NCBI RefSeq assembly: GCF_030028105.1
Contig: NC_092370.1
Location: 85,642,969-85,706,968, forward strand
DNA from: Mobula birostris
Lineage: Eukaryota
Direction: 5' to 3'
DNA length: 64,000 nt
Positions 1 through 64,000 of this stretch are shown here, in pieces (position 1 is the first letter of the stretch; each line of letters opens with the position of its first letter). Below the pieces are notes generated by a model. It did not search any database. It saw only the letters and a list, made by a program, of their open reading frames with translations, and was not told the origin of the DNA. Made by a program: the position numbers and the translations under genes.

Positions 1-289
1 ATGAATAAAGCTCTCTTTACTTCAAAGCCTGAAACTGTCCGAGTGGTGTATTTGAGTAATTTCTCTAACAGTTCTTATACATTTGAGTAATTTCCCTAAC
101 ATCTACAAAGTGAAGAGGGCTGTAATATGATAGAAGCCTTTAGATCAAAGCGCCGAGGAAGATTGAAGCATTGAGGTCAATGCGGAGGTCAGATCGGCAC
201 TCGCTCTTAATGGATCAGGCTGGGGGTCGAGAGGCCACGGGAGGCCGCTTCTCAGCGGATGAAGGCCCCACGGAAGGACTGAGTTTGAG

Positions 290-715
290 CTGTTGCTCTC
301 CATCAATACTGATGGAGGATGTTATTGAAATTCCAAGATGTGATTATCAGTGTGGACCGCAACTTACATTGATCTTTCTCAGTTATTCCGTGTTTTCTTG
401 CTTGTTGCCAATTGGTGAGTGGGTGATAAGTCACTTTTTTGGGTAAGGGAGGGGTTTGGTATTTGATGGTATTGTCGCTGTTTTTTTTTGCATGGGAAGG
501 GGTTTGATGTTTTAGCTGCCATGTCTGGGTGGGCAATCCGTTAGTTTCTGTGTGAGGGAGTGGTTGGGGGGTTTGGGGTTTGTGAATTTTGTTTCTTTTT
601 CTTTTTCATGCAGGAGGTGGGCCTCAACAATTTCCATGGTTTTTCTGTATATTATGGTTATCTGGAGAAAACACTTCTCCATATATACTTTGATAATAAA
701 ATTAACCTTTGAAAC
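290..715 (+). mobile_element. Non-coding retroposon remnant with a Rex1/Babar-type 3' tail
   Basis: Ends TATATACTTTGATAATAAAATTAACCTTTGAA, similar to the tails at ~48300-48340 and ~63430-63470. Confidence 0.5.
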
Positions 716-764
716 CCAGTAGAAAGTCGGGTTAACTTGATCTTGCTTGAATTAAAGCACTTAC

Positions 765-1660
765 AAAGGTTCATTTATTGTCAAAGTATGCATGTTCAGT
801 ACAACTCTGATTATGTCTACTCCAGATAGCTATTAAATACAGAAAGACCACGGGAGCATTGGAAGAAAAGACATCCACTCGTCACCCCACCACCCTGGGC
901 ATGAAAAAGAAAAAAAACAAAACTTGCAGACCCCAAAAATGCCCCCTCACACCCAGCACAATAAACAGCGACAAAAGCAGTCCCTCGACCCCGACACCCG
1001 CATAAAAAAATAACGACAATAACAGTCCCGACCCCGTCATTCACAGAAAAAAACAGTGCCAGGAGCACCAAACCTCCAAACCCTCACACACAAAAAAAAC
1101 TAACAGATCACAATCTGTCACAAGAAAGAAAACACCAAAAAAACTGAAGGAAACCAATATAAAGTATGGTCCAATAATCACATAAATCTCAGCATAATCA
1201 GAAACTTTTTGTCTGCATATAAGGAGAGCAGCCACACGAACTCAGCCCTTCTGTAAAAAATGACCGTTATCCCGGGTCCGAAATCGCTAATCCAGCTGCT
1301 GACCCACTCCGCATTCACCTCGATGCTTCAATTTTCCTTGCTGCTTCGAGATGGAGTCACTCATGACCCCGCGCCTCATCTCTGATCTTTTCCATGAGTC
1401 AGCTTGTATTCTCAGTCTTTTTTGCCATCACCACCTCCCTGTCTCTGACCTCCATAAGAAAGGTCTCCAGACACAGCATCACGCTGGATCCTTTGATCAA
1501 GTTCCAAACTGTACTTCACAGGCTCCAACAGTTTCCATAACACAAATGAGATGAGAAGTACAAGCAGAAGGTGGAGAAGTGAGATAATTGGAAAGATTTG
1601 CTGTCTGGAAGATGTTGCCCGAGGAATCGTTGTTTGCTGGCACCATCTTGACCAGAAGAA
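765..1660 (-). mobile_element. Putative non-autonomous retroelement (Rex-type tail, CAAGATGG 5' end)
   Basis: The minus strand starts TTCTGGTCAAGATGGTG (~1660) and ends ATACTTTGACAATAAATGAACC (~770). No coding similarity was recognised in between. Confidence 0.45.
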
Positions 1661-2184
1661 ATGTTAGATGTTAGAAATTTGCATGTTTACTTACATGTTA
1701 AAAATTTAGGTTTCCTTTCCAATCCTTGCATTTTGATCAAAAATTGTAGCACATGTTCAGATTTCTACTGTTTAATGGTGTAAACAATCCACTTGATAAT
1801 AACTTCCGGAGAACACAAAACAGACTCAAGGACAGCTTCTATCTTGCTATTATCAGACTTTTGAATGGATTCTTCATGTACCAAAAGGTGAACTCTTGAT
1901 TTCCTAAATACTTCATCGTGGTCTTATATTTTATCCGGCTACCTGCACTTTCTCTAACAATAACACTGTATTCTACATTCTGTTTATATTGTCAATGTAA
2001 TCACATTTGGCCTGATCTGTATGGTTGGCACACAAAACAAAAGCTTTTCACTGTATCTCAATACACATGGCAATAAATAGCATGGCCTGGCTACCTTAGA
2101 TCATACATCACTCAAGCTTAGATGTATATTTTAATAATCAATGGCACCAAGAACAAAAATGTCCACATTTTTATAGAAAACAGA

Positions 2185-3090
2185 TACAGATACAGTGTTA
2201 GCTGTGAGGAGGATGCTAAGGGGATGCAGGGTGACTTGGATAGGTTAGGTGAGTGGGCAAATTCATGGCAGATGCAATTTAATGTGGATAAATGTGAGGT
2301 TATCCACCTTGGTGGCAAAAACAGGAAAACAGATTATTATCTGAATGGTGGCCGATTAGGAAGAGGGGAGGTGCAACGAGACCTGGGTGTCATTATACAC
2401 CAGTCATTGAAAGTGGGCATGCAGGTACAGCAGGCGGTGAAAAAGGCTGGCATTCATAGCAAGAGGATTCGAGTACAGGAGCAGGGAGGTACTACTGCAG
2501 TTGTACAAGGCCTTGGTGAGACCACACCTGGAGTATTGTGTGCAGTTTTGGTCCCCTAATCTGAGGAAAGACATCCTTGCCAACAGAGGGAGTACAAAGA
2601 AGGTTCACCAGATTGATTCCTGGGATGGCAGGACTTTCACATGATGAAAGACTGGATCGACTAAGCTTATACTCGTTGGAATTTAGAAGATTGAGGGGGG
2701 GATCTTATTGAAGCATATAAAATCCTAAAGGGATTGGACAGGCTAGATGCAGGAAGATTGTTCCCGATGTTGGGGAAGTCCAGAACGAGGGGTCACAGTT
2801 TGAGGATAAAGGGGAAGCCTTTTAGGACCGAGATTAGGAAAAACTTCTTCACACAGAGAGTGGTGAATCTGTGGAGTTCTCTGCCACAGGAAACAGTTGA
2901 GGCCAGTTCATTGGCTATATTTAAGAGGGAGTTAGATATGGCCCTTGTGGCTAAAGGGATCGGGGGTATGGGGGGAAGGCTGGTACAGGGTTCTGAGTTG
3001 GAAGATCAGCCATGATCGTACTGAATGGCAGTGCAGGCTCGAAGGGCTGATTGGCCTACTCCAGCACCTATTTTCTATGTTTCTATGATG
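2185..3090 (+). mobile_element. CR1 LINE 3' fragment
   Basis: RT C-terminus (DLDRLGEWANSWQMQFNVDKC, RTRGHSLRI..FFTQRVVNLW) with frameshifts and a TTCTATG repeat tail. Confidence 0.92.
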
Positions 3091-3452
3091 ATACACAACA
3101 GCACTCCTACATTCAGGAAATGGGAATGAACATCACTTTCATTTGTGTACTGAGAATTATCTTCTGAACTACCTTTAATGATTGCAGATAATCCAATGCA
3201 AATAACGCCACCAATTTCAAGGTTCCATTAAAGTCCAATCCCGACAGCTCATGATTTTGGATGCCTCCTGCATCAACCCAACATATTCAACCTGTGCACA
3301 TTTCATCTTAAGCTTCCTCCTGATTATGTGCACGTCAACAGAAAGTTCAAATTCTTGAAGGGCATAAAAATCAAACCTTCTGTGATTGAAATAACATTAA
3401 AAAATTGTATCCAGAACAAGGGCAAGTCACAGCTAAATTATTAAAGTGGCTA

Positions 3453-3728
<276 letters not shown>

Positions 3729-3859
3729 TTAAAAGATTAATCATTTCTAGTGGACCTAATCATTGAAACTCCTGCACCAAAACATCAGAAGCTATTAAAA
3801 AAAAATACGAGTGCCACTAACACTTGCAAATATGCCATGGAATATGCTTGTCCACATAA

Positions 3860-4185
3860 TGAGAGGCAAAGACAGGAGATAGGCAGTGTCTGTTTCCCAT
3901 TGTAAGGATCTCTAAAACCAAAGGGCATAGGTTTAATGTGAGAGGGGGGGGATCTGAGGGATAGGTTTTTCACACACAAAGGTATCTGGAATGAGCTGTC
4001 AGAGGAGGCATTGGAGGCAAGAACAACAAGAACATTTAAGAGGCATATGAACTGGTACTAAGATGAGCATAGAGAAATAGGGAATTAACGCAAGCAAGTG
4101 GGGTTCGTATAGAGTGGTATACTTGTCGGCATAGACATGGTGAAGCAAAGGTCCTCTTAGCATACTGTACAACCCTAGGATTCTA
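3860..4185 (+). mobile_element. Degraded CR1 3' fragment
   Basis: GGGCATAGGTTTAA..., TGGAATGAGCTG and CR1-like 3' UTR. Confidence 0.65.
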
Positions 4186-5609
4186 CAACAAAGTTGAAGC
4201 CTCTGGAGTACAGGAGGTAGTGACAGCATCAAGCAAAAGTAATGTGAGGGACCAGACAATAGCAATCATGGTAAATGGTTGATTTTCTGGTGTAGCCTGT
4301 TCCGCTACTTGCCTTTCTAAATTTATAATGAATGATTTGGAACACAAGATTTCCAAATGAAATATCACAATGGAGCATAAAACGCAAAGACACATGGAGC
4401 ATAAAACTTCACACAGAAAATTGTGAAATGATCTATTCCATTTTTACCTGGAAGATAAAGGGTTCAATTCTAAAAGCACTGCAAGAAATAAAACTTGGAC
4501 ACGTAGATGTATAAATCTTTTGAAGCCGTTAATACCTATTGAAAACTAAATTTAAAACAGCGCACATGAACTTGGACAGCATAAAAAGAAAAGAGCGCAA
4601 ATTAAGAGAGATCACATTGAACTGCTACATAACCTGGATCTGATTACTCCAAGTTCTGGTCACTGTGGTTGAGAAAGGACATGAATATTTTAGGGACAAC
4701 TCCGAAATTGGTTGGAGAAGCTAGAGCTGTTCTAATGAAATGAAGGTTGAGAGGCAATTTAATTTGAGACCTTCGAAGTCATAAGGGAACCAAAAGGTAA
4801 TAAAGGAAAATAGCTTTGAGTGGTCAAATCAATAGAAACAGGAAGGAAATTTAAAGCAATTGGCAAAAGAACTGGTGGCAACATGAGAGAAAGGCTTTGC
4901 CACAGAATAAAGTTATTCAATCTAGAACCCACTGCATGAAAAGCTGGTGGATACGTATTCAATTCTTTCAAGGGAAATTGTGTGATTTTTTAAAAAACAG
5001 CACAGTTTGGAAAAAGGGAACAGAGCTTGATGGACTTGGTGTCCTCTTTCCATGCTCCAGTTTTCTATGATATTATAACATTGATAAGATAATTCAGCAG
5101 AAACAGCATTGCCCATACTGTGGCAAGAACACCAAGTATACACCTTTAAGAAGAAAGTAAAACTTGATTGGCATAAGGGAAAACCAAAATGAAACATCCA
5201 GTGATAGAGGCAGCTGATAAGTGTGAACACAACAGTCAACATGCAAACAACCAAGAGACACAGTGTACCGAAACGGTGGATAGATGATCTCACATTTAGG
5301 AATGCAAACCCTTACAGATTTATTTTTAACACTAAGCTTCAGTGCTGCCTGAAGAGTTTGTATTAGACATAACAAACGTTTAGTATCGCAGGTACAACGC
5401 TATGCCTGTCAACACATCCGGCTCTCCAGATAATAAATTCCGACTTCAGCTTCCAAATTATATACGCAATCTTTCAGCTAGTTCATCGAATCGGGTGGTG
5501 GGGGGGGTCGGGGAAGAAGAAAGTGAATGTTGTGGGATGGGAACAAAGTGGAGTAAATCAGAATTGATTGGAGAGTATGCAGAGGCGGCTGAGGCAAGAA
5601 GTGTTGGAT

Positions 5610-8600
5610 GGAGAAGGGGCTGATGTCGGGAGTGGTGGGGAGAAGGGGCTGGGGATCGGAAGTGGTGGGGGGAAGGGGCTGGGGATCGGGAGTGGTGGGG
5701 GGAAGGGGCTGGGGGATCGGGAGTGGTGTGGTGGGGGAGAAGGGGCTGGGGATCGGGCGTGGTGGGGGAGAAGGGGCTGGGGATCGGGCGTGGTGGGGAG
5801 AAGGGGCTGGGGATCGGGAGTGGTGGGGGGAAGGGGCTGATGTCGGGAGTGGTGGGGAGAAGGGGCTGGGGATCGGGAGTGGTGGGGAGAAGGGGCTGGG
5901 GATCGGGAGTGGTGGGGGAGAAGGGGCTGGGATCGGGAGTGGTGGGGGAGAAGGGGCTGGAGATCGGGAGTGGTGGGGGAGAAGGGGCTGGGGATCGGGA
6001 GTGGTGGGGGAGAAGGGGCTGGGGATTGGGAGTGGTGGGGAGAAGGGGCTGGGGATCGGGAGTGGAGTGGTGGGGAGAAGGGGCTGGGGATCGGGAGTGG
6101 TGGGGAGAAGAGGCTGGGGATCGGGAGTGGTGGGGGGAAGGGGCTGGGGGATCGGGAGTGGTGTAGTGGGGGAGAAGGGGCTGGGGATCGGGAGTGGTGG
6201 GGGGAAGGTGCTGGGGATCGGGAGTGGTGGGGGAAGTGGATGGGGGATCGGGAGTGGTGGGGAGAAGGAGCTGGGGATCGGGAGTGGTGGGGGAGAAGGG
6301 GCTGGGGATCGGGAGTGGTGGGGAGAAGGAGCTGGGGATCGGGAGTGGTGGGGGAGAAGGGGCTGGGGATCGGGAGTGGTGGGGGAGAAGGGGCTGGGGA
6401 TCGGGAGTGGTGGGGAGAAGGGGCTGGGGATCGGGAGTGGTGGGGGGAAGGGGCTGGGGGATCGGGAGTGGTGTGGTGGGGGAGAAGGGGCTGGGGATCG
6501 GGAGTGGTGGGGGAAAGGTGCTGGGGATCGGGAGTGGTGGGGGAAGTGGATGGGGGATCAGGAGTGGTGCGGAGAAGGAGCTGGGGATCGGGAGTGGTGG
6601 GGGAGAAGGGGCTGGGGATCGGGAGTGGTGGGGAGAAGGAGCTGGGGATCGGGAGTGGTGGGGGAGAAGGGGCTGGGGATCGGGAGTGGTGGGGGAGAAG
6701 GGGCTGGGGATCGGGAGTGGTGGGGAGAAGGGGCTGGGGATCGGGAGTGGTGGGGGGAAGGGGCTGATGTCAGGAGTGGTGGGGGGAAGGGGCTGGGGAT
6801 CGGGAGTGGTGGGGAGAAGGGGCTGGGGATCGGGAGTGATGGGGAGAAGGGGCTGGGGATCGGGAGTGGTGGGGGGAAGGGGCTGGGGGATCGGGAGTGG
6901 TGGGGGGAAGGGGCTGGGGGATCGGGAGTGGTGGGGGAAGTGGCTGGGGGATCGGGAGTGGTGGGGAGAAGGGGCTGGGGATCGGGAGTGGTGGGGGGGA
7001 AGGTGCTGGGGATCGGGAGTGGTGGGGGAAGTGGATGGGGGATCGGAAGTGGTGGGGGAAGTGGATGGGGGATCGGGAGTGGTGGGGAGAAGGAGCTGGG
7101 GATCGGGAGTGGTGGGGGAGAAGGGGCTGGGGATCGGGAGTGGTGGGGAGAAGGAGCTGGGGATCGGGAGTGGTGGGGGAGAAGGGGCTGATGTCGGGAG
7201 TGGTGGGGGGAAGGGGCTGATGTCGGGAGTGGTGGGGGGAAGGGGCTGGGGATCGGGAGTGGTGGGGAGAAGGGGCTGGGGGATCGGCCGTGGTGGGGGG
7301 AAGGGGCTGGGGGATCGGGAGAGGTGGGGAGAAGGGGCTGGGGGATCGGGAGAGGTGGGGGGAAGGGGCTGGGGGATCGGGAGTGGTGGGGGGAAGGGGC
7401 TGGGGGATCGGGAGAGGTGGGGGGAAGGGGCTGGGGGATCGGGAGTGGTGGGGGGAAGGGGCTGATGTCGGGAGTGGTGGGGGGAAGGGGCTGGGGGATC
7501 GGGAGAGGTGGGGGAAGGGGCTGGGGATCGGGAGTGGTGGGGGAAGGGGCTGGGGATCGGGAGTGGTGGGGGGAAGGGGTTGGGGATCGGGAGTGGTGGG
7601 GGGAAGGGGCTGGGGGATCGGGAGTGGTGGGGGAAGGGGCTGGGGGATCGGGAGAGGTGGGGGGAAGGGGCTGGGGATCGGGAGTGGTGTGGTGGGGGAG
7701 AAGGGGCTGGGGATCGGGAGTGGTGGGGGAAAGGTGCTGGGGATCGGGAGTGGTGGGGGAAGTGGATGGGGGATCAGGAGTGGTGCGGAGAAGGAGCTGG
7801 GGATCGGGAGTGGTGGGGGAGAAGGGGCTGGGGATCGGGAGTGGTGGGGAGAAGGAGCTGGGGATCGGGAGTGGTGGGGGAGAAGGGGCTGGGGATCGGG
7901 AGTGGTGGGGGAGAAGGGGCTGGGGATCGGGAGTGGTGGGGAGAAGGGGCTGGGGATCGGGAGTGGTGGGGGGAAGGGGCTGATGTCAGGAGTGGTGGGG
8001 GGAAGGGGCTGGGGATCGGGAGTGGTGGGGAGAAGGGGCTGGGGATCGGGAGTGATGGGGAGAAGGGGCTGGGGATCGGGAGTGGTGGGGGGAAGGGGCT
8101 GGGGGATCGGGAGTGGTGGGGGGAAGGGGCTGGGGGATCGGGAGTGGTGGGGGAAGTGGCTGGGGGATCGGGAGTGGTGGGGAGAAGGGGCTGGGGATCG
8201 GGAGTGGTGGGGGGGAAGGTGCTGGGGATCGGAAGTGGTGGGGGAAGTGGATGGGGGATCGGGAGTGGTGGGGAGAAGGAGCTGGGGATCGGGAGTGGTG
8301 GGGGAGAAGGGGCTGGGGATCGGGAGTGGTGGGGAGAAGGAGCTGGGGATCGGGAGTGGTGGGGGAGAAGGGGCTGATGTCGGGAGTGGTGGGGGGAAGG
8401 GGCTGATGTCGGGAGTGGTGGGGGGAAGGGGCTGGGGATCGGGAGTGGTGGGGAGAAGGGGCTGGGGGATCGGCCGTGGTGGGGGGAAGGGGCTGGGGGA
8501 TCGGGAGAGGTGGGGGGAAGGGGCTGGGGGATCGGGAGTGGTGGGGGGAAGGGGCTGGGGGATCGGGAGAGGTGGGGGGAAGGGGCTGGGGGATCGGGAG

Positions 8601-11015
8601 AGGTGGGGGGAAGGGGCTGGGGGATCGGGAGTGGTGGGGGGAAGGGGCTGATGTCGGGAGTGGTGGGGGGAAGGGGCTAGGGGATCGGGAGAGGTAGGGA
8701 AGGGGCTGGGGATCGGGAGTGGTGGGGGGAAGGGGCTGGGGGATCGGGAGTGGTGGGGGAAGGGGCTGGGGATCGGGAGTGGTGGGGGGAAGGGGTTGGG
8801 GATCGGGAGTGGTGGGGGGAAGGGGCTGGGGAATCGGGAGTGGTGGGGGAAGGGGCTGGGGATCGGGAGTGGTGGGGGGAAGGGGTTGGGGATCGAGAGT
8901 GGTGGGGAGAAGGGGCTGGGGATCGGGAGTGGTGGGGGGAAGGGGCTGGGGGATCGGGAGAGGTGGGGGGAAGGGGCTGGGGGATCGGGAGTGGTGGGGA
9001 GAAGGGGCTGGGGGATCGGGAGAGGTGGGGGGAAGGGGCTGGGGGATCGGGAGTGGTGGGGGGAAGGGGCTGATGTCGGGAGTAGTGGGGGGAAGGGGCT
9101 GGGGGATCGGGAGTGGTGGGGAGAAGGAGCTGGGGATCGGGAGTGGTGGGGGAGAAGGGGCTGGGGATCGGGAGTGGTGGGGGAGAAGGGGCTGGGGATC
9201 GGGAGTGGTGGGGGAGAAGGGGCTGGGGATCGGGAGTGGTGGGGAGAAGGAGCTGGGGATCGGGAGTGGTGGGGGAGAAGGGGCTGGGGATCGGGAGTCG
9301 TGGGGGGAAGGGGCTGGGGATCGGGAGTGGTGGGGGGAAGGGGCTGGGGATCGGGAGTGGTGGGGGGGGCTGGGGATCGGGAGTGGTGGGGGGGGCTGGG
9401 GATCGGGAGTGGTGGGGAGAAGGAGCTGGGGATCGGGAGTGGTGGGGGAGAAGGGGCTGGGGATCGGGAGTGGTGGGGGAGAAGGGGCTGGGGATCGGGA
9501 GTGGTGGGGGAGAAGGGGCTGGGGATCGGGAGTGGTGGGGAGAAGGAGCTGGGGATCGGGAGTGGTGGGGGAGAAGGAGCTGGGGATCGGGAGTGGTGGG
9601 GGGAAGGGGCTGGGGATCGGGAGTGGTGGGGGGAAGGGGCTGGGGATCGGGAGTGGTGGGGGGAAGGGGCTGGGGATCGGGAGTGGTGGGGGGAAGGGGC
9701 TGGGGATCGGGAGTGGTGGGGGGAAGGGGCTGGGGGATCGGGAGTGGTGGGGGGAAGGGGCTGGGGATCGGGAGTGGTGGGGGGAAGGGGCTGGGGGATC
9801 GGGAGTGGTGGGGGGAAGGGGCTGGGGATCGGGAGTGGTGGGGGGAAGGGGCTGGGGGATCGGGAGTGGTGGGGGGAAGGGGCTGGGGATCGGGAGTGGT
9901 GGGGGGAAGGGGCTGGGGATCGGGAGTGGTGGGGGGAAGGGGCTGGGGGATCGGGAGTGGTGGGGGGGGCTGGGGATCGGGAGTGGTGGGGGGGGCTGGG
10001 GATCGGGAGTGGTGGGGGGAAGGGGCTGGGGATCGGGAGTGGTGGGGGGAAGGGGCTGGGGATCGGGAGTGGTGGGGGGGGCTGGGGATCGGGAGTGGTG
10101 GGGGGAAGGGGCTGGGGATCGGGAGTGGTGGGGGGAAGGGGCTGGGGAATCGGGAGTGGTGGGGGAAGGGGCTGGGGGATCGGGAGTGGTGGGGGGAAGG
10201 GGCTGGGGATCGGGAGTGGTGGGGAGAAGGAGCTGGGGATCGGGAGTGGTGGGGGGAAGGGGCTGGGGATCGGGAGTGGTGGGGGGGAAGGGGCTGGGGA
10301 TCGGGAGTGGTGGGGGGAAGGGGCTGGGGGATCGGGAGTGGTGGGGGGGGCTGGGGATCGGGAGTGGTGGGGGGAAGGGGCTGGGGATCGGGAGTGGTGG
10401 GGAGAAGGAGCTGGGGATCGGGAGTGGTGGGGGGAAGGGGCTGGGGATCGGGAGTGGTGGGGGGGAAGGGGCTGGGGATCGGGAGTGGTGGGGGGGGCTG
10501 GGGATCGGGAGTGGTGGGGGGAAGGGGCTGGGGATCGGGAGTGGTGGGGAGAAGGGGCTGGGGATCGGGAGTGGTGGGAGGAAGGGGCTGGGGATCGGGA
10601 GTGGTGGGGGGAAGGGGCTGGGGATCGGGAGTGGTGGGGGGAAGGGACTGGGGATCGGGAGTGGTGGGGGGGAAGGGGCTGGGGATCGGGAGTGGTGGGG
10701 GGAAGGGGCTGGGGGATCGGGAGTGGTGGGGGGGGCTGGGGATCGGGAGTGGTGGGGGGGGCTGGGGATCGGGAGTGGTGGGGGGGGCTGGGGATCGGGA
10801 GTGGTGGGGGGGCTGGGGATCGGGAGTGGTGGGGGGGAAGGGGCTGGGGATCGGGAGTGGTGGGGGGGAAGGGGCTGGGGATCGGGAGTGGTGGGGGGAA
10901 GGGGCTGGGGGATCGGGAGTGGTGGGGGGGGCTGGGGATCGGGAGTGGTGGGGGGGCTGGGGATCGGGAGTGGTGGGGGGAAGGGGCTGGGGATCGGGAG
11001 TGGTGGGGGGGGGGA
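5610..11015 (+). repeat. G-rich minisatellite, ~30 bp unit (GGGATCGGGAGTGGTGGGGGGAAGGGGCTG and variants), in the RNMT intron
   Basis: Directly visible tandem array of about 5.4 kb. The long Gly/Trp-rich ORFs in all three + frames are a by-product of the repeat. Confidence 0.98.
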
Positions 11016-11197
11016 ACGATGAGGCCGGGAGTTGTGGGACGAGGGTTGAGCCCAGGTTTGAGAAGGGGAAGATTAGGTGAAGGTGTGTGCGTATGTTGGG
11101 GGGGGGGGCTAATGTTAAAGGGTTGAGAGAAGAGTCTGGCGGCCAGGGGGGATTTGGGTCAGAGTGGCTGGGGTGTGATTTCAGGCCCTCGCCTCAC

Positions 11198-11356
11198 CTG
11201 GTACTTTCGGTCCACTTGTTCATCTTCCTTCTCTTCCCTCTCCTCGCTGTGCTTGCGCTTCCTGGGCCTCTCCCTGTCGCCATCCATCGAGGCCGGGCAG
11301 CACTGCTCCCCCGCTGAACCACTCATCCCTCGCCCCACGTCCGCTGCCGCCTGCAT
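11198..11356 (-). CDS. RNMT: Probable first coding exon of RNMT (53 aa, charged, with an NLS-like PRKRK)
   Basis: ATG at 11356 in a CpG-rich region. Ends at a strong CAG|GTGAGG donor in phase 0, matching the phase-0 acceptor at 3710. Confidence 0.75.
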
Positions 11357-11359
11357 TAT

Positions 11360-11660
11360 CAAGGCGCCGGAGTGGGAGAAACCTCCCGCGACGTCCGGCT
11401 TACAAATAACCTTTGACCCTTCCCCGACCTGCCCACCAACTTCCTGCAAAGTATCTTTCCATCCGGTTCAGACGGTTGCTATGGCCACCAATCCGCCGGA
11501 GCGACGCCCGTGGGAGTAAGATGCCTTCAGAAGGCTCCCAGCGGCGGGCAGTGCCCTGAAGTTATCGTTCGGTCTTTGCCAGCGGCTCTTGGCCCCGCGG
11601 GAAGGGGAAGGAGGGCGAACGTGCACCAGTCTACGCTGTGGGATCGGCGGCGGAGAGAAT
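11360..11660. promoter_or_regulatory. CpG-rich RNMT promoter region with an RFX X-box-like site and a CCAAT box
   Basis: High CpG density. GTTGCTATGGCCAC at 11476-11489 (X-box consensus GTTGCCATGGCAAC) and CCAAT at 11488-11492. Confidence 0.6.
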
Positions 11661-12934
11661 AAGCATCTTTAAATTAGAACTGGATTATCATTTTCACTTA
11701 GACCATAACATACAGGAGCAGAAGTAGGCAATTCGGTCCATCAAGTCTGCTCTGCCATTCAATCATGGGCTGATCCAATTCTTCCAGTCATCCCCACTCC
11801 CCTGCCTTCACCCCATACCCCTTGATGCCCTGGCTAATCAAGAACCTGTCTATCTCTGCCTTAAATGCACCCAATGACTTGGCCTCCACAGCCACTCGTA
11901 GCAACAAATTCCACAGATTTACCACCCTCTGACTAAAGTAATTTCTCCGCATCTCAGTTCTAAAAGGACGTCCTTCAATCCTGAAGTTGTGCCCTCTTGT
12001 CCCAGACTCCCCTACCATGGGAAATAACTTTGCCCTATCTAATCTGTTCAGGCCTTTTAACGTTTGGAATGTTTCTGTGAGATCCCCCCTTCATTCTCCT
12101 GATTTCCGGGGAATGCAGCCCAAGAGCTGCCAGATGTTCCTCATACATTAACCCTTTCATTCCTGGAATCATTCTCGTGAATCTTCTCTGAACCCTGTCT
12201 GATGTCAGTATATCCTTTCTAAAATAAGGAGCCCAAAACTACACACAATACTCCATGTGTAGTCTCATGACTGCCTTTTAGGCCTCAACATCAGAACCCT
12301 GCTCTTATATTCTATACCTCTAGAAATGAATGCCAATATTGCATTCGCCTTCTTCACAACTGACTCAACCGGAAGGTTAACCTTTAGGGTGTCTTACACA
12401 AGGGCTCCCAAGTCCCTTTGCATCTCTGCATTTTGAATTCTCTCCCCATCTAAATAATAGTCTGCCTGTTTATTTCTTCCACCAAAGTGCATGACCATAC
12501 TCTTTCTAACATTGTATTTCATTTGCCACTTCTTTGCCCATTTCCCTAAACTATCTAAGTCTCTCTGCAGGCTCTCTGTTTCCTCAACACTACCTGCTCC
12601 TCCACCTATCTTTGTACCATTGGCAAATTTAGCCACAAATCCATTAATACCATAGTCCAAATCATTGAAATACATCGTAAAAAGCAGGGGTTCCAACATC
12701 AACCCCTGTGGAACTTCACTGGTAACCGGTAGCCAGCCAGGATAGGATCCCTTTATTCTCACTCTCTGTTTTCTGCTGACCAGCCAGTGCTCCACCCACA
12801 CTAGTAACTTCCCTGTAATTCCACGGGCTCTTTTCTTGCTAAGCAGCCTCATGTGCAGCACCTTGTCAAAGACCTTCTGAAAATCCAAGTACACTATCTT
12901 CTTTGCATCTCCTTTGTCTACCCAGCTTGTAATT

Positions 12935-13950
12935 GATTACCTGACTAGCAGACCACAGTACATGTGCTTGCAACACTGTGTGTCCGACAGAGTGATCAGC
13001 AACGCTGGGGCTCCACAGGGGACTGTCTTGTCTCCCTTTCTCTTCACCATTTACACCTCAGACTTCAACTACTGCACAGAGTCTTGTCATCTTCAGAAGT
13101 TTTCAGATGACTCTGCCATAGTTGGATGCATCGGCAAGGGAGATGAGGCTGAGTACAGGGCTATGGTAGGAAACTTTGACACATAGTGTGAGCAGAATTA
13201 TCTGCAGCTTAATGTGAAAAAGACTGAGGAGCTGGTGGTAGACCTGAGGAGAGCTAAGGTACCGGTGACCCCTGTTTCCATCCAGGTTGTCAGTGTGGAC
13301 ATGGTGGAGGATTACAAATACCTAGGGATACGAATTGACGATAAACTGGACTGGTCAAAGAACACTGAGGCTGTCTACAAGAAGGGTCAGAGCCGTCTCT
13401 ATTTCCTGAGGAGACTGAGGTCCTTTAACATCTGCCAGACGATGCTGAGGATGTTCTACGAGTCTGTGGTGGCCAGTGCTATCATGTTTGCTGTTGTGTG
13501 CTGGGGCAGCAGGCTGAGGATAGCAGACACCAACAGAATCAACAAACTCATTCGTAAGGCCAGTGATGTTGTGGGGATGGAACTGGACTCTCTCACGGTG
13601 GTGTCTGAAAAGAGGATACTGTCTAAGTTGCATGCCATCTTGGACAATGTCTCCCATCCACTACATAATGTACTGGGTGGGCACAGGAGTACATTCAGCC
13701 AGAGACTCATTCCTCCGAGATGCAGCACTGAGCGTCATAGGAAGTCATTCCTGCCTGTGGCCATCAGACTTTACAACTCCTCCCTTAGAGGGTCAGACAC
13801 CCTGAGCCAATAGGCTGGTCCTGGACTTATTTCATAATTTACTGGCATAATTTACATATTACTATTTAACTATTTATGGTTCTGTTACTATTTATTATTT
13901 ATGGTGCAACTGTAACGAAAACCAATTTCCCCCGGGATCAATAAAGTATG

Positions 13951-13980
<30 letters not shown>
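12935..13980 (+). mobile_element. Rex1/Babar LINE, 5'-truncated, with a (TAC)n tail
   Basis: GAPQGTVLSPFLFTIYT, KFSDD, KTEELVVD, YKYLG, RLYFLRRL motifs; AATAAA followed by (TAC)n at ~13950-13980. Confidence 0.92.
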
Positions 13981-13981
<1 letters not shown>

Positions 13982-15106
13982 TTTCCTCAAAAAATAGCTG
14001 TTTATCAGGCAGGATGTTCCTTTCAGGAAACCATACTGGATTTGGTCTATCTTGTCATGTTCCTCCAGATACTCTGTAATCCCAATGCCAGAATTTATTG
14101 ATTCTTGAAAGATCATCGTTAATGCCTCTACGATCTCTCCAGCTACTTCCTTCAGAATCCGAGGGTGCACTCCATCAGGTCCAGGAGATTTATCCACCCT
14201 CAGACCATTAAGCTTCCGGAGCACCTTCTCAGTCGTAATCTTCACTGCACAAACTTCACTTCCCTGACACTCTTGAATGTCCAGTATACTGCAGACGTCT
14301 TCCACTGTGAAGACTGACGCAAAATATGTATTCAATTCCTCTGCCATCTCTGCATCTCTCATTACAATGTCTCCAGCGTCATTTTGTATTGGTCCTATAT
14401 CGACCCTCGACTCTCTTTTACCCTTTAAATACTTGAAAAACCTTTTAGTATCTTCTTTGATATTAGTCACCAGCTTCCTTTCATAATTCATCTTTTCATT
14501 CTGAATGACCTTCTTAGTTTCTTTCCGCAAGTTTTTAAAAGTTTCCCAATCCTCTGTCTTCCCAGTAGCTCTGGTTTCCTTGTATGCCCTCTCTTTTGCT
14601 TTTACTTTGGCTCTGACTTCATTTGTCAGCCAATCCAGTGTCCTTCTTCCCTTTGAAAATTCCTTCTTGTTTGGAATATATCTGTCTTGCACTTCCCTCA
14701 TTTTTTGCAGAAACTCCAGCAGTTGCTGCTCTGCTGTCCTTCCTGCAAATGTCCCTTTCGAGTCAACTTTGGCCATTTCCCACTCATACCATTGTAATTT
14801 CCCTTATTCCACTGAAATACCGACACATTGGATTTTATCTTTTCCCTCTCAAATTTCAATGTGAACTCGATCATATTGTGATCACTGTTTCCTAAGGGTT
14901 CCTTAACTTTAAGCACTCTTATCACCTCCAGATCATTGCACAACACCCAATCCAGCACAGCTGATCCCCTAGTGGGCTCAACAGCAAGCTGTTCTAAAAA
15001 GCTATCCTTTAGACATTCTACAAATTCTCTCCCTTGAAGTCCAGTACCGGCCTGGTTTTCCCAATCCACTTTCATGTTAAAATCCCCAATGATTATCATG
15101 ACATTG

Positions 15107-18034
15107 ACCATGACGAGATTAATAAATCCTTTCAAGAATTTTATACCTCCCTTTATCAATCAGAATTTCCTGATGACTCCACTATAATGCATGAATTTTT
15201 TAAGAAACTGAATATTCCAAAATTATCATCTAATGAATGTTCAAAACTAGATGTACCTATTACAGTAGAGGAAATAAAGAATGCTATTTTTTCAACGAAT
15301 TCAGGTAAAGCACCTGGTCCAGATGGATTTACAGTAGATTTTTTAAAATTTTTCTCGACTACACTAACTCCTTGGCTATGTAGCGTTTTTAGGGATGCAG
15401 TCTCAATAGGTAAGTTACCACAATCTTTCTGTTGAGCTTCTATTTCCCTAATTCTTAAAAAAGATAAGGATCCTACTGAATGTGCATCTTACAGACCTAT
15501 ATCTCTGCTGAATGTCGATTCTAAGATTTTTTCTAAAATATTGGCAACGAGATTGGAGAATGTATTACCCCAAATTATTCCTGCTGATCAAACTGGATTT
15601 ATTAAAAACCGTTATTCTTTTTTTAATATTAGGAGATTAATGAATATTGTTTATACGCCTTCACCCAAAATTCCAAAATGTGTCATTTCACTGGATGCTG
15701 AAAAAGCTTTTGATAGAGTTGAATGGATATATTTATTCAATACCCTTGAGAAATTTAATTTTAGTCCGATATTCATTTCCTGGATTAAACGTATATTTTA
15801 CCCCTTTGGCCTCAGTATTTACTAACAATCAAAGATCCCCTTTCTTTCATTTATTCCGTGGTACTAGGCAGGGTTGCCCTCTTAGTCCATTACTATTTGA
15901 TATTGCCTTGGAACCGCTAGCTATTGCCATTCGTGACTCCCCTAATATATCTGGCATCACCCATGGAAACGAGACTCATAAATTATCACTACATGCAGAT
16001 GATCTACTATTATATATTTCTAACCCAGGAAAATCTATTCCGGCAGTATTAACTTTGCTTGCTCAGTTTAGTAGCTTTTCTGGTTATAAACTGAACCTAA
16101 GTAAGAGTGAACTCTTTCCATTAAATATGCAGGTTCCCATTTATAGAAACTCTCCATTTAGAGTGATTACTGATTATTTTACTTATTTGGGAGTTAAGGT
16201 TACTAAGAGACATAAGGATCTATTCAATTTCAAACTTTTACCATTAATTAATCAGGTTAAACAACTGATTACTAAAGGTCAACTTTTGTCTCTATCACTG
16301 ATTAGACAAAATTAATGCCGTATTAATGCTTTTAAAATGATTATTTGACCCAAATTTTTATACTTATTTCAAGCGACACCGATTTTCATTCCTAAATCTT
16401 TTTTTGATACTATTAACTCTAAAATTTCCTCTTATATATGGCAAAATAGAAATCCCAGATTAAGTAAAAAATACTTACAGAAATCTAAGAAAGAGGGTGG
16501 TTTGGCATTGCCTGTCCTAAGATTTCACTACTGGGCAATGAATATCTGATACTTAATATTTTGGACACAAGATTGGAATATAACTCCAAGCCCACATTGG
16601 GTAAACTTTGAAGGCCATCCTGTACAAGGGTTTTCTTTAGCTTCCATTTTAGGAACTTTACTGCCTTTTGCACTATCTAAATTGAATAAACAAACTTTCA
16701 ACCCTGTAGTTAAACATACATTGCGAATATGGTTTCAATTTCGTAAATTTTTTGGCCTGAATGAATTTATGTTATCAAGCCCTATTATATCTAATTTCTT
16801 TTTCCAACCCTCAGTAATGGACCAAGCCCTTTTGATATGAAAAACGAAAGGTATAATATGTTTTCGTGATCTATTTCTGGATAACTGCTTTATGTCTTTT
16901 GAGCAGTTATCTGAGAAATTTGATTTGCCTAGATCCCGTTTATTTAGATACCTACAAATAAGAAATTTTTTTAAATACTATGTTGCCTACCTTTCCGACT
17001 TCAAATTCTTCTGGCATTTTTGATAAAATTTTAGGTTTTAATCCTTTGCAGAAGGGATTAATAGCAATAATTTATGATATAATTATGAAATTACAGCCAG
17101 ATATATCTGATAAGATCGAAAATGAATGGGAAAGGGAACTTCAACTTTCCCTACCTATAGAGAAATGGGAAAAAAAATTTCAATTAGTTAGTACTTCTAT
17201 ATGTGCTAAACATACATTAATAAAATTTAAAGTAGTACACAGAGCTCATATGTCCAAAGATAAACTAGCTCGTTTTTATTCCCACATAAACCCTACTTGT
17301 GATAGATGTCACTCTGAAGTGGCTTCTTTAACTCATATGCTTTGGTCCTGTCCTCTTTTGGAAAAATATTGGAAAGACATTTTTGATATTATTTCAACAG
17401 TTCTATGCTTTGATTTAAAACCCCATCCTATTACGGCAATCTTTGGATTGCCGATGGTAGAACATAGATCTTTGTCTTCTTCAGCCTCTCGAATGATAGC
17501 TTTTGTTACTTCAATGGCAAGAAGATCTATTTTGTTGAACTGGAAGGAAACTAATCCTCCAACTGCATTCCAATGGTTTTCTCAAACCATATTAAGTTTA
17601 AATTTAGAAAAAATTAAAAGTGATATTTTTGACCCTTCGGTTAAATTTGAAGATACTTGGAAACCGTTTATGCAACATTTTCATATGATGTAATCTGACC
17701 TTTCGGAATCTTTTTTCTAAAATTATATGATGAGAAGAGCAGAGTTAACGACATTATTGAACTTGTCTGATACAAGCTGTTGGTCTAGCCCTGTTTTGCC
17801 TTTTTTTGGGTTTTTTTTTCCTCTTTTTCTTTTGGGGTTTTTTTTTGTTTATATATTTTTTTCTTTTTATTTTTTTAATGTTTAATCTCATTATGAGTTT
17901 GGAAGTCTTTTATATCTGTGTTACTTAAAATTCATTTTATATATGCTGATGAACATTTTTCCAATTTCTGTACCAACTTTGTTATTGAGTTTATAATTTT
18001 GAAAAATTAATAAAAGGATTTAAAAAAAAAGAAA
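15107..18034 (+). mobile_element. L1-clade LINE, 5'-truncated, with poly(A) and a 16-bp TSD
   Basis: GKAPGPDGF, DQTGFI, SLDAEKAFDRVEW, GTRQGCPLSP, HADD and a C-terminal CDRC..HMLWSC; AATAAA at 18009; TSD GATTATCATGACATTG at 15091-15106 and 18035-18050. Confidence 0.95.
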
Positions 18035-19829
18035 GATTATCATGACATTGCCTTTCTGACACACCTTTTCTATCTTCTGCTGTAATTTGTAATCCACATC
18101 CTGGCTGCTGTTTGGAGGCTTGTGTGCAACTGCTATTAGGGTCCTTTTACCTTTGCCATTTCTTAACTCAACCCATAGACACTCTACACCTTCCAATCCT
18201 ATGTCATCTCTTTCCAATGATTTAATGTTATTTCTTATACACAGAGCCACAACACCCCCTTTGCCTACTATCCTATCTTTCCAATATACCATATGTCCTT
18301 GGATGTTCAGCTCCCAATGGTAGCCATCCTTTAGCCAAGTTTCAGAGAAGGCAACAAGGTCATATTTGCCAATCTGTAGCTGAATTTCAAGATCATCTAT
18401 TTTATTCCTCATTCTGCATGCATTCAAATACAACACTCTCAGTTCAGTTTTTGTTGCTTTCTGTTTTAACTGCACCACGCCTCTATTGCCCTGTAACTCA
18501 TGCCACTGGCTTTGATTAAGCCTCATCTCCTGCCTGTTCTTTCTATAATCTCTGTTGCACACTATCTTTGATTTATTTCGGTTTTCCCCTTCCTCAGTCC
18601 TATCACTCCGGTTCCCATCCCCCTGCCAAATTAGTTTAAACCCTCTCTAACAGCTCTATTAAAGGTGCCCACTAGGATATTGGACCCCTTTGGGTTTAGG
18701 TGTATCCTGTCATTTTTGTACAAGTCATACCTCCCCCAGAAGAGGCCCCAGTGATCCAGGAATCTGAATCCCTGCCCCCTACACCAGTCTCTCAGCCACA
18801 CATTAATTCGCTTGATCATGCTATTCTTGCACTTGCTAGCACGTGGCACAGGCAGCAATCCTGAGATTACTACCCTAGAGGTCCTGCCTTTCAGCTTCCT
18901 ACCTAACTCCCCGAATTCTCTCTTCAGGACTCCTCCCTTTTTCTACCTATGTCATTGGTACCAACGTGTACCAAGACTTCTGGCTGTTCACCTTCTCCCT
19001 TCACCCTGCACCCGGTCCAAAACTTCCTGTACCCTGGCACCTGTGAGGCAACACACCATGTAGGTATCTCCATCAGGCTGACAGAACCTCTTGTCTATTC
19101 CCCTCACTATGGAATTCCCTATGACTACCGCATTCCTCATCCTTCTCTTTCCCTTCTGCACCACAGCACCACAGAACCAGGCTCAGTGCCAGAGACCCAA
19201 TCGCCGTGGTCGTCCTCTGTCAGGTCATCCCCCTGAACCGCATCCAAAACAAGATAACGATTACTGAAGGCGATGGCCACAGGAGTGCTCTCTACTATCT
19301 GAGCTCTTTCCTGTGTTTCCCTGACCATCACCCACCTATCTAACTCCGGTAGCCTCGGGGTGACTAATTCCCTGTAGCTCCTCGGTATCTCCTGCTCACT
19401 CTCCCTAATAAGCTGTAGGTCATCGAGGCACAGCTCCAGATCCCTAACACAGTCTCTCAGGAGCTGCATCTCGGTGCACCTGGCACAGATGTGGCCATCT
19501 GGGAGACTGGAAGATTCCCAGGATTCCCACATCCGACGCCCAGAGCAAAATACTAACCCTACCGACATGCTCGCTATTCCTCAAAAAAAAAAGCAAAGAT
19601 AAAACCAAAAACCAAGTCCACTTACCTCGCCAAAGCCTGTTGCTTCTATTCTCGCCACTGGCCTACTCCCGACAATGGCCACTCTGCTTATCCCTTCTGT
19701 ACTTTTATTTAGTTCGCCGAGCTCAGTTGCTGCCGCTGATAGGCCCTACACAGTGAACTAACGCCCACGAAACTCTCGTTTTAAATCACTGATTCTGACC
19801 TGTACCGAGGTACACCGAAAAACTTTTCT

Positions 19830-22205
19830 TGCTACGTCTCCAAGGCTAACGTGAGGGCATCCTTCAGCAGGGTGAACCCATGGAGAAAGCATCTGGTCCA
19901 GACGATGAACCTGGCCAAGTATTGAAGGCCTGTGCTAATCAGCTGGCGAGAGTGTTTTCTGACATCTTTAACCTCTTGCTTCGGCATCAACCATACCAGT
20001 GTCCTAGAAAAACATAAAAACCTGCCTCAGTGGCTATCATCCAGTAGCACTGATATCCATTGCAATGAAGTGCTTTGAGAGGATGGTCACAAAGCACATC
20101 AATTCCTGCCTGAGGAGTGACCTGGATCTACTACAAATTGCCTACCATGACAACAGGTCAACAGCAGATGCTATTTCATTGGCTCTTCACTCATTCTTGG
20201 AACATCTGGACAGTGTGTGCATACACCAAGATTCTCTTCATTGATTCCAGCTCTACTTTCAACATTATCATCCCCTCAAACCCAACACATAAGCCCCAAG
20301 GCCTTGGCCTTGATACCACCTTGAGCAATTGGATCCTTGATTTCCTCACTTGCATACCCCAGCCAGTTCAGATTTGTAACACATCCCCTCCACAATCACC
20401 ATCAACAAGGCTGTGTGCTTAGCTTTCTGCTCTACTCTCATTACTGTATACTTATTGTGAGGCTAAGCACAGCTCCAATGCTGTATTCGAGCAATTGGAT
20501 CCTTAATTTCCTCACTTGCATACCCCAGCCAGTTCAGATTTGTAACACATCCCCTCCACAATCACCATCAACAAGGCTGTGTGCTTAGCTTTCTGCTCTA
20601 CTCTCATTACTGTATACTTATTGTGAGGCTAAGCACAGCTCCAATGCTGTATGCTGATGACAGCACTGTTGTCGGCCAAATCAAAGGTGGTGGAGAATTG
20701 GAATAAAGGAGGGAGATTGAAAATATGGCTGAATGATGCCACAACAACAACCTCTCACTCAAAGTCAGCAAAATCAAAGAGTGGATTATTGACGACAGGA
20801 GGAAGAAACTGGAGGACAATGAACCAGTCTTCAGCTGATCAGAGATGAACGGGGACAGGGTCAGTAATATTAAATTCCATGGCAGTCATCATTTCAGAGA
20901 ATCTGTCCTGAGACCAACATGTAAGTGCCATTACCCAGCAGTAGCTCTACTGCCTTACAAGTTTGCACAGATTCAGCATATCATCTAAAACTTTGACAAA
21001 CTTCTATACTTGCATAGTCACCTGATGCATCACAGTCTGGGATGGAAACACCATTGCCCAAGAATGGAAAAGCCACAAAAAGTGTGAGTAAAGCCCAGTC
21101 CATCGCAGGAAAAGCCCTCCCCACCACTGAGCATATCTACAAGGAGCACTGTCACAAGAAAGCAGCCTTATCAAGGGCACTGCACCATCCAGGCCATACT
21201 CTCTTCTCACTGCTGCCGTCAGAGAGGTGGTACAAGAGCCCTAGGTCCCACACCACCAGTTTCAGGAACAGTTATTGCCTTTCAACCATCAGGATCCTGA
21301 ACTAGCATGGATAACACTGTGTACATACATCTATTGATGCTTCTGGACACATCTTCAGTGATGTTCCTGGAATCATCGGGTGTTTCAGGTCTTTCAACAT
21401 CATACAACCTCCTCCAGGTGACCCAGCCAGGGCTGATCAGACCCCAGCTTGTGTCCAGATGGCTAGCTACTTATGAGTCCATGGCTCCCCTCTTTTGAGC
21501 CACAGCCATCTTGAGTCCCTCTCTGCCGCATCGGTGGTACTGCGGATGGCTCTCCTCTTCCTCTCTCCCTCGATGCCCAAAATGCTGAAGGCTCTAACTA
21601 AAGAACGGGCTACAAATCCCCTACAACCAACCTCCATTGGGAGACACCTCGCTCTCCATCCAGCCTGCTGACAGTTGCTGACCAGTCCTGCGTACTTGGA
21701 GAGCTTCCTTTCAAAGGCCTCCTCCAAGCTATCTTCCCATGGGACTGCCAGCTCCAGCAGCACCACTTGCTTAGTAGACTCAGACACTAGGGCAATGTCT
21801 GGTCGCAGGGTGGTGCCTGCAATATGGTTGGGGAACTTCAGCTGCCCTTCGAGGTCCACCAACAGCTGCCAGTCCCTTGCAGAGGTCAGAATGCCTGCAG
21901 ATGTTCTTTTGGCAGGTATTGGCTGCTCCCCAGCTCTGACAAGGCAATGGTCTGAACTATTCCACAACATATGGACTCGCTTTCAAGCACTCTACAACTC
22001 ACATTCTCAATATTACTTTTATTGATTTATTTTTGTAATTGCACAATTTGTCTTAAGCACATGGGTGGTTTGTCTTTGTTTATGTGTAGTTTTTCATTGA
22101 TAATATTTTGTTTCTTGTTATCTACTGTGAATTCCTGCAAGAAAATGAATCTCATGATAGCAAATGGTGACATATACATAGTTTGAACTTTACATTGAAC
22201 TTTGT
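19830..22205 (+). mobile_element. Degraded Rex1/Babar LINE with an internal tandem duplication and a nested Hero element
   Basis: RT remnants (LFID.SS.FN.I, WILDFLT), HPGHTLFSLLPS, and a GAACTTT tail near 22190. Confidence 0.8.
21319..21945 (-). mobile_element. 3' end of a restriction-like-endonuclease (RLE) non-LTR retrotransposon, Hero clade (R2 group)
   Basis: ORF 21467-21970 encodes DWQLLVDL..LRPDIALVS..VVLLELAVPWE..ERKLSKY..L..EVGCRGF..RWLWLKR, a PD-(D/E)xK RLE signature as in Hero elements. Confidence 0.82.
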
Positions 22206-22239
22206 TTCACCATTAAAAATATCCTCTATTTTGTTATCA

Positions 22240-22850
22240 GGAGACCACTGTCAGTGCAGATCAGTGAGCTCATCTCCTCCTTGCTGACAAGCAACACCTC
22301 GAGAATAAGTACTTAGCTCACTGCTCTACTGTCTCTACATGCATGGTTAAACACAGCTCACTCACCATTTAAATTTGTTAATGACACCTCTTGTTGGTAG
22401 AAGCTCACGAGGCAACGTAGAGGCGTAAAGAGATAGATCAGCTGGTTGAGTGGTGTTGCAACAACAACATTGGACTTGGCATTTGGCATGACCAAAGAAT
22501 GTATTATGGAATTCATGAAGGGGAATTTGGAAAGACACACACCAGCCTTCACTGAGGGGTCAGTAGTGAGCTGCTTCAAGTTCCTGGGTGTCAACATCTC
22601 GGAAGGTCTATTTTGGGCCCAGCATATTGATGCAATCATGAAGAAGGCAAGCCAGCTGTTCTAGTTTGTAAGTACTTCAAGGAGATTTTGTACGTCTCCA
22701 AAGACTCGTACTAATTTCTATGGATGCACAGTGGAGAGCATTCTGAGTAGTTGGATCACAGCCTGGTATGGAAGCTCTAATGTACAGGATTGAAAAGGGT
22801 TACTCAGACAGCTCCAGTTCTTCCCACCATCCAGGACATTATGAAAGGTG
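22240..22850 (+). mobile_element. Rex1/Babar-like RT fragment
   Basis: VSCFKFLGVNISE.L.WAQHIDAIMKKA motif. Confidence 0.7.
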
Positions 22851-23519
22851 GGAAGGCGAGTAAGTCATGGAATAGTGAGTTGAACACCAGTTCATCCTCT
22901 GTGCTCGGCCGTGATGTCTTAATCTTTTTAATCTGGCTCCTCAGTTAAATTGGCTAAATATTGCTTTGCTGTTCACTCTTCAAGACTAGATAGATTTCAC
23001 TTCAGTAAAGAATTCTTATTCCTACATCACCACATGGTGGCAATAGTCCATTAGCTAAATTATATAGATTTTGAAATGCTGATTATAGAGTCATACAGCA
23101 CAGAAACAGGCCCTTCAGCCCAATTCATCCATTCTGACCAAGCTGCTTACCTGTACTAGTCCTATTTTCCTTTTTTTTTGTGAAGACAAGTTCATTGTTA
23201 GGGGGAGGTTCAGGGGTGAAGAGAGAGGTAAGGGCAATAAATGAAGAGTTAGGGGAACAAACAGAGGTCAGAGTGCTCCGAGGTAGGAGGCCAAGGATCC
23301 CCAAGGACGGAGGTCCGAGGTCTGCGAGTTCTGGGGTCAGAGGTCAAAGGTCAACAACCCTTAGGAGAGATTTTCAGCAATTGATAGATTTTCAGCAATT
23401 TCAATTGTGCTGTAAAACGCTATACGGGTAACTTTAAAAATTCCTAAAGTATTAGTACTCTTCTGTAACAAAATGTCCCTTTAGAGTATACCACTCATAA
23501 TGTACACTTCTACTATAAA

Positions 23520-23835
23520 GATTAGATTCTAGGACCAAAAGGCACAGCTTCAGAATACAAGGACGTCCCTTTAGAAAAGAGATGTGGAGGAATTTCTTCA
23601 GCCAAAGGGTGGTGAACCTGTGGAATTCATTGCCACAGCTGGCTATTGAGGCCAAGTCATTGGGTATGTTTAAAGCGGAGATTGATAGGTTCTTGATTAG
23701 TAAGAGTGTCAAAGGTTATGGAGAGAAGGCTGAAGAATGGGGTTGAGAGGGGTAATAGGTCAGCCATGAATGAACAGCAGAGCAGACGCGATGGACCGAG
23801 TGGGCTAGTTCTGTTCCTGTGTCTTATGATCTTAC
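23520..23835 (+). mobile_element. CR1 3' fragment
   Basis: GHSFRI..RNFFSQRVVNLWN coding remnant and a TCTTATG repeat tail. Confidence 0.85.
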
Positions 23836-24022
23836 GGATTACACTTCCTAGGTTGTTTCTTCATTTATCCCTTGCTGGTGCCATGTGCTCAGTATATCTG
23901 ATTTCCCACAGTGAGAGTTTATATACTGGAATATGAGATTGATACTTTTAATAGGCCACTTTTCTCTTGATTCTTTGTGTCTTCCCATATATTATGTCGC
24001 TACCAAGTAAAGAGAAAGGGAA

Positions 24023-24210
24023 GCAACACACGCAAAATGCGGGAAGAACTCAGCAGGCCAGGCAGCATCTGGGAAAAGCGTACAGTCGACATTTCAGGCC
24101 GAAACATTGACCGTACTCTTTTCTGAGATGCTGCCTGGCCCGCTGAGTTCCTCCAGCATCTTTTTGTGCGTTGCTTGGATTTCCAGCAACTGCAGATTTT
24201 CTCGTTTGTG
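24023..24210 (+). mobile_element. Short Penelope-derived inverted-repeat element with a 14-bp TSD
   Basis: Inverted arms GAACTCAGCAGGCCAGGCAGCATC / GATGCTGCCTGGCCCGCTGAGTTC; TSD AAAGAGAAAGGGAA at 24009-24022 and 24211-24224. Confidence 0.8.
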
Positions 24211-25184
24211 AAAGAGAAAGGGAAACTAAGCTGTGTGAAATGTAACAAGGCCATTATGGTAAGATGCTTTTGATCAATTCATATTTTGATTTATTTATCC
24301 TAATATACAATGGGTTGCAATGAAACTCTTTAATCACACAAACCTCACAGAGTAAATTGATTGATGTACCTGTGTAATTCTCTCTACCCATTGCAGGTTA
24401 GATTTGGAAGGGTGTCAACCCAAAACATTAACTATCCATTTCCCTCCACAGATGCTGCTTGACACCCTGAGCTCCTCCATTTCCTTAATGTGTTGCTTTA
24501 AATCTTGAAGAATTGATGGATCAACTAAGTCAGTGAGAACCATAGCATTGGGAATTTTAATTGAAAGGCTGAAAATTGTCTAGAAATCAGAGAAGAATAA
24601 AGCAATAGGTTGACTAAAGCAAGAGAAGAGAAGGGCAGTGTAATGAGATGGAAGGAAGTTTTTTTTTGAGGATGAAGATATTAAGTGATAGTTTAGCTCA
24701 AGCTCGTATGATCTGGTTCATTGAAAGGTTGGGAAGGATACAGAATCAGTGTCAGAGGTAAAAGAAAATGGTTTAAATTGAAGCAAATCTAAGTTCATCC
24801 AGGAACAAATAAAATCAAACTAAACTGCAAGTGCATGAACTATGAAATAAAAATAGAAAATGCAGGAAATGGTCAGCAATCCAGGCAACATCTGTGGAAA
24901 GAGGAACAGAGTTAGCGCTGTAAATAGATGAACTTGCCTTAGACACAAGTAAAGTTAGAATCAAACAGGTTTTAGGTTACAGAAGGTGAAAAGGACAGAG
25001 AGATTGTCCAATAGAGACTGAATGACATCAATGATGGTGGTGAAAGCTTGCTAACTGCATATTATCTGCCTGGAGGTGATGTAGATTAAAAAGAGGAGGT
25101 GAATAAAGATAGACAAGAGAGAAAGGTCTTGAAAGTGTGAGGCACAATTTTCTGTTGAAAGTTCATCAACTTGTAACTTTAAAT

Positions 25185-25345
25185 CACAAACAAGAGAAAA
25201 CCTGCAGATGCTGGAAGTCCAAGCAAAACACACACACAAAACGCTGGAGGAACTCAGTGTCTCAGCCCAAGATGTTGACTGTACTTTTTCCCATAGATGC
25301 TGCCTGGCCTGCCGAGTTCCTCCAGCATTTTGTGTGTGTTGCTAG
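25185..25345. mobile_element. Short Penelope-derived inverted-repeat element
   Basis: Same GCTGGAGGAACTC / GAGTTCCTCCAGC arms as the other copies. Confidence 0.7.
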
Positions 25346-25677
25346 AAGTACCCAGCTAGTCAGACTGCATCTGAGGAGAGATTTTTAAAAAAGAACATAG
25401 TTAATGTTACAGGGTGGTGATTTTTCAGAAGAACAAGTCAATTCTGACACAAGCTGAAAGGCTGGTTGCCTAAAACTGTTGAGCTCACAGCTGAGTTCCA
25501 AGGCCTGTAACATGCCTAGTCAAAAGGTGCCGCAATACTCCTCATATTTTCATAAAGCTTTGTGAGAACAGTATAACAGAGTAATGAAAAAACAGGGTGA
25601 TCAAAAAGCAGGCTGTCAGCCTATAAGCAGTTAAAGATTCAACAGAGATGACAAGGTAGATCCAAGTGTCTCAACCA

Positions 25678-26235
25678 ATATAAGACCATAAGATATAGGA
25701 GCAGAAGTAGGCCATTCGGTCCATCGAGTCTGCTCTGCCATTCAATCATGGGCTGATCCAATTCTTCCAGTCATCCCCACTCCCCTGCCATCTCCCCATA
25801 CCCTTTGATGCCCTGGCTAATCAAGAACCTATCTATCTCTGCCTTAAATGCACCCAATGACTTGGCCTCTACAGCCTCTTGTGGCAAAAAATTCCACAGA
25901 TTTACCACCCTCTGACTAAAGTAATTTCTCTGTTCTAATGGACTTCCTTCAATCCTGAAGTCATGCCCTCTTGTCCTGGACTCCCATATCATGGAAAATA
26001 ACTTTGCCATATCTAATCTGTTCAGGCTTTTTAACATTCATAATGTTTCTATGAGATCCTCCCTCATTCTCCTGAACTCCAGAGAATACAGCCCAAGAAC
26101 TGCCTATCATTCTCATACAGTAACCCTTTAATTCCTGGAATCATCCTCGTGAACCTTCTCTGAACCCTCTCCAATGTCAGTATATCCTTTCTAAAATAAG
26201 GAGCCCAAAGCTGCACACAATACTCCAAGTACTCC
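25678..26235 (-). mobile_element. CR1 3' fragment, same subfamily as 11698-12260
   Basis: Near-identical by eye to 11700-12255. Confidence 0.9.
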
Positions 26236-26600
26236 AATATATTGAAATAATGTCTTGTCAGACTGTATACTGATGTTGTTAAGAAATAATATGGAAATGA
26301 GAAATAGGAAAGTGGCCAAGCATAGGCAACAAGGTACAGGGATAAGATGAGAAATTATTGGAGGAAGTCCTGCAAGAGTCCATTCCAGCAAGAGTCAGCA
26401 TACTATTTTAAGTCTTCACAAGTAGAAAATTCTACATAACTTTGGCATGATAAATTACTAAATTGTTAGATAAGTTTGTATAGAGAATAAGAGATCACAA
26501 ATTTACTTTCATCAAAAACAGATTTTTTTGGCTCTGTAAAGAAATAATAAATATGTTCTTCATAGACAAGTCATTTACATATGTCTCAGGAAACAATCTA

Positions 26601-26731
26601 TTTATTTGAATACTATCAAGAACAGTCAAAATCCTCCTCTAAATTGTGGGAATACAAAGAATGTTCTTTAAGGAATTAATTATAGGAAATAAATTTAATT
26701 AAAAACAGCACAAAAATGTAAAGGTTTTATT
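26601..26731 (-). terminator. Candidate polyadenylation signals of the LGI1-like gene
   Basis: AATAAA on the minus strand at 26726-26731 and 26601-26606, in AT-rich sequence 340-460 nt past the stop codon. Confidence 0.4.
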
Positions 26732-27066
26732 TGGCAGATTGTTCATTCAGTAGAATAAATAAATGAGAATGTACATCTCAATATTTGTTGTAAGAACAGA
26801 TACAATTAATATTTACAGCTTGCGTCAGCAAAGTACAGCAGTTAATTGCTTACCATATCATAGAGTTCAGAAACCACTATGTCTAATATGATCAAAATGG
26901 GAAAAGTGAACATGGAATAGAAATATTTTTCCTAGGAAACCAGAACCTGATGGCATTCATCGCAGAACAATGAGAAATCATGCATCATCATGTTCATGTA
27001 CATATTATTACCCAAAACAAACTTTAAGATGTCATTTTAATAATCTTTAAATATATTTGTGTTTTC

Positions 27067-27887
27067 TCATATTGTGCTTAAGTCAATAGTGACATGTTTA
27101 TATATTAGTGTGTTTCCTTTGAAACTTGAACTGAACATGAACTCACGATTGTCTGTCAACACAAATGTAAATGACCGTGGAGCTTGTATGTTAAGTTCCT
27201 GGAATTTCACAAATTTGCTTTTCTTGGTTTCCCAGCGGTAGACTTGGGTGAAGGAGTAATCACTGCCAAGAATGGCATACTGCCAGCCATTTATTTGGAG
27301 AGGCTGAAAGACCATGGCACCACGAGATGGAAAGGTCTGCTTTTCCACAAATCTGGAGGCTTCCCATTTCATCAGCTTGGAGTCTCCTATGAACCTGGTA
27401 AGGCAAATGTAGAGATCATCCTTGACTACAAAATGTTTCACTGCATACACGTCCTCCATCTCTGGAATATCTGTGCGCCACACAAACTGTTTCTGGTTTT
27501 TGTTCCACTGGAATATGACAGGACGCTGGGAGCTACTTGACAAGATTAAGTGTGGCTTATTAGCTATTTCGAGGTACTCCACATCAGTGTCTCTGAACCA
27601 TGAATGTAGACTTTGATGAGAGTAGAATCCGTTTCCATTCCACTTGTACACTGTAGTTGATCCAGCCTTTGAAGTGTCTGCTATAACAAAGTACCATTCT
27701 CCTTCTATTTTGAATGTCTCAATGTCATTCGGTTTCCTGATTTTAATGTTGTCTACATCTTGCATCTTGATGAACTTGTTCGCAAAACTATCCCTCTTAT
27801 AGATGTGAGAGCCACCAAATAACTGGGCCATAATAATAAATAGCTGGTCATCAATAACCAGAGGCTTGCAGAACACAGTGGAGCTCC
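27067..27887 (-). CDS. LGI1: LGI1-like exon 8 (EPTP beta-propeller and stop codon)
   Basis: [12 protein letters not shown]...[21 protein letters not shown]...[11 protein letters not shown]. The spliced CDS totals 1629 nt (542 aa) with all phases consistent. Orthology (LGI1 versus a paralog) is not resolved. Confidence 0.94.
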
Positions 27888-27979
27888 CTGCACCAAGAAA
27901 AGCAATGTTAGTCATCAATCAAGAAAAGGCATAATCTAACACCACTGTCATACCTTAAGCTGTTAAGTCTTAAAGAAAG

Positions 27980-28300
27980 ATCAAAGATAAAGATTAAATG
28001 TCAAATGTACATCAAAACATATAATGAAATGTGTCATTTGTGTCAAAGACCAACGCAGTCCAAGAATTGTGCAGTCCGTAAGTGTCACTATGCATCCAGC
28101 ACCAATATAACATGCCCACAACTTACAAACACTAACCCATACATCTTTTTTGAATGTGGGGAGAAACCAGAGTGCCCAGAGGAAACTCACACAGAGATGG
28201 GAAGAATGTACTAACAGCTTACAGTCAGCGGCAGGAACTGAATCCCAATCTACCGATCGCTGGCAATGTAAAGCTTTACAATAACTGCTACACTACCATG
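27980..28300 (-). mobile_element. tRNA-derived V-SINE (HE1-like)
   Basis: V-domain-like GTGTGAGTTTCCTCTGGGCACTCTGGTTTCTCCCCACATT on the minus strand; a related partial copy lies at 56255-56445. Confidence 0.7.
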
Positions 28301-29647
28301 ACCCTCTTTTATATATTAATTTAAATATAAATTAAACTTAAATATAATATAAATATAATTATATTTTAATGCAAAATATAAATACAAAATTTTGATATTT
28401 TATATTAGATTTAAATTTACATTTTATAAAAATTCAAAGTTTAAATGGAGATACAATATACATTTCAGGTCATAGGTTTTAATATTAAGTGACATAAATT
28501 TAAAGATAGAAGAATTAAATGTGGTGGGGTTCATTGTAGACAGCAACACCAAATGCTCACTGGTGCTATCATACTCCTGCCTACAATGAAGATATTTAGT
28601 TATTAGTAAAGATTGGTATGACTGGACCTGTTTCTTTGAACCAGAGGAGGCATACAGAAGATTTTGTGAAGGTACAGAAAACCAATGGAGGCCTTAAATG
28701 GATGAATAGGAGGACCTAATAAATAACTAGCTTTGGGATAAGGAGGATGCTTCTTCAATTGGATCTTCCACTCTGGCAAGCTGTAGGTGTGGAGTAATTG
28801 AATGTATTCAAAGGAGAATTGTCAAACACATTTGAAATATGAAGGAGTCAGGGTGCATGAGGGAGAGAGAAGGTAAGTGGTGTTGAGATCAGCATATATT
28901 TGTTGAATGATGAACCAGGCTCATCAAGCTGATTGGGCTACTCCTGATAATTAACTGGCACAGAATTTAAGGCAGAAGAATTAAAATCAGTTTTTCTTAC
29001 GCAATACGTGGTGATTCTCTGGAACTTACTGCAAGAAAGGCTGGCAAAGGCAGAAACCCTTACTGCATTTCAGAAGTTATGACCCAAAAAATTATGGGGT
29101 GAAATATGGAAAACACAATTGCCGTCAACAGCAAACAACAAGCTACCAGAGAAACTAAGTGCAGAAGCAGAGGGATAGTTGACACTTAGGGTCAAGGCCC
29201 TACATCAGAATCTAGCTCTGTTACAGCCAACAATTCACATAATGAGCTGAATACTCTGCTATGTCACTATTTTTTTATGATTTTATGAGGTTTCTAGAAA
29301 GTGTATAGGGAGGTGAAAACTATAATATATTAAAAAGGGCAACACACAGTTATACGGTACCTCTAATGTAGTAAACTGTCCACCAAGAAACATTATCAGA
29401 CAAAACTGAATACCGAACTACATAAAGAGATAATGGGGCCAAAAGCTTGGCCAAAGAAGGACACACTTTGGAGCAACATAAATGAGACACAGATGAATTG
29501 CAGGGGAATTTCAGACATAAGGACAGGGAGCTGTCGACACAGCAGTTAAAAGTGGAGCATTTTTGAAGTCCAGGAACAGAAAGAAATTGGACAGTCTGGC
29601 CACAAACAGAGCAGGTGACAACACTGATCATTGTTTCCTGTCCATAC

Positions 29648-29812
29648 CAATAATGTTGTCATAGTTTCTGAAAACCATCTCCACGTGATCCCATTCAAAA
29701 AAGCTACACTTCCCCACAGCAGGCTGTGCAATGACGACATTGGCATCATTCATGAAGGTAAAGGCTTCTATCGAAAGAGACTGAAATTGTAAAATTTGAT
29801 CCACAGCAAACT
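29648..29812 (-). CDS. LGI1: LGI1-like exon 7 (first EPTP/EAR repeat)
   Basis: [55 protein letters not shown](G); 165 nt; AG / GTATG boundaries. Confidence 0.93.
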
Positions 29813-29909
29813 CTATAAGACAAAAGGGGAAAGATAACAATGGGATAAGTTAATGCATCAATCAGGGTTCTACCACTTCAGTATGATAAAGTTGTTTTGT
29901 TGCAATCAC

Positions 29910-30079
29910 CTGTTGTTATGCAGTCAAATTCCTTCAGTGAAAGGTTATTAATTTTACGACCCTGATACTCCAACGGACTGGCACAGTAGATCTGATCAAC
30001 TGTTGCATTTGTGCTGCTTAACCATTCCACCAGCCACTTCAGTTTGCAGTCACAATGAAAAGAATTCCCTCTAAGATCT
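29910..30079 (-). CDS. LGI1: LGI1-like exon 6 (LRRCT)
   Basis: [56 protein letters not shown]; 170 nt; AG / GTGAT boundaries. Confidence 0.93.
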
Positions 30080-31529
30080 CTGCAATTAAAAATAATTCAT
30101 AATAAGAAATTTTCTTTAAAGATTCATAGTTAATGAAGCAACACACTATCCCTGCACTCTGATGTAGATAGATAGTTCATTTTGCAAATGGGACACTCGA
30201 AGGTCAGTAGCTATAAGTCAACTAAAATAATCCTTGCATATCTACAGGTTAACTAAATTTAAAATACTTTTCACACTTTTAGATGACTAAATGCATCCTA
30301 CTAGAATCTGAGACGGTGTCTAAGTGAACCAAAATCTCAACTAAACAGAGATCGATCAAACAAATGCAATTGGCCTCGGTCAAAGTCTAGAGAATCAAGT
30401 CTGAAAATGACAGTTTCAAAGTTTCAGTCCAAGGCAACTGAAACAAATGATAGTGTAGTTATAATAGGAGTTGTGTAACAGCACAGGAATATAGAAGAAA
30501 TTTCAAAGAATTGATGGATTAGAGAATATTTCACAGATAAAAAATGGGTGAGACTTTAGCAGGAGAAAATTTCAGGTCACCCAATATAAGATTTCAGGCA
30601 AGAGATGTGACAAAATAACAGCAGTGGAGGGATCAATTGTGGTGATATATGCCAGAGTTAAAAATTTACAGATGCAAAATAAGATGGCTCCAAGGATAAA
30701 ATTCAGAGATGACTGTTCAATAGTAGGAAGAGACACCACTGAAGATTCTAGCGTTGCGAATCAATAGAAGAGAAAGGCACTAAAGCCAATGGGAAGTCAT
30801 GGAAATGTTTTTGAAAGCTGTGGTAGGTCAAGAATGATGTGAATCAATTGTTTACCACAATCAGAGTCAAACTTATACAAACATGGACACAAACCTTAAT
30901 AAGTTAAACTATATAAAGAAGAACAGATATCATAAAAAAATTACAGTGATCACCAATATCTGAATCAATGGAGTGTTTACCACCAAGATCCAATAGTAAC
31001 TGAAGGCCATCCAATCGTATATTCAGGTCTTCAATTAGCAGAAACTGGTTATTCTAGTCTCAGCAAATGGGATCCAAACACAGTTGGCAAAATTTACAAT
31101 TACACTTCATCCCAGGCTAGACAGACATTTAATATAACAATAAAAGAAACTTGGCAATGTGTAATGTGGGTTGCCCTTTCACTCTCACCCCATTCTATCA
31201 GCAGTCGCAATTCCATTCTATTAAAAAATGAAATACATCCAATAACTTGTGCAAAAGCAAAACGCTCCAGTTGCTGGAAATCGGAAATAAAGCATCAAAC
31301 ATGCTTGAAATTCTCAGCAGGTCAGACAGCATCAATGAAGGTAAAGGCAGACAGCTGTCTGTGGCATTTTCTATTTGATGACCTTTCATCAGAACCAAGA
31401 AGTTCTAGTAAGAAGGCTCTCCACTGAACCCGCTGAGTATTTCAAGCACTTGCCATTGTAGTTTAGTCATCTAAAGAATCAAAGATCTTACATTATCAGT
31501 AAGAAAATCATAATTACAGATAATTCTTA

Positions 31530-31661
<132 letters not shown>

Positions 31662-32654
31662 CTATAGTGTGGGGTACTGGCTGACGAAACTGGGAGAGCA
31701 GTTTTGAGACACGTGCAACACATTGCTTTGAGAAAAAAAGAACTGTGACTGCAGTGGCTGCAGCATCTCATTATTTCCTTCCACTGTCTTGCAACTTGCT
31801 TCATTGTCTGCTTAGAAACTTTAGTTGTACCCCTAGAATGCATTAGATATGCACACCAACTGTTTTCATCATTGGTCCTAGAGCAGTTCTCATATTTTCT
31901 TATGACATAGAAGGCCTTCAGAGCAATCCCATCATCCTATTTCCCTACTTAATTCCAATAACCTATTCCCTCATGCATGCTTACCAGCTCTAGTAAGAAA
32001 CCATTCCACAAAAACTTCCCAAGGCTTGGACTGGTCACTGTTTTATTATTATCACATGTACAAACATACAGTGAAAAATTTATCTTGCATACCATTCATA
32101 CAGATCAGATCACTACACAGTACTTTGAAGTAGAACAAGGTAAAACAATAACAGGGTGCAGAATAAAATTAGCAGTTACAGAGAAAATGCAGTGCAGGTA
32201 GACAAACATGTAAAAGGTCAAAACAGGGTAAGTTGTGAAGCACTTGGTGTTGGGACAGCACAGGAAAGATTGTTGGCGCTTTAGGATAAATCAACACTGT
32301 GTTGGGGAGTTTAGAGGAGAGTACTGCATGATACTGAAGTGTTTGGGAGAGAGACCAGCATTTGGTATTGGGGTTGAACTTAGTGTGGGGACACAGACTA
32401 GCACTATACTGGCGTTGATTGAGGGAGAGGCTGGCACTTGGTATTGGAGGGCACAGGAAGGAACAAACTGGTGTTGGGAGTATAGGCAAGAAATTGGCAT
32501 GATATTGATGGGTTCAGCAAAGACCCTGACATGTGGAATTGATGTGGCTCAAGGGGTGGCATGATTTTAGTGGATACAAAGGTGGGTGACTTAGGATTCT
32601 TGGGACAGGTTACAGGAGATACTGGAAACTGGTGAAGGAAGCAGAGAAAGCATC

Positions 32655-33935
32655 ACAATATAAGACATTGAAGCAGAATTAGGCCATTCGGCCCATTGTG
32701 TCTGCTCTGCCATCTGATCCTGGCTGATCCATTTCTCTCTCAACCCCATTCTCCTGCCTTCTCCCCATAACCTTCTATGCCCTGACTTATCAAGAATCTA
32801 TCAACTTTTGCCTTAAATACACTTAATGACCTGGCCTCCACAGCTGTCTGTGGCAGTGAATTCCTCAGATTGACACTCTCTGGCTATAGAAATTGTTCCT
32901 CATCTTCGTTCTAAATGGACATCCCTCTTTACTGAGGTTGTAGCCTCTGGGTCCTAGACTCCCCCACTATTGGAAACATACTCTCCATATGTACCCTATC
33001 TAGACCTTTCATCAATCGAAAGGTTTCAATGAGATTCCCCCCACCACCAATCTTCTAAGTCCCAGCGACTACAGGCCCAGAGCCATCAAATGCTCCTCAT
33101 ATGATAAGCCTTTCAATCCCAGAATCATTTTTGTGAACCTCCTTGTAACCCTCTCCAATGTCAGCACATCCCTTCTTGGATAAGGGGCCAAATCTGCTCA
33201 CGATACTCCAAGTGAGGCCTCACCAGTGCCTTATAAAGCCTCAGCATTACATCCTTGTTTTTATATTCTTGTCCTCTCAAAATGAATGCCAACACTACAT
33301 TTGCCTTCCTCACCACCGACTCAACCTGCAAGTTAACTTTTAGGGAATCCTGCACGAAGACTCCCAAGACCCTTTGCACCTCGGATTTTTTTAAATTTTT
33401 GGCTTGTTTATAAGATATTCTACCGATTTATTTTTTCTACCAAAGTTCATGACCATATACTTCCTGACACTGTATTTCATCTGCTACTTCTTTGCCCGTT
33501 CTCCTAATCTGTCTAAGTGCTTCTACAGCCTCCCTGCTTCCTCTACTTTATCTGCCCCTGCACCTATCTTTGTATCGTCCGCAAACCTGGCCATTAAATC
33601 ATTGACATAAAAGAATCGGTCCCACCACTAACCCCTGCAGAACACCACTAATCACCAGAAGCCAATCAGAAGAGGCACCCTTTATTCTCACACTTTGCAT
33701 CCTGTCAGTCAGCCAATCTTCTATCTATGCTAGCATCTTTACTGTAATACCATGACTCTTACCTTGCTAAGCAGCCTCAGGTGTGGCACCTTGTCAAAGG
33801 GCTTCTGAAAATCCAAGTACACACAGCATCCACCATTTCTGCTTTGTCTATCCTGCTTGTTATTTCCTCAAAGAATTCCAACAGATTTGTCAGACGAGAT
33901 TTTCCCTTAAGAAAACCATGCTGACTTTGGCCCAT
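32655..33935 (-). mobile_element. CR1 3' fragment
   Basis: RT C-terminal remnants (LYKALVRPHLEY) and a 3' tail. Confidence 0.88.
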
Positions 33936-34088
33936 TGTGTTGGTTGTTCTAGGCAGGACCAGGTCTTGGGCTTGGTCTTGGTCTTGTAATCAGTCAGTGA
34001 GAATAAGCTCCTGGTGCTGGGGGCAATGAGGATCCAGATCATTACCACTAATTTACTCCGGCAGAGACCCGGGTTTAATCCCAGCCTC

Positions 34089-34412
34089 TCACACAAAATG
34101 CTGGTGAACACAGCAGACCTGGCAGCATCTATTGGAAGAGGTACAATCGACGGTTCAGGCCAAGACCCTTCGTCAGGACTAACTGAAAGAACTACTTGTG
34201 CTACCACTTGTGCTGGCAGCTCATTCGACACCCTCACCACCTTCTGACCTTCACCTTCACTCTCTTCTTTCAGTTAGTCCTGACGAAGGGTCTTGGCCCG
34301 AAACGTCGACTGTACCTCTTCCTAGAGATGCTGCTTGGCCTGCTGCATTCACCAGCATTTTGTGTGTGTTGCTTACATTTCCAGCATCTGCAGATTTCCT
34401 CGTGTTTGCGTT
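34089..34412 (+). mobile_element. Penelope-derived element with two inverted hammerhead-bearing arms and a 15-bp TSD
   Basis: Arms 34089-34188 and 34268-34370 are reverse complements; TSD TTTAATCCCAGCCTC at 34074-34088 and 34413-34427. Confidence 0.85.
34275..34312 (+). ncRNA. Minimal type I hammerhead ribozyme motif (Penelope type)
   Basis: TAGTC-CTGACGA-A-GGGTCTTGGCCC-GAAA-CGTC-GACTG: CUGANGA and GAAA cores, stem II, palindromic ACGT in place of stem III, GUC cleavage triplet, and stem I TAGTC/GACTG. Confidence 0.75.
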
Positions 34413-34769
34413 TTTAATCCCAGCCTCCTGTGCTGTCTGTGTAGAGTTTGCATATTCTCCCAGGGACAGCAAGGCTTTCTTCCAGGTGCTCTGTTTTTCT
34501 CCCACATTCCATGATGTGCAGCTTGGTAGGTTAACCGGCCATCACAACTTGCCACTCGTGTCAGTGAGTGGTAGGATCTGAGGAGTTGATGAGAGTGTGG
34601 GGAGTAGAAAAAAATGGATCAGTGGTTGATGGATAGACAGAGGGCTTGTTTCATTTTTATTACTCCCTATCACTTGAAAATAACTGCATTGTGCAATGGA
34701 ATTTCAAGGTTTTTTTTCTAATTTGTTTTCCTTCATGTCTCTATTTCATAACCCTTTACTTACCAAGTA

Positions 34770-35565
34770 ATGGGTTAAGGATGAAATGTGAAATGTATAA
34801 AGGGAACATGAGGGGGATCTTCTTCACTCAGAAGGTGGTGAGAGTGTGGAATGAGCTGCCAGCACAAGTAGTGGATACAGGTTCGATTTCAACACTTAAG
34901 AGAAATTTGTTTAAGTACATGGATGGGAGGGGTATGGAGGGCTATGGTCCGGGGTGCAGGTTGATTGGAGCAACACTTTCAGTACACTGGATGAACTCAG
35001 CAGGTCGGGCAGCATCAGTTAGAAACGATGAGTTGACATTTCGGGCCGGAACCCTTCGTTAGGACTGAAGAATGAAAGATGGGGAAAGATTTGAAGGATG
35101 CTTGTAGCTTCAGTTGAAAGACCAGTAATTTGAAAGACAAAGGGATGGGGAAGGGGAAGCATTGACGTCATAGCCCTGAAAACAATGGGTAGTAGAAGAA
35201 GGAGGTGGAACCATGAGGGAGCTGGGGGAGGGGTTAGAGTGAAATAGGGTTAGAGGAAGGGAGGGGGAGGGAATTACCGGAAGTTGGAGAATTCTATGTT
35301 CATACCAAGGGGTTGGAGACTACCTAGACGATATATGAGCTGTTGCTCCTCCAACCTGAGTTTAGCCTCATCATGGCAGTAGAGAAGGCCATGTGTGGAC
35401 ATATCTGAATGGGAATGGGAAGCAGAGTTGAAGTGGGTGGCTACCGGGAGATCCTGTCTGTTGTGGCGGACGGAGTGGAGGTTGATTGGACTAGGCAGAT
35501 AGTTAGTTTGGCACAGACTAGATGCGCCAAAGAGTCTAGTTCTATGCTTTAGTGTTCTATGACTC
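34770..35565 (+). mobile_element. CR1 3' fragment interrupted by a Penelope insertion
   Basis: FFTQKVVRVWNELP; the 3' UTR resumes at 35479 and ends in a GTTCTATG tail. Confidence 0.8.
34970..35478 (-). mobile_element. Penelope-like element 3' end (GIY-YIG endonuclease C-terminus and pseudo-LTR) with a 12-bp TSD
   Basis: LPVATHFNSASHSHSDM..LEEQQLIYRLGSLQPLGMNIEF*; TSD AGGTTGATTGGA at 34958-34969 and 35479-35490. Confidence 0.88.
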
Positions 35566-35704
35566 GAAGTCTTCTGTTCCTCCATCAATCCAACAGAAAT
35601 GTTAGCATCATCAAATTGCAATTTCTTGATTCAACTTGTTTGCTATCAAAGTCTTTTCAACCTTGGCCCATATGCAGTTTGCCCAATCAAAAATGACAGA
35701 TGTA

Positions 35705-36565
35705 CAGTGGCGTGCAAAAGTTTGGGCACCGGGTCAAAATTTCTGTTACTGTGAATAGCTAAGCGAGTAAAAGATGACCTGATTTCCAAAAGGCATAAAG
35801 TTAAAGATGACAAATTTCTTTAATGTTTTAAGCAAGATTATTTTTTAATTTCCATCTTTTACAGTTTCAAAATAACAAAAAAGGAAAAGGGCCCAAAGTA
35901 AAAGTTTGGGCACCCTGCACGGTCAGTACTTAGTAACACCCCCCTTGGCAAGTATCACAGCTTGTAAACGCTTTCTGTAGCCAGCTAAGAGTCTTTCAAC
36001 TCTTATTTGGGGGACTTTCACCCATTCTTCCTTGCAAAAGGCTTCTAGTTCTGTGAGATTCTTGGGCCGTCTTGCATGCACTGCTCTTTTGAGGTCTATC
36101 CACAGATTTTCGATGATGTTTAGGTCAGGGGACTGTGAGCGCCATGGCAAAACCTTCAGCTTGCACCTCTTGAGGTAGCCCATTGTGGATTTTGAGGTGT
36201 GTTTAGGATCATTATCCTGTTGTAGAAGCCATCCTCTTTTCATCTTCAGCTTTTTTACAGACGGTATGATGCTTGCTTCCAGAATTTGCTGGTATTTAAT
36301 TGAATTCATTCTTCCCTCTACCAGTGAAATGTCCCCCGTGCCACTGGCTGCAACACAAGCCCAAAGCATGATCGATCCACCCCTGTGCTTAACAGTTGGA
36401 GAGGGGTTCTTTTCATGAAATTCTTCACCCTTTTTTCTCCAACATACCTTTGCTCATTGCGGCCAAAATTCAGCTTCAGAAGTTTGCAAAGGAACATCTA
36501 AACAAGCCTGATGCATTTCGGAAAAAAGTCCTATGGACTGATGAAGTTAAAATAGAACTTTTTGT
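35705..36565 (-). mobile_element. Tc1-type (IR/DR) DNA transposon remnant: one TIR and the catalytic part of the transposase
   Basis: TA|CAGTGG terminus at 35703-35710; direct repeat AAAAGTTTGGGCACC at ~35716 and 35900; QQDNDPKHTS and SPDLNIIENLW motifs; the WTDE segment at 36470-36563 is inverted. Confidence 0.92.
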
Positions 36566-39500
36566 GAAAGAAATCAAGGCAGTAATCCATTCTCTATCTA
36601 TGGATAACTATGCTTACTCTACGTAACCTTTGTAGTTTGCAAATCCTTTTAAAGTTCTTGATTGGATTACTACCTGTACTTATAAATGTTAAGCATATCC
36701 TTTAAACATCATACCGGTCATCATGGCAGTAAGAGGGCAAAAGTGTCGTAGACACTATATGAGATCAGCACAATTTATTGCCATTGACTGAGACAGTTTG
36801 CATGATCTCATTGGAACATCACTCAAAGTTAACACTGTAAAATAACCTTAAATCCTGAATAATGTTACAATCCTACTTCTTTTGTAAGCCTCATTCACAA
36901 ATCCTGCTGAGAGGGTTGAACAGGAAGCTCAGGCAACGTCGGACTGGCACCATTTCTAAACCTGACTGTCAATTTCACCATGTCCTAACAAACTCGTCAG
37001 ATAATATGACCTGTGTCAACAATGAACCAGATCTCAACGGGTGCAATAAATGTCAACATTTACTTATTACTTTCAACGGTGAATGAAACAAACATGAGCA
37101 CGACTTCAAGAGGGAAAAAGCAAAACCAATACTTCAAAACATAGAATGTTTACATACCATCATTCATTTATTCAGAAGAACCACATTAGCAAATACTAAA
37201 ACATAAGGTACTATTGTCTAGCAGTAAAAATAATAGATAACAGACATGAATGAAAACAATCTATTTCTCTGTTTAAATACAAGCTCTACAAAGTATTAAG
37301 TTTTGATGGAATGTATTTGAAATTTAAGAGCAGGAATGCCAACTCTAGTTGCATGTATTCCAAGAAATTACAACTGCACTGCTTAGTCAAGCAGCCTTAG
37401 CACTTTAAGTTTAATCAATAAGAACAGTTAAACAAATTGAAATCAATTTATTAAATTTAATGTGTCTATGATTTTTCTCCTGGGTTGTCTGTGACCAGAT
37501 CAATCTCAATTCCTGATGTCTTCAGTACAGCCCAGGGACATCAGCACCACAACTCATGAGAAGGTTGAAAACTATTCATTCAGTCCTTCCTATCTCATTC
37601 TATGCTGCTGTGACAACAGAGGCACAGTGATTAACTCCACTGGCTGTACAGTTACTTTTTGAATAAATAATTTTAAAAATGGTAATGTAAATCCCATTTG
37701 GCAATGAAAACGTGTTCTAGTTCAGTTACAATTCTTCAGTAAGAGGAAGAGTCCTTGTCTCAAGCAGAGAATATCTGATTGTGCAAACCATGGTCATTTA
37801 GACCTAAAGATTGCATTACAAAGGTTACCCATGAGGGAAAGAATATGACCTTTTCAGCTTATCCTGTCTATCCTTTGTCCTACAGAAAGTGTTGATTTGT
37901 GCCTCCATTTCCCTACAAATGGAACTATCAAGTAGGACAAGACCATAAAGAGCCAAAAAGAAAACCATTTAAGAGACACAAATGCTGGGTTTGCTGGCTT
38001 GGGCCACACTTTCACCACTGTTAATGACTGCTCACTCAGTATTTACTTTGAACCACTTACTGTCCATGAACTTCCACCGAATCTACATCTCATCTCATCA
38101 CAAATACTTTCTGTGCCTTTCTCCCTTCTGCATACATCTAATTTCCCTGTAATGTTTTGTTAAATAACACATTATATTAATAAGATTTAGTAAGCAGGTT
38201 CCATTACAGCCCATGATGTCAGTTAGTTACAAACAGATTGCTGTAATTTGGTGAGATGGCTTTAAAGTATCAAGGGTCCACATTTCTAGTAAGTGAAGAA
38301 TTTTATCTTTTGAAGTTTTCTGTTATATTTTGACACATTTTTTTAAACCCAGTAAGTGGTTTAAAAATCGTTTACATCTAGTCATGTATTGCACTCTATC
38401 AAAAAGTCACTGTTTATAAGGGCTGTTTAAAATTTTCTCCTTTTTTGATACTTGATAAATTTCCTTCTATTATTGATTTAAAATTTTTACAAAAACACCA
38501 TTAGAGTCAACATGTAATCAACAGAGCTTAGATGTCAGGAAGCATGTATAAAAGGCAGCTGATCACGAGCTATGCCTGGCCTTAATGACAAATGTGAAGA
38601 TTTACCCCAGGGAAGCTGTAACAAATTAGAAATTCTTTGTCATACATCCTATTAATGCAGAAATCAGAAACCCAACTGAAAACAATAATTGCTGCATGAT
38701 GATACATTGCTGCTCCAAGGTCTGGCTCCTTTAAAATTAAGTCACCTTAAAAATTTCATTCCTTAAACGGTGTATTTTCCCAAGGGATTAAGCAAATGTT
38801 TTTGAAAGCCAAAAGCAAGAAGAAACACAAGATAGAAACAAAACAGCCAGAGAAACATTTGGCAAGCCTTTCATGTAAGTCATCAAAATTCTATTTGGAA
38901 AAGCACAAGCTAATATTTTAAATGGTCACATTCCTGCAGAGAAGTCTTTCTATAAAGGTTATCACTCCATCCACTTAAGCAATGTTTAATTTTCTTTGTG
39001 CCCCAGCCACGTTTCTGACTAAGACTGGTAGACTGTATTTGTTTTACTTTGCAAATGAAGTCACATCCATTTTAAAATTAGGCTGAGAGTCTCACACTAA
39101 ATTTAAGAAGTCACATTCAAATAAAGCAGTAACTCTGAGATTTTATGGGTCAGCCGCCAGTTTCCTACTGTAATTCCAATGAAAGGCTGGCATAAACATG
39201 AGAAGGGTAATGTAAACAGGTGATGAGACTGGTTAATGATGCGGGGAGGGGAGATGGAAGACTGAACAAAGAGAGAGCGATCATAAGCGTAACACCTGAC
39301 TCCATCTGTCCAGCATCCAGATACCTATCAACCTGGGTTCTTTCCCCTTGGATCACTATTCCTATCTTCTCCCCTCCATCATGGTTTCATCTGCTCATCT
39401 TTCCTCTCTTATCTGCTTCCACCTATTACCTTCCAACTTCTGTCTCTTCCCTCCCCCCATTTGCCTATTTGTCCCTTCTTATCTGTTTCTACCTATCACC

Positions 39501-39734
39501 CATCAGCCTTTGTCTCTACACTCTTCCTTCATTCTACCCCATCTGCCCATCATCTCCACGTTATATGGTTCTATCTATCACTACTAGTTTCTGCCAAACC
39601 CCTCTACCATCTGCTCATCATCCCCTCATCTGGTTCCACCCATCACCTACCAGCCTCTGGCTCACCACCTGCCCCTCACCCCCACAGTTATAAATACAGC
39701 TCTCTACCCCTCACATTTTTAGTCCGGTTATAGT

Positions 39735-42700
39735 CAGAGAAAACTGAAGCACAGAAGCAGTCCCCTTGGCCCATCTGGTCTGTCTCGAACCATTTAAACT
39801 GCCTAGTCTCATTGACCATCACCCAGATCATACCCCTCCAAACACTTCCCTCCATGTACCTAACCAAACTTCTCTTAAATGTTGAATAGAAATTGCATTC
39901 ACCACTTGTGCTGGCAACTCATTCTACACTCTCACCACCCTCTGAATAACGACGTTCCCCTCACGTTTCCCTTAAACATTTCACCTTTCACCTTTAACCC
40001 ATGACTTCTAGTTGTAGTCTCATCCAACCTCAGTGCAAAAAGCCTGCATGTACCCCATCTATACCCTCCATAATCTTGTACAGTATCAAATCACCCCTCT
40101 ATCATCTATGTTCTAATGAAGTTTTAACCTATTCAATCTTTCCTTAAAGTCCCAGCAGGTCCTCAAGTCCCGGCAACACCCTTGGAAGTTTTCTCTGTAC
40201 TCTTTTAATCTTATTTACATCTTTCCTGCAGGAAGGTGGCCAAAACTGCACACAAACTGCCTCACCACTGTCTTATACAATTTCAACATACATCCCAACT
40301 CCTGTACTCAATACCTTGATCTATGAAGGCCAATGTGCCAAAAGCTTTCTTTATTTTCATATTTATCTGTGACACCACTTGCAATGAACATGACCTGTAT
40401 TCTCAGATCCTTTTGTTCTACCACACTCCTCAGTGCCCTACCACTCACTGTGTAAGACCTTCCCTGGATAGTCATCCCAAAATGCAACACCTCACACTTG
40501 ACTGCATTAAATTCCATCTGCATTTTTCAGCCCATTTTTCCAGCTGGTCCAGATCCCACTGCAAGCTTTGATAGTCTTCCACAAGGACCCAGCACTGATC
40601 CCTGCGGGGCTCCACTAGTCACGGGCCTCCAGTCAAAGAGACAACCATTTACTCCCACTCTCTGTCTTCTCCCGCAAAGCCAATGTCTAATCCAATTTAC
40701 CCCTCATCTTGAATTTCAGATGACTGAAACTTCTTCACCAACCTCCCATGCAGGACCTTGTCAAAGGCCTTGGTAAGGTCCATGTAGACACCATCCACTG
40801 GCTTCATCAACTTTCCTGGTAACTTCCTAGAAAAACTCTGTGAATTGGTTAGACATGACTTAACACACACAAAGCCATGTTGACTATTGCTAATTAGTCC
40901 CTGTCTATTCAAATACTTATATATCCAGTGCCGTAGAACATCTTCCACTAACTTTCCCACTACTGATGACAGGCTCACCTGTCTAAAATTTTCTGGCTTT
41001 TTCTTAGAGACTTTGTTAAACAGTGCAATAACATTAGATATAATCCAGTTCTCCGGCACCTCACCTGTGGCTAAGGATGTTTTAAATATCTCTGCTGGGG
41101 CTCCTGCAATTTCTACATTAGCCTCCCACAGGGTCTGAGGGAACACCTTGTCAGGCTCTGGAGATTTATCCACCCAAATTTGCCTGAAGACTGCAAACAG
41201 CTCCTTCTCTGTAATCTGTACAGGGTCCATGACCTCTCTGCTGCTTTGCCTCACTTCCATAGACTCTGTGTCCATCTCCCAATTAAATACAGATGCAAAA
41301 AAAAATCATTTTGAGATCTCCCCCATCTCTTTTGGCTCCATGCATAGATTACCAATCGGATCTTCCGGAGGACCAATTTTGTCCTTTGCAATCCTTCTGC
41401 TCTTAACATTTCTGTAGAAGCCCTTAGGGTTCTCCTTCACCTTGTCTGCTAGAGCAGCCTCATGCCTTCTTTTAACCCTCCTGATATCCTTAAGTGTTCT
41501 CTTGCATTTCTTATACTCCTCAAGTACCTCATTTATTCCTACCTGCCTGTAGCTGCTATGCACCTCCTTTTTCTTAACCAGGGCCTCAATATTTACCGAA
41601 CACCAAGAGATATCTAAACCTGTTATCTTTACCTTTTACTCTGACAGGCACATACAGGCTTTGTACTCTCGAAATTTCACTTTTGAAGGCCTTCCACTTA
41701 CCAAGTACTCCTTTGCCACCTTTGCCAGAAAACAACCTGTCCCAATCCACAGCTGCCATATCTTTTCTGATACCATCAAAATTTCAACCTGAGGACCAGA
41801 CCTATCCTTTTCCATAATTACCTTCAAGCTAATGGCATTATGATCACAAAATGGAAAATGTACCCCTACTCAAAACTTCTGTCATCTGCCCAGCCTCATT
41901 TCCTAATAGCAGATCAAGTACCACACAATCTCTCATTGGGACTCTTGCGTACTGATTACGGAATCTTTCCCGAATGCGTTTGACAAATTCTATCCCATCT
42001 AGTCCTTTTACACCATGGGAGTCCCAGTCGATATGTGGAAAGTTAAAATCACCTACTATAACAACCTTATGTTTCTTGCAACAGTCTGAGATCTCTCTAC
42101 AAATTTCTTCCTCTAAATCCCACGGACCATTAGATGGTCTGTAACATAATCCCATTAACATGGCCATACCTTTTCTTAATTCTCAGTTCCACCCATAAAA
42201 CCTCACTAGATGAGTTCTCCGGTATGTCCTGACTGAGCACTGCCATCATATTTTCCCTGACTAGTAACACCACTCCTCCTACTCTATCACATCTATTGAG
42301 CGGCCAGTGCTGCCTCTCCCGCAACCAAGTCACATTAATGGCTATAAAATTATAATGCCATGTGTTGATCCAAGCCCTGAGCTCATCTGCCTTTCCTATA
42401 ATACTTCTTTCATTGAAGTATACACAACTCAGAACTTTAGTCCCACCGTGCTCAATCTTTTGATTCTTGACCTTGTCTGAGGTCTTAACAACATCTGTCT
42501 CCACAACCACCCACTATCTGTTCTGGCACTCTGGTTCCCATCCCCATATAGATCTAGTTTAACACCATCTCCCCACCTCCCCCCCCCCACCCCCATGCAG
42601 TACTAGCAAACATTCCTGCTAGTACCCCTCCAGTTTAAGTGCAAACCATCATCCATACAGGTTGCACCTTCCCTGGAAGAAAGCCCAATGATCCAAAATT

Positions 42701-43200
42701 CTAAAACCCTCCCTTGGAGATCAACTCCTTAGCCATGTATTAAACTGTATGATCTTCCTATCTCTGGCCTCACTAGCCTGCGGCCTGCGAACACAACCCT
42801 GGACATTCTGTCCTTTAACTTAGCACCTAACTCCCTGAACTCACTTTGCAGAATCTTGTCCCTCTTCCTACCTAAGCACAAACAAGAGAAAATCTGCAGA
42901 TGCTGAAAATCCAGTCTGGTCTGGTCCTGCTGAAGGGTCTCGGCCCGAAATGTCAACTGCACTCTTTTCCGTAGATGCTGCCTGGCCTGCTGAGTTCTTC
43001 TAGCATTTTCTGTGTGTTGCCTCTTCCTACCTACTTCCAAGAATGAATCATAAAAACTATCAGAACCCTGAAGCCCCCTCCCCCAATGAAGGAAACAGTA
43101 AATAAACTGAAAAAAAATCTACCTAATGCTTTTTGCCTTCTCTCACTCAAACTTCTCCTCGCTGAAGCCTCGAAGATCTAAAGCCTCAAAAACACCACTC
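39735..43200 (-). mobile_element. Long degraded CR1 LINE (ORF1 remnant, APE, RT, 3' tail)
   Basis: GDFNFPHIDW, DKSPEPD, YMDLTKAFDKV and QMEFNAVKCEVLHFG motifs, with many frameshifts. Confidence 0.88.
42875..43019 (+). mobile_element. Short Penelope-derived element with a 14-bp TSD, inside CR1
   Basis: TSD CCTCTTCCTACCTA at 42861-42874 and 43020-43033; degenerate hammerhead CTGCTGAAGGGTCTCGGCCCGAAATGTC. Confidence 0.8.
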
Positions 43201-43339
43201 TAGCACTGTTGCAGGTATCAGCCCAAAATGTCAACCATCCCTTTGCTTCCACAGATACTGTTGAACCATTGACTTGTTCCAGGAATTTTTCTTTTGCTCC
43301 AGTCCCTTGTATCTCCATTCATGTGAATGTGACTTGAAT

Positions 43340-43740
43340 TGTAGTGTATGAGCTGTAAAGAGCACTTGGACAAACTTAGATTGTTTTCTCTGGAGCTTTG
43401 GAGACAAAGAAGCCCAAAATTATGAAAACCATAAATAGGGTAGGCAGTTTCACTTTTCCTCTAGAGGACACAGGTTTAATGTGAGAGGGGGAGGTTTAAA
43501 GGAGATATATGAGGCCAGTATTTTTTAAACACAGAGGGTAGCAGGTGCTGGGACATCTTGCCAGGAAGTGGCAGAAGCAGATACACCAGCAACATTTAAG
43601 AGACATTTTGACCAATACAGCTGGAGATGAAGGGATATAGACCGTGTAGAGGAAGATGGGACTAATTTGGATTGGCATCATGGTTGGCACTGACATTGTG
43701 GGCCAAGGGGCCTATTCATGTACTGTACTGTTCTATGTTC
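43340..43740 (+). mobile_element. CR1 3' fragment
   Basis: Typical 3' end TGTACTGTACTGTTCTATGTTC. Confidence 0.75.
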
Positions 43741-44264
43741 ACTGTCAAATTGTGTACGACTGCAAGCTAACAGAAGTTTCAGAGAAAATGATATCTTTCA
43801 CCCACGATGTCATCTCACCACATGTTCCACTGATCTGACCACAGAGAAAATTCCAGATGAACAGCTTTAATAATCAACAGATGAACTTAAAAGGAACAAC
43901 AAACTTGAACTTGGAACTTGAGCTCAGAGTGGGGTGAAGCGGAATGAAGCATGAACAGTGGAATTGATTATTTTAACCAAATGGACCATCTTGATGCTAT
44001 TTGTGTTTTTATTTCTAAATACATTTAGATAGCATGTAACATGATAATGGGTTACAGTATTTCTATTTTGTACTTTGCCTGTATCACAGCAATAAACCAA
44101 CTATTGAAAGAGATGTGGAAATAATACATTGATTTCACTCTAACTGAACAGCACATTATTTCCAGCTATTACTACACAAGGATTATTTCACTGTCTCAAA
44201 CATTTATAATAATGGCACAAAACATAATGCAAAGATTGTACTGAATGAGAAGAGATATACTTAC

Positions 44265-44336
44265 AGGTGAATAAGTGATTTAAGTCCTCTAAAAGCATAC
44301 CTGGAGATGGACTGGATTTTATTGTTTTCTACAAAC
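44265..44336 (-). CDS. LGI1: LGI1-like exon 4 (72-nt LRR exon)
   Basis: FVENNKIQSISRYAFRGLKSLIHL with AG / GTAAG boundaries; follows an 88-nt intron. Confidence 0.93.
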
Positions 44337-44424
44337 CTAAAAGAAAGGTGAGCATTTCAGTATCATTTTGGTAGCACCCAATTACTATTCAGTGAGAATG
44401 TGTCCACAGTTGTCATCTACTTAC

Positions 44425-44496
44425 AAATACTCAAGCTGAGAGAGACCAAGGAAGGCATCATCACCAACAGTATCAAATGAGTTGGAGGTGAACAAG
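44425..44496 (-). CDS. LGI1: LGI1-like exon 3 (72-nt LRR exon)
   Basis: LFTSNSFDTVGDDAFLGLSQLEYL with AG / GTAAG boundaries. Confidence 0.93.
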
Positions 44497-44579
44497 CTGT
44501 TAGGAAAATAAAAGGAGAGTATTTTTCTTTTCAGGTGGTATATTACATCATTATTGTTGCTGACAATATTCATATGGGG

Positions 44580-44798
44580 GGAACGTCGACTCAGACCATG
44601 ATAGGCCTGCGTCGGGCATTTTCATGCCTTACAATTCGCAGATTGGAAGTCTGTGTGGGGCGCCAATCCTCGCACAGACTAGAGCAATGTGTGATTAAGT
44701 GCCTTGCTCAAGGGCACAAACACGCTGCCACAGCTGAGGCTCGAACTAGCAACCTTGAAGTAACTAGACGAACGCCTTAACCACCTGGCCACGTGCCC
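44580..44798 (-). mobile_element. tRNA-derived CORE-SINE
   Basis: On the minus strand: A box TGGCCAGGTGG, B box GTTCGAGCC, CORE-like GTGCCCTTGAGCAAGGCACTTAA. Confidence 0.78.
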
Positions 44799-45999
44799 AA
44801 CGTATTCATGTAAGTCAGTGTAATATGCTCTGTTTAAAACAGACACCTAAAAGTCTCTATCTTTTGACATCATTTCACTTTAAAGTAACATTAGCTGACC
44901 ATTCTTACTGAACGCTTGCCATTTCCTGGGTCAAGATGGTGCTGCCTAGCTGGTGCCAAGTTAATGAATATTCTGTTTTCTCTCTCCTAAACAGTAGACT
45001 TGGAAGAAGGAATGGTTATTTGCCTAGTATTGCCAGGTCATGCAAACTCAAGTTAAAAGCAACACTGAAAACCAAACTTGGCCACCACAGGCCATTAAAC
45101 ACCCTGCAAGCATTAAGGTAAACTAAATACTTCCATGCTCCCTTTAGAGAGCAAACTTTAAAGCAACCATAATCAAAGATTGTAATTTACACATATTTAA
45201 AATGGAGAAAAATACATTATTGAAAAACTGGGGGACTGAAGCCATGGGCATCTATCAGAGAGAAGAAAAATTGAGGCCAGCATAGATCAGCCATGATGTG
45301 TGGAATGGTGAGGAGGCTTGAGGGGCAGAGTGGCCTACTCCTGGTCCTATTTTCTTGTGTTCCTGTGTTATGGATTTGTAGCTGCAATAGTGATGTTCAC
45401 TTCCTTCATGTGGCTGTTTTGATACCACAATTGTAAGATTATTTCTGTATTTTATATTTTTACAGATGCTCCCTTTTACTTATAAGATAACAGAAATCAG
45501 TCCAAGGGGTTAACAATAGTAAGGAATAAATATGGCCCATTAGGGGTGTATTAGAGGTTCTTTCCAGAGATGTTACACTGAAGTCCCATCTTCCACCTAG
45601 AGTTATCTCTAGTCTCCTGTCTACAAGCACTTTGGAAGATACTGATATTGTCAAAGGCAAAAGAAATTTAGAACCTTTCCGTTAGCATCAGGGTCAAAAC
45701 AGTTCCAGTAGACAAATGGAAAAACTCACTGAATAACCCTTTCATGTAGAATGACAGAACTGTTAGGCAAAGAAGGAGACCACCAATATCACCAGGTCCA
45801 GTAACAGTTATTACCCCACAACTATCAGACTCCTGAACCACCGTGGATAACTTTATTCACCACAATTTCTTTCACCACTATTCTGAACTGATTTACTTTC
45901 AAGGACTCTTTACATCTCATGTTCTCAGGATTATTTTTATTTGCACAGGTTGTCTTTTGCACATTGATGTTCAAGTCAATGCCCTTATGACATATTTGC

Positions 46000-48340
46000 T
46001 CTTTCCAAGATGGCACTGGTGAATCACTGCGACGTGTTACAGGCTGCTTACAAAACTTCTACATATATTTCTGAATTATTCTTCCTGCAATCTGCGTACT
46101 GTAATTTCCCTTCAAACAACATACTTTTGAACCGTCTTCATGAATTAGCAATTTCATGATCTTCTGAAGGTCTCGGCAGATTTAACTCTCTAACATGCAG
46201 AAATGGCACCTTTAAGTATATCGCCATGGCTGGAAGAGAGGGAGGAGTGAAGGACTCTAAACTAGGATGAAACGCAAAGGAATGAAACTCCAGCATCTTG
46301 TTAACAAACGTTCAGTCACTGGAGAACAAGTTTGAGGACCTAAGGGCAAGATTGCTCTATTGGTGGGAAATGAGGAATTGCTGTGTTCTGTGTTTCACAG
46401 AAACGTGGCTCTCTCCAGACATGCCAAATACATGAGTAAAGAATCGTGTGCTTCTCAATACACTGGCTGGCCTGGACTGCTGATTCAGAGAAGGCAAAAA
46501 GGTGGTGGAGGGATGTGGGGGTTGTACTTCATGATAAACTCTCTGTGGTGCTTGGGTGCAGCAACCTAGAACATCTGATGATTAAGTTCTGACTGTTCTA
46601 CTCACCAAAAGAGTTCTCCTCCATGATCCTGATCGCATTTGACATACCACCAAAAGCAGATGTTAAATGAGCACTTGATGTTTTGAATGCCACGATTAGC
46701 AAACAGGAAACAGCCTATCCCGATGCTTTTCAAACCATAGTTAGGGACTTCATCAGGTTTGCTTAAAGAAATCTCTGCCCAATTATCATCAACATATCAC
46801 CTGCAGCACTGTTGACCATTGTTACACCATGATTAGAAATATCTACCATTCCATGCCTAGACCACGTTTCAGGAAATCTGATCACTTAGCTGACCCCCTC
46901 CGACCTACATACAGGCAGAGGCTAAAGAGCAAGACTTTCGAAAAAAGGACATCAAAGAGGTGGTTGCGGGAGGCAGAGGAGTGGCTACAGGATTGCTTCG
47001 AGTTGGTAGACTTAGTCTCGTTCAAAGACTCATCAGAGGAAATACACCATGATTGCCACAGATTTTATAAAAACAGTTGTAGACGAGTGTGTCCCCACAA
47101 AATCATTCAGTCTTCCCCAACCAGAAGCCCTGGATGAACGACTAGATCCACAACCTTCTGAGGGCCAGCTCAGTGGCATTAAGGTCTGGTGTCCAAGTTA
47201 AAGACAAGAGGTCCAGGTACGATCTCCGGAAAGCCATCTCACATGCAAAGTAGCAATTCAGCCCTAACTTAAATCACTGAAAGATGTTCAACGGTTGTGG
47301 CAGGGCTTGAGTGCCATCACCTCCCACAAAGTGAAACCAAGAGACGTAGGTGACAACAAAGTTTTGCTCCCAGATGAGCTCAATGCCTCTTATGCTCACT
47401 TTGACCACAAAAGCAAGGAGGCACCTTCACAAACTCCCACAGCCCCCAATGACCCTGTGATTTCAGTCTCTGAGCCCGATATGAGAGCATCCTTCAGGAG
47501 AGTGAACCCACAAAAAGCCTCTGGATCACAGCGGGTACTTGGCTGAGTACTAAAGACCTGTGCTGATCAGCTGGCTGGAGTGTTCACCAATAAGTTTAAC
47601 CTTTGCCTCAAGTAGGCTTCAATTATACCTGTACTTAAGAAGAATGTGGTAACCTGCCTCAATAACTATCATCCAGTAGCACTTACGTCCACAGTAATGA
47701 AGTGCTTTGAGAGGTTGTTAATGAAACATATCAACCCCTGCCTGAGAAGCAATTTTAGTCCATTCCAATTTTCCTACCATCACAACAGGTCACCAGCAAA
47801 TGTCATTTCATTGGCTCCTCATTCAATCATGGAACATCTGGACAGCGAAGATGCATTCAATAAAGATGCTCTTCATTGATTACAGCTCAGCATTCAATAC
47901 TATAATCTCCTCTGAACTAATCAATAAGCTTCAAGATCTTGGCCTCACTACCTCCTTGTGCAAATGGATCTTCTATTTCCTCACTGGCAGACCCCAGTCA
48001 GTTCATATCAGCAAGAACCTCTCTTCAACAATCTCTAACAGCACAGCTACAACACAGGGCTGTGTACCTAACTTCACTCATCCCATTACTGAACTGTTTC
48101 CTCAACCCATGGAATCACGTTCAAGGACTCTTCATCTCAAATTCTCAATATTTATTACTTATTTATTTAATTATATGGTTTTTTTGAATTTGCACATTGT
48201 CCTGTTGTGTGTGGTCTTTCAAATACAGTATTATATAGTGTTTCTTGGATTTACTGTGTATGCTTGCAAGAAAACGAATCTCGGGGTTGTATATGGTGAA
48301 ATACATGTACTTTGATAATAAATTTACTTTGAACTTTGAA
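46000..48340 (+). mobile_element. Rex1/Babar LINE with 5' end, APE and RT N-terminus; internally deleted near 48065
   Basis: CAAGATGGC 5' motif; SDH, CLNNYHPVALTSTVMKCFERL and [12 protein letters not shown] motifs; jumps from QGC to the 3' UTR; GAACTTT tail. Confidence 0.88.
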
Positions 48341-48989
48341 ATGCTGCTATGAACAAATCTATTTAAAAGCTGCTTGATGAGTTTTAACGGTTTAAAATCA
48401 TTTGAGTGTATACAATGTGTTTTATCCTCGTCCCCAGTAAGAAATTTAAAGTATTTTTGCTATAATTTAAAATAAATTATAATTTTACCCCTTTAGAAAT
48501 TTTGCTGCAGTCAATGCCTTTGCAGTTACCAAGGGCTGAGGTGCCAAAAATACCTGATTCCTTTCTCGAGTTTGGATGCGGCAAGCGCTTTTTAAATGGT
48601 TAATTTCTTTCCTATTATTGGAAAGGACTCATTTCCCCGCTCTATCTACATCTATGTCCGAACCTCTGTTGTTACAGAACCCAGTGCGAAGAATAATAAA
48701 CGAGGTTTTGAGAAAATCCTGAATAATTTGGTTCAGAAACATGGCAAATGACCCGCGTTGCGTTAGAGATTTCATATAACGATAATTTTTCCTCGCTGTT
48801 ATAATAGCCTGACGATTTAAGACAGACTTGTTGACTGCTAATCTTAGCATACACCATGGACCATTGCAATCATAAATGTTCTTGTTCTTGACACGTCCGT
48901 TGCTTCCACGCAAAATACGAAGGGAAATTTGGTAAAAAAAAACACACCAAGGACACGGTAGCCTACTCGAATAAACAGTGGAATCTTAC

Positions 48990-49061
48990 AGCAGCTGCAG
49001 AGACGGCATGAGTAAGAAGCTGCCTTCTGGGATTTCACTGAATCCAGACTTCACAAATGAT
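48990..49061 (-). CDS. LGI1: LGI1-like exon 2 (72-nt LRR exon)
   Basis: SFVKSGFSEIPEGSFLLMPSLQLL with AG / GTAAG boundaries. Confidence 0.93.
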
Positions 49062-49378
49062 CTGTAAACAAAATAACTGCATTAGAATGCCAGAATTACG
49101 AATGCTAATCAGCGGACATTGTTGGCAAACGCATACACTCCAATTTGGCCACAAAACCTAAATATTTTGTAAGTCGGGTTATCAGTATTCACGATAGTCT
49201 ATTTTTAGCTAATGAGTGACAGAGATGCAACAAAGGTAACATCCTTGTGTCTATTTATTGGTTCCGTACCGTACCGTACAGTGTTAATGCACCATTATAT
49301 AACCAGCATCTCAAGGCGTTTCCGCTTCCATTACTGTTAAATAACAGTTACATTGCATACCGCAGATAGAATACTCAC

Positions 49379-49563
49379 AAGGAGACCACACCAGAGGGAA
49401 AACTGTGGGGAATAGATTTTCTATTTTCACACAAAGCATTGTCCTTCGAGCAAGTGCATCCTGCAGGACATTTTACCGCTTTCTTTGCTTCAATTAAGAG
49501 CCATAAGTAGATAATCCACAGGAGCAAGGAACACCATTTTGCGTTTCTATTTCGATTTCCCAT
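49379..49563 (-). CDS. LGI1: LGI1-like exon 1 (signal peptide and LRRNT)
   Basis: [62 protein letters not shown], compared with human LGI1 [30 protein letters not shown] donor; in-frame stop upstream of the ATG. Confidence 0.92.
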
Positions 49564-50734
49564 TCTTCTATACACACTTGATGGCAATCGCGCCAAATGA
49601 TATCCCAGCTCATGAACTGGTTTGAGCCGTAACCCCCTTCTTGTCTGAAGCTAAAACTCTCCTGCTTAACAGCACAGTGGAACTGCAACTGAACTGTGTT
49701 CACTGGTGCTGCAAAGCTCCTCGGTGCCCTGTCTCCTTCCATTTCATCTTAGCCCAATAAATTGTTCGCGGTAGCAATGCAGAACCGCAAATACTTTTTT
49801 AATTTGCATTTTTTAATTCCTCATTTCTGCTTTTCCTTTATCGAAGCTGGGAAGTCTGTTCTTTAATTGCTTTATACATTTTTGTGTTGGCAAAATATCC
49901 GGATGGACCCTTCGCGATGAAATGGAACATGCTGGTCCTCAGGGAAATAAATGAAGAGGAAGTAAGTTGAATGGATACATGGCTCATCGGCTGCATGTGC
50001 AGAGGGAATCAACAAAATTAAACGAGATTGACGATGAAGTGACTGGAGATTCCCATTCAATAGAATTGATTATGTTCATCGAACACTTGATACCATTATA
50101 TAAGATGACAAATTCAAGTGTATTGATTCACCTTGAAATATTCAATATATTCTTACCGTACAGCAGAGAAATTGTCCCTTCTGCCTACCATATCTATGCT
50201 GATCATCAAGCCCATCTGTGCTGCTCACACTTGCCTGCATAGGGGCAATTCCATATCCCCTTATGCCCTAATCATTCAAGTAACTGTGCAGATGCTTCTT
50301 AAATGCTGTTACTGTTCCTGCTTCCACCACACCCTCTGGTAGCTCATTCTGGACACCAACTACTCTTGGTGTGAAAATTTTATCTTTCAGATTCCCTTTA
50401 ACCCTCTTCTCTCTGCCTGCATTCTGATATATTTTGTTGGAAGGGCGTTTACCGGCAATATCAGCTCAGGTCGGACCAGAGTCCTTGAATATATCTACTG
50501 CTATTTATGGGATGATAGGCATTCTATCCTTGGGAACATTTAAATAATTCACAGTAAATTACCATCAGAGATTATAGCCTGCAGACATCCAGCTCTGTAT
50601 CTTTAAAGCTACATATAGGTTTACATAGAAAAAGCCTGTCTTAATTTTATTCTGTACTTTCACTTGTCTATCTAAACTTAATGCATTATTTGGTAGATTG
50701 CATGCACAATATAGATGTGTAAAATGCCTTATGT

Positions 50735-50940
50735 AAACACAAGAGATTCTGTAGATGTTAGAAATCTTGAGCAACACACACACAAAATGCTGGAGGAACT
50801 CGGCATTTCAGGCAGGGTCAGAGAGGAATAAATAGTCAACATTTGGAGCTGAGACCCTTCATCAGGACTGATTGGGGCTATGAAGGGCCTGGTGTGAAAT
50901 AGCAACTGCTTATTTTCTCTCGATAGATGCTGCCTGATGT
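50735..50940. mobile_element. Penelope-derived inverted-repeat element (degenerate)
   Basis: CACAAAATGCTGGAGGAACTC, CCCTTCATCAGGACTG and GATGCTGCCTG segments. Confidence 0.7.
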
Positions 50941-50999
50941 GCTATGTAAAATGCTTTGTATTTTTAGTCACATCTTATTTCATATGCAAGCCTTTTAAG

Positions 51000-53900
51000 G
51001 GTCGAGGATAACTAGCTTCAACCACAGTTCAACAGGTCTGCTAAATCCATTGTGGGATCCCCACACCCACAAGTGAGTCAGGTGATCTTGATAGGATGGC
51101 TTTTATTGCAAACCCAACACCCATGGATCCTGGGCTTGTCAGTTGCTTTCCCTTTCCCGAAGAAGGTGTAATCACTCTTCTCCTCCCTTAGTTGACTTTC
51201 ATGGGGATCAGTGAATGTCTCATGATCATCTGTTTGGTGATTGCCAACAACCAGATGGCAACTATCATGAGTGCTTATGCACCAACTCTTGACTCACTTG
51301 AGGATGAAAAAGTGGCCTTCTACGCTTGCCTAGATGTGACACTGTTGAGCATCCCCAAGGGGATAAGACAATTCTCTTAAGGGACTTCAATGCCAAGATC
51401 AGTCAGGACTTCAACCTTTGGAAGAGTACCATAGGAAAGGAAGTTATGGGCAACATCAATTCAATTGGAGGACTGTTTCTCGCTATATATGCTGAGCACA
51501 ATCTTAACCATTACGAGCATTCTCTTCTGCCAGAAAAACAGTTTGGCAGCACCCCCAACCTAAACAGTAGTATCACATTGACTATGTTATAGTTTAAGCT
51601 AGGGACCACTGTATATGAATATCATAAGGGCACAGATGACTGCTGGACAGATCATCGCCTGATCCACTCCACCACGTCTATCAGATTCATGTAAAAGAGG
51701 AGGATTCATAAGAAGCGGTCCAGGCCATCACTAAAACTCGAGAGCCTGCTTGATCCTGCCATCCAACAGCACCTTCTGGCCCTGTTTGGGGGTGAATCTC
51801 CAACAGGAATATCCGGAGGATACCGAAGAACATTTGGGTCAGCTTAAATCCACCAACCATAACACCTGCAAAAACATCAAGATTGGTTAGTTGGCAACAA
51901 CATGGAGATAGGACAACTCATCTCCAGGAAAAGGAAAGCCTGAAAGAGGTCCATGATGCCATCAGGAGCCTAAAAAGCAACAAAGTATCTGGTCCTGACA
52001 GGATCCCAGTAGAGATCCTTACATGTGGACTAGCACTCTTGCACCACACACATGCCTTGCTTCTGAAGGTCTGGGAAAAGGAACAACTGCCCTAAGGGCT
52101 CAGGGATGCTGTAATAGTGACCATATTCGAGAAGCAAAACAAGTCAAACTGTGGCAGTTACAAAGGTGTCTTCCTTCCGTCAACAACAGGCAAAGTCCTT
52201 GCATTTATCCTTGTCAACCAACTCCTGCTGCGTCTTGATGAAGTTTTCCCCGAATCACAATGTGGTTTCTGTCCATTTAGAGGTACCGCAGCGATAATCT
52301 GCAAATTACAGGAAATACGCCGTGAACAAAGGCAATCCTTGTACTTGCCTTTATTAGATTTGGCAATGGCATTTGATACAGTAGACTGCCAAGCTCTCTG
52401 GCTCTCTATCAAGACATGGCTATCCTGACATAGTGTCCAGGTGTCAGGGGTCATGAAGTGTTTGAAGTCACCATAACTAGAGAGAAGGTTCATAGGAAAC
52501 TAAAAGGTCTATAAATAGATAAGTCACCTGGACCAGATGGTATACACACCAGAGTTCTGAAAGAGGTAGATGAAGAGATTGTGGAGGCATTAGTAATGAT
52601 CTTTCAAGAATCACTAGATTCTGGAATGGTTCAGCAAGATTAGAAAATTGCAAATGCCACTCCACTCTTCAAGAAGGGAGAGAGGCTGAAGAAAGGAAAT
52701 TATTGACCAGTTAGTCAGTCTGACCTCAGTGGTTGGAGTCGATTGTTAAGGATCAGATTTCAGGGTACTTGGAGGCACGTGGTAAAATTGGCCTTAGACA
52801 GCATGGTTTACTAAAGGGAAAATTTTGCCTGACAAATCTGTTGAAATTCTTTGAAGAAATAACAAAAAGGATAGACAAAGGAGAATTGGTTGATGTTGGG
52901 TACCTAATACCTTCGACAAGGTGGCACACAAGAGACTGCTTAACAAGCAACAAGCCCATGGTATTACAGGAAAGATTCCAGCATGGATAAAGCAGTAACT
53001 GATTGCCAGGAGGCAAAGAGTGGGAATAAAAGGAGCCTTTTCTGTCTGGCTACCGGTGACTAGTGGTGATCCACAGAAGTCTGTGTTGGGACCAATTCTT
53101 TTCACGTTATGTGTCAATGATTTGGATGATGGAATAGATGGCTTTGTTGCAAAGTTTGCAGGTGATATGAAGATAGGTAGAGGGGCAGGTAGTTTTGAGG
53201 AAGTGGAGAGGCTACAGAAGGACCTAGACAGATTAGGGGGATGGGCAAAGAAATGGCAAGTGGAATACAATGTCGGAAAGTAAATGGTCATGCACTTTGG
53301 TAGAAGAAATAAAAGGGTTGACTATTTTTTAAATAGGATAATACAAAAAACTGAGATGCAAAGGGACTTGGAGTCTGTGTACAGGATTCCCTAAAGGTTA
53401 ATTTGCAGGTTGAGTCTGTGGTGAGGCAGGCAAATGCAATGCTGGCATTCATTTCAGGAGGACTAGAACATAAAAGCAAGGATGTAATGTTGAAATTTTA
53501 TAAACCACTGGTGAGGTCTCACTTGGAGTATTGTGAGCAGGTTTGGGCCTCTTATCTTAGAAAGGATGTGCTGAAACTAAAGAGGATTCAAAGGAGGTTC
53601 ACAAAAATGATTGCAGGATTGAACAGTTTGTCAAATGAAGAGAATTTGATGGCTCTGAGCCTTTATTCAATAGAATTCAGAAGAATGAGGGGTGACTTCA
53701 TTGATACCTATCAAATGGTGAAAGGCCTTGGTAGAGTGAATGTGGAAAGGATGTTTCCTATGGTGGGAGAGTCTAAGACAAGAGGGGACAAAATAGTAGG
53801 GGGGGGGGGTCCTTTTAGAATGGAGATGAGGAAGAATTTCTTTAGCCAGAGAGTGGTGAATGTGGAATTCTTTGCCACAGGCAGCTGTGGAGGCCAAGAC

Positions 53901-55295
53901 TTTGTGTATATTTAAAGTAGAGGTTGATAGATTTGGTCAAGCATGAAGGGATGCAAGGAGAATTGGGGCTATGATGGAGAAGATTCAATGGGCCAAATGG
54001 GTTAATTCTGCTCTTATATCTTACGGTCTTACGGACAAGTACTTATGAACACTGAGGCTACTGCATGATGACATGGCAGCCACAGTACTCAGCAACAGTG
54101 ATGCTGAATCAGGACCTTTCACTGTCAAGACAGGGGTTGAACAGGGCTGCATTATTGCTAACATCCTTCACCTCATTGGCTAAGACCTGCCACAGGGAAT
54201 CCCAATTGTGTCTAGAATGGACAATGGGCTTTTCAACCCAAACTAGTTCAAAGCAAAGAACAAGGTCAGCGCAACCACTATCGTGCAACTTCAGTATGCA
54301 AATTGCAGCAGCATCATAGTACAGTCTGAAGAAGCCCTCCAATTTATCCTGAATGACTTTGCCAAGGCATACAAATCCTTGTTTTATGATAAACAGCTGG
54401 AAGCCCTGGAACAATATTGTCAAAGAATCTTACAAAAGATTTTGAGGATCAAATGGAAGGACAGCCACACTAACACCAGTGTACTGGAGGAGGCCAACGT
54501 GAATGGTATTTCCATCATGATAAACCACCTTCCCTATCTTGGCAGCAAAGACAGACATCGATGCAGAGATCATCCACCACCTGAGTTGTGCTAGTGGAGC
54601 CTATGCAAGCTTAAGGAAAAGAGTCTTTGAAGATTGCACCTTACAGTCCCAAACAGAACTTTTGGTCTGTAGAGCAGTTGTCCTTCCTGCACTGCTTTAT
54701 GAAGCTATATCATAGACCACCTACAATAGAAACCTGGAAGCCCTGGAAGAATATCATCAAAGAACCTTGCAGAAGATTATAAGGATCAGCTGGAAGGACA
54801 GACACACTAACACCAGCGTACTGGAGGAGGCCAACGTGAATAACAGTTCCACCATGATAAAGCAACACCAATTCTGATGGATAAGTCATGTCATACAGAT
54901 GCCTAACTCACATCTCCCCAAACAGAACCTTCACTCCCAGTTGAAGGATGGTGAGCCAGCCCCTGGCAGGCAAAGGAAATGCTTCAAAGATGACATCAAC
55001 CTGAAAAAAATCCAACATTACGTCTAAACACTGGGAAGACATTGCACTCTATAGATGTGCCTGGAAGAAGTTTGTTTAAGAGCGAGCTGCGCTACATGAA
55101 AGTGACTTTCACTATGCTGCAGAGAACAAGAGGCAGCTGCGAAAGGAGCAAACAAACAACCAAACGACTTTACTTCTGTCTACACTGCACCAGAAAATGT
55201 GGATTCCAGACCAGCCTCTACAGCCACCTGAGCACTCTCCAATAGACAACCTCCAGCAGAACATCTTACTCGATTCGAGTGATCGCACTATGATG
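51000..55295 (+). mobile_element. Degraded RTE-clade (BovB-like) LINE split by a CR1 insertion
   Basis: SAYAPTL, ILLRDFNAKI, GPDRIPVE and PESQCGF motifs, with a C-terminal CLHC..LYSHL zinc finger; interrupted at ~52430-54033. Confidence 0.82.
52430..54033 (+). mobile_element. CR1 (RT to 3' tail) nested in the RTE element
   Basis: DKSPGPDG, QHG, VTSG.PQ.SVLGP, WQVEYNVGK and FFSQRVVN motifs; TCTTACGG repeat tail. Confidence 0.9.
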
Positions 55296-55499
55296 GGGTG
55301 GTTAATTGAATTGCTGTGAATTCCTTTTGGTATTTAATCTTGGCCTGCCCATGCTCCCTACAGAGAGACTGTGCTTTACATCTTCCCAGATGCATCTTTT
55401 CCTAAGCAGCTTTTGACCGTTTGAGAAGCCTTAAACCAGGAATCCCCATGAATGAGTCTTTTTACATTCTTTCAAGAAGGCGTAAAAAGCATCCTGTCT

Positions 55500-56180
55500 C
55501 CCTGGAATTATCAGCTTCAAATTCCTTAACATTAACTTCTTAGATTACCTGTCCTGGGACCAACATATAGCTGTAATTACTAAGGAGATGGGCCAGCATT
55601 TTAATTTCTTAAAAGGTTAAAGAGGATTAGGCTTGTTGCCAAATACTCTAACAAATTTCTACAGATGCACAGTTGAAAGCATCCTGACTGGTTGCATCAT
55701 AGCTTAGTACAGCAATTGTCACTCACAAAAACACAAGAGGTTGCAGAGAGTTGTGGCCCAACGTGGGCACAACTGTCCTAATATGTATACAGGAGGTACT
55801 TCCTCAAGAGGGCAGCAAGGATCCTACCATCTGGGTCATGCCCTCTTCTCACTGCTTTGATCAGACAGGAGGTACAGAAGCCTCAAGTCCTACATCACTA
55901 GGTTCAGGAGCAACTGCTTTTCTACAGCAATCAAGTTCTTAGACTGACCTGTACAACCCTAACCTACCTCAGAAACGAAACTCTACACGCCACCTCTTGC
56001 ACTGCGATGGACGTGTCTCTGGTTGTGTATTTTTGTTTGCACTAATATAATTTATAATCTTGTATAATTTATATTCTGCACTGTCCAAATCAACATGCCG
56101 GTGGTGCTGCTGCAAGCAAGATTTTCCTTGTACCTCTTCCTCACCCCCATTGTGCATATGACAATAAATTTGACTTAACT
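55500..56180 (+). mobile_element. Rex1/Babar 3' fragment
   Basis: FKFL..I..L.W..H and NFYRCTVESILTGCI remnants; GACAATAAA tail. Confidence 0.65.
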
Positions 56181-56449
56181 TGTTATAACAGAGCTCAGTA
56201 AGGCATTAGGAATGCAGACAGTGTAGCTTGACCACGTGTACACAAAGACATGGACAAAAGATTAAAGATTTGTCACATGTACATCAAAACATACAGTGAA
56301 ATGTGTCATTTGCATCAACGGCCTACACAAACTAAAGATGTTCTGAGGGCAACCCACGTTTATGGTACCAACAACTGGCTAACCCATACGTCTTTGGAAT
56401 GTGCAAAGGATATCAGAGCACCCAAAGAAGATCCACAAGGTTACGGGAA

Positions 56450-58560
56450 AAAAATCATTAAGAAGGCAAAGATGGAATACAGAAGTAAGCTAGCCAGTAA
56501 TATAAAGGAGGATAACAACAGTTTCTTCAGATACATAACATGCAAAAGACAGACAAGAGTGGATATCGGTCCACTAGAAAACACTACTGGAGAGGTAATA
56601 GTGGGGAGCAACGAAATGGCAGATGAACTGAATAAATATTTTGTGTCAGTCTTTACTGTGGAAGACACTAGCAGTATGGTGGAAGTTCCAGCTGTCAGGG
56701 ATCATGAAGTGTGTGAAGTTACCATAACTAGGGGGAAGATACTTGAGAAACAGGAAAGTCTGAAGTTAGGTAAGTCACCTGGACAACTATGAATGCACTG
56801 TTTGTTCCTTTGTATATATGTTTTTATTGTATATAAAGTTTAATTTTGAAAAAATACAGGAAGTTAAAATAAACCTCTTTTACCAACACGATCCATATTT
56901 CTGCATGTTCACACGTCTATCTAAAAGGTCATTAAACTTCACTACTATATCTGTCTTCACCACAACTCCTAGCAGCACATTCTAGGCACCCACCTTCCAC
57001 ATGTAAAAAACTTTCTCCTTTTCACCTTAAACGCATGTTGTTAAGTATTTGACAATCATACACTGCGAAAGGATTCAGTCTATCCTGTCTATGCCTAATA
57101 ATTTTACAAATTTCTATCACGTCTTCCATCAGCTTCTGCCTGTCCAGAGAAAACAATGCAAGTTCATTCAACCTCTCCTTATAGCTAACATTCTCTAATC
57201 CAGGAAGCAGCCTGGTAAACCTCTTCTGTCGCCTTTCCCAAGCTTCCACATTCTTCCTGTAATGGGGTGACCTGAATTGCACATTATACTCCAAATGCAG
57301 GCTCACCGAAGTTTGATATGGCTGCGGCATAATCAATGAAGGCAATCATGCCATATTTACCATCCTATCACCTTGGGTGGCCACTTTCAAATATCATATG
57401 TACCTCATTGCTGTTGAGGGCTATAACAATAGCTGCATACAAACTTTCCCCTTGCAATTGGCCTGTCAACGTGCAACATCTCATACATGCTCAGGTAAAT
57501 CTTCATCTGCCATTTCTCTGTCAATATCTGTAACTGATCCCTGTCTTGTTCCACCCATTACCCTATCAACAACTCCATCAAAGTTCAAAGTAAAAGTATT
57601 ATCAAGGTACTTGTATGTTATTGCATACTACCTTAGGATTCATTTACTTGCAGGCATTTATGGGAAAGAAAAGAAACACAATAGATTTATGAAAAGCTAT
57701 ATATAAAGAGACTAACAACTAATGTGCAAAGGAAAACAAATTGCACAAATTTAAAAAATACTGAGAACTTGAGCCCTAAAGAATCCTTGAAAGTGAGTCT
57801 GGTGGGACCTGAGGCTTCTGTACCTCTCATCTGATGGTCGTAGCAAGAGGACATGGCTTGGGTGATGGATGCTGCTTTCTTGTGGCAGTGCTTCATGTAA
57901 ATGTATTCAATGTAATCAATCTTTGTGTCATATGCAGACTTATTAACACACACATCTACATTTTCATCCAAGTCATTTATTTATACCACAAACAAGTGGA
58001 CATAGGTTTAAGATGACAGGAAGGAGATCTGAGGGGAAGTGTTTTTTCCCCCACATACAGAGTGCCATTGATATCTGGAGGAGGGGGGTAGAAAGAACAA
58101 AAGGGAAAGGCCAGAAGACAAGAAACATTATTAAGGACCTCCAGCACCCAGGGCATGCCCTTTTCTCACTGTTACCATCAGGTAGGAGATACAGAAGCCT
58201 GAAGGCACACACTCAGCAATTCAGGAACAGCTTCTTCCCCTCTGCCATCTGATTCCTAAATGGACATTGAACCCCTGAACACTACTTCACTTTTTAAATA
58301 TATATTATTTGTTTTTTTGTATGATTTTTAATCTATTCAATGTACGTATGAGCGTCGAGCTAGCAACTTGGCCTCGTAAAAACAAGAACAGCTTGCTACG
58401 GAAACACTGTCATGACGGTGCCCCAATAACTTAATTATTTATTGGTATTATTATTTTATCTTTTTTTTCTTTCTTCTATATTATTATTGCATTAAACTGC
58501 TGCTGCAAGATAACAAATTTCACGAGACATGATGGTGATAATAAACTTGATTCTGATTTT
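56450..58560. mobile_element. Cluster of CR1 and Rex fragments in mixed orientation
   Basis: CR1 (+) 56450-56790 (MADELNKYFVSVFTVED); CR1 (-) 56900-57570; Rex tail (-) 57575-57900; Rex 3' end (+) 58110-58560 (HPGHALFSLLPSGRRYRS). Confidence 0.75.
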
Positions 58561-58959
58561 GATAACGAACGATGGAAGGTAAGGAGAAAGGCAAAAGGAC
58601 ACATTAAGCCGACACAAGATCGCTTTTTGAAGTACAGTAACATTAAAAACGAAATCATCCTGAATCTTATTTTATTTAAATGTTATTGCAGTTTATCTTT
58701 TTATTATTTTATACTAGTTTATCATTTTAAGATCTTAAAACTTCCAAGTACTGTATATAGAAACAATAAGTCAATGTCCATTGACACCCTGCCAGAAGCT
58801 CTCCAGAGTTGTGGAGTATCATCCCACTCTTCACAGCTCATTGAGATTACAAATATTAAAATGGTCTAAATTTATCAGATAAAATTTTACCTTAAATATT
58901 TTTCCTGTAATAATTCAATCCAATGTTCACAAACAATAGTAAGGAAGCTTAAATCCACA

Positions 58960-60065
58960 CGATAGGCTTATTCAGAAAGTCAGAAGGCATGGGATCCAGG
59001 CAAGTTTGGCCAGGTGGATTCAGAATTGGCTTGCCTGCAGAAAGCAGAGGGTTGTGGTGGAGGGAGTACATTCAGATTGGAGGGATGTGACTAGTGGTGT
59101 CCCACAAGGATCGGTTCTGGGACCTCTACTTTTTGTGATTTTTATTAACAACCTGGCTGTGGGGGTAGAAGGGTGGGTTGGCATGTTTGCAGACGACACA
59201 AAGGTTGGTGGTGTTGTGGATAGTGTAGAGGATTGTCAAAGATTGCAGAGGGACATTGATAGGATGCAGAAGTGGGCTGAGAAGTGGCAGATGGAGTTCA
59301 ACCCAGAGAAGTGTGAGGTGGTACACTTTGGAAGGACAAACTCCAAGGCAGAGTACAAAATAAATGGCAGGATACTTGGTAGAGGGATCTGGGGGTACAC
59401 GTCCATAGATCCCTGAAAGTTGCCTCACAGGTCGATAGGGTAGTTAAGAAAGCTTATGGGGTGTTAGCTTTCATAACTCGAGGGATAGAGTTTAAGAGTC
59501 GCGGGGTAATGATGCAGCTCTATAAAACACTGGTTCGGCCACACTTGGAGTACCATGTCCAGTTCTGGTCACCTCACTATAGGAAGGATGTGGAAGCATT
59601 GGAAAGGGTACAGAGGAGATTTACCAGGATGCTGCCTGGTTTGGAGAGCATGCATTATGATCAGAGATTAAGGGAGCTAGGGCTTTACTCTTTGGAGAGA
59701 AGGAGGATGAGAGGAGACATGATAGAGATATACAAGATATTAAGAGGAATAGATAGAGTAGACAGCCAGCACCTCTTCCGCAGGGCACCACTGCTCAATA
59801 GAAGAGGACATGGCTTTAAGGAAAGGGGTGGGAAGTTCAAGGGGGATATTAGAGGAAGATTTTTAACTCAGAGAGTGGTTGGTGCGTGGAATGCACTGCC
59901 TGAGTCAGTGGTGGAGGCAGATACACTAGTGAAATTTAAGAGACTGCTGGACAGGTTTATGGAGGAATTTAAGGTGGGGGGTTATATGGGAGGTAGGGTC
60001 TAAGGGTCAGCACAACATTGTGGGCCAAAGGGCCAGTACTGTGCTGTACTGTTCTATGTTCTATA
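58960..60065 (+). mobile_element. CR1 3' portion, relatively intact
   Basis: [22 protein letters not shown] and LYKTLVRPHLEY motifs; GTTCTATGTTCTAT tail. Confidence 0.93.
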
Positions 60066-60139
60066 AATCTAATGCAAAATGAATCCCTGAGACAAATATC
60101 AAAAAGCATTGAACTTCTAATATATTTCCTAATATAGAC

Positions 60140-60320
60140 AATTATTGTGATAGGCGTAAAAATGAAGTAGCTACTCTGTCACATATGTTCTGGTCATGTC
60201 TCACATTGAAATCTTTTTGGAAATCTTTATTTTCTACAATTTCTAAAGCTTTGAAAATTAATTTACAACCTAATACATTGACTGTTCTAGTTGGAATAGT
60301 TCCACATCATATCCAGGGTA
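60140..60320 (+). mobile_element. L1 ORF2 C-terminal fragment
   Basis: CDR..NEVATLSHMFWSC...FW, resembling 17300-17370. Confidence 0.6.
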
Positions 60321-60844
60321 ATTACATAAGCAACCATTGAGTAAATCACTTAGTATTATTCAGTAATCTAGTTAAAACTTTCAAACCAAATTTTAACCTT
60401 GCCATTTTCCATGATAATCACAAAATGACAGAGCAGTTAATATTCAATAAATACTTAAAATTACCTTTTAGCAATTAAGTTTGTTTTGTTGAGGCATCTG
60501 GAATTAAATTTAAGTAGACGGAAACACTGTTCGGTTCAATTTAGCTCATCTCAAATTACCATTCAAGCCTTCTCATACAATTTAAACTGAATCATTCAAT
60601 TTCCAATATAACAAACTACTTATGCAAAACCATTCAGAAATATATTACTTATTTTTATAATTGCAGCAAGTGTATTATATAACCTTACACTGGATGGTAC
60701 ACCAACCACAACAGTTGCTCAGATGGGAATTTATAAATTAGAAGAGATGATCCACAAGTTTTTAAGTAATAGTAATTCTATTAAGATCTATGGCAGTTGA
60801 AGGAATAGAAATTTAAGATGATCAAATGACAAGGACTCATAGAC

Positions 60845-61400
60845 ATTAGAATCAAGTACATTGTCACTGACATTTGTTTTGTGGCAGCAGTACAGTGCAA
60901 GACATAAAACATTATGATTTATAATAAGAAATAAAACAAATAGTGCAAAAAAGGAATAATGAGATAGTGTTTATAGACCGTTCAGATATTTGATGGCGGA
61001 GGAAAGAAGCTGTTCCTAAAATATTAAGCGTCCATCTTCATGCTCCTGTACTTCCTCCCTGATGGTAATAATTGGAAAAGGGCATATTCCAGATGGTAAG
61101 GGTCCTTAATGATGGATGCCATCTTCTCGAGGAACCACCTTTTGAAGATGTCCTCGACAGTAGGGAGGGTTATGCCTCTGAGCCTACAACTCGGCAGCCT
61201 CTTGTTATCCTGTTCATTGGAGGCTCCACCAGGCAATGATACATCCAGTCAGAATGCCCTCCATAATACCTCTGTAGAAATTTGCTAGTCTTTAGTGATG
61301 TACCAAATCTCCTCGAATTCCTAACCAAAGGCGTGCCTTCTTCATGATTACATCAATATGTTGGATCCAGGATAGATTCCCTGAGATGTGGATAACCACG
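60845..61400 (-). mobile_element. Rex1/Babar 3' fragment
   Basis: IIKDPYH..ALFQLLPSGRKYRS remnant. Confidence 0.75.
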
Positions 61401-61929
61401 TTATGAAAGGTTGTGAAGCTGAAGAGATTACTGAGAATGGGCGAGAAGGAGTTATAAAATGACTGAAGATTCAAAGATCAAAATTTTGAACTAGGACCCA
61501 CTGCATATCAGCAAGTATGGGTACATGGAAATAGACATTTGGACAATCCCAGATTTTTGGATCGAATTCCATTACAACAAAATTCCAGGTCTAGAACAGG
61601 TATCACATATAAACATTTAAATGTCTGCAATGACTCGCTAGTCCAAAACTCGCCTACGTAAACTACCATTGCATTGCCAAACGGCTCTAAATCAGCCTCT
61701 CACCTGGATTCACCTGACTCCTACCAACTCTTTCTCCCTACCCACCCCCTCCTTTAGTTTAGCTATGCTCTTCCTTTCCAATCCCGATAAAAGGTCTCGG
61801 CCCAACTGTTCCTTCATTGATGGTGCCTGGCCTACTGAGTTCCTCCAGAATTTTTGTTTTTTCTCCAGATTTCCAGTATCTGCGATCTCTCTTAAACCTT
61901 TTTTTCGTTTAGTTTTAGCTGGAGAATGA

Positions 61930-62400
61930 GACTGTTTTAACTCCGTGAGTTCCGCCCTCCCCATTTCCTTCTCGTACGGTCCGCGATACATCTCCCCCCC
62001 ATCCTGCAAGCACGTGCACCCGGTCAATGAAAGCTGGGGACAAGGCGTTGATTAGAGCAGGCGCGGTGCATCCTGGGACTTGCAGTCCGCTTACAGCCAT
62101 CCTGGCAGCCTCCCTGGTGAGAAGACTACAATACCCAGAGTTCCGTTGCTCACAGCCAGCACATGCGCGGTGGTTAACGGTAAGCCTGCTTGCAAGTGTG
62201 GAGAGTGGAAGACAGGCGGTTGTGGGGGAAAGCCAACAAAATAACAAGAAAAACTGTCCCTTGGAAGGTGAGGTGGCGTTAATTAGCAGTGGGGAAGGGG
62301 GAGGGGGGGAAGCTGCTTGTGGTCAGGCGGTAGTGCCAAAATAGGAGGAGAAGGCCCGAGGTATGCGATGTCTGTAGCACTGAGGCTGCGGCCTTTGAAG
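61930..62400. promoter_or_regulatory. CpG-rich promoter or first exon of an unidentified gene
   Basis: CpG enrichment; E-box CACGTG at 62011-62016; two ZNF143/SBS-like motifs at 62068-62088 (-) and 62124-62145 (+); + strand donor AAG|GTGAGG after 62267. Confidence 0.6.
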
Positions 62401-62819
62401 GGCTTTTAAAGGGGACCCAGGGTAGGGGTGGTATATCCCCTCCCGAGGTGGCAAGAGGCTGCAGTCTGAGCTTCTCTGCCCAAATACCGACCTCCTTCAT
62501 TCATCTTCAGTCGGAGGAATTTAAAGTAATTAAATTGAATGAAGGGGTCGTGGTGATGGAGACCATTGAAGCAATCAGGTTATAAAGCCCAGAGGGAATA
62601 CAAGATTCTGCAGATGCTGTAATCTAGAGCAGCAGACAGTCTGCTGGAAGAACCTTTTCAAGGTCCTGAGATAGCATTTCGACTCGGAAAGTCGGCGGTG
62701 CCTTCTTCCCACCCCTACCTCCAAAGTTCTTCCAGTAGATCTCTACCTTGAAAACAAAACATGGCCTACAATTTGCTGAAAATGCAAAATTAAATGTTTA
62801 ACTAGGACTTTGGTGCCAA

Positions 62820-63475
62820 ATGAACCAGTCCTCATTAGAGGAATGGAGATAGAGTGTCAGTAGCTTTAAATTCCTTGATGTTAATATATCAGAGGATCTG
62901 TCCTAGAACCAGTCTTCACAAAGAAGGCAACACAGTTTTAGAGGTTTGCATAGATACAGCATGTCACCAAAGACTTTGACAACTTCTATAAATGCACATT
63001 AAAGAGTACCCTAATTGGTTGTGAAACAGTTTGTTATGCTGAGGAATGGACAAGGCTACAGAAAGTGGTGGCAAAACAGCCCAGTCTTTATCACTGGCAA
63101 AGTCCTCCTCACTGCTGAGTACACTTACATGGAGTACTGCCATGAGAAAGCAGTATCCATCGCCAAAGATGCCCACCAGCAAGGCTATGCCCTCTGCTGG
63201 TACTACCATCACAGAAGCCTTGGGTTATACACCACTACTCTGAACTAATTATATGACCTACAGTCTCACTTTCAAGGACTCTTTACAACTGGTTATCAAT
63301 ATTATTTTTATTTACACAGCTTGTCTTTTGTGCTCTGGTTGTTTGTTCATGAAAAGTTCTTCATAAAGTTCTATTGTGTTTTTTCCTGTAAATGCCCGCA
63401 AGAAAATGAATCTCAGGGAAGTATATGGTAACATATATATACTTTAATAATAAATCTAACTTTGAGCTTTGAAAT
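62820..63475 (+). mobile_element. Rex1/Babar 3' fragment
   Basis: RT C-terminal remnant and the tail ATATATACTTTAATAATAAATCTAACTTTGAGCTTTGA. Confidence 0.75.
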
Positions 63476-64000
63476 GAGGCCAATAGCTTAGCGTTGAGAT
63501 TTCAGAATTGAGAAAGAAATGAATGATAAAAAATAGGGTACATTAAAATCCAAACAAGAAACAATAGATTATAGGAAAATGTGATAATAGGAAAATTTAA
63601 ATAAAAGATTGAAAATTTTAATTATTTGTTTTCTGGGCACTGAGACAGGAGACACAAATTCGCAGTTTGCTTGGATTCAAATTAAAATCTATCTGAAATT
63701 AATGAGATCATAGCCACTCATAACCTGAACCTCTTTTTTTTTCATCCTATGACCTGACCCAAGGGTATGTATAAAAACAAAAAGAAAGGCATTGTTATGC
63801 TGCAAATGGATTGTTTCTGATCAAGAACTGGCTTGAATAAAGTACTGAGCCAAGCCAGCTCAGCCAAACCTTAAAAAAAAAACAGCTAACTTGACCTGAA
63901 TTTGATACATGTCATTTGCTTGGCTCAAGTAATTTAGTCAGGCCCAAACATATACCTCCAAATAAAAAGTTACCTCACCTGTTAAGTAGCAGCCATGTAG

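What the first reader, a model, noticed from the sequence alone, without database searches (positions are those of the whole stretch)
34275..34312. Intact minimal hammerhead ribozyme in LGI intron 4 (antisense strand)
Seen: stem I TAGTC (34275-34279) pairs with GACTG (34308-34312); core CTGACGA (34280-34286); stem II GGGT..GCCC; GAAA (34300-34303); then CGTC, predicting cleavage after C34307. Stem III is reduced to the palindrome ACGT. Established: Penelope-like elements carry minimal type I hammerheads thought to cleave as dimers. Inference: a potentially active self-cleaving RNA spread through this genome by the short elements above.
Basis: partly seen in the sequence, partly recalled or inferred. 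Interest (0 to 1): 0.7.

Follow-up and report, generated by a model that had tools for sequence, protein, structure and literature searches.

The report
Penelope retroelement stub with minimal hammerhead
This is a real but ordinary leftover: the cut-short end of a Penelope-type jumping gene in a ray genome, carrying a known tiny ribozyme-shaped motif that occurs intact over 37,000 times, and this copy likely does not cut because it is predicted to be locked inside a long hairpin.

Summary
The motif is exactly where described, antisense in intron 4 of an LGI1-like gene. It also has the extra A before stem II that is typical of Penelope-like element (PLE) hammerheads. It is not chance: 37,301 exact intact matches genome-wide, control 0. 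It is the 3' pseudo-LTR of a 5'-truncated PLE (RT plus GIY-YIG, probably Neptune clade), not a separate short element. This kind of motif was described in 2014, and this scan noted it before on other shark/ray DNA. Evidence is against this copy being active. An inverted sister copy sequesters it in a 109-bp hairpin (predicted stem probability 0.0), and no intact same-strand partner lies within 35 kb. Intact copies are not purged from intron sense strands (6 sense, 5 antisense). Copy 5' ends do not pile up at the cut site, and stems show no covariation. A small sample showed fewer core mutations than expected; genome-wide counts showed only a weak deficit. Side finding: an older subfamily amplified with a non-canonical CUGCUGA (A6C) core. 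No cleavage was tested.

The parts
34275..34312 (+). Minimal type I hammerhead motif: stem I, CUGACGA, extra A, stem II, GAAA, palindromic ACGU, predicted cut after C34307
34261..34410 (+). 5'-truncated PLE copy (subfamily A): pLTR with hammerhead and 103-nt tail to the shared 3' end
34090..34191 (-). Inverted partial copy, 92/102 identical, sense to LGI1-like pre-mRNA; core broken (GAAC for GAAA)
34192..34260 (.). Spacer between the arms, containing a 45-nt piece of another dispersed repeat
34074..34088 (+). Left copy of a 15-nt direct repeat flanking the composite insertion (likely target-site duplication)
34413..34427 (+). Right copy of the 15-nt direct repeat; downstream flank matches another dispersed repeat that the insertion appears to split
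31603..44264 (-). Intron 4 of the LGI1-like host gene (coding exons 49563 to 27070)
34963..35480 (-). Second PLE copy (subfamily B): GIY-YIG C-terminus, 3' UTR and hammerhead with G5A core change
42922..43021 (+). Older PLE copy with CUGCUGA (A6C) core and broken palindrome

Best explanation
The motif is the minimal hammerhead in the 3' pseudo-LTR of a 5'-truncated Penelope-like retroelement copy, inserted with an inverted sister copy into intron 4 of an LGI1-like gene, and it is likely an inert passenger here. Shown: sequence, family, upstream RT/GIY-YIG ORF in sister copies, copy number and flanking duplication. Inferred: the element's RT copied an RNA that had not been cut at this hammerhead (or had been religated), starting about 103 nt downstream of the cut site and stopping early. 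Inferred from literature: any cleavage role belongs to source elements, where tandem pLTRs about 3.5 kb apart or the element's protein could supply the partner or chaperone. This copy is intact mainly because it is young (2 differences in 92 compared columns from the subfamily majority).
For: Family. Abundance: 37,301 intact; at least 75,688 subfamily A tails. Folding: stem I and II probability 0.0 in context; monomer favours an inactive rod (-12.9 vs -8.9 kcal/mol); active dimer -16.7 vs best dimer -35.9. Intronic orientation in LDL-receptor-family genes: 6 sense and 5 antisense intact; core intact in 9 of 14 sense and 7 of 13 antisense A/B copies. Across the cut site 93.5% of copies continue, against 92.1% across the preceding 4 nt. 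Core U4 transversions 110 vs loop U 141 (p=0.058). Covariation reached by 51 of 500 shuffles. PMC4209133: monomers inactive, dimers weak. PMC11167929: PLE hammerhead needs protein and is not needed for insertion in vitro.
Against: In 40 unbiased subfamily A copies, non-CpG core sites were mutated less than downstream sites (3/356 vs 47/1745, p=0.035; 3 vs 10.2 expected after base adjustment, P about 0.009). The genome-wide U4 count is also slightly low. Both sense-strand young copies in this intron have broken cores (n=2). The strand test is small (11 motifs) and excludes only strong purging. Folding energies are predictions; a transcript starting in the spacer could form the stems (0.42-0.51).
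Confidence: 0.85

Rival explanations
1. Dispersed intact copies, this one included, cleave host or antisense transcripts at a low rate by dimerising in trans or with PLE protein help.
For: All core positions and the ACGU palindrome are intact; 37,301 potential partners; mild core-mutation deficit; protein-assisted cleavage in PMC11167929.
Against: Hairpin sequestration and unfavourable dimer energy; no sense-strand purge; no cut-site 5' pile-up; antisense transcription at this site not shown.
Confidence: 0.1
2. In this lineage the motif is kept as a protein-binding or folding signal, or as overlapping pLTR/ORF sequence, and catalysis is dispensable even for source elements.
For: An older subfamily amplified with CUGCUGA, a change that greatly slows Mg2+ cleavage in PMC7151607. 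Copies derive from uncut RNA. Core mutants still insert in vitro (PMC11167929). This rival concerns source elements and is compatible with the best explanation.
Against: The other subfamily majorities keep the canonical core and palindrome although these contain hypermutable CpGs. A6C is a natural, weakly active variant (PMC3088659).
Confidence: 0.3
3. The motif has been co-opted to regulate the LGI1-like gene, like the conserved RECK and C10orf118 intronic hammerheads.
For: Intronic position only.
Against: Wrong strand for the pre-mRNA; the sense-strand arm is broken; young insertion; intact motifs occur about once per 110 kb, so one in a gene region is unremarkable.
Confidence: 0.02

Closest known systems
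Minimal hammerheads (min-HHR) in pLTRs of metazoan PLEs (Cervera and De la Pena 2014, PMC4209133)
   Same: Type I topology, 5-bp stem I, unpaired base between 9 and 10.1, G10.1-C11.1, palindromic 15.2-16.2, no stem III loop, mostly single dispersed copies, some opposite-strand pairs within 100-700 bp.
   Different: Stem II is 4 bp (7-8 in Schistosoma). Count is at least 37,301 against about 4,000-9,000 reported for coelacanth and Xenopus. No shark or skate name was found in the searchable supplement (file 1 not searchable).
EN+ PLEs of the Neptune/Nematis type (Craig et al. 2021, PMC8557442)
   Same: RT with KPADKG and YIDD, C-terminal GIY-YIG with CCHH-type cysteines, CX3CX2C linker, heavy 5' truncation, adjacent inverted copy, tandem pLTRs.
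   Different: Clade not fixed by phylogeny here; this locus has no ORF left.
PAc Poseidon element of Anolis (Frangieh et al. 2024, PMC11167929)
   Same: Hammerhead in the pLTR next to the ORF start; copies end about 100 nt downstream; AT-rich target; uncut RNA is the template.
   Different: Different clade (the ray element has the linker Zn finger); nothing tested biochemically here.
Non-LTR retrozymes (bioRxiv 10.64898/2026.07.22.740005)
   Same: PLE pLTR-derived sequence with a type I hammerhead.
   Different: Retrozymes are head-to-tail tandem arrays; this is a solo copy with an inverted partner.

Membership tests
PLE minimal hammerhead | CUGANGA, GAAA and UH core in order | tested here: met
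PLE minimal hammerhead | Stems I and II, G10.1-C11.1, extra base after A9 | tested here: met
PLE minimal hammerhead | Palindromic stem III remnant | tested here: met
   ACGT at 34303-34306
PLE minimal hammerhead | Located in a PLE pLTR | tested here: met
   18 of 29 nearest copies have the ORF end upstream; tandem pLTRs in L251
PLE minimal hammerhead | Compensatory stem changes among copies | tested here: inconclusive
   57 copies, 87.6% cells paired, covariation not above shuffles (51/500); copies are closely related and decaying
PLE minimal hammerhead | Self-cleavage as a dimer or with protein | not testable with these tools
   no assay possible; folding predictions are unfavourable
EN+ PLE, Neptune/Nematis type | RT followed by C-terminal GIY-YIG | tested here: met
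   RVT_1 E=1.6e-7 over cut-off; GIY-YIG E=2.9e-4, 21.5 bits, just under the 22.6 cut-off (subfamily B ORFs); subfamily A ORFs mostly 70-80% identical
EN+ PLE, Neptune/Nematis type | CX2-5CxxC linker before the endonuclease | tested here: met
   CKRKCYTC in L251; criterion from PMC8557442
EN+ PLE, Neptune/Nematis type | RT phylogeny within Neptune | not tested
   no reference sequences held; Neptune over Nematis rests on recall of host range
Non-LTR retrozyme | At least two consecutive tandem units with complete hammerheads | tested here: not met
   no tandem array at the locus; partner is inverted and broken
Canonical or domesticated intronic hammerhead | Sense orientation, Rfam match, loop-loop contacts | tested here: not met
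   antisense; no Rfam hammerhead hit

The most novel reading that the evidence does not exclude
A whole autonomous PLE subfamily in this ray multiplied to an estimated 50,000 copies with an A6C hammerhead core, while templates in the younger subfamily were copied uncut. That is a natural experiment showing either that PLE hammerhead catalysis is dispensable for retrotransposition in vivo, or that a Mn2+-preferring variant known from a phage served a vertebrate retroelement.
Probability: 0.35. Interest if true: 0.45.

Novelty: new member of a known kind. Interest (0 to 1): 0.17.

Why it matters
The single copy matters little. The family offers a large natural data set on an open question: what PLE hammerheads do. 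Genomic counts here suggest templates are copied uncut, intact copies are tolerated on intron sense strands, and one subfamily spread with an A6C core. All three point away from routine cleavage and can be tested with a short in vitro panel.

Tried and rejected
Rfam scan: no hammerhead family hit. Loose pattern counting in the window: not discriminating. RNA data: no holder listed is on record as RNA; laying four contig sets mapped almost only multi-copy repeat pieces, none spanning the locus, so nothing on expression or cleavage. 360 of the 1,200 kb fetched for the strand test was a 33-bp satellite and contributed almost no copies. Duplicate origin of the C21 intronic copies: rejected, flanks differ. 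ADAR scar in the hairpin arms (lead e1-9141068): not seen; the 10 differences are mixed, mostly C-to-T. Non-autonomous SINE or retrozyme origin: rejected. 5' ends at the cut site: rejected. 5' ends just upstream of the motif (lead e1-9579745): some of 30 copies without shared upstream look so, not quantified. Lunse et al. 2016/2017 could not be read.

Full report
Observation. The host gene is an LGI1-like gene whose closest database proteins are stingray proteins at 99% identity. It has eight exons on the minus strand, and intron 4 spans 44264-31603, so the motif is antisense in intron 4. Rfam did not detect it. A loose pattern gave 13 matches against 6.3 expected. A structural descriptor gave 7 hits in 464 kb around the window and 0 in 40 of 40 shuffles. 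An exact 34-nt pattern matches 37,301 times in the 4.0-Gb genome, with 0 for the reversed control.

What carries it. The 30 best genomic matches share a 3' end about 103 nt past the predicted cut and extend upstream to variable lengths. In 18 of the 29 other than this one, a GIY-YIG C-terminus ends 187-334 nt upstream on the same strand; these are the best of 1,285 candidates, not a random sample. Longer relatives match Pfam RVT_1 over its cut-off and GIY-YIG just under it. One of six long copies fetched (L251) has pLTRs at both ends with hammerhead motifs 3.5 kb apart and a frameshifted ORF carrying KPADKG, YIDD, a CX3CX2C linker and the CxxC...YIG motif. By the criterion in PMC8557442 (passages read) that linker marks Neptune or Nematis, not Penelope/Poseidon. 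Neptune is my recalled guess for a vertebrate; no phylogeny was built. A profile found 105 pLTR-tail pieces in 464 kb, which extrapolates to roughly 0.9 million genome-wide.

The locus. The copy (34261-34410) is preceded by a short spacer and an inverted 102-nt copy (34090-34191, 92/102 identical). A 15-nt direct repeat flanks the whole (34074-88, 34413-27), and the right flank matches another dispersed repeat. An adjacent inverted truncated copy is a standard PLE insertion form. The inverted arm, which is sense to the pre-mRNA, has GAAC for GAAA. A second sense copy at 34963-35480 has G5A.

Is this copy active? Predicted folding says no. With the inverted arm present, stems I and II have probability 0.0; without it, 0.42-0.51. 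The monomer prefers a rod in which the core pairs with CGUCG (-12.9 vs -8.9 kcal/mol), and the active dimer scores -16.7 against -35.9 for the best dimer. The nearest intact same-strand motif is 35 kb away.

Do dispersed copies behave as active ribozymes? I took 1.2 Mb from within four LDL-receptor-family gene spans, oriented only by their LDLa exon strands; 0.36 Mb proved to be satellite. Intact motifs were 6 sense and 5 antisense. Among subfamily A and B copies the core was intact in 9 of 14 sense and 7 of 13 antisense; all motif-spanning copies split 41 to 42. This excludes only strong purging. Genome-wide nested patterns gave 75,688, 69,675 and 65,113 matches, so 93.5% of copies continue across the cut site against 92.1% across the preceding four bases. 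There is no pile-up of 5' ends at the cut. Covariation in 57 distinct copies (56 filtered for score and an ungapped match, plus this one) was not above shuffles.

Results against my reading. In 40 subfamily A copies (one low-scoring row dropped), non-CpG core sites carried 3 changes in 356 against 47 in 1,745 downstream (p=0.035; P about 0.009 after base adjustment). Some downstream changes recur in several copies and may be inherited from source elements, which would mean selection on the core in sources rather than in copies. Genome-wide, core U4 transversions number 110 against 141 for a loop U (p=0.058). A6 changes are about 1.5% (457 G/T plus an estimated 98 C on a subfamily A background), against 12/675 downstream in pattern-intact copies. 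A weak deficit cannot be excluded.

Mechanism. Shown: identity, family, anatomy and counts. Inferred: target-primed reverse transcription of an uncut or religated RNA, early termination, inverted second piece, then near-neutral decay led by CpG loss. From papers: single minimal hammerheads did not cleave and dimers cleaved weakly (PMC4209133, parts 1-2 of 4 read). The Anolis PLE hammerhead cleaved only with the element's protein, and core mutants still inserted (PMC11167929, parts 1-2 of 4 read). Dimer cleavage is also summarised in PMC6765202 (passages). Tandem retrozymes, including in a chondrichthyan, are in bioRxiv 10.64898/2026.07.22.740005 (parts 1-2 of 5 read).

Side finding. 420 exact matches carry CUGCUGA or CUGCNGA. 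Of the first 30 inspected, 23 have a flanking background unlike subfamily A. In the unbiased sample 17 of 146 motif-spanning copies were flagged as C6-type. In a tree of 42 copies built from flanks without the motif, 8 of 9 C6 copies form one all-C6 group (support 87/88, not starred). Many have the PLE ORF upstream. Sixteen copies in about 1.3 Mb extrapolate to about 50,000. A6C is a natural phage variant, slow in Mg2+ and favoured by Mn2+ (PMC7151607 and PMC3088659, passages). Two searches listed no PLE A6C family, but Lunse et al. was not held and supplement file 1 of PMC4209133 could not be searched; either may contain it.

Verdict. A real motif and a new member of a known kind, likely inert at this site. 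The scan's notes list 76 similar findings in at least 22 genomes (unchecked, not used as support); a sequence look-up returned nothing. Interest 0.17.

Noticed in passing
window 42922-43021; L101-L130; flank and intron samples: Older PLE subfamily with a CUGCUGA (A6C) hammerhead core and upstream ORF, estimated 50,000 copies.
   Followed up: partly
window 34090-34191 vs 34265-34366: The two arms are identical over the inner 34 nt but differ at 10 of the outer 68; the left arm has a variant seen in other copies, so two templates or later conversion are possible.
   Followed up: partly
window 24021-24209 and 25186-25356: Other head-to-head pLTR tail pairs truncated inside stem II; the first gives the spurious Rfam hairpin hits.
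   Followed up: no
window 5610-11010: G-rich 30/31-bp minisatellite, about 179 copies.
   Followed up: no
L214-L250 (G000 C6, about 118.0-118.36 Mb): About 360 kb of a 33-bp satellite lying between same-strand LDLa exons of a very large gene.
   Followed up: no
window 35923-36453: DDE_3 transposase remnant in the same intron (E=1.1e-10).
   Followed up: no
L251:953-1400 (minus strand, oriented coordinates): An open frame runs through the 5' pLTR hammerhead and tail into the element's N-terminal coding region; the frame through the motif differs by 2 nt between subfamilies A and B, so the start codon is unresolved.
   Followed up: partly
G000 C38:20408886-20485468 (listing): Eight PLE endonuclease matches at regular spacing of about 10.9 kb, suggesting a tandem segmental array.
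   Followed up: no
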